24,907 nt of DNA, taken from contig CAYLVS010000002.1 in NCBI GenBank assembly GCA_964387185.1, positions 2,848-27,754 of the forward strand, given 5' to 3'. The notes under the pieces are model-generated. The model was not told where the DNA came from and made no database searches. It saw only the letters and a list, made by a program, of their open reading frames with translations. The translations under genes and the position numbers were made by a program. The first letter of the stretch is position 1. The number at the start of each line of letters is the position of its first letter. The DNA is from an uncultured Oscillospiraceae bacterium (GTDB taxonomy: Bacteria > Bacillota > Clostridia > Peptostreptococcales > Anaerovoracaceae). Shown piece after piece: positions 1 to 24,907 of the stretch.

Positions 1-1220
1 TGCTTGGCATCGTTGTAGCTTTCACGGATCAGCTTGATGATGGCGTCGATATTGTCCAGCGCAATGCGCAATCCCTCTAATATGTGGGCTCTGGCCTCCG
101 CCTTACGGAGTTCAAACTGTGTTCTGCGGGTAACCACATCCTTCTGATGCAGCAGATATTGCTCCAGCATCTCCCATAGGGTCAGGATCCTGGGCTGACC
201 GTCTACCAGGGCCAGCATAATCATGCTGAAGGTCTCCTGTAACTGGGTATGCTTATAAAGCCGGTTTAAGGTGATCTGCGGGTTCGCATCTCTCTTCAGT
301 TCGATGACGATGCGGGTCCCGTTCCGGTTAGACTCATCCCGGATATCGGAGATTCCGTCCAGCTTCTTATCTTTGACCAGTTCGGCAATCTTTTCGATGA
401 CCCTGGCTTTGTTTACCTGATAGGGGATTTCAGAAACGACGATCTGCTGTCTGCCCTTATTTGTCTCCTCGATCTCTGTTTTGGAGCGAACCTTAACACG
501 GCCCTGCCCGGTGCGATATGCCTGCTTGGCGCTACTTTTGCCCATAATAATGGCGCCGGTGGGAAAGTCCGGCCCTTTGACGATCTTGAGAAGGTCGTTG
601 ATATCCGCATCTTCGTGGTCGATCATATACACCGACGCGTCGATGATTTCCCCCAAGTTGTGAGGGGGAATAGATGTGGCCATACCCACCGCAATACCAT
701 TGCTACCGTTGACTAATAGATTGGGAAAACGTGAAGGCAATACGACGGGTTCCTTTTCCTCTCCGTCAAAGTTCAGCGTAAAATCTACCGTTTCCTTGTC
801 GATGTCACGCAACATTTCTAGAGCAAGAGGTGTCATCCTGGCCTCGGTGTACCGCATGGCGGCCGCTCCGTCTCCGTCTACGGAGCCAAAGTTTCCATGG
901 CCGTCTACCAGCATATAGCGGATGGAGAAGTCCTGTGCAAGACGCACCATAGCGTAGTAAACGGAACTGTCGCCGTGGGGATGGTATTTACCCAAGACTT
1001 CACCGACGATGCGCGCAGATTTCTTATGGGGCTTGTCCGGCATTAATCCCAACCCGTACATACCGTAGAGGATCCTTCTGTGTACCGGTTTCAAGCCGTC
1101 CCTGACATCGGGAAGAGCCCGCCCTACAATAACACTCATAGCGTAATCGATGTAGGAGGTCTTCATCTCGTCATGGATCTCTGTCTGTATTAATTTAGAG
1201 TCTTCTAAAAAACTTGTCAT
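1..1220 (-). CDS. gyrA: DNA gyrase subunit A, N-terminal part (runs off window start; absent from ORF track)
   Basis: Manual translation from ATG at 1220 (GGAG RBS upstream): [52 protein letters not shown]...[22 protein letters not shown]...AAMRYTEAR (catalytic Tyr motif). Directly downstream of gyrB. Confidence 0.97.
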
Positions 1221-1246
1221 GCCTGTCTCCTTCTGATCGATTTATG

Positions 1247-3175
<1,929 letters not shown>

Positions 3176-3222
3176 TCATCCTCCTGTTTTCGCTTCTCTT
3201 TTTCCTTTTTGTATGACTATTT

Positions 3223-3251
3223 ATTATACCTCAAACCTTGTCTTTTTTCAA
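3223..3251 (-). promoter_or_regulatory. sigma-A type promoter of gyrB-gyrA
   Basis: Minus strand reads TTGAAA (3251-3246), 17 nt, TATAAT (3228-3223), about 50 nt upstream of the gyrB start. Confidence 0.8.
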
Positions 3252-3258
3252 TTATTTT

Positions 3259-3308
3259 CAAACAAGGGTTATAAAACTTGGGTGATATCTTTTTACAACC
3301 CTTGTTTG
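3259..3308. repeat. 18-bp inverted repeat with 14-nt spacer between the divergent gyrB and dnaA promoters
   Basis: CAAACAAGGGTTATAAAA (3259-3276) vs TTTTACAACCCTTGTTTG (3291-3308): 17/18 complementary. Confidence 0.85.
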
Positions 3309-3359
3309 GATGATTTGAGGGCTTTCAGACAGTAATTATCTTTGTACATATATCTTCTT

Positions 3360-3445
3360 TGTGGACAATGTTTTTCCACAGGCTGTGGGTAAGAGGCAAA
3401 AGTGCAAAAAAAATTGATTTTGCTTTAGTACTTGCCTGTGGATAA
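3360..3445. promoter_or_regulatory. DnaA-box cluster upstream of dnaA (upstream half of a bipartite oriC / autoregulation)
   Basis: TGTGGACAA 3360-3368, TTTTCCACA 3372-3380, TGTGGGTAA 3384-3392 and perfect TGTGGATAA 3437-3445, compared with consensus TTWTNCACA. Confidence 0.88.
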
Positions 3446-3460
3446 CTTTTTCTGTATGAT
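3432..3460 (+). promoter_or_regulatory. sigma-A type promoter of dnaA, overlapped by a perfect DnaA box
   Basis: TTGCCT (3432-3437), 17 nt, TATGAT (3455-3460). The DnaA box at 3437-3445 lies in the spacer. Confidence 0.7.
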
Positions 3461-3507
3461 TATACCACGAGTACACCAGAATCCTAAAAGAATGAAAAGG
3501 AACCGTT

Positions 3508-4851
3508 ATGAACAACCTGGAACAGTCCTGGAACAAAACTTTAGAATTTTTAAGACCTGAGATGACAGCTGTCAGTTTTGACACTTGGATCGAACCTCTT
3601 ACTCCACTCCGCATAGATGATGAACAAGGCTGTCTTTTTTTAGGCCTCGGAGGCGGAATCGGAAAAAATATATTAGAGGACCGCTATTGCAACATCATCG
3701 AATCTGCAATTAAGCATGCTTTTGGTATCAAACTTAAGGCTGTTTTTATGGACCCGGAAGAAATGCAACAGGAGGAAAAGGAGAAGGCAAACACCTTGAC
3801 CCATACCTTTACAGATGAACTTTACCTGAATCCAAAGTACGTCTTCGGAACTTTCGTTGTGGGAAAAAACAGTCAATTTGCACACGCTGCTTCGTTGGCA
3901 GTAGCAGAAATGCCTCTTTCTTCCCAATACAATCCACTATTTGTGTATGGAGGCGCAGGGCTTGGAAAGACTCATCTCATGCATGCCATAGGCCACCATA
4001 TTGTCCGCAATACACCGAGGTTGAAGGTTCTTTACGTCTCGTCAGAGATGTTTACCAATGAATTCATTAAATCCATCCGGGACAATGATACCGCCGGCTT
4101 TCGCAATAAGTACAGAAATATCGACGTTCTGCTGATCGACGACATCCAATTCCTTGAAAAAAAGGAGAGGGTTCAGGAAGAAATCTTCCACACCTTTAAT
4201 ACCCTCTACGATGCCAACAAGAGGATCATTCTTTCCAGCGACCGGCCCCCGAAGGCTATCGCTACTCTAGAGGAGAGGCTTCGGTCACGCTTTGAGTGGG
4301 GCTTAATTGCAGATATACAACCTCCCGATTTTGAAACCCGGGTTGCTATTTTGTGTAAAAAGGCTGAATTAGAGGAGATTCCCGTAAGCGAAGAGTTTAT
4401 GGAAGTGATCAAGGTCATTGCGGAAAAAATACAAAACAACGTCCGGGAGTTGGAAGGCGCTTTTATTAGAGTGGTTGCTTATTCTTCCCTGGTTGGGCAA
4501 CCCATTAACAAAGAGCTGGCAAAAGAAGTGTTGAAGGACGTTTTTTCTACCAGCGACAAATTATTAACCCCGGATCTTATCAAAAAACATGTTTGTCGCC
4601 ACTTTAATATTAAGATTTCTGATATGGAATCAGCGAAGCGTTCAAGAAACCTAGCGTTTCCAAGGCAGATTGCCATGTACATATGCAGGGATCTCACCTC
4701 CCTCTCCCTTCCTAAAATAGGAGAGGCTTTCGGCAACCGGGACCATACCACCGTTTTGCACGCCTGTGATAAAATAAATAATGAAATGCGTTCCAACGAT
4801 GTTTTTAAAGAGGTTGTTCTCTCCCTTGAGGACGCCATAAGAAATGATTAA
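3508..4851 (+). CDS. dnaA: Chromosomal replication initiator DnaA
   Basis: 447 aa. YNPLFVYGGAGLGKTHL Walker A, LLIDDIQFL Walker B, RLRSRFEWGL, domain IV FGNRDHTTVLHA. Confidence 0.99.
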   Translation: MNNLEQSWNKTLEFLRPEMTAVSFDTWIEPLTPLRIDDEQGCLFLGLGGGIGKNILEDRYCNIIESAIKHAFGIKLKAVFMDPEEMQQEEKEKANTLTHTFTDELYLNPKYVFGTFVVGKNSQFAHAASLAVAEMPLSSQYNPLFVYGGAGLGKTHLMHAIGHHIVRNTPRLKVLYVSSEMFTNEFIKSIRDNDTAGFRNKYRNIDVLLIDDIQFLEKKERVQEEIFHTFNTLYDANKRIILSSDRPPKAIATLEERLRSRFEWGLIADIQPPDFETRVAILCKKAELEEIPVSEEFMEVIKVIAEKIQNNVRELEGAFIRVVAYSSLVGQPINKELAKEVLKDVFSTSDKLLTPDLIKKHVCRHFNIKISDMESAKRSRNLAFPRQIAMYICRDLTSLSLPKIGEAFGNRDHTTVLHACDKINNEMRSNDVFKEVVLSLEDAIRND

Positions 4852-4873
4852 TGCACAGACATGATGCACTACT

Positions 4874-4980
4874 TTTTCCACTTTTCCACAAGGGTTAAAG
4901 AATTTCTAGCGTTGAAATTTCGTTATCCACAGAAGTTATCCACAAATCCACAGGCCCTACTACTACTTCTACTAAGAAAA
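4874..4980 (+). other. oriC: oriC unwinding region (DnaA boxes, GC motif, DnaA-trios)
   Basis: TTTTCCACT 4874-4882, TTTTCCACA 4882-4890, TTATCCACA 4923-4931 and 4936-4944, degenerate AAATCCACA 4944-4952, GGCC, then CTA CTA CTA CTT CTA CTA (4957-4974) and an A-rich tract. Same layout as the B. subtilis dnaA-dnaN basal unwinding system. Confidence 0.93.
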
Positions 4981-5006
4981 GATATAAAAAGAAGGAGGCT
5001 CCTACC

Positions 5007-6122
5007 ATGAAAATATCCTGCAACCAACTGACTTTATCGAAAGCCCTCAATACAGTATCGAAAGCCGTATCCTCCAGAACAACGATTCCTATCTTGAAAG
5101 GGATTTTGCTGGAAGCCTCATCAGACGGCAATTTAAAATTAGCTGCCTCGGACCTGGATCTGAGTATAGAAAAATCCATCCCTGTTTCTGTATGGGAAGA
5201 GGGTTCTATCGTGGTAGCGGCAAAGCTCTTTATTGACATTGTAAAAAAGCTACCAAATGAGGAGATAGAAATTACAGAAGACGAAGGCAAGGTTACGATA
5301 AAATGTCTTGCTTCGGAATTCACCATAGTGGGGCAGACGGCTGACGAATTCCCTAGCATAGGGATTATTAAAGAGGATAATAGCATCCGAATAGAAAAGG
5401 AGCTTCTGAAGGATATGATTAAGAAGACTTCTTTTGCAGCGAGCATAGAAGAAGCAAAGGGAATCATCATAGGTGTTCTTCTTGAGATGGATGAAAAAGG
5501 AATGGCAATGGTTGCGCTCGACGGTTTCCGCATGGCCGTTACAAGGGAGAAGATGGAGACAGAGGAAAAAATAAAAATAATCATTGCAGCAAGGATATTA
5601 AACGAAATAAACAAGATATTCAGTGAAGAAGAAGGCAGCAAAGAAGTAGACATGATCATCGATGAAAAGAAAGCAGTCTTTTTGATAGAAGGAGCCCGTA
5701 TCGTTCTTCGTATCATGGAAGGAGAGTTTGTAAAATATAAAGACATCCTGCCGAAAGAACATCAATGCAAGCTGAAGGTAAACCGCAGCGAGATGATAGA
5801 TTGCCTGGAAAGAGCTTCATTGCTGGCGAAAGAAGGTCGCAATAATCTCATCAAATTCTCTATCATCAGGGATAAAGTAATCATAACTTCCCGATCGGAA
5901 GAGGGAAATGTGAAAGAAGAGGTCTTTGTAGAAAAAGAAGGGACCGATCTAGAAATTGGTTTTAATGCGAAATATATTCTTGATGTTATGAAAGTCATTT
6001 CCGATGAAGAGGTTGTAATGGAGTTCAACACCAGTGTCAGTCCGTGCCTTGTCAAACCTATAGAAGGGGAAGGGTTTGAGTATTTGATCTTACCGGTGAG
6101 GATATCCACCAAAACCTTTTAG
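5007..6122 (+). CDS. dnaN: DNA polymerase III beta sliding clamp
   Basis: 371 aa. SRTTIPILKGILLEA, ASDLDLSI, VALDGFRMA, IGFNAKYILD, YLILPVR. GGAGG RBS. Confidence 0.98.
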   Translation: MKISCNQLTLSKALNTVSKAVSSRTTIPILKGILLEASSDGNLKLAASDLDLSIEKSIPVSVWEEGSIVVAAKLFIDIVKKLPNEEIEITEDEGKVTIKCLASEFTIVGQTADEFPSIGIIKEDNSIRIEKELLKDMIKKTSFAASIEEAKGIIIGVLLEMDEKGMAMVALDGFRMAVTREKMETEEKIKIIIAARILNEINKIFSEEEGSKEVDMIIDEKKAVFLIEGARIVLRIMEGEFVKYKDILPKEHQCKLKVNRSEMIDCLERASLLAKEGRNNLIKFSIIRDKVIITSRSEEGNVKEEVFVEKEGTDLEIGFNAKYILDVMKVISDEEVVMEFNTSVSPCLVKPIEGEGFEYLILPVRISTKTF

Positions 6123-6143
6123 GGAATACAGACGGAGTAATAT

Positions 6144-7283
6144 ATGTATTTTACCGAAATAAAGCTGAGGAATTTCAGAAATTATAAGGAACAAACCGTT
6201 TCCTTTCATCCAAAAGTGAATATTATAGTGGGAAATAATGCCCAGGGAAAAACGAACCTTCTTGAAAGCCTATATATAATGAGTCTCGGTAAATCCTTTC
6301 GAACAAACAAGGATGCGGAGATGATTGGTTTTGAAGAAGGTTTTTGTAGTGCCAAGAGCACTTATATGAAAGAGGGAAGAGAAAGAAGCCTAGAAATTAT
6401 ACTGTCACGGGTTGGAAAGAGCATTATTATAGATGGGTGCAAGGCAAAAAAGAGCAGCGAACTGCTTGATAAAACCTACATTGTTGCCTTTACGCCGGAA
6501 GATATGAAAATAGTCAAAGATGAGCCGGAAAGAAGGAGGAAGTTCATTGACCGGGAGCTCTGCCAGCTGAAACCTGTTTATTATAAGAATCTTGCCAGAT
6601 ATAAGAAAGTGCTGATGCAGCGGAATTCCCTTTTGAAGGAAGGAACCTGCAACGAAGAGCTGATGGAGACCTGGGAGAAGAGTCTTGCTGAGTACGGGAG
6701 CAGAATCATCATAGAGAGAATGCACTTCGTGGATAAAATAAAGGTAGTGAGCAAAGAAATTCACAGAAGCATTACCGATGGAAAAGAAGAATTGGATCTT
6801 TTCTTTGAAGCATCCATTCCTTTTATGGAAAATAGAGAAGATCTGCAGCGTGCTTTCATGGAAATACTAAGAAAAGAGAGAAAAAGAGATATCTACAGAG
6901 GAAGTACCGGAAGCGGGCCCCATAAGGACGACCTGAAAATAACCATCGACGGCGTTGATGTCCGAAGTTATGGTTCCCAGGGACAGCAGAGGACAGCGGC
7001 ACTTTCTTTGAAATTATCGGAAATTCATATTATCCGGGAGGAGAAAAAAGAGGCTCCGGTGTTGCTGTTGGACGATGTCCTTTCTGAATTGGATGAGAAG
7101 AGGCAAAAATTTCTATTGATGAATCTTTCTGACGTCCAGCTATTTATAACAACGGCTGAAATGAAAGGAAACCTGTTGAGCAACCTGCCGGAGAAGAGCG
7201 TATTCAAGGTGGAAGAGGGAAATGCAAGCAGCTGTTGCGACGAGATATTGGAGGAAAAAAGGTTTGACAATAATAGCATCTAA
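6144..7283 (+). CDS. recF: DNA replication and repair protein RecF
   Basis: 379 aa. LRNFRNY, GNNAQGKTNLLES Walker A, GPHKDDL, GSQGQQRTAALSLKL, LLLDDVLSELD. Confidence 0.98.
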   Translation: MYFTEIKLRNFRNYKEQTVSFHPKVNIIVGNNAQGKTNLLESLYIMSLGKSFRTNKDAEMIGFEEGFCSAKSTYMKEGRERSLEIILSRVGKSIIIDGCKAKKSSELLDKTYIVAFTPEDMKIVKDEPERRRKFIDRELCQLKPVYYKNLARYKKVLMQRNSLLKEGTCNEELMETWEKSLAEYGSRIIIERMHFVDKIKVVSKEIHRSITDGKEELDLFFEASIPFMENREDLQRAFMEILRKERKRDIYRGSTGSGPHKDDLKITIDGVDVRSYGSQGQQRTAALSLKLSEIHIIREEKKEAPVLLLDDVLSELDEKRQKFLLMNLSDVQLFITTAEMKGNLLSNLPEKSVFKVEEGNASSCCDEILEEKRFDNNSI

Positions 7284-7292
7284 ATGTATAAT
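7264..7292 (+). promoter_or_regulatory. Consensus sigma-A promoter of rpmH, overlapping the 3' end of recF
   Basis: TTGACA (7264-7269), 17 nt, TATAAT (7287-7292). The recF stop codon at 7281-7283 lies in the spacer. Confidence 0.9.
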
Positions 7293-7377
7293 CAACAGGC
7301 AATTGTATAAGAAGAGCGGTGAAATTTAGCCACTCTCACAAAAAAGCAGAAAAAAACCAAGAGGAGGTGAAAGCAGC

Positions 7378-7512
7378 ATGAAACGCACATATCAGCCAAA
7401 GAGAAAACAAAGAAGCAGAGAACATGGCTTTCGCAAGAGAATGAGCACGAAGAACGGCAGAAATGTATTGAAGAGAAGAAGATTGAGAGGAAGAAAATCG
7501 CTTTCAGCTTAG
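7378..7512 (+). CDS. rpmH: 50S ribosomal protein L34 (below ORF-track length cutoff)
   Basis: [44 protein letters not shown], 44 aa. GAGGAGGTG RBS. Confidence 0.98.
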
Positions 7513-7540
7513 AGGCCGTGAATACGGTCTCGTTTCATTC
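7512..7540 (+). terminator. Hairpin / possible weak terminator between rpmH and rnpA
   Basis: GAGGCCGT-GAAT-ACGGTCTC stem-loop (one G-U pair) followed by GTTTCATTC, a poor U-tract. Confidence 0.45.
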
Positions 7541-7555
7541 TCCAAAGGAGAAGGC

Positions 7556-7900
7556 ATGTTAAAACCTGAGGTGCTGCGAAACAAGAAGGATTTCTCCTCG
7601 CTTTACAACAAAGGAAAGTCTGCAGGAGAAAGATGTTTGGTGCTGATTTACAGGAAAAACGGCCTTTCTTATAACAGAATGGCCTTTTTAGCGAGTAAAA
7701 AAGTAGGAGGCAGCGTTCAGAGAAATCGAGCGAGGCGATTGCTAAAGGAATCCTTTCGAACACTAGATTGTTCTGTGAAGTCCGGTTATGATTTGCTCTT
7801 TATAGCGAGAAAGAGCATTATTCGGTTTAAATGTGCGGATGTGCAGAAATCCATGGAGGCCGCACTGAGAAAGACAAACCTTACCATGAACAAAGTGTAA
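7556..7900 (+). CDS. rnpA: Ribonuclease P protein component
   Basis: 114 aa. LRNKKDFSSLYNKG and RNR motif SKKVGGSVQRNRARRLLKES. Located after rpmH. Confidence 0.96.
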   Translation: MLKPEVLRNKKDFSSLYNKGKSAGERCLVLIYRKNGLSYNRMAFLASKKVGGSVQRNRARRLLKESFRTLDCSVKSGYDLLFIARKSIIRFKCADVQKSMEAALRKTNLTMNKV

Positions 7901-7926
7901 GGTTTATGAATGTCGGGTGAAAGGGA

Positions 7927-8136
7927 TTGAAGAGAATCATAATACTCCTGGTTAGGGGATATCAGAAATTAATTTCACCACTTTTTCCTAAAACCTGCCG
8001 ATTTTATCCCAGTTGCTCCGCTTATTTTATACAGTCAGTGGAAAAGTACGGAGCATTGAAGGGCAGTTATGTCGGAATTAAGAGAATTTTGAAATGCCAT
8101 CCTTTCCATCCGGGGGGATATGATCCTTTAAAATGA
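7927..8136 (+). CDS. yidD: Membrane protein insertion efficiency factor YidD
   Basis: 69 aa, TTG start. [18 protein letters not shown]...[15 protein letters not shown]. Confidence 0.96.
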
Positions 8137-8151
8137 ACGGGAGGATATTGA

Positions 8152-8853
8152 ATGACCACATATGAAAAAGTTATGTCTATTATTGCAGAACCCATGGGTT
8201 GGCTATTATCGTTTCTGTATGACACGATAAACAACTACGGAATTGCGTTGATCGTCTTTACTCTGCTGATAAGGGCTGCTCTTTTGCCGCTCTATGCTTC
8301 TCAGATAAAGAGTTCGATGAAAATGAAGGAGTTCCAGCCGAAGATACAGGCGCTGCAAAAGAAGTATGTAAATGATAAAGAAACGCTGAACATAAAGATG
8401 ATGGAGCTCTACAAGGAAGAAAAATTCAATCCTATGAGAGGGTGCCTTCCTATGTTGATCCAGATGCCCATTATTTTAGCGCTCTTTGTCTTACTTAGAA
8501 ATCCGATGGCGTTCATTGATGAACCCCAGATGTTGATGGGTGTTCACGAAGCTTTCTTGTGGATCCCCGATCTTTCACAGCCAGACCCCTGGATTCTGCC
8601 TGTTTTGGCAGGCATTGCTACGTTTTTCTCTTTCTCAATGACCCAGGCTATGTCGGCGGGTTCGGATTTAGGCGGCGCGAATGCAATGATGAAGATGATG
8701 AAGTACTTTTTTCCCGTTATGATCGTATGGATGGGAAGATCCTTTCCCGCAGGACTTACTATGTATTGGTTTGTGGGTACCCTGGTCCAGATTGCTCAGA
8801 CTGTCGGAATGAACAAATGGAAGGCGAAAAAGCAAGCTACAGCCAATGCGTGA
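8152..8853 (+). CDS. yidC: YidC/Oxa1/SpoIIIJ membrane protein insertase (short Gram-positive type)
   Basis: 233 aa. NYGIALIVFTLLIRAALLPL, QPKIQALQKKY, GCLPMLIQMPI, DLSQPDPW, GLTMYW. Confidence 0.96.
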   Translation: MTTYEKVMSIIAEPMGWLLSFLYDTINNYGIALIVFTLLIRAALLPLYASQIKSSMKMKEFQPKIQALQKKYVNDKETLNIKMMELYKEEKFNPMRGCLPMLIQMPIILALFVLLRNPMAFIDEPQMLMGVHEAFLWIPDLSQPDPWILPVLAGIATFFSFSMTQAMSAGSDLGGANAMMKMMKYFFPVMIVWMGRSFPAGLTMYWFVGTLVQIAQTVGMNKWKAKKQATANA

Positions 8854-8875
8854 GCGTGATACACGGAGGTATGAA

Positions 8876-9757
8876 ATGGATTTTTCGGAAAAATGGGGCA
8901 AAGACGTTGAGGATGCCGTCAAATTGGCCCTTACTGATTTGAGACTGGAAAGAGACCAGGTAGAGGTCATCGTATTGGAAGAACCTACGAGAGGGTTCTT
9001 TGGACTGGGATCCAAGCTGGCTAAGGTGAGAGTGCAAAAGAAAGCGGCGGAGGCAGTTCCGGCGCCGATAAGGGAAAGACCTGCTGAAAAAAGAGAAAGG
9101 CCAACGGAAAGAAATAAGCCAAAAGGTCAAAACAAACAAGGCGGCACATCCGAAGCGCAGATAGAACAAATAGAGCAGAAAGACGACGACGTTTCACAAG
9201 AATTAAAAAGCGAAGGGCAGAAACAAAGACCCAGGAAGCAAAGAAACAAGCCGCAGAGCATAAGGGAAAAAGAGAGCTTTACGATTCGGGAAAGACCGGC
9301 AGATCTTCAGGAAGTGGATGATGCACCGGCGCTGGATTTCCTGAAGGATGTGACCCGTCGTATGGGACTTGATTTGCAAGTGAAAGCGTTTACCAATGAG
9401 AGTTGCCTGTATTTTGAAATTTCAGGAAAGGACTCGGGTACGATCATCGGCAAGAGAGGCCAAACTCTGGATTCGATACAATACCTGACGAGTCTGGTTG
9501 TCAATAAAGATAAGGAGAAGTATCAGCGTGTGGTCGTTGATGCGGAGAACTACCGGGAGAAAAGGGAGAAAACGCTGGAGCAGTTAGCGAACCGCCTGGC
9601 GGATAAGGTGCAAAAAAGCGGAAAGAGTGTACGCTTGGAACCGATGAATCCCTATGAGAGAAAGGTAATACATGCCACTCTCCAGAGGAATGGGGCGGTA
9701 ACAACCAGAAGTGAAGGGGAAGAGCCATACAGAAGGGTTGTTATAGAACGTAAGTAA
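8876..9757 (+). CDS. jag: Jag/EloR/KhpB RNA-binding protein (Jag_N, KH, R3H)
   Basis: Start reassigned to ATG 8876 behind GGAGG (MDFSEKWGKDVEDAV). KH motif IIGKRGQTLDSIQYL, R3H motif PMNPYERKVIHATLQ...SEGEEPYRRVVI. Confidence 0.95.
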   Translation: MDFSEKWGKDVEDAVKLALTDLRLERDQVEVIVLEEPTRGFFGLGSKLAKVRVQKKAAEAVPAPIRERPAEKRERPTERNKPKGQNKQGGTSEAQIEQIEQKDDDVSQELKSEGQKQRPRKQRNKPQSIREKESFTIRERPADLQEVDDAPALDFLKDVTRRMGLDLQVKAFTNESCLYFEISGKDSGTIIGKRGQTLDSIQYLTSLVVNKDKEKYQRVVVDAENYREKREKTLEQLANRLADKVQKSGKSVRLEPMNPYERKVIHATLQRNGAVTTRSEGEEPYRRVVIERK

Positions 9758-9766
9758 GCATCACAG

Positions 9767-9800
9767 AGCAGCCACAGGGACAAACCCCTTGGCTGCTTTT
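9767..9800 (+). terminator. Intrinsic terminator after jag
   Basis: AGCAGCCA-C-AGGG...CCCT-TGGCTGCT hairpin followed by TTT, 10 nt after the jag stop. Confidence 0.75.
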
Positions 9801-9823
9801 ACGCTTTAATTCTAATTTTGGTG

Positions 9824-9970
9824 CGTGTCCGGTTAAGACTGAGACTGCCGGATATACTCCTCGGAAACCGACGGCATTTTGATGCGCCTAATCTAGTAGC
9901 GCATAAATGCCTCAATAGGTTCACGGTTTCTACGGAGTACACCCGGCAGTCTCAGTCTTAGCCGAACACG
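9824..9970. repeat. 147-bp imperfect palindrome (rod-like hairpin); candidate dispersed element or ncRNA
   Basis: Perfect 18-bp arms 9834-9851/9943-9960. Nested stems at 9855-9860/9934-9939, 9864-9870/9924-9930, 9873-9879/9905-9911 and 9882-9887/9899-9904. Outer stem 9824-9833/9961-9970. Confidence 0.85.
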
Positions 9971-9999
9971 GAATTTAGTTTTTGTACTTAGGAGTAGAT

Positions 10000-11382
10000 A
10001 TGATGGAAGACACAATAGCTGCAATTGCGACTGCCTATGGAGAGGGTGGAATTGGGATTGTCAGAATCAGCGGCTCGAAAGCGAAGCAGATTTTGGACGA
10101 GCTCTTTGTACCTGGGCATTTGCAAAGCGCAGCGCATATCGTTAATAGACAATTAGTGTATGGGCACATCATAGATCCGGACATGAATACGGTGGTAGAT
10201 GAGGTTATGGCGGTGTACATGAAAGAGCCTGCCACTTATACAAGAGAAGATGTTGTGGAGATTCAATGTCACGGCAGCACGGTTTCTTTGCGCAAGATTC
10301 TTTCCTTAGTTTTGGCGCGGGAAGCGAGGCTTGCAGAGCCCGGTGAATTTACAAAGAGAGCTTTCCTCAATGGGCGGATTGATCTTTCCCAGGCAGAGGC
10401 AGTTATCGATGTGGTTCGGGCAAAGACTGACAAGAGCTTTCAAACGGCAATGAATCAGTTGGAAGGAAGTCTGTCCCGAAGGGTTAGAGACCTTCGCAAG
10501 CAGCTCATGGATATCCTGGTGAAGCTGGCTGTGAATATCGATTATCCTGATGAGGATATCGAAGAACTCACCTATGATGAGTTAATAGATAGCCTAAAGT
10601 CAATAGGCGATAATGTACAAGAACTAGTAGCTTCAGCGGATACAGGGCGCATGATTCAAGAGGGAATACGGATAACCATCGTAGGGAGACCAAACGTTGG
10701 AAAGTCTTCGTTGCTCAATGCACTACTGAGAGAACAAAGAGCGATTGTGACCGAAATACCGGGAACGACAAGAGATACCATCGAAGAAGGCTTAAACCTG
10801 CAGGGCATCCCCGTTTACGTAACGGATACAGCGGGAATCCACTCCACGACTGATCCTATTGAGCAGATGGGGATTGAGAGAAGCAAGGCGGCCTTTGACA
10901 AGGCAGATCTGCTTGTCTTCATGGTGGACTGCAGCCGGGATCTTAGCGAGGAAGACCTGCAAATTGCTGAAGGGATTGGCGATCGCAAGGTTATTGTAAT
11001 GTTGAACAAAATAGACTTAGGTAAGCAAGTGTCGCCGCAACATCTTGATGAAATGTTGCCCAATGCGAAGTTTGTGGATGCAGCAGTTATTGAAGAGAAG
11101 GGCATTCGTGAACTGGAAGAACTGATTGTGGATTTAGTCTACGGTGGAAAGGTTTTACAGGAGCAAAGTGATATCATCACAAACGCGAGGCACAAGGATC
11201 TGTTGGTGCGGGCAAGAAAAGATATTTATGACGGGATGATCATGGCCTGTCAATTTGAAGCTTTGGATTTCATTGAGGTGGATGTGCGACATGCCTGGGA
11301 GCTTCTGGGAGATATTATCGGCGAGACGGTCACGGAAGACATAATAGACACTGTTTTTCAGCGGTTTTGCCTCGGGAAATAG
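10000..11382 (+). CDS. mnmE: tRNA modification GTPase MnmE (TrmE)
   Basis: Start at ATG 10000 or 10003 behind AGGAG. DTIAAIATAYGEGGIGIVRISG, GRPNVGKSSL, GTTRD, DTAG, NKID, C-terminal FCLGK. Confidence 0.98.
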   Translation: MMEDTIAAIATAYGEGGIGIVRISGSKAKQILDELFVPGHLQSAAHIVNRQLVYGHIIDPDMNTVVDEVMAVYMKEPATYTREDVVEIQCHGSTVSLRKILSLVLAREARLAEPGEFTKRAFLNGRIDLSQAEAVIDVVRAKTDKSFQTAMNQLEGSLSRRVRDLRKQLMDILVKLAVNIDYPDEDIEELTYDELIDSLKSIGDNVQELVASADTGRMIQEGIRITIVGRPNVGKSSLLNALLREQRAIVTEIPGTTRDTIEEGLNLQGIPVYVTDTAGIHSTTDPIEQMGIERSKAAFDKADLLVFMVDCSRDLSEEDLQIAEGIGDRKVIVMLNKIDLGKQVSPQHLDEMLPNAKFVDAAVIEEKGIRELEELIVDLVYGGKVLQEQSDIITNARHKDLLVRARKDIYDGMIMACQFEALDFIEVDVRHAWELLGDIIGETVTEDIIDTVFQRFCLGK

Positions 11383-11391
11383 GAGACAGCT

Positions 11392-13266
11392 ATGGGTTAT
11401 CTCATGGGCGAATATGACATCATTGTAGTAGGAGCCGGCCATGCCGGCTGTGAAGCGGCGTTGGCCTCGGCGCGAATGGGGAAAAGTACTTTGATCCTGT
11501 CCATAAATTTAGAAGCCATAGCTATGTTGGCATGCAATCCTTCCATTGGAGGAAGCGGAAAAGGTCATTTGGTTCGCGAGATAGACGCTCTGGGAGGGCA
11601 AATGGGGCTGGCCATCGATGAGGCCTTCATTCAGAGCAAGATGCTCAACACGTCGAAAGGGCCTGCTGTCCACTCTTTGCGTGCCCAGGCGGATAAAGTG
11701 CTCTATCATCAAGCGATGAAGCGGGCTTTGGAGGAGCAGGAGGGCCTGGACCTGAGGCAAGGTGAAGTTGTTGAGTTGCTCATCGAGGATGATGAGGTTA
11801 AGGGTGTTCTGCTGAATACGGGAGCTCATTACAGCGCAAAAGCAGTCATTCTGGCAACAGGGACCTTTCTTGGCGGGCGGATCTTTATCGGCGAGTATAA
11901 TTATATAAGCGGGCCGAACGGACTTTCCCCATCTCTTAGGCTAGCTGAGAATTTGAAGGAGCATGGCCTTGCAATGCGAAGGTTCAAGACCGGCACACCG
12001 GCCAGGGTGAAGGGCAGCACTTTGAATTATAATCTGATGGTGGAGCAACCGGGAGATGAAGAGATCGTTCCATTTTCCTTTATGAATGAGAAGTTGGAAT
12101 GCGATCAGGTTTCCTGCTGGCTTACCTATACCAATGAGGAAACTCACGATATAATCCGCCGGAATTTCGGGCGTTCCGCTCTTTTCGGCGGTCAGATCGA
12201 AGGAGTAGGGCCCAGATACTGCCCTTCTATAGAGGACAAGGTGAATCGCTTTGCCGATAAGAAGAGGCATCAGCTTTTTATTGAACCGGAGGGGCTTACG
12301 ACAGAGGAAATGTACGTGCAGGGCATGTCTTCCAGCCTGCCTGAAGATGTTCAGGAGGAGTTCTACAAATCCATACCCGGATTGGAGAATTTGAAGATCG
12401 TGAGACCGGCCTATGCCATGGAATACGACTGCATCGATCCACAGGAATTGCACTTGAACTTAGAGCATAAGAGAATTAACAATCTGTTCTGCGCCGGCCA
12501 GTTCAACGGAAGTTCCGGGTATGAGGAAGCTGCAGCCCAGGGGCTGATGGCGGGCATTAATGCGGTACGAAAGCTGGACAAGAAGGATTCTTTTGTGCTG
12601 GATCGATCGGAGGCTTATATCGGTGTGCTTGTTGACGACTTGATTACCAAGGGGACGAATGAACCCTATCGAATCATGACTTCACGGGCGGAATATCGCC
12701 TTGTTCTCCGTCAGGACAATGCCGAGCAACGCCTCACAGAGAGGGGCTACGATGTAGGGTCGGTATCGAGGGAACGTTATGAGGCGTTTTTGACGCGGAA
12801 GAATTCTGTTGAAGCCGAATTGAAGCGCCTGGAAAAGACGGTAGCCACTCCTTCTACAGCGAATGCTTTTCTTGAGTCTATCGGGAGCGCGTTACTACAG
12901 AGTGGTGTTTCATTGGCAGAGCTGTTGCGGCGCCCTGAGCTGACCTACGAGAGGTTGGCTGAACTCGATTCTGAGAGACGGCCACTTTCCCGGCATGTGA
13001 TTACATCTGTTGAAGTGCAGATTAAATATGCGGGTTATATTACCAAGCAGCTGCAACAGATTGAAAGATTCCGAAAGCTGGAAAACAAGAAGATACCTTT
13101 GGGTTTGGATTATGAGAAGTTGGATGGGCTTCGGATCGAAGCAAGGCAGAAGTTGACGCAGCAACGGCCGCTATCTATAGGGCAGGCATCTCGAATATCA
13201 GGGGTTTCGCCTGCGGATATCAATGTACTGTTGATTCATTTGGAGAGGCAGAGACGTTCGCAATAG
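11392..13266 (+). CDS. mnmG: tRNA uridine-5-carboxymethylaminomethyl synthesis enzyme MnmG (GidA)
   Basis: 624 aa. [55 protein letters not shown]. Confidence 0.99.
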
Positions 13267-13268
13267 CC

Positions 13269-13451
13269 ATGAGGGACATCTTTTTATCGAATACTGCACC
13301 TACAGGAGAACCGAAGAAAAGAGAGGAATCTTACCTACTTTCGGCCTGCAGTTTTAGTGGTGGGTTTATGTATACCGGGATGCAACCGCACCCTAGTACA
13401 AGGGATATATTTTTGGGTACGCACCAACAACCTACGCGGAAGGGTAAATGA
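13269..13451 (+). CDS. Possible 60-aa small ORF filling the mnmG-rsmG gap
   Basis: ATG 2 nt after the mnmG stop, and its TGA abuts the rsmG ATG. No own SD and no recognisable family. Confidence 0.2.
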   Translation: MRDIFLSNTAPTGEPKKREESYLLSACSFSGGFMYTGMQPHPSTRDIFLGTHQQPTRKGK

Positions 13452-14162
13452 ATGGAAACTTTGAGATGCGCAATGAATGCTATGGGTATCGAGGATAGCT
13501 TGGAGAGGATGGATACTTTTTCGGTTTATCGAGACCTGGTGCTTGAATGGAACGAGAAAGTCAATCTGACGGCAATTAAGGATCCGGAGGAGTTTGAGGT
13601 GAAGCATTTTGTAGACTCGCTGTTGGCAAGCAACTATTCCGGATTTCAAAAGGCCGTAAATGCTATCGATATCGGCACCGGTGCGGGATTTCCGGGGCTT
13701 CCTCTAGCCATTTGCTTTCCGGAGAAGCAATTTGTGTTAGTGGATTCGCTCAACAAGCGGATTCGCATACTCAACGAAATTATTAAGAGTCTCGGTGTCA
13801 AAAACGCTGTTGCGATACACGGTAGGGCAGAGGATTTGGCAATGCAGGAAAAACACAGAGAGAGTTACGACATATGCCTCTCCCGCGCAGTCGCGGATCT
13901 GTCTGTTTTAGCGGAGTATTGCCTTCCTTTTGTGCGGGTGGGCGGATATTTTGGTGCCTACAAGGCAGAGGGTGTGGATGGTGAAATCGCTGCAAGCAAG
14001 AGAGCCCTTAAGACTTTAGGCGGTCGATTTGAGTCGGCCACGAAACTGACTCTGGAGGGAGTCGACATGAAGCACCAGATCCTCTGGATCGAAAAGGCAG
14101 CACAAACGCCGGTAAAATATCCAAGAAAAGCAGGGATTCCATCGAAAGAACCAATAAAATAG
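13452..14162 (+). CDS. rsmG: 16S rRNA m7G527 methyltransferase RsmG (GidB)
   Basis: 236 aa. WNEKVNLTAI, KHFVDSL, DIGTGAGFPGLPLAI, DSLNKRI, SRAVA, TPVKYPRKAGIP. Confidence 0.98.
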   Translation: METLRCAMNAMGIEDSLERMDTFSVYRDLVLEWNEKVNLTAIKDPEEFEVKHFVDSLLASNYSGFQKAVNAIDIGTGAGFPGLPLAICFPEKQFVLVDSLNKRIRILNEIIKSLGVKNAVAIHGRAEDLAMQEKHRESYDICLSRAVADLSVLAEYCLPFVRVGGYFGAYKAEGVDGEIAASKRALKTLGGRFESATKLTLEGVDMKHQILWIEKAAQTPVKYPRKAGIPSKEPIK

Positions 14163-14243
14163 ATTTTAATGACAGTATTTGTATTATGAAAAGTCTACAC
14201 ATAGGACATGCCTCCTGTAAAATAAAACAAAGGGGGTATTTTT

Positions 14244-15035
14244 ATGTTGATGAGAAGCAAAAATAATCCTATGGAGATATCAATCAGCTCCATTGTGGCG
14301 AATCCAGGCCAACCAAGAAAAGTATTTCCCGACCAGGAATTGGACGAGCTGTGTAATTCCATCCGCGAGTTCGGAGTCATACAGCCTATTATTGTAAAGA
14401 AATCCGGTTCTCAATACATACTGATCGCCGGGGAACGAAGGGTCCGTGCATCGACGCTTGCGGGACTTGAGAAGATTCCCGCTGTCATCCGTGATGCGGA
14501 TGAAAAGGATATGGCTTTCATAGCCCTGATTGAAAATGTTCAGAGGGAAAACCTGAATTATATAGAAGAAGCCATGGCATACAAGCACTTTATGGATGAA
14601 TACGGGATGACGCAATGCGAAATTTCAAAGCGCGTAGGAAAGCAGCAATGCACCATTTCAAATAAAATCCGCTTATTGTCCCTACCGGAAGAGATGAGGG
14701 AAGCCTTAACAAAGAATCAGTTGACAGAACGCCATGCCAGAGCCATTCTCCGAATTACCGACGGTGAGCAGCGAAAGCAGATCCTTGAAAGAATCATCGA
14801 CCACTCATTAAACGTGAGGCAGAGCGAAAAGCTTATTGATGATTTTCTAAAAAAGACAGAGGATGAAAGGCGTAAGGCGGAAAAGCTCAGGTTTATAAAT
14901 TACAGAATATATATTAATACAATAAAAAATGCCTTTAATTCCATTCATGAGGTGGAGGAGGGTGCTAAGTATTACCAAGAAGATAAGGGCGACCACCTAG
15001 AGTTAAGAATTCTCATACCGAAAAAGGCAGGATAA
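14244..15035 (+). CDS. noc: Nucleoid occlusion protein (ParB-like paralog)
   Basis: 263 aa ParB fold (NPGQPRK, GVIQPI, GERRVRA, ENVQRENL). Noc-type recognition region GKQQCTISNKIRLL...TERHARA and C-terminal RIYINTIK. Syntenic between rsmG and soj. Confidence 0.85.
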   Translation: MLMRSKNNPMEISISSIVANPGQPRKVFPDQELDELCNSIREFGVIQPIIVKKSGSQYILIAGERRVRASTLAGLEKIPAVIRDADEKDMAFIALIENVQRENLNYIEEAMAYKHFMDEYGMTQCEISKRVGKQQCTISNKIRLLSLPEEMREALTKNQLTERHARAILRITDGEQRKQILERIIDHSLNVRQSEKLIDDFLKKTEDERRKAEKLRFINYRIYINTIKNAFNSIHEVEEGAKYYQEDKGDHLELRILIPKKAG

Positions 15036-15090
15036 AGTCTTTAGAAAAGGGCTTGTGCTAAACTGCTAAACTGAAAAGATGTGTATTTGT

Positions 15091-15136
15091 AATAAAAATA
15101 GCGAATGTTTCACGTGAAACATTCGCTATTTTTATT
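15091..15136. other. parS: parS site (15106-15121) at the centre of a perfect 46-bp palindrome / likely terminator after noc
   Basis: TGTTTCACGTGAAACA flanked by AATAAAAATAGCGAA and TTCGCTATTTTTATT, which are exact reverse complements. Confidence 0.95.
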
Positions 15137-15185
15137 TGTTGGTTGAAAATTGCTGTTCATAAGCCCAATAATGTAATATACTATA

Positions 15186-15201
15186 TGTAACAAGTGAAAC
15201 A
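15186..15201. promoter_or_regulatory. Degenerate parS-like site upstream of soj
   Basis: TGTAACAAGTGAAACA: 2 mismatches to TGTTNCACGTGAAACA, right half perfect. Confidence 0.4.
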
Positions 15202-15305
15202 AATACTATGGGGTTGTTCCTGATGTTCTCATTGTAACGTTGGTAGCATAGTGACTTTAAGACAGAATGTCCTGTATCTGTCTCGGTATAGAAAGGAAGG
15301 AAACT

Positions 15306-16082
15306 TTGGGGAAGGCAATTGCGATTTTCAATCAGAAAGGCGGAGTAGGTAAAACTACTACAAATATTAACCTGGCCGCGTGCCTGGCGCTAAAGGGTAA
15401 GAGAGTTCTCGTTCTGGACATAGATCCTCAGGGAAACACTACGAGCGGTTTGGGTATTTTAAAAAAAGGTTTGAAGAGAACCACCTATGAGGTCTTGGTT
15501 GATGACAGCGTCCAACCGGAGGAAGCTATTCTTTCCACAGGTCTGAAAAACCTTGATATTATTCCTGCCAGCGTACAGCTTGCAGGTGCAGAAATAGAGC
15601 TCGTGCAGTTGGAAGCCAGGGAGAGAAGGCTAAAGAAGGCAATTGACAGGATAAAAGGGAATTACGATTACATATTTATTGATTGCCCGCCATCTCTGGG
15701 ATTGTTGACGATCAATTCCCTGACAGCAGTAGACAGCGTTCTGATTCCCATACAGTGTGAATTCTATGCCCTTGAAGGTGTAAGCCAGCTCATGAGCACC
15801 ATAGACCTTGTTAAAAAGAATCTCAACAAAGAACTAAAAGTTGAGGGTGTTATCCTGAGCATGTTTGATGGGCGCACTAATCTTTCGATTCAGGTAGTTG
15901 AAGAAGTGAAAAAGTATTTTAAGGATAAGGTATACTCGACGGTTATCCCGCGAAACGTGAGACTTGCGGAAGCTCCCAGCTATGGCATTCCTATTACAGA
16001 GTACGATCCGAAATCCAAAGGTGCTTTAGCCTATATGGATTTTGCCGATGAGTTTATGGAACGGGAAGGGAACAGATTATGA
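15306..16082 (+). CDS. soj: ParA/Soj chromosome partitioning ATPase
   Basis: Start reassigned to TTG 15306 behind AAAGGAAGG (MGKAIAIFNQKGGVGKTTT). DIDPQGNTTSGLG, DCPPSLG, PIQCEFYALEG, IPRNVRLAEAPSYG. Confidence 0.97.
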   Translation: MGKAIAIFNQKGGVGKTTTNINLAACLALKGKRVLVLDIDPQGNTTSGLGILKKGLKRTTYEVLVDDSVQPEEAILSTGLKNLDIIPASVQLAGAEIELVQLEARERRLKKAIDRIKGNYDYIFIDCPPSLGLLTINSLTAVDSVLIPIQCEFYALEGVSQLMSTIDLVKKNLNKELKVEGVILSMFDGRTNLSIQVVEEVKKYFKDKVYSTVIPRNVRLAEAPSYGIPITEYDPKSKGALAYMDFADEFMEREGNRL

Positions 16083-16966
16083 GCGCATCAAAAAACAGAG
16101 GACTAGGTAAAGGCCTGGAAGCCTTGTTCAGCGATGTGGAAATAATGGTGAACAATCAGAACGCCGACGGTGCTAGCTTAGGTGATAGTGTGTACTTTGT
16201 AGATATTCACAAGATAAAGCCGAATGGGAACCAGCCTCGGAAAAGTTTCAACGAGGAGAAGATTGACGAGCTGGCAAAGTCTATCGAAGTGCACGGGATT
16301 ATACAACCTATCGTTCTTCGTCAGACAGAAGGCGGCTATGAAATCGTTGCGGGGGAGCGGAGATGGAGAGCTGCTAGAAGGGCCGGGTTGAAGGAAGTGC
16401 CCTGTTTGATCCGAGAGCTGACTGACGAGCAGAATGCTCTCATGGCTTTGATTGAAAACATGCAGCGTGAGGATTTAAATGCCATTGAGGAGGCTGCAGG
16501 CCTGGAGCGAATGATTCGCACTTTCGGATTAACGCAGGAGCAGGTATCCAAAAGCGTAGGCAAGAGCAGACCGTACATTGCAAACTCCTTACGGCTATTA
16601 AAGCTTCCGGACCAAATACAGCAGATGGTAGCTGAAGGAAAGTTGACCAGTGGCCATGCGAGAGCTATTGCAGGAATAAAGGATAGTAAAAAGCAACTTG
16701 CGGCTGCTGAGAAGTGTATGGAATTAAATTGGACGGTTAGAGATGTTGAGGCTTTTGCAAAAGATACCAACAAGCCGGCAGAAAAGAAAAGGCCGAAAGC
16801 TAGACCAAAGAACCGCGATCTCCTTGCCTTGGAAGAGGAGTTGAGAGTGGTCCTCGGAACTAAGGTTAATATAGTGCTAGGATCAAAAAAAGGGAAGATA
16901 GAGATTGAATATTTCAGTCGTGATGAGTTAGAGCGGCTTTTAGAATTACTTCAGAACCTAAAATAA
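16079..16966 (+). CDS. spo0J: ParB/Spo0J chromosome partitioning protein
   Basis: 295 aa, overlaps the soj stop. Soj-activating N-terminus GLGKGLEALF, GERRWRAA, ENMQREDL, GKSRPYIANSLRLL, GKIEIEY. Confidence 0.97.
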   Translation: MSASKNRGLGKGLEALFSDVEIMVNNQNADGASLGDSVYFVDIHKIKPNGNQPRKSFNEEKIDELAKSIEVHGIIQPIVLRQTEGGYEIVAGERRWRAARRAGLKEVPCLIRELTDEQNALMALIENMQREDLNAIEEAAGLERMIRTFGLTQEQVSKSVGKSRPYIANSLRLLKLPDQIQQMVAEGKLTSGHARAIAGIKDSKKQLAAAEKCMELNWTVRDVEAFAKDTNKPAEKKRPKARPKNRDLLALEEELRVVLGTKVNIVLGSKKGKIEIEYFSRDELERLLELLQNLK

Positions 16967-16998
16967 CAAATAAAATCTGCTAATACCCGGTGTTAGAG

Positions 16999-17031
16999 GA
17001 GATTGTTTCACGTGAAACAATCTCTTTTTTT
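16999..17031 (+). terminator. parS: parS site (17004-17019) within a terminator-like hairpin after spo0J
   Basis: GAGAT-TGTTTCACGTGAAACA-ATCTC perfect 26-bp palindrome followed by T7. Confidence 0.93.
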
Positions 17032-17080
17032 ACTACACCAAGCGGTATTAGGTTAATCAATCAGAAATGTAGATTACATG

Positions 17081-17109
17081 CACCTCAGATCCCGTCGTTG
17101 CATAAAATA
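17081..17109 (+). promoter_or_regulatory. Possible sigma-K-type promoter upstream of the cysteine desulfurase
   Basis: CACC (17081-17084), 16 nt, CATAAAATA (17101-17109) fits mACm-N16-CATANNNTA. The motif is short. I found no good sigma-A promoter in this gap. Confidence 0.35.
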
Positions 17110-17159
17110 GAGATGGCACTCCATTTGAACAGTAGAAGAACGTAAAGGGGAGAACAGAT

Positions 17160-18308
17160 ATGATATATCTTGATAATGCTGCAACCAGCTTTCCGAAGCC
17201 AAAGTGCATGTTGTTAGAGATGGAGCGGTGCTTGCGCGATTACTGCGGAAACCCCGGAAGATCGGGTCACGGTCTGTCTATACAGACAGGCCAAGGCGTG
17301 TATGACACGAGAAGTGAAATTGCAATGCTCTTTGGCATTCAGGATGCTTCCAGAATTATATTTACAGCCAATACAACAGAAGCATTGAATATGGGTATAA
17401 AGGGGGTATTGAGTCTCGGTGACCATGTAATAACCACTGCAATGGAGCATAATTCTGTGTTGAGACCGTTAAAAGCTTTGGAATCTCTGGGTATACGGTC
17501 CAGCATTATCAACTGTGATTCGCAGGGAATGCTTGATACCACCGCGGTTGAGTCGGAAATTATGCCAAATACGCGACTCCTTGTATGCACGCATGCTTCC
17601 AATGTAACAGGAACAATTATGCCAATTGCTGAGATTGGCCGGATTGCAAAAAAGAAGGGAATTTTATTTATGGTTGATGGGGCGCAGAGTGCCGGATCGC
17701 TGAGCATTGATGTTGAAAAATTAGGAATTGATCTCCTTGCCGTTCCCGGGCACAAAGGGCTCCTGGGTCCACAAGGCACGGGATTTCTCTATGTTCGGCA
17801 GGGAATCCCCTTCAGGCATTATAAAGAAGGAGGAACCGGAACAGACTCAAAAAGTAGGAAGCAACCGTTCGAATTTCCGGAAGGCTATGAGGCCGGTACA
17901 ATTAACGCACCGGGCATTATAGGATTGGGAGCCTCCGTTAGATGGGTCAGCCAAAAAGGTATCGAGACAATTTTACAGCACGAGCAGGGGTTGATCAAGC
18001 AGCTATACGAGGATTTACAGAATATGAAACGAGTACGATTATATGGACCAAGAGACATGGAAAAGAGGTGCTCAATCATAACAATGAACATTGACAACAT
18101 AGGGTGCGAAGAAGTAGCAGGCCGACTTTGGGACGAATCCCACATAGCGGTAAGAGGCGGTTTCCACTGTGCCGGTCCGGCGCATCGCACGATCGGAACC
18201 TGGGAAACAGGTGCGGTGAGACTTAGCGTTGGACCATTTAACACCCACAAGGATGTCCTGGGAGGGGCAGATGCTATTTACAAACTGACAAAAGAGGCGT
18301 ATTATTGA
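17160..18308 (+). CDS. Cysteine desulfurase family protein (class V PLP aminotransferase, group II-like)
   Basis: 382 aa. IYLDNAATS, MEHNSVLRP, HASNVTG, VDGAQSAG, PGHKGLLGPQGTG (PLP Lys), VRGGFHCA (catalytic Cys). Confidence 0.92.
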   Translation: MIYLDNAATSFPKPKCMLLEMERCLRDYCGNPGRSGHGLSIQTGQGVYDTRSEIAMLFGIQDASRIIFTANTTEALNMGIKGVLSLGDHVITTAMEHNSVLRPLKALESLGIRSSIINCDSQGMLDTTAVESEIMPNTRLLVCTHASNVTGTIMPIAEIGRIAKKKGILFMVDGAQSAGSLSIDVEKLGIDLLAVPGHKGLLGPQGTGFLYVRQGIPFRHYKEGGTGTDSKSRKQPFEFPEGYEAGTINAPGIIGLGASVRWVSQKGIETILQHEQGLIKQLYEDLQNMKRVRLYGPRDMEKRCSIITMNIDNIGCEEVAGRLWDESHIAVRGGFHCAGPAHRTIGTWETGAVRLSVGPFNTHKDVLGGADAIYKLTKEAYY

Positions 18309-18327
18309 AACAATAAGGAGTATTGGT

Positions 18328-19443
18328 ATGCCTATTATTAATAACAAGAACTTGATGTATCAGGTCATAGAAAATATGACCAACATGGTTCGCATTATGG
18401 ACAGCGACAGCAATATTTTGTACATGAATAAAAGCATGAAAGAGGAGTTTGGGGACTTCGTTGGTAAAAAATGCCATACAATGCTGTGCAGCGATGGCAA
18501 ATGCGACACATGCATCAGTGAAATGTCCATAAAGAGCGGTCATGCCGAGATGAAGGAAGTGAGTTTCGGAGGTAGGCTGTATCGAATCATGGCGTCGCCC
18601 GCCACAGAAAAGGTGGATAGCAGCTATTCCATTGAAATATTTCAGGACATAACGGAACAAAGAAAGCTGGAAGAGCAGTATCGCAAGCACTATGAAAAAT
18701 TGAAAGACGATATTGAGTTTGCAAAGCAGGTACAGAGGAAGGCCCTTCCCCAGGATGGGGCATATTGGGGCGCAATACGAGCCTATTCTGCTTATGCGCC
18801 AAGCGAGGATCTCAGTGGCGACATTTACGACATCGTGAAAGTCGACGATGATAATTGCGTGTTTTACATAGCAGACGTATCCGGTCATGGGGTTCGTTCA
18901 TCCCTGCTGACCATGTCCCTACGCCAAACGATACGGGGAATGAAAGCGGCGGCGGCAGACCACGCTGCTGTTTTGTACGAGCTTATTGAAGGCTACCACG
19001 AACTTAATCTGGACAGAGAACAGTTCGTTTCCCTGCTATATGGCGTGTATAATAAGAAGACTAGGGGCTTATCTCTGTTCAATGCGGGACACAACTGTCT
19101 GCCGATTATATTGGAAAACGGAAAAAAAGAAAATACGAGAATTACGGAAATAAAGCTGAAAGGAATGCCCATTTGTAGTTTGCTTTCCTCACCAAATCAT
19201 GAAGTCAAAACATTTCAGATGGAAAAAGGAGATAAAATCCTGCTCTATACGGACGGCATAACGGAAGCGTTTAACAAGGACAAAAACCGGGCATTCGGCA
19301 TTTCAGGGCTAAAGAAGGTGATTCATAAATTAGGTGTGGATGAGGGCAAGGCTCTGGCAGAGGGCATTATAGACGAAGCCAAGACATTTGCGGGAGGCTC
19401 CGCCATGGACGATATGGCAGTTCTGCTATTGGAGTTGCTATAA
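18328..19443 (+). CDS. PAS-domain PP2C/SpoIIE-family (RsbU/RsbP-like) Ser/Thr phosphatase
   Basis: 371 aa. PAS-like N-terminus ending FQDITEQ, coiled coil DDIEFAKQVQRKALP, PP2C motifs SGDIYD, IADVSGHG, NAGH, LLYTDGITEA and DDMAVL. Confidence 0.9.
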   Translation: MPIINNKNLMYQVIENMTNMVRIMDSDSNILYMNKSMKEEFGDFVGKKCHTMLCSDGKCDTCISEMSIKSGHAEMKEVSFGGRLYRIMASPATEKVDSSYSIEIFQDITEQRKLEEQYRKHYEKLKDDIEFAKQVQRKALPQDGAYWGAIRAYSAYAPSEDLSGDIYDIVKVDDDNCVFYIADVSGHGVRSSLLTMSLRQTIRGMKAAAADHAAVLYELIEGYHELNLDREQFVSLLYGVYNKKTRGLSLFNAGHNCLPIILENGKKENTRITEIKLKGMPICSLLSSPNHEVKTFQMEKGDKILLYTDGITEAFNKDKNRAFGISGLKKVIHKLGVDEGKALAEGIIDEAKTFAGGSAMDDMAVLLLELL

Positions 19444-19446
19444 CAA

Positions 19447-19992
19447 CTAGTCTTTCAGGGTTTTGATTCCCTCATTGGCTAAATAATCAGCACGGTTGTT
19501 TTTCTCAGTGATGGCAACAAAATCATCCATTGTAAAATGCGGTCCATTCCACTCGACGAACTTTTCATACAAGGATTTTTTGTTGGTCTTGGGACTCTGG
19601 AGATTGACGTGGCCTTTAACCCGATAGAAAGAAATCTGATGTTGGTTGATCAGCTGAAAAAGGGCTTCCCAGAGATCGCGATTTTCAACGTCGGTCTTTT
19701 TTGAAGTTCGCCACCCGTTTTGCTGCCAATTCTCATACCATTTCTCACGAAAGCAGTTAACCAGATAAGAGCTATCAGAAAAAACAGAAATGGTTTGACC
19801 GGCTTTTTTTAAGGCCTTTAGTGCATTCAGCAGGGCCATCATCTCCATGCGATTGTTGGTGGTGTTTTCTTCTCCGCCAAAAAGCTCTTTGCTATGTTCT
19901 CCATATTCAAGAAGAGCGCCCCAGCCGCCCAAATTGGTGTCGTTTTGATTTCCGGAACAGGCTCCGTCCGTGTAAATGTTTATGGTTTTCAT
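19447..19992 (-). CDS. rnhA: Ribonuclease HI
   Basis: 181 aa. IYTDGACSGN, TTNNRMEM, FSDSSYL, VENRDLW, VKGH, NNRADYLA. AGGAGG RBS. Confidence 0.95.
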   Translation of the reverse strand: MKTINIYTDGACSGNQNDTNLGGWGALLEYGEHSKELFGGEENTTNNRMEMMALLNALKALKKAGQTISVFSDSSYLVNCFREKWYENWQQNGWRTSKKTDVENRDLWEALFQLINQHQISFYRVKGHVNLQSPKTNKKSLYEKFVEWNGPHFTMDDFVAITEKNNRADYLANEGIKTLKD

Positions 19993-20009
19993 CGTGCCCT
20001 CCTGAAAAT

Positions 20010-20038
20010 ATTATGCTTTAAGCCCAGTCAAATGTAAA
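20010..20038 (-). promoter_or_regulatory. Putative sigma-A promoter of rnhA
   Basis: Minus strand reads TTTACA (20038-20033), 17 nt, CATAAT (20015-20010). Confidence 0.55.
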
Positions 20039-20054
20039 GCTATCTTAAATCCTA

Positions 20055-20087
20055 CGTAATACGTTTGTAATATTAATGGTTTATACT
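20055..20087 (+). promoter_or_regulatory. WalR-like (OmpR-family) direct repeat with downstream -10
   Basis: CGTAAT-N5-TGTAAT (20055-20071), 1 mismatch to TGTWAH-N5-TGTWAH. TATACT follows 10 nt downstream (20082-20087). A second TATAAT lies at 20184-20189. Confidence 0.5.
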
Positions 20088-20216
20088 GAACTTGCTTCAG
20101 GCGTGGATTTTAAACAATGCGCTACTTATGGCATATTATAACAGACAGACCTGAGATTTGTGTTAAGTCACAAAAAAGGCAGATATAATAAGCAAAAAGA
20201 AGGGAGGAGAACGTAT

Positions 20217-20753
20217 ATGAAAAAAACAATTATGACGCTGGTATTTGTGGCAGTGTTGCTGTGCAGCACGATATTTTCCGCCGCGACATCCGACCCGGCC
20301 GTATCAATTGTTAGCCCATCCCAGACAGTAAGCGGTAGCAGTCTCCTCGTTTCCGTTAAAATGACTGCACCAAAGACTATAAAGGTCTTTGTATATGAAG
20401 AAAAGGAAAAAGTCGGCGACACTTTGGTATCTATCGATCCAACCACCGTATCAACTGAAAATTTTTCATCAAAAACCCTCTTCAGTGTCTCCGTCATCAC
20501 ACCGGAAACGTTTGAAGGCACCGGAAGTCTGCAGTTCTACAACAAGCAGATCAATGACGTTTCACCGGGACTTTATCGCATCAAGGTAGAAGTGCTCGAT
20601 GTGAACAATGCTGTCACTGCCACATCTACGCAGCGAACTGTTGTCATGCCAAAAGACAGTGAAGCCGCCAGCGGCAGCGAGATATTCCAGTCCCAGCAAA
20701 CAGGTGCGTTACAATGGGTGCAAAACCTGATAAAAAGCATCTTTAAAAACTAG
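20217..20753 (+). CDS. Secreted/surface protein of unknown function (178 aa)
   Basis: Start reassigned to ATG 20217 behind GGGAGGAG. Signal peptide MKKTIMTLVFVAVLLCSTIFSAA, beta-strand-rich body (Ig-like by pattern only), C-terminal amphipathic LQWVQNLIKSIF. Confidence 0.85.
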   Translation: MKKTIMTLVFVAVLLCSTIFSAATSDPAVSIVSPSQTVSGSSLLVSVKMTAPKTIKVFVYEEKEKVGDTLVSIDPTTVSTENFSSKTLFSVSVITPETFEGTGSLQFYNKQINDVSPGLYRIKVEVLDVNNAVTATSTQRTVVMPKDSEAASGSEIFQSQQTGALQWVQNLIKSIFKN

Positions 20754-20767
20754 GGCGGCGGACTGCC

Positions 20768-22243
20768 ATGGGTAAGCCAAAGCGGTATGTAGAGCCTGTA
20801 AAAAACATCATTTTAGTAGTATTGTTCTTAACAACAATGCTGCTTTTGTATTTTTTTTGGGGATCCCCCATGTCTGACAGTTTTCGGATAACGGATATCA
20901 TCGGTGAAGAACAGTTGGAAATCCCATCTTTCCAGGCAGTTACCCAGCCGGAGAGGATCGATGTGCACTTCGGTGAAGGCAACTATACGGTACTAGAAGA
21001 GACGGATTTTGACGCTTGGGAACAGTGCCTGCAGATGTTGCGGGACCTGGAAGCAGAAAAAGTTCAGGCTATGGAAGAAATTACTGCCCAGCAATTTGAC
21101 AAGATTATGGACTTTCGCTCCATTCTCTATCGCTTTCATTATGATATGCCTTTAGAATCTTTTTTGAAGCGATACGAACTGCAGGAGATACCGGGAGTGG
21201 ATCAGGTGGGAGCCTTTTCGCTGATTGGGTTTTCTTCCGGAAGTCCGGAAAGCCTGTTTGTTTACAGCAAGAGTAAAGGTAAATACTTTCGGGTCGTTTA
21301 CGAAGAACCCCATGTTTCAATGGATGAACTGCTTACCGCAGTTGAGGACATGCCAAGTGTGAGTTATTACCGTATTGGTACGCTGGTGGGCCGGGACGAT
21401 AATCGCACTCTGGTCCCACTCTCCTTGAATACTTCGCTGGAGGAAATCCTTTATTCGCCGGAATTTGACGACTTGGATACTGCTGAGGTGAAGGACTTTG
21501 CACGGACTTTCTTTGGGGAAAGCTTTGACTTTGTGCGAAAGATTGAAGAGAGTAAGGGTACCCATATTTACATGTATGGATACGGTGAGAAGGTTTTGAC
21601 CATTAGCGTGGAGGGTAGAGTGGAGTACAAGAACAAGGAGACACCCTTGGGAAGTCAGCAGAACTATTTTGACGCCCTAGATTCCGCCCTGAAATTTGTG
21701 GCGACCCATGGAGGATGGCAGACGGATGACAGCATGGAGATGTCTCCCGTGGTTCAATTTGCCAGTGCCGTCGAAAATGAGAAGCGGAAGGGCTATCGTT
21801 TCGTATTCGGCATGCGCCTTTTGGAAGAACCGCTGTACCCGGAAGGTAGCCATTCCATTATGGTTGAAGTGATCCATGGCCAGGTGACTCAGTATTTGCG
21901 CGATATGATAGAAGTTGAAGAAGAAGAGTTCCTGGAACAGACAGAAGGTGCCGAGAGGCAAGCCTTCTCTGCGATCAATATGATTGCACAGAACTACCCC
22001 TATATTGCATCGGTTTTATCGGAAAAGGGGCGTGACTTCAGCAACCTTACAGGTGAAGCACTTTTTGACGTCATTTCCGACTTAGTCATCTCCGTTACCA
22101 CAGGTTACATGAAACCGGAATACAGGCAAGAAGGTGAAAATGCGTTGATTCCTGCGTGGGTCGTAATGGCTGATGATGTTTTGATTTACTTTGATTTGTA
22201 TGATGCGCGGCCACTGGGGCATACAGGTCTAATGGAATCCTGA
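20768..22243 (+). CDS. yycH: YycH/WalH-like membrane-anchored two-component regulatory protein
   Basis: 491 aa. Single N-terminal TM KNIILVVLFLTTMLLLYFFW, large acidic extracytoplasmic domain, C-terminal LIPAWVV. Located upstream of yycI and walJ. Confidence 0.7.
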   Translation: MGKPKRYVEPVKNIILVVLFLTTMLLLYFFWGSPMSDSFRITDIIGEEQLEIPSFQAVTQPERIDVHFGEGNYTVLEETDFDAWEQCLQMLRDLEAEKVQAMEEITAQQFDKIMDFRSILYRFHYDMPLESFLKRYELQEIPGVDQVGAFSLIGFSSGSPESLFVYSKSKGKYFRVVYEEPHVSMDELLTAVEDMPSVSYYRIGTLVGRDDNRTLVPLSLNTSLEEILYSPEFDDLDTAEVKDFARTFFGESFDFVRKIEESKGTHIYMYGYGEKVLTISVEGRVEYKNKETPLGSQQNYFDALDSALKFVATHGGWQTDDSMEMSPVVQFASAVENEKRKGYRFVFGMRLLEEPLYPEGSHSIMVEVIHGQVTQYLRDMIEVEEEEFLEQTEGAERQAFSAINMIAQNYPYIASVLSEKGRDFSNLTGEALFDVISDLVISVTTGYMKPEYRQEGENALIPAWVVMADDVLIYFDLYDARPLGHTGLMES

Positions 22244-22253
22244 GGTAATAATA

Positions 22254-22988
22254 ATGGACTGGACAAAAGCTAAGTCAATCTTAATTGTGGCTTTATTGAT
22301 AACGAATTTGTTTCTCCTTGCAACCTACACGGTGGTAAAGGCTGACAACGGACCTACGGAAGAGGAGCTTCACGCAGAGACGATTGCTCTGCTTGAACAG
22401 AAGCAGATCTACGTGAAAGGAAGCCTCCCGACGCAACATGAGAAGATGCCGGTTTTGATGGTGGAATACGACCGTCCCGACCCGGAGATTCTTCGGCAGA
22501 GGCTGGAGGAACAGACGCCTATGGACGGAGAGTATGGATCCCGGTCAGACATTCTGAAGATGACGGAGGCCTTTCTAAAAAGCTGCGACCTGTGGGATGC
22601 TAACGTGGTTTTGAACAAAATCGAGCAGGAAGAGAGTACGATTCGAGTCTTTTATCGAAATGAATATAACGGTATTCCCGTGGAAGACAGTTATATAATT
22701 TGCACCGTGGAAGGCGGCGTCGTTACTGAGGTTGACCGACTTTGGCTCAGACCGGTGGGTTTAGGAAAGTCTAAGAAAGCTACGGTTTCTGCCTCTGCTG
22801 CTCTTATCGATCTCATGAGGAGTAAGAATGAGCGAGCTACCATCCTCGTTGAGAGTATGGAGATCGTATACTGGCTGAATCCCTCCGATTACGAGGGTGA
22901 AACAGCTATTTCCGATACGGCGTTACCGGCATGGAAGGTGACATATAACGGGGGGCAGAATATGCATGTCCCCGCATATAATGATTAA
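22254..22988 (+). CDS. yycI: YycI/WalI-like two-component regulatory protein
   Basis: 244 aa. Characteristic N-terminus MDWTKAKSILIVALLITNLFLL, C-terminal LPAWKV. Confidence 0.85.
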   Translation: MDWTKAKSILIVALLITNLFLLATYTVVKADNGPTEEELHAETIALLEQKQIYVKGSLPTQHEKMPVLMVEYDRPDPEILRQRLEEQTPMDGEYGSRSDILKMTEAFLKSCDLWDANVVLNKIEQEESTIRVFYRNEYNGIPVEDSYIICTVEGGVVTEVDRLWLRPVGLGKSKKATVSASAALIDLMRSKNERATILVESMEIVYWLNPSDYEGETAISDTALPAWKVTYNGGQNMHVPAYND

Positions 22989-22999
22989 TTAGAAATCAC

Positions 23000-23044
23000 C
23001 ATGGCAAGGGGACGTCCCCCTGCCATGAAACGTCCCCTTGTCAT
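23000..23044. repeat. GC-rich palindrome with duplicated 3' arm (two alternative hairpins)
   Basis: CATGGCAAGGGG-ACGT-CCCCCTGCCATG (23000-23027). ATGGCAAGGGGACGT (23001-23015) can alternatively pair with ACGTCCCCTTGTCAT (23030-23044). Confidence 0.75.
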
Positions 23045-23046
23045 AG

Positions 23047-23078
23047 GAATTTCACATGAATTTCACAAAATAAACACA
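23047..23078. promoter_or_regulatory. 11-bp-period direct repeat, candidate response-regulator site upstream of walJ-htrA
   Basis: GAATTTCACA at 23047-23056 and 23058-23067, third degenerate AACACA at 23073-23078, GATAAT at 23087-23092. Confidence 0.55.
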
Positions 23079-23113
23079 TTCTTATGGATAATCAGATATA
23101 GAGAGGCTTCATT

Positions 23114-23908
23114 ATGACACTAAGTTTTTGCTCCTTTTCAAGTGGTAGCAGTGGAAACTGCTATTTAGTTAAATCCGACACTACAGCAATCCTGGTGGAT
23201 GCAGGCATCAGCGCAAAAAAGATCCTAGGCGGTCTTGCCCATACGGATACCAACGACGAACAGCTGGCGGCGCTGTTGCTGACTCATGAACACAGTGATC
23301 ATATAAAGAGCTTACCCACATTGATGAAGAAACTCGACAGGCTTAAAGCTTACGCCAGTGAAGGGACTTGGGGCGCCATCGACAAGGAAATTGACCCGGC
23401 TAGAAAGCAAAGTTTTACCATAGGACAACCGTTTAAAATCGGTGACATTCGGGTAAATTCATTTCGGGTATGTCATGATGCGGTTGATCCTGTGGGGTAT
23501 TCTTTTTATGAAGGGGGAAGACAGATTAGCATCATAACGGATACGGGCTGTGTAAAAGAAGATATGATGGATCAAATTCGGGATGCAGATCTTTTAGTAC
23601 TGGAAGCCAACCACGATGTGGACATGCTGAAGATTGGCAGGTATCCTTGGTTCCTCAAAAAGAGAATCATGAGTGATTATGGGCACTTGTCCAACGAATC
23701 AGCGGCAAGGATGTTGGTAAGAATACTGTCTGAGAGTGAGAAGCGACGCAGGATCCTGCTGGCACACCTGAGCAGAGAAAACAATTTCCCCGAGATGGCC
23801 TATCAGACGGTAAAAAACATACTCGAGGAAGAAGAGTATTACATAGGTAAGCACGTAGAACTTAGCACAATTGTAAGGGATGAGGTGAGCATCCTCTATC
23901 AAGTTTAA
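23114..23908 (+). CDS. walJ: YycJ/WalJ metallo-beta-lactamase-fold hydrolase
   Basis: 264 aa. SSGSSGNCY, VDAGIS, THEHSDH, CHDAVDP, LEANHDVDML..YPWFLKKRI...GHLSN, LAHLSRENN. Confidence 0.92.
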   Translation: MTLSFCSFSSGSSGNCYLVKSDTTAILVDAGISAKKILGGLAHTDTNDEQLAALLLTHEHSDHIKSLPTLMKKLDRLKAYASEGTWGAIDKEIDPARKQSFTIGQPFKIGDIRVNSFRVCHDAVDPVGYSFYEGGRQISIITDTGCVKEDMMDQIRDADLLVLEANHDVDMLKIGRYPWFLKKRIMSDYGHLSNESAARMLVRILSESEKRRRILLAHLSRENNFPEMAYQTVKNILEEEEYYIGKHVELSTIVRDEVSILYQV

Positions 23909-23931
23909 TGACGGAATAGGGGGAATTGACT

Positions 23932-24907
23932 ATGGATGACAGTAGAATCATTTACGACACAGAAGACGGCCAGCCCAATTTTATACTTATGAACAATGAC
24001 AAAAATGTGGAGAAAGAGAAAAGTCAGGAAGAGCCGGTTCAGAGAGAGCAATATAGCAATGAATTTAGAGGACCTGAAGCTGTGGCCGCACAACCGCTGA
24101 AACCACCAAAACCACCAAAGAAGAAGGGATGGTTTACGAAGTTTGTTGCGGTAGTGCTCATTGTAATACTGTCCGGTAGTGCCGGCTTCATAGGAGGAGT
24201 TGCTGCTGTGGAGTATAGAGGTAGCAACAATGTTCCCGCCGGAACAGGAGATTCGATTACCATTAACCCCGCAGATCATGTGAATACAGCGGAAGCTGTT
24301 GCGGCGAAAGTAATTCCGTCCGTTGTGGGAATCAGTACCACGACGGAAGTGGTCCGGCAGAATATCTTTGGCATGCAGCGGGGTGAGCTGGTGTCCGGCG
24401 TTGGGACCGGCTTCATCGTCCATGAGGATGGCTATATTGTGACCAATTCCCATGTAGTGAATGACGGCAGCGCAAAAACAATTATTGTGCAGTTGACAGA
24501 CGGGCGTGAGTTGCAGGGCACGGTGCTCTGGAGCGATGCCTCCATGGATCTGGCAATGGTCAAAGTTGATGCAAGCAATTTGACGGCAGCTGAACTTGGG
24601 GACTCGGACGAAGTGAATATCGGAGCTTATGCGGTAGCTATTGGAAATCCATTTGGGTTGGTTTTTGACCGAAGCGTGACGCAGGGTGTTATCAGCGGTT
24701 TGAACCGGACAATTACCGTAGGAAGTAGCACCCAATCGGTTACTATGGAAGGCCTGATCCAGACAGATGCCTCTATCAACTCGGGGAACAGCGGCGGGCC
24801 GCTTTTGAACAGTCAGGGGCAGGTAATCGGTATCAACTCGGCAAAGGCGGCATCCGGCGAGGGCCTTGGTTTTGCCATTCCCATCAATACAGCCAAGCCT
24901 ATTATAG
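23932..24907 (+). CDS. htrA: HtrA/DegP-family serine protease (partial, runs off window end; absent from ORF track)
   Basis: Manual translation from ATG 23932 (AGGGGG RBS): cytoplasmic N-terminus, TM FVAVVLIVILSGSAGFIGGVAAV, GTGFIV..GYIVTNSHVV (His), MDLAMVKV (Asp), QTDASINSGNSGGPL (Ser), GLGFAIP. Confidence 0.96.
   Translation, partial: MDDSRIIYDTEDGQPNFILMNNDKNVEKEKSQEEPVQREQYSNEFRGPEAVAAQPLKPPKPPKKKGWFTKFVAVVLIVILSGSAGFIGGVAAVEYRGSNNVPAGTGDSITINPADHVNTAEAVAAKVIPSVVGISTTTEVVRQNIFGMQRGELVSGVGTGFIVHEDGYIVTNSHVVNDGSAKTIIVQLTDGRELQGTVLWSDASMDLAMVKVDASNLTAAELGDSDEVNIGAYAVAIGNPFGLVFDRSVTQGVISGLNRTITVGSSTQSVTMEGLIQTDASINSGNSGGPLLNSQGQVIGINSAKAASGEGLGFAIPINTAKPII

Follow-up and report, generated by a model that had tools for sequence, protein, structure and literature searches.

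The window, meaning the whole 24.9-kb stretch of DNA analysed, ends in a gene cluster which comparison of related loci identifies, with good support, as the half of a clostridial wal locus that carries the accessory genes, comprising a promoter, a gene for a secreted protein (p178), yycH, yycI, a gene in the walJ position and htrA (Table 1). This half probably represents a WalR-activated accessory operon which feeds back on WalK and in which p178 serves as a third extracytoplasmic component. The small secreted protein p178 appears to be undescribed and occurs before yycH across the Clostridia, and no paper was found describing a split wal locus with p178 and a WalR-type box. WalRK is an essential cell-wall homeostasis system of the Bacillota and a proposed antibiotic target, and to our knowledge its accessory proteins have been studied in the Bacilli only.

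Table 1. Features of the accessory half of the wal locus and its flank, in positions of the window.
Feature	Position	Strand	Description
rnhA	19447-19992	-	PF00075, 117 bits; divergent, upstream of p178
TCTTAAA element	20043-20049	+	Roughly one turn of the helix 5' of the direct repeat
WalR-type direct repeat, CGTAAT-N5-TGTAAT	20055-20071	+	One mismatch to TGTWAH-N5-TGTWAH
Predicted -10 hexamer, TATACT	20082-20087	+	Exactly 10 nt 3' of the repeat
p178	20217-20753	+	178 aa counted from ATG; secreted, Ig-like; first gene of the proposed accessory operon
p178, predicted signal peptide	20217-20285	+	Residues 1-23
p178, modelled beta-sandwich (Ig-like)	20301-20648	+	Residues 29-144, AlphaFold model
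p178, modelled C-terminal amphipathic helix	20706-20741	+	Residues 164-175, AlphaFold model
yycH (walH)	20768-22243	+	PF07435; N-terminal TM helix and three-domain extracytoplasmic part
yycI (walI)	22254-22988	+	PF09648; N-terminal TM helix
Palindrome	22999-23028		13-bp stem, within the 125-nt yycI-walJ gap
MBL-fold hydrolase in walJ position	23114-23908	+	Lactamase_B_2
htrA, membrane-anchored serine protease	23926-24906	+	Trypsin_2, NF047968; gene cut by the contig end

The gene order noted in the original prediction, in which a 178-aa protein precedes yycH, yycI, walJ and htrA and rnhA diverges, agrees with both the coordinates and the profile matches. A longer alternative frame of p178 begins with a GTG start at 20160, and 14 nt lie between the p178 stop and the yycH start. 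The palindrome in the yycI-walJ gap has no T tract 3' of it on the + strand. The genes of the window are those of an oriC region (gyrAB, dnaA, dnaN, recF, rnpA, yidC, jag, mnmEG, rsmG, noc, soj and spo0J), and its ORFs of at least 100 aa include neither a histidine kinase nor a response regulator, as had been claimed. The source genome is a MAG of 1.98 Mb in 347 contigs, 83% complete and with 2.7% estimated contamination. Metatranscriptome contigs, which are undirected and may reflect DNA carry-over, span portions of p178, yycI and walJ-htrA, hinting that these genes are expressed.

The identities of YycH and YycI withstood a profile search, with both proteins scoring above the curated cut-offs. 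YycH matches PF07435 over residues 10-324 at 35 bits (cut-off 27), and at merely 23 bits in a six-frame search of the genome. A YycH sequence profile searched against the PDB gave no match. With its AlphaFold model (pLDDT 82.8, pTM 0.80) as the Foldseek query against the PDB, the top matches are to B. subtilis YycH (9a5d_B, E 2.5e-18; 2fgt, E 1.1e-13), with target TM-scores of 0.61-0.66. YycI matches PF09648 at 41.1 bits (cut-off 29.7) over nearly its full length, and its N-terminus, MDWTKAKT, is kept across the YycI alignment. The TM helices comprise residues 7-35 in YycH and residues 4-30 in YycI. The MBL-fold hydrolase (77 bits) occupies the same position in all related loci; it matched no WalJ-specific model, and a sequence search of the PDB returned no match for it. 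HtrA shows a Trypsin_2 domain (117 bits) and a TM helix at residues 68-96, and the truncated protein scores 311 bits against NF047968, below the cut-off of 470, a shortfall due to truncation of the gene at residue 327. A PDZ part would lie beyond the contig end.

The p178 protein matches no family in Pfam or NCBIfam. Its relatives show sub-threshold matches to Big_7, InlK_D3 and Glucodextran_B, except for one relative lying marginally over the InlK_D3 threshold (25.3 bits, cut-off 25), and the p178 domain bears a sub-threshold resemblance to the repeats of giant Ig-repeat proteins; p178 itself was rejected as a member of these three families, with no match above a curated cut-off. Cleavage of the signal peptide is predicted after S-A-A, and the p178 family alignment (A1) preserves small residues at -3 and -1 and a subsequent D-P; p178 is probably processed at this site. 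The sole hydrophobic segment comprises residues 1-26, and the mature protein has no TM helix. The AlphaFold model has a mean pLDDT of 82, with sandwich block means of 75-98, mostly above 90, and its Foldseek matches are to generic Ig or E-set folds only (TM 0.3-0.4). A disordered linker modelled with low confidence (residues 150-162) precedes the C-terminal helix, which has a hydrophobic moment of 0.55, a value reached by two of 123 internal 14-mers. The C-terminal motif is kept to the last residues in alignment A1, and a similar helix is found in a further alignment (A4).

The arrangement p178-yycH-yycI-walJ-htrA recurs, as far as the contigs reach, in every one of the 19 related loci whose p178 match is genuine, and is not a chance juxtaposition. 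Linkage of the 178-aa gene to yycHI in relatives, which had been suggested as a check, proved tight and wide: among the 66 genomes of the order in which the p178 profile finds a match, approximately 58 have p178 directly 5' of yycH, the exceptions being contig breaks, signal-peptide-only matches or uncheckable cases. Every clear match in the order occupies the position upstream of yycH, and most family loci separate the two genes by 14-20 nt. In 20/20 loci of nine sister families walK and yycH likewise flank a gene for a secreted protein of 165-380 aa, and the order walR-walK-[small secreted protein]-yycH-yycI is also shown by most of the loci sampled from other orders of Clostridia, where the gene at this position is homologous to p178 (hhalign probability 97.7%, E 1.7e-12). 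The order of small gene and yycH persists in at least 17 families from several orders of Clostridia. The earlier view that the 178-aa protein occupies the position of walRK thus needs to be revised, as this is an ancestral gene between walK and yycH in unsplit clostridial loci; p178 as a replacement of walRK is rejected by the walK-[homologous small protein]-yycH order in the 20 sister-family loci. These comparisons show the ancestral clostridial layout to be walR-walK, a WalR-type repeat 10 nt 5' of a -10 hexamer, the small Ig-like gene, yycH, yycI, often murA, walJ and htrA.

The proposal that walRK had moved is supported by the remainder of the genome. An HMM search for WalK and WalR, as originally suggested, recovered a candidate pair, the best WalK-like/WalR-like pair of the genome, on a separate contig (C15), so that yycH is not adjacent to walK here as it is, across the small gene, in the nine sister families. 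The C15 kinase matches HK_WalK (NF033092) over its full length (positions 3-594) at 535 bits, against 394 bits for the second-best family; the equivalog cut-off of this model, which was trained on Bacilli, is higher (725). Its domains occur in the order TM, outer domain, TM, HAMP, PAS, HisKA and HATPase, and its best PDB match is VicK (4i5s). The C15 WalR scores 326 bits against the YycF model, under the equivalog cut-off of 340. In five relatives walK and p178 are found on one contig, 40-72 kb apart on opposite strands and with dnaA between them, an arrangement that fits a single inversion across oriC. The sequences place the break point exactly between walK and the small-gene promoter, in this family and in one sister family. 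Among 25 genus-level genomes of the family, WalK, YycH and p178 occur together in 10, WalK and YycH only in one and none of the three in 14, with no case of WalK without YycH or of YycH without WalK.

Upstream of p178, the window contains its only match to TGTWAH-N5-TGTWAH with at most one mismatch, a C at position 1 of the box. This is the B. subtilis WalR consensus as quoted in PMC9210968, and by its fit the box is a putative WalR site. No -35 hexamer is present at the p178 promoter. Perfect consensus matches occur at the equivalent position in many relatives, and the promoter upstream of the small gene is conserved as YGTAAY-N5-TGTAAT, 10 nt and TATAAT; a -10 hexamer (TATAAT or TATACT) follows the repeat by exactly 10 nt in 27/30 loci and by 11 nt in two more. 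In all 20 contiguous loci the repeat is found after walK and ahead of the small gene, as it is in 14/20 loci of other orders, and it is retained upstream of p178 in unchanged orientation in 19/20 split loci. The TCTTAAA element corresponds to a tyTTAAa motif at a fixed position relative to the box in 30 aligned loci, and may constitute a third degenerate half-site. In the 1.98-Mb genome YGTAAY-N5-TGTAAY occurs at four sites, all intergenic and each upstream of a gene, namely p178, ftsE-ftsX-PcsB-like, a LysM-G5-M23 peptidase and a Bmp lipoprotein; the box is also found ahead of M23 peptidases and an SLH-CAP wall protein. This conserved promoter does not figure in the original prediction.

From these features we infer WalR binding to the box, the start of transcription and the sign of the regulation. 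Phosphorylated WalR would bind the repeat upstream of p178 and activate the accessory operon, with the bound repeat standing in for a -35 element in the manner of a pho box. Should YycH and YycI restrain WalK like their Bacillus counterparts, the WalR-driven circuit would be a negative feedback loop, which may keep the separated halves of the wal locus coupled. The p178 protein would be exported and, after cleavage of its signal peptide, yield a mature beta-sandwich of approximately 150 aa, held at the membrane or at the outer domains of YycH, YycI or WalK by its C-terminal amphipathic helix, where it may tune WalK or feed a signal to it. While p178 is a good candidate for a third extracytoplasmic component and presumably has a role in the wal system, its mature form has no TM helix and YycH and YycI act through theirs, so that a direct signalling role is not implied by analogy. 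A more specific version is put forward tentatively, and could well be wrong: in Clostridia the WalK outer domain, YycH, YycI and the Ig-like protein might form a four-part sensing unit, with the Ig-like protein docked by its C-terminal amphipathic helix and delivering or gating a wall-derived signal, and with WalR activating the set in a negative feedback that is absent in the Bacilli.

A rather unlikely alternative is that p178 belongs to the output of the WalR regulon and does not modulate WalK, being a secreted wall-associated protein which merely shares its WalR-dependent promoter with yycHI. Such a protein might bind or inhibit peptidoglycan hydrolases, for instance, or have a structural function in the wall. 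The p178 gene comes first behind the WalR-type box, WalR targets are typically secreted wall proteins, M23 peptidases and an SLH-CAP wall protein of this genome have a box of their own, and both the absence of a TM helix from mature p178 and the resemblance of its domain to repeats of giant surface proteins are in keeping with such a function. YycH is moreover retained without p178 in a family member with WalK and YycH and no p178 match (G198), and in a genome of another order, where yycH directly follows walK without small gene or box (G378). Against this alternative stand the short p178-yycH gap in most family loci, a gene order kept across all those families and orders of Clostridia and the restriction of every clear p178 match in the order to one position, since an unrelated output gene would be expected to move or to occur elsewhere.

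The original prediction had also considered another kinase, or an envelope complex independent of any kinase, as the partner of YycH and YycI, an idea for which the lack of a kinase in the window and the many other histidine kinases of the genome could be cited. This is highly improbable in view of the WalK/WalR pair on C15, the contiguity of yycHI with walRK in the nine sister families, the perfect co-occurrence of WalK and YycH, kept or lost together in the 25 family genomes, and the WalR-type box on the module. Hardly any weight can be given to the separation of walRK and p178 being an artefact of metagenome assembly or binning, even though the MAG is fragmented and estimated to be slightly contaminated, the window stops at a contig end and C15 contains N gaps: rnhA, a PAS-PP2C gene, a desulfurase gene and spo0J run continuously upstream of p178 in the window, the same order is found in at least ten independent assemblies, one of them a closed 2.6-Mb genome, and the 40-72 kb distance between walRK and p178 is read within single contigs in the five relatives. 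If the preferred reading of a WalR-activated operon feeding back on WalK is true, Clostridia possess a further conserved component and a promoter subject to autoregulation, neither of which the Bacillus and Staphylococcus models predict, and the picture of WalK control in anaerobes, relatives of gut and oral species included, would change. The split loci represent a natural experiment, in which the halves lie apart and yet are kept or lost together and still have a WalR-type site in common.

The walR-walK-yycH-yycI-walJ-htrC locus of Bacillus subtilis shares five protein types with the present one in a like relative order, and both are located near oriC; the YycH proteins have the same fold, and in both loci a single N-terminal TM helix anchors YycH, as it does YycI. 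No gene lies between walK and yycH in Bacillus, where their reading frames overlap. The present locus differs in the extra secreted Ig-like gene before yycH, in the WalR-type box promoter heading the accessory genes and in the location of walRK on the other replichore. The B. subtilis accessory genes are co-transcribed with walRK and reported not to be autoregulated (PMC4801191), as has been reported for the Bacillus, Staphylococcus and C. difficile wal operons in general (PMC4801191, PMC9210968), so the feedback proposed here would be without precedent. C. difficile belongs to the NCBI order Peptostreptococcales, which it would have in common with the MAG if the latter is a member of the Anaerovoracaceae. 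Its walA-walR-walK-truA2 locus resembles the present one in encoding a lineage-specific exported accessory protein of putative role. The walA gene, 5' of walR, encodes a beta-propeller lipoprotein, YycH, WalH, WalI and WalJ receive no mention in the main text of that report, and the C. difficile WalK has no cytoplasmic PAS domain (PMC9210968), unlike the C15 WalK. An identification of p178 with WalA was rejected, as p178 has a modelled Ig-like sandwich, an A-x-A signal peptide in place of a typical lipobox and a site upstream of yycH. Staphylococcus aureus, with walRKHI and a separately transcribed walJ (PMC4801191), provides a precedent for a wal locus in more than one transcription unit. Here, in contrast, the split separates walK from the accessory genes, and the box belongs to the accessory unit. 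For the mechanism, analogies are offered by other two-component systems. The PhoB pho box is an OmpR-family direct repeat with 11-bp periodicity which lies 10 bp upstream of the -10 and replaces the -35, and in CpxP-CpxA the exported protein induced by a two-component system acts in turn on the kinase of that system. These are likenesses of mechanism only, involving other regulators and proteins, with p178 not homologous to CpxP, and for the clostridial locus both activation and feedback are proposed.

The window covers the oriC region of an uncultured Clostridia metagenome-assembled genome (1.98 Mb, 347 contigs, 83% complete) that probably belongs to the family Anaerovoracaceae, as close homologues of its proteins carry the labels 'Anaerovoracaceae bacterium' or 'Clostridiales bacterium'; NCBI assigns this family to the order Peptostreptococcales. 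Gene order and sequence comparison give good support for reading the end of this region as a split wal locus, in which the accessory operon keeps a WalR-type promoter and begins with a conserved gene for p178, the 178-aa signal-peptide protein encoded directly upstream of yycH. The coordinates originally predicted for p178, yycH, yycI, the MBL hydrolase gene in the walJ position and htrA are correct.

Gene order and sequence features of the window
Feature	Position	Strand	Remark
gyrA, gyrB		-	first genes of the window
dnaA, dnaN, recF, rnpA, yidC, jag, mnmE, mnmG, rsmG, noc, soj, spo0J			in this order after gyrAB
class-V aminotransferase (desulfurase-like), PAS-PP2C phosphatase	17160-19443		after spo0J
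rnhA		-	after the PAS-PP2C gene, before p178
WalR-type direct repeat	20055-20071		inside the 224-nt rnhA-p178 gap; sole window match to TGTWAH-N5-TGTWAH, one mismatch
predicted -10 hexamer TATACT	20082-20087		from alignment of 30 loci
p178	20217-20753		stop 14 nt before yycH
yycH	20768-22243		Pfam
yycI	22254-22988		Pfam
palindrome CCATGGCAAGGGGACGTCCCCCTGCCATG	22999-23028		13-bp stem, no T tract on the + strand
MBL hydrolase	23114-23908		
htrA	from 23926		runs past contig end

The aminotransferase and PAS-PP2C pair is found upstream of rnhA-p178 in most relatives of the family with a split locus; some of these relatives lack one member of the pair, and in sister family f8 the PP2C gene occurs alone. 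The 125-nt gap between yycI and walJ contains the palindrome, which may represent a dispersed repeat or mark a transcript boundary and whose GGGGACG core recalls the repeats on contig C15 of the same genome, and it holds no MurA-like gene. A gene of ~420 aa with a MurA-like N-terminus (...GGxxLxGxVxISGAKNA...) occupies this position in many loci of the order (L044-L062), as well as in L070-L073, L076, L077, L084 and others from other Clostridia orders.

The YycH and YycI assignments hold, with the Pfam curated cut-offs passed modestly (35 vs 27 bits and 41 vs 29.7 bits, respectively), and each protein has one N-terminal transmembrane helix. Sequence profiles built from clostridial alignments of YycH and of YycI retrieved no YycH or YycI entry from the PDB, even at E 10. 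As such profiles miss the solved Bacillus structures, YycH was modelled for fold comparison (14-sequence alignment; pLDDT 82.8, pTM 0.80). The two highest-ranking Foldseek matches of the model are both B. subtilis YycH (9a5d_B, E 2.5e-18; 2fgt, E 1.1e-13), followed by YpeB at E 8e-06, with none beyond the first two at E 1e-6.

In a profile survey of 301 genomes of the order, YycH was detected in 185 and p178 in 66. The linkage of p178 to yycH is conserved, with the p178 match directly upstream of the YycH match in ~58 of the 66 genomes and the others representing contig breaks, signal-peptide-only matches or uncheckable cases. All 20 loci sampled from nine other families are contiguous and share the order walR-walK-[secreted protein of 165-380 aa]-yycH-yycI-walJ-htrA, with one inserted gene after yycI in many. 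Among 20 loci sampled in other orders of Clostridia, most have the same small gene, and the proteins it encodes there match the p178 family in profile-profile comparison (probability 97.7%, E 1.7e-12). The original prediction that p178 occupies the slot of walRK is thus not supported, as its small homologue lies between walK and yycH where the locus is unsplit. The distribution of homologues across nine other families and other orders indicates that the p178 gene is an old, class-wide member of the wal locus, and that the split seen in this family and in sister family f8 cut the locus on the upstream side of this gene. In sister family f2 (L050, L052, L053, L059) the small protein is longer, at 278-379 aa, owing to an extended acidic and in part helical insert that interrupts the beta-sandwich. 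In L069 (genome G378, another order) walK is followed directly by yycH without small gene or box, as in Bacillus.

The suggestion that walRK had moved is borne out by a WalK/WalR family-model search of the genome, which identified a candidate pair on contig C15. The 604-aa kinase gives a full-length match to HK_WalK at 535 bits (next family 394 bits), and the 232-aa regulator encoded directly upstream matches the YycF model at 326 bits, both scores lying under the NCBI equivalog cut-offs of these Bacilli-trained models. The kinase has the domain order TM, outer domain, TM, HAMP, PAS, HisKA, HATPase, and its closest solved relative is VicK. The genes on C15 are ordered M23 peptidase, walR, walK, a repeat-rich gap, yabP, yabQ, divIC, rnmV, ksgA and an LtaS-like gene. 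The ~900 bp downstream of walK (11440-12330 of C15; locus L010, genome G000) are non-coding and contain, besides two N runs, a ~95-bp sequence (gatagttgtacaggttatcaattgaaatgtcataacc...) in two direct copies and a recurring 'gattgtaattgcgtcccggcgtgacac' unit; an Rfam search of this region returned no match. Five relatives, from five genera, carry walK and p178 on one contig, 40-72 kb apart on opposite strands, with dnaA between them and both genes transcribed away from it. This layout is the one expected if a single inversion had spanned oriC and one of its breakpoints had lain between walK and p178. One deep-branching genus has walR-walK-divIC-rnmV-ksgA-ltaS-...-rnhA-p178 all on one strand, and the history of the split may therefore include more than one step.

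The WalR-type repeat lies in a gap for which shuffles give ~0.025 expected matches. Of 20 split loci, 19 carry the repeat in the same orientation ahead of p178; the 20 contiguous loci all have it between the end of walK and the small gene, and it is also present in 14 of 20 loci of other orders. No box was found after walK in family f37 (L074, L075). Alignment of 30 loci on the repeat yields the consensus tyTTAAa-N5-YGTAAY-N5-TGTAAT-N10-TATAAT, with the -10 hexamer exactly 10 nt from the repeat in 27 loci and 11 nt in two. The aligned promoter has no -35 hexamer and the repeat occupies its place, which is the geometry of pho-box promoters and suggests that a regulator of the OmpR family activates transcription. 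A generic promoter and terminator scan (13 sites vs 8.2 ± 3.1 in shuffled sequence) gave no excess and missed this conserved promoter. Control of the divergent rnhA by the box is ruled out by loci L039 and L036, in which rnhA is missing or points the same way as p178 and the box is still found with p178.

Among the classic targets of WalR or VicR are peptidoglycan hydrolases and FtsEX-PcsB. The form YGTAAY-N5-TGTAAY occurs only four times in this genome, always in intergenic positions, preceding p178, ftsE-ftsX-PcsB-like (coiled coil and M23), a LysM-G5-M23 peptidase and a Bmp lipoprotein, and a looser form also lies upstream of an SLH-CAP wall protein. The candidate WalR regulon regions (C80, 3707-4599; C90, 5049-6483; C50, 4606-5835; C11, 12319-13470) have perfect boxes before the ftsE-ftsX-PcsB-like M23, LysM-G5-M23 peptidase, Bmp/PnrA lipoprotein and SLH-CAP genes, the lipoprotein site comprising three tandem half-sites. 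The genes preceded by these sites, together with the fit of the repeat to the WalR consensus of B. subtilis as given in PMC9210968, indicate WalR as the probable regulator. The presence of this promoter even in unsplit loci suggests that the rearrangement parted the accessory genes and walRK when they were already distinct units.

The searches for WalK, YycH and p178 overlap in a set of genus-level genomes of the family, which are related rather than independent. In this set, WalK, YycH and p178 occur together in ten, WalK and YycH only in one and none of them in 14; WalK without YycH and YycH without WalK were each found in zero genomes, at a strict WalK threshold (E <=1e-100) under which a divergent kinase may have escaped detection. 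Despite this, the two halves, though unlinked, are retained or lost jointly in the family. About half of its genera, mostly with genomes of 1.1-2 Mb, have no close WalK ortholog, YycH or p178. Metatranscriptome contigs almost identical to the window exist for parts of p178, the region around its stop codon, yycI and the junction of walJ with htrA; being undirected fragments that possibly include DNA, they lend slight support to transcription of the p178-htrA region.

No Pfam or NCBIfam family matches p178. Its model (25-sequence alignment, mean pLDDT 82) comprises an N-terminal hydrophobic helix, a beta-sandwich (residues 29-144, pLDDT >90 over most), a disordered linker (150-162) and a short C-terminal helix (164-175). 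Foldseek returned only generic Ig or E-set matches (TM 0.3-0.4), the profile found one marginal bacterial Ig domain in the PDB (E 0.016), and ESM Atlas matches are restricted to clusters named 'hypothetical protein'. In a library of 1.8 billion proteins, 135 representatives match at E <=1e-10, most of 150-250 aa, and repeats in giant Ig-repeat proteins are also matched. The hydrophobic segment closes with a small-x-small motif and then D-P, both conserved, which argues for cleavage by signal peptidase I; p178 has no typical lipobox and no second transmembrane segment. The C-terminal helix is amphipathic (hydrophobic moment 0.55, reached by only two of 123 internal 14-mers) and is kept to the last residues in the family, with a comparable helix in distant homologues.

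The possibility that p178 is a split-off piece of YycH is ruled out, since YycH in Clostridia has its full length (~480 aa) and corresponds to the complete fold of the Bacillus protein. In the mechanism envisaged, phosphorylated WalR would activate the accessory operon and YycH and YycI would inhibit WalK as in Bacillus, so that the loop would constitute negative feedback. Through its C-terminal helix, mature p178 would stay bound to the membrane or to partner proteins and would modulate sensing. In the main rival explanation, p178 would be no more than a wall protein under WalR control which shares the promoter.

In agreement with the original prediction that the arrangement is undescribed, full-text literature searches found no paper on a gene between walK and yycH, on a WalR site before yycH or on a split wal locus. 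The wal operons of Bacillus, Staphylococcus and C. difficile reportedly lack autoregulation (PMC9210968, PMC4801191), and the phylogenomic study of the wal locus took in Clostridia as outgroup only (PMC4801191). The operon of C. difficile has the order walA-walR-walK-truA2 (PMC9210968), and a WalA-like lipoprotein is ruled out as the identity of p178 by its different fold, signal peptide type and position.
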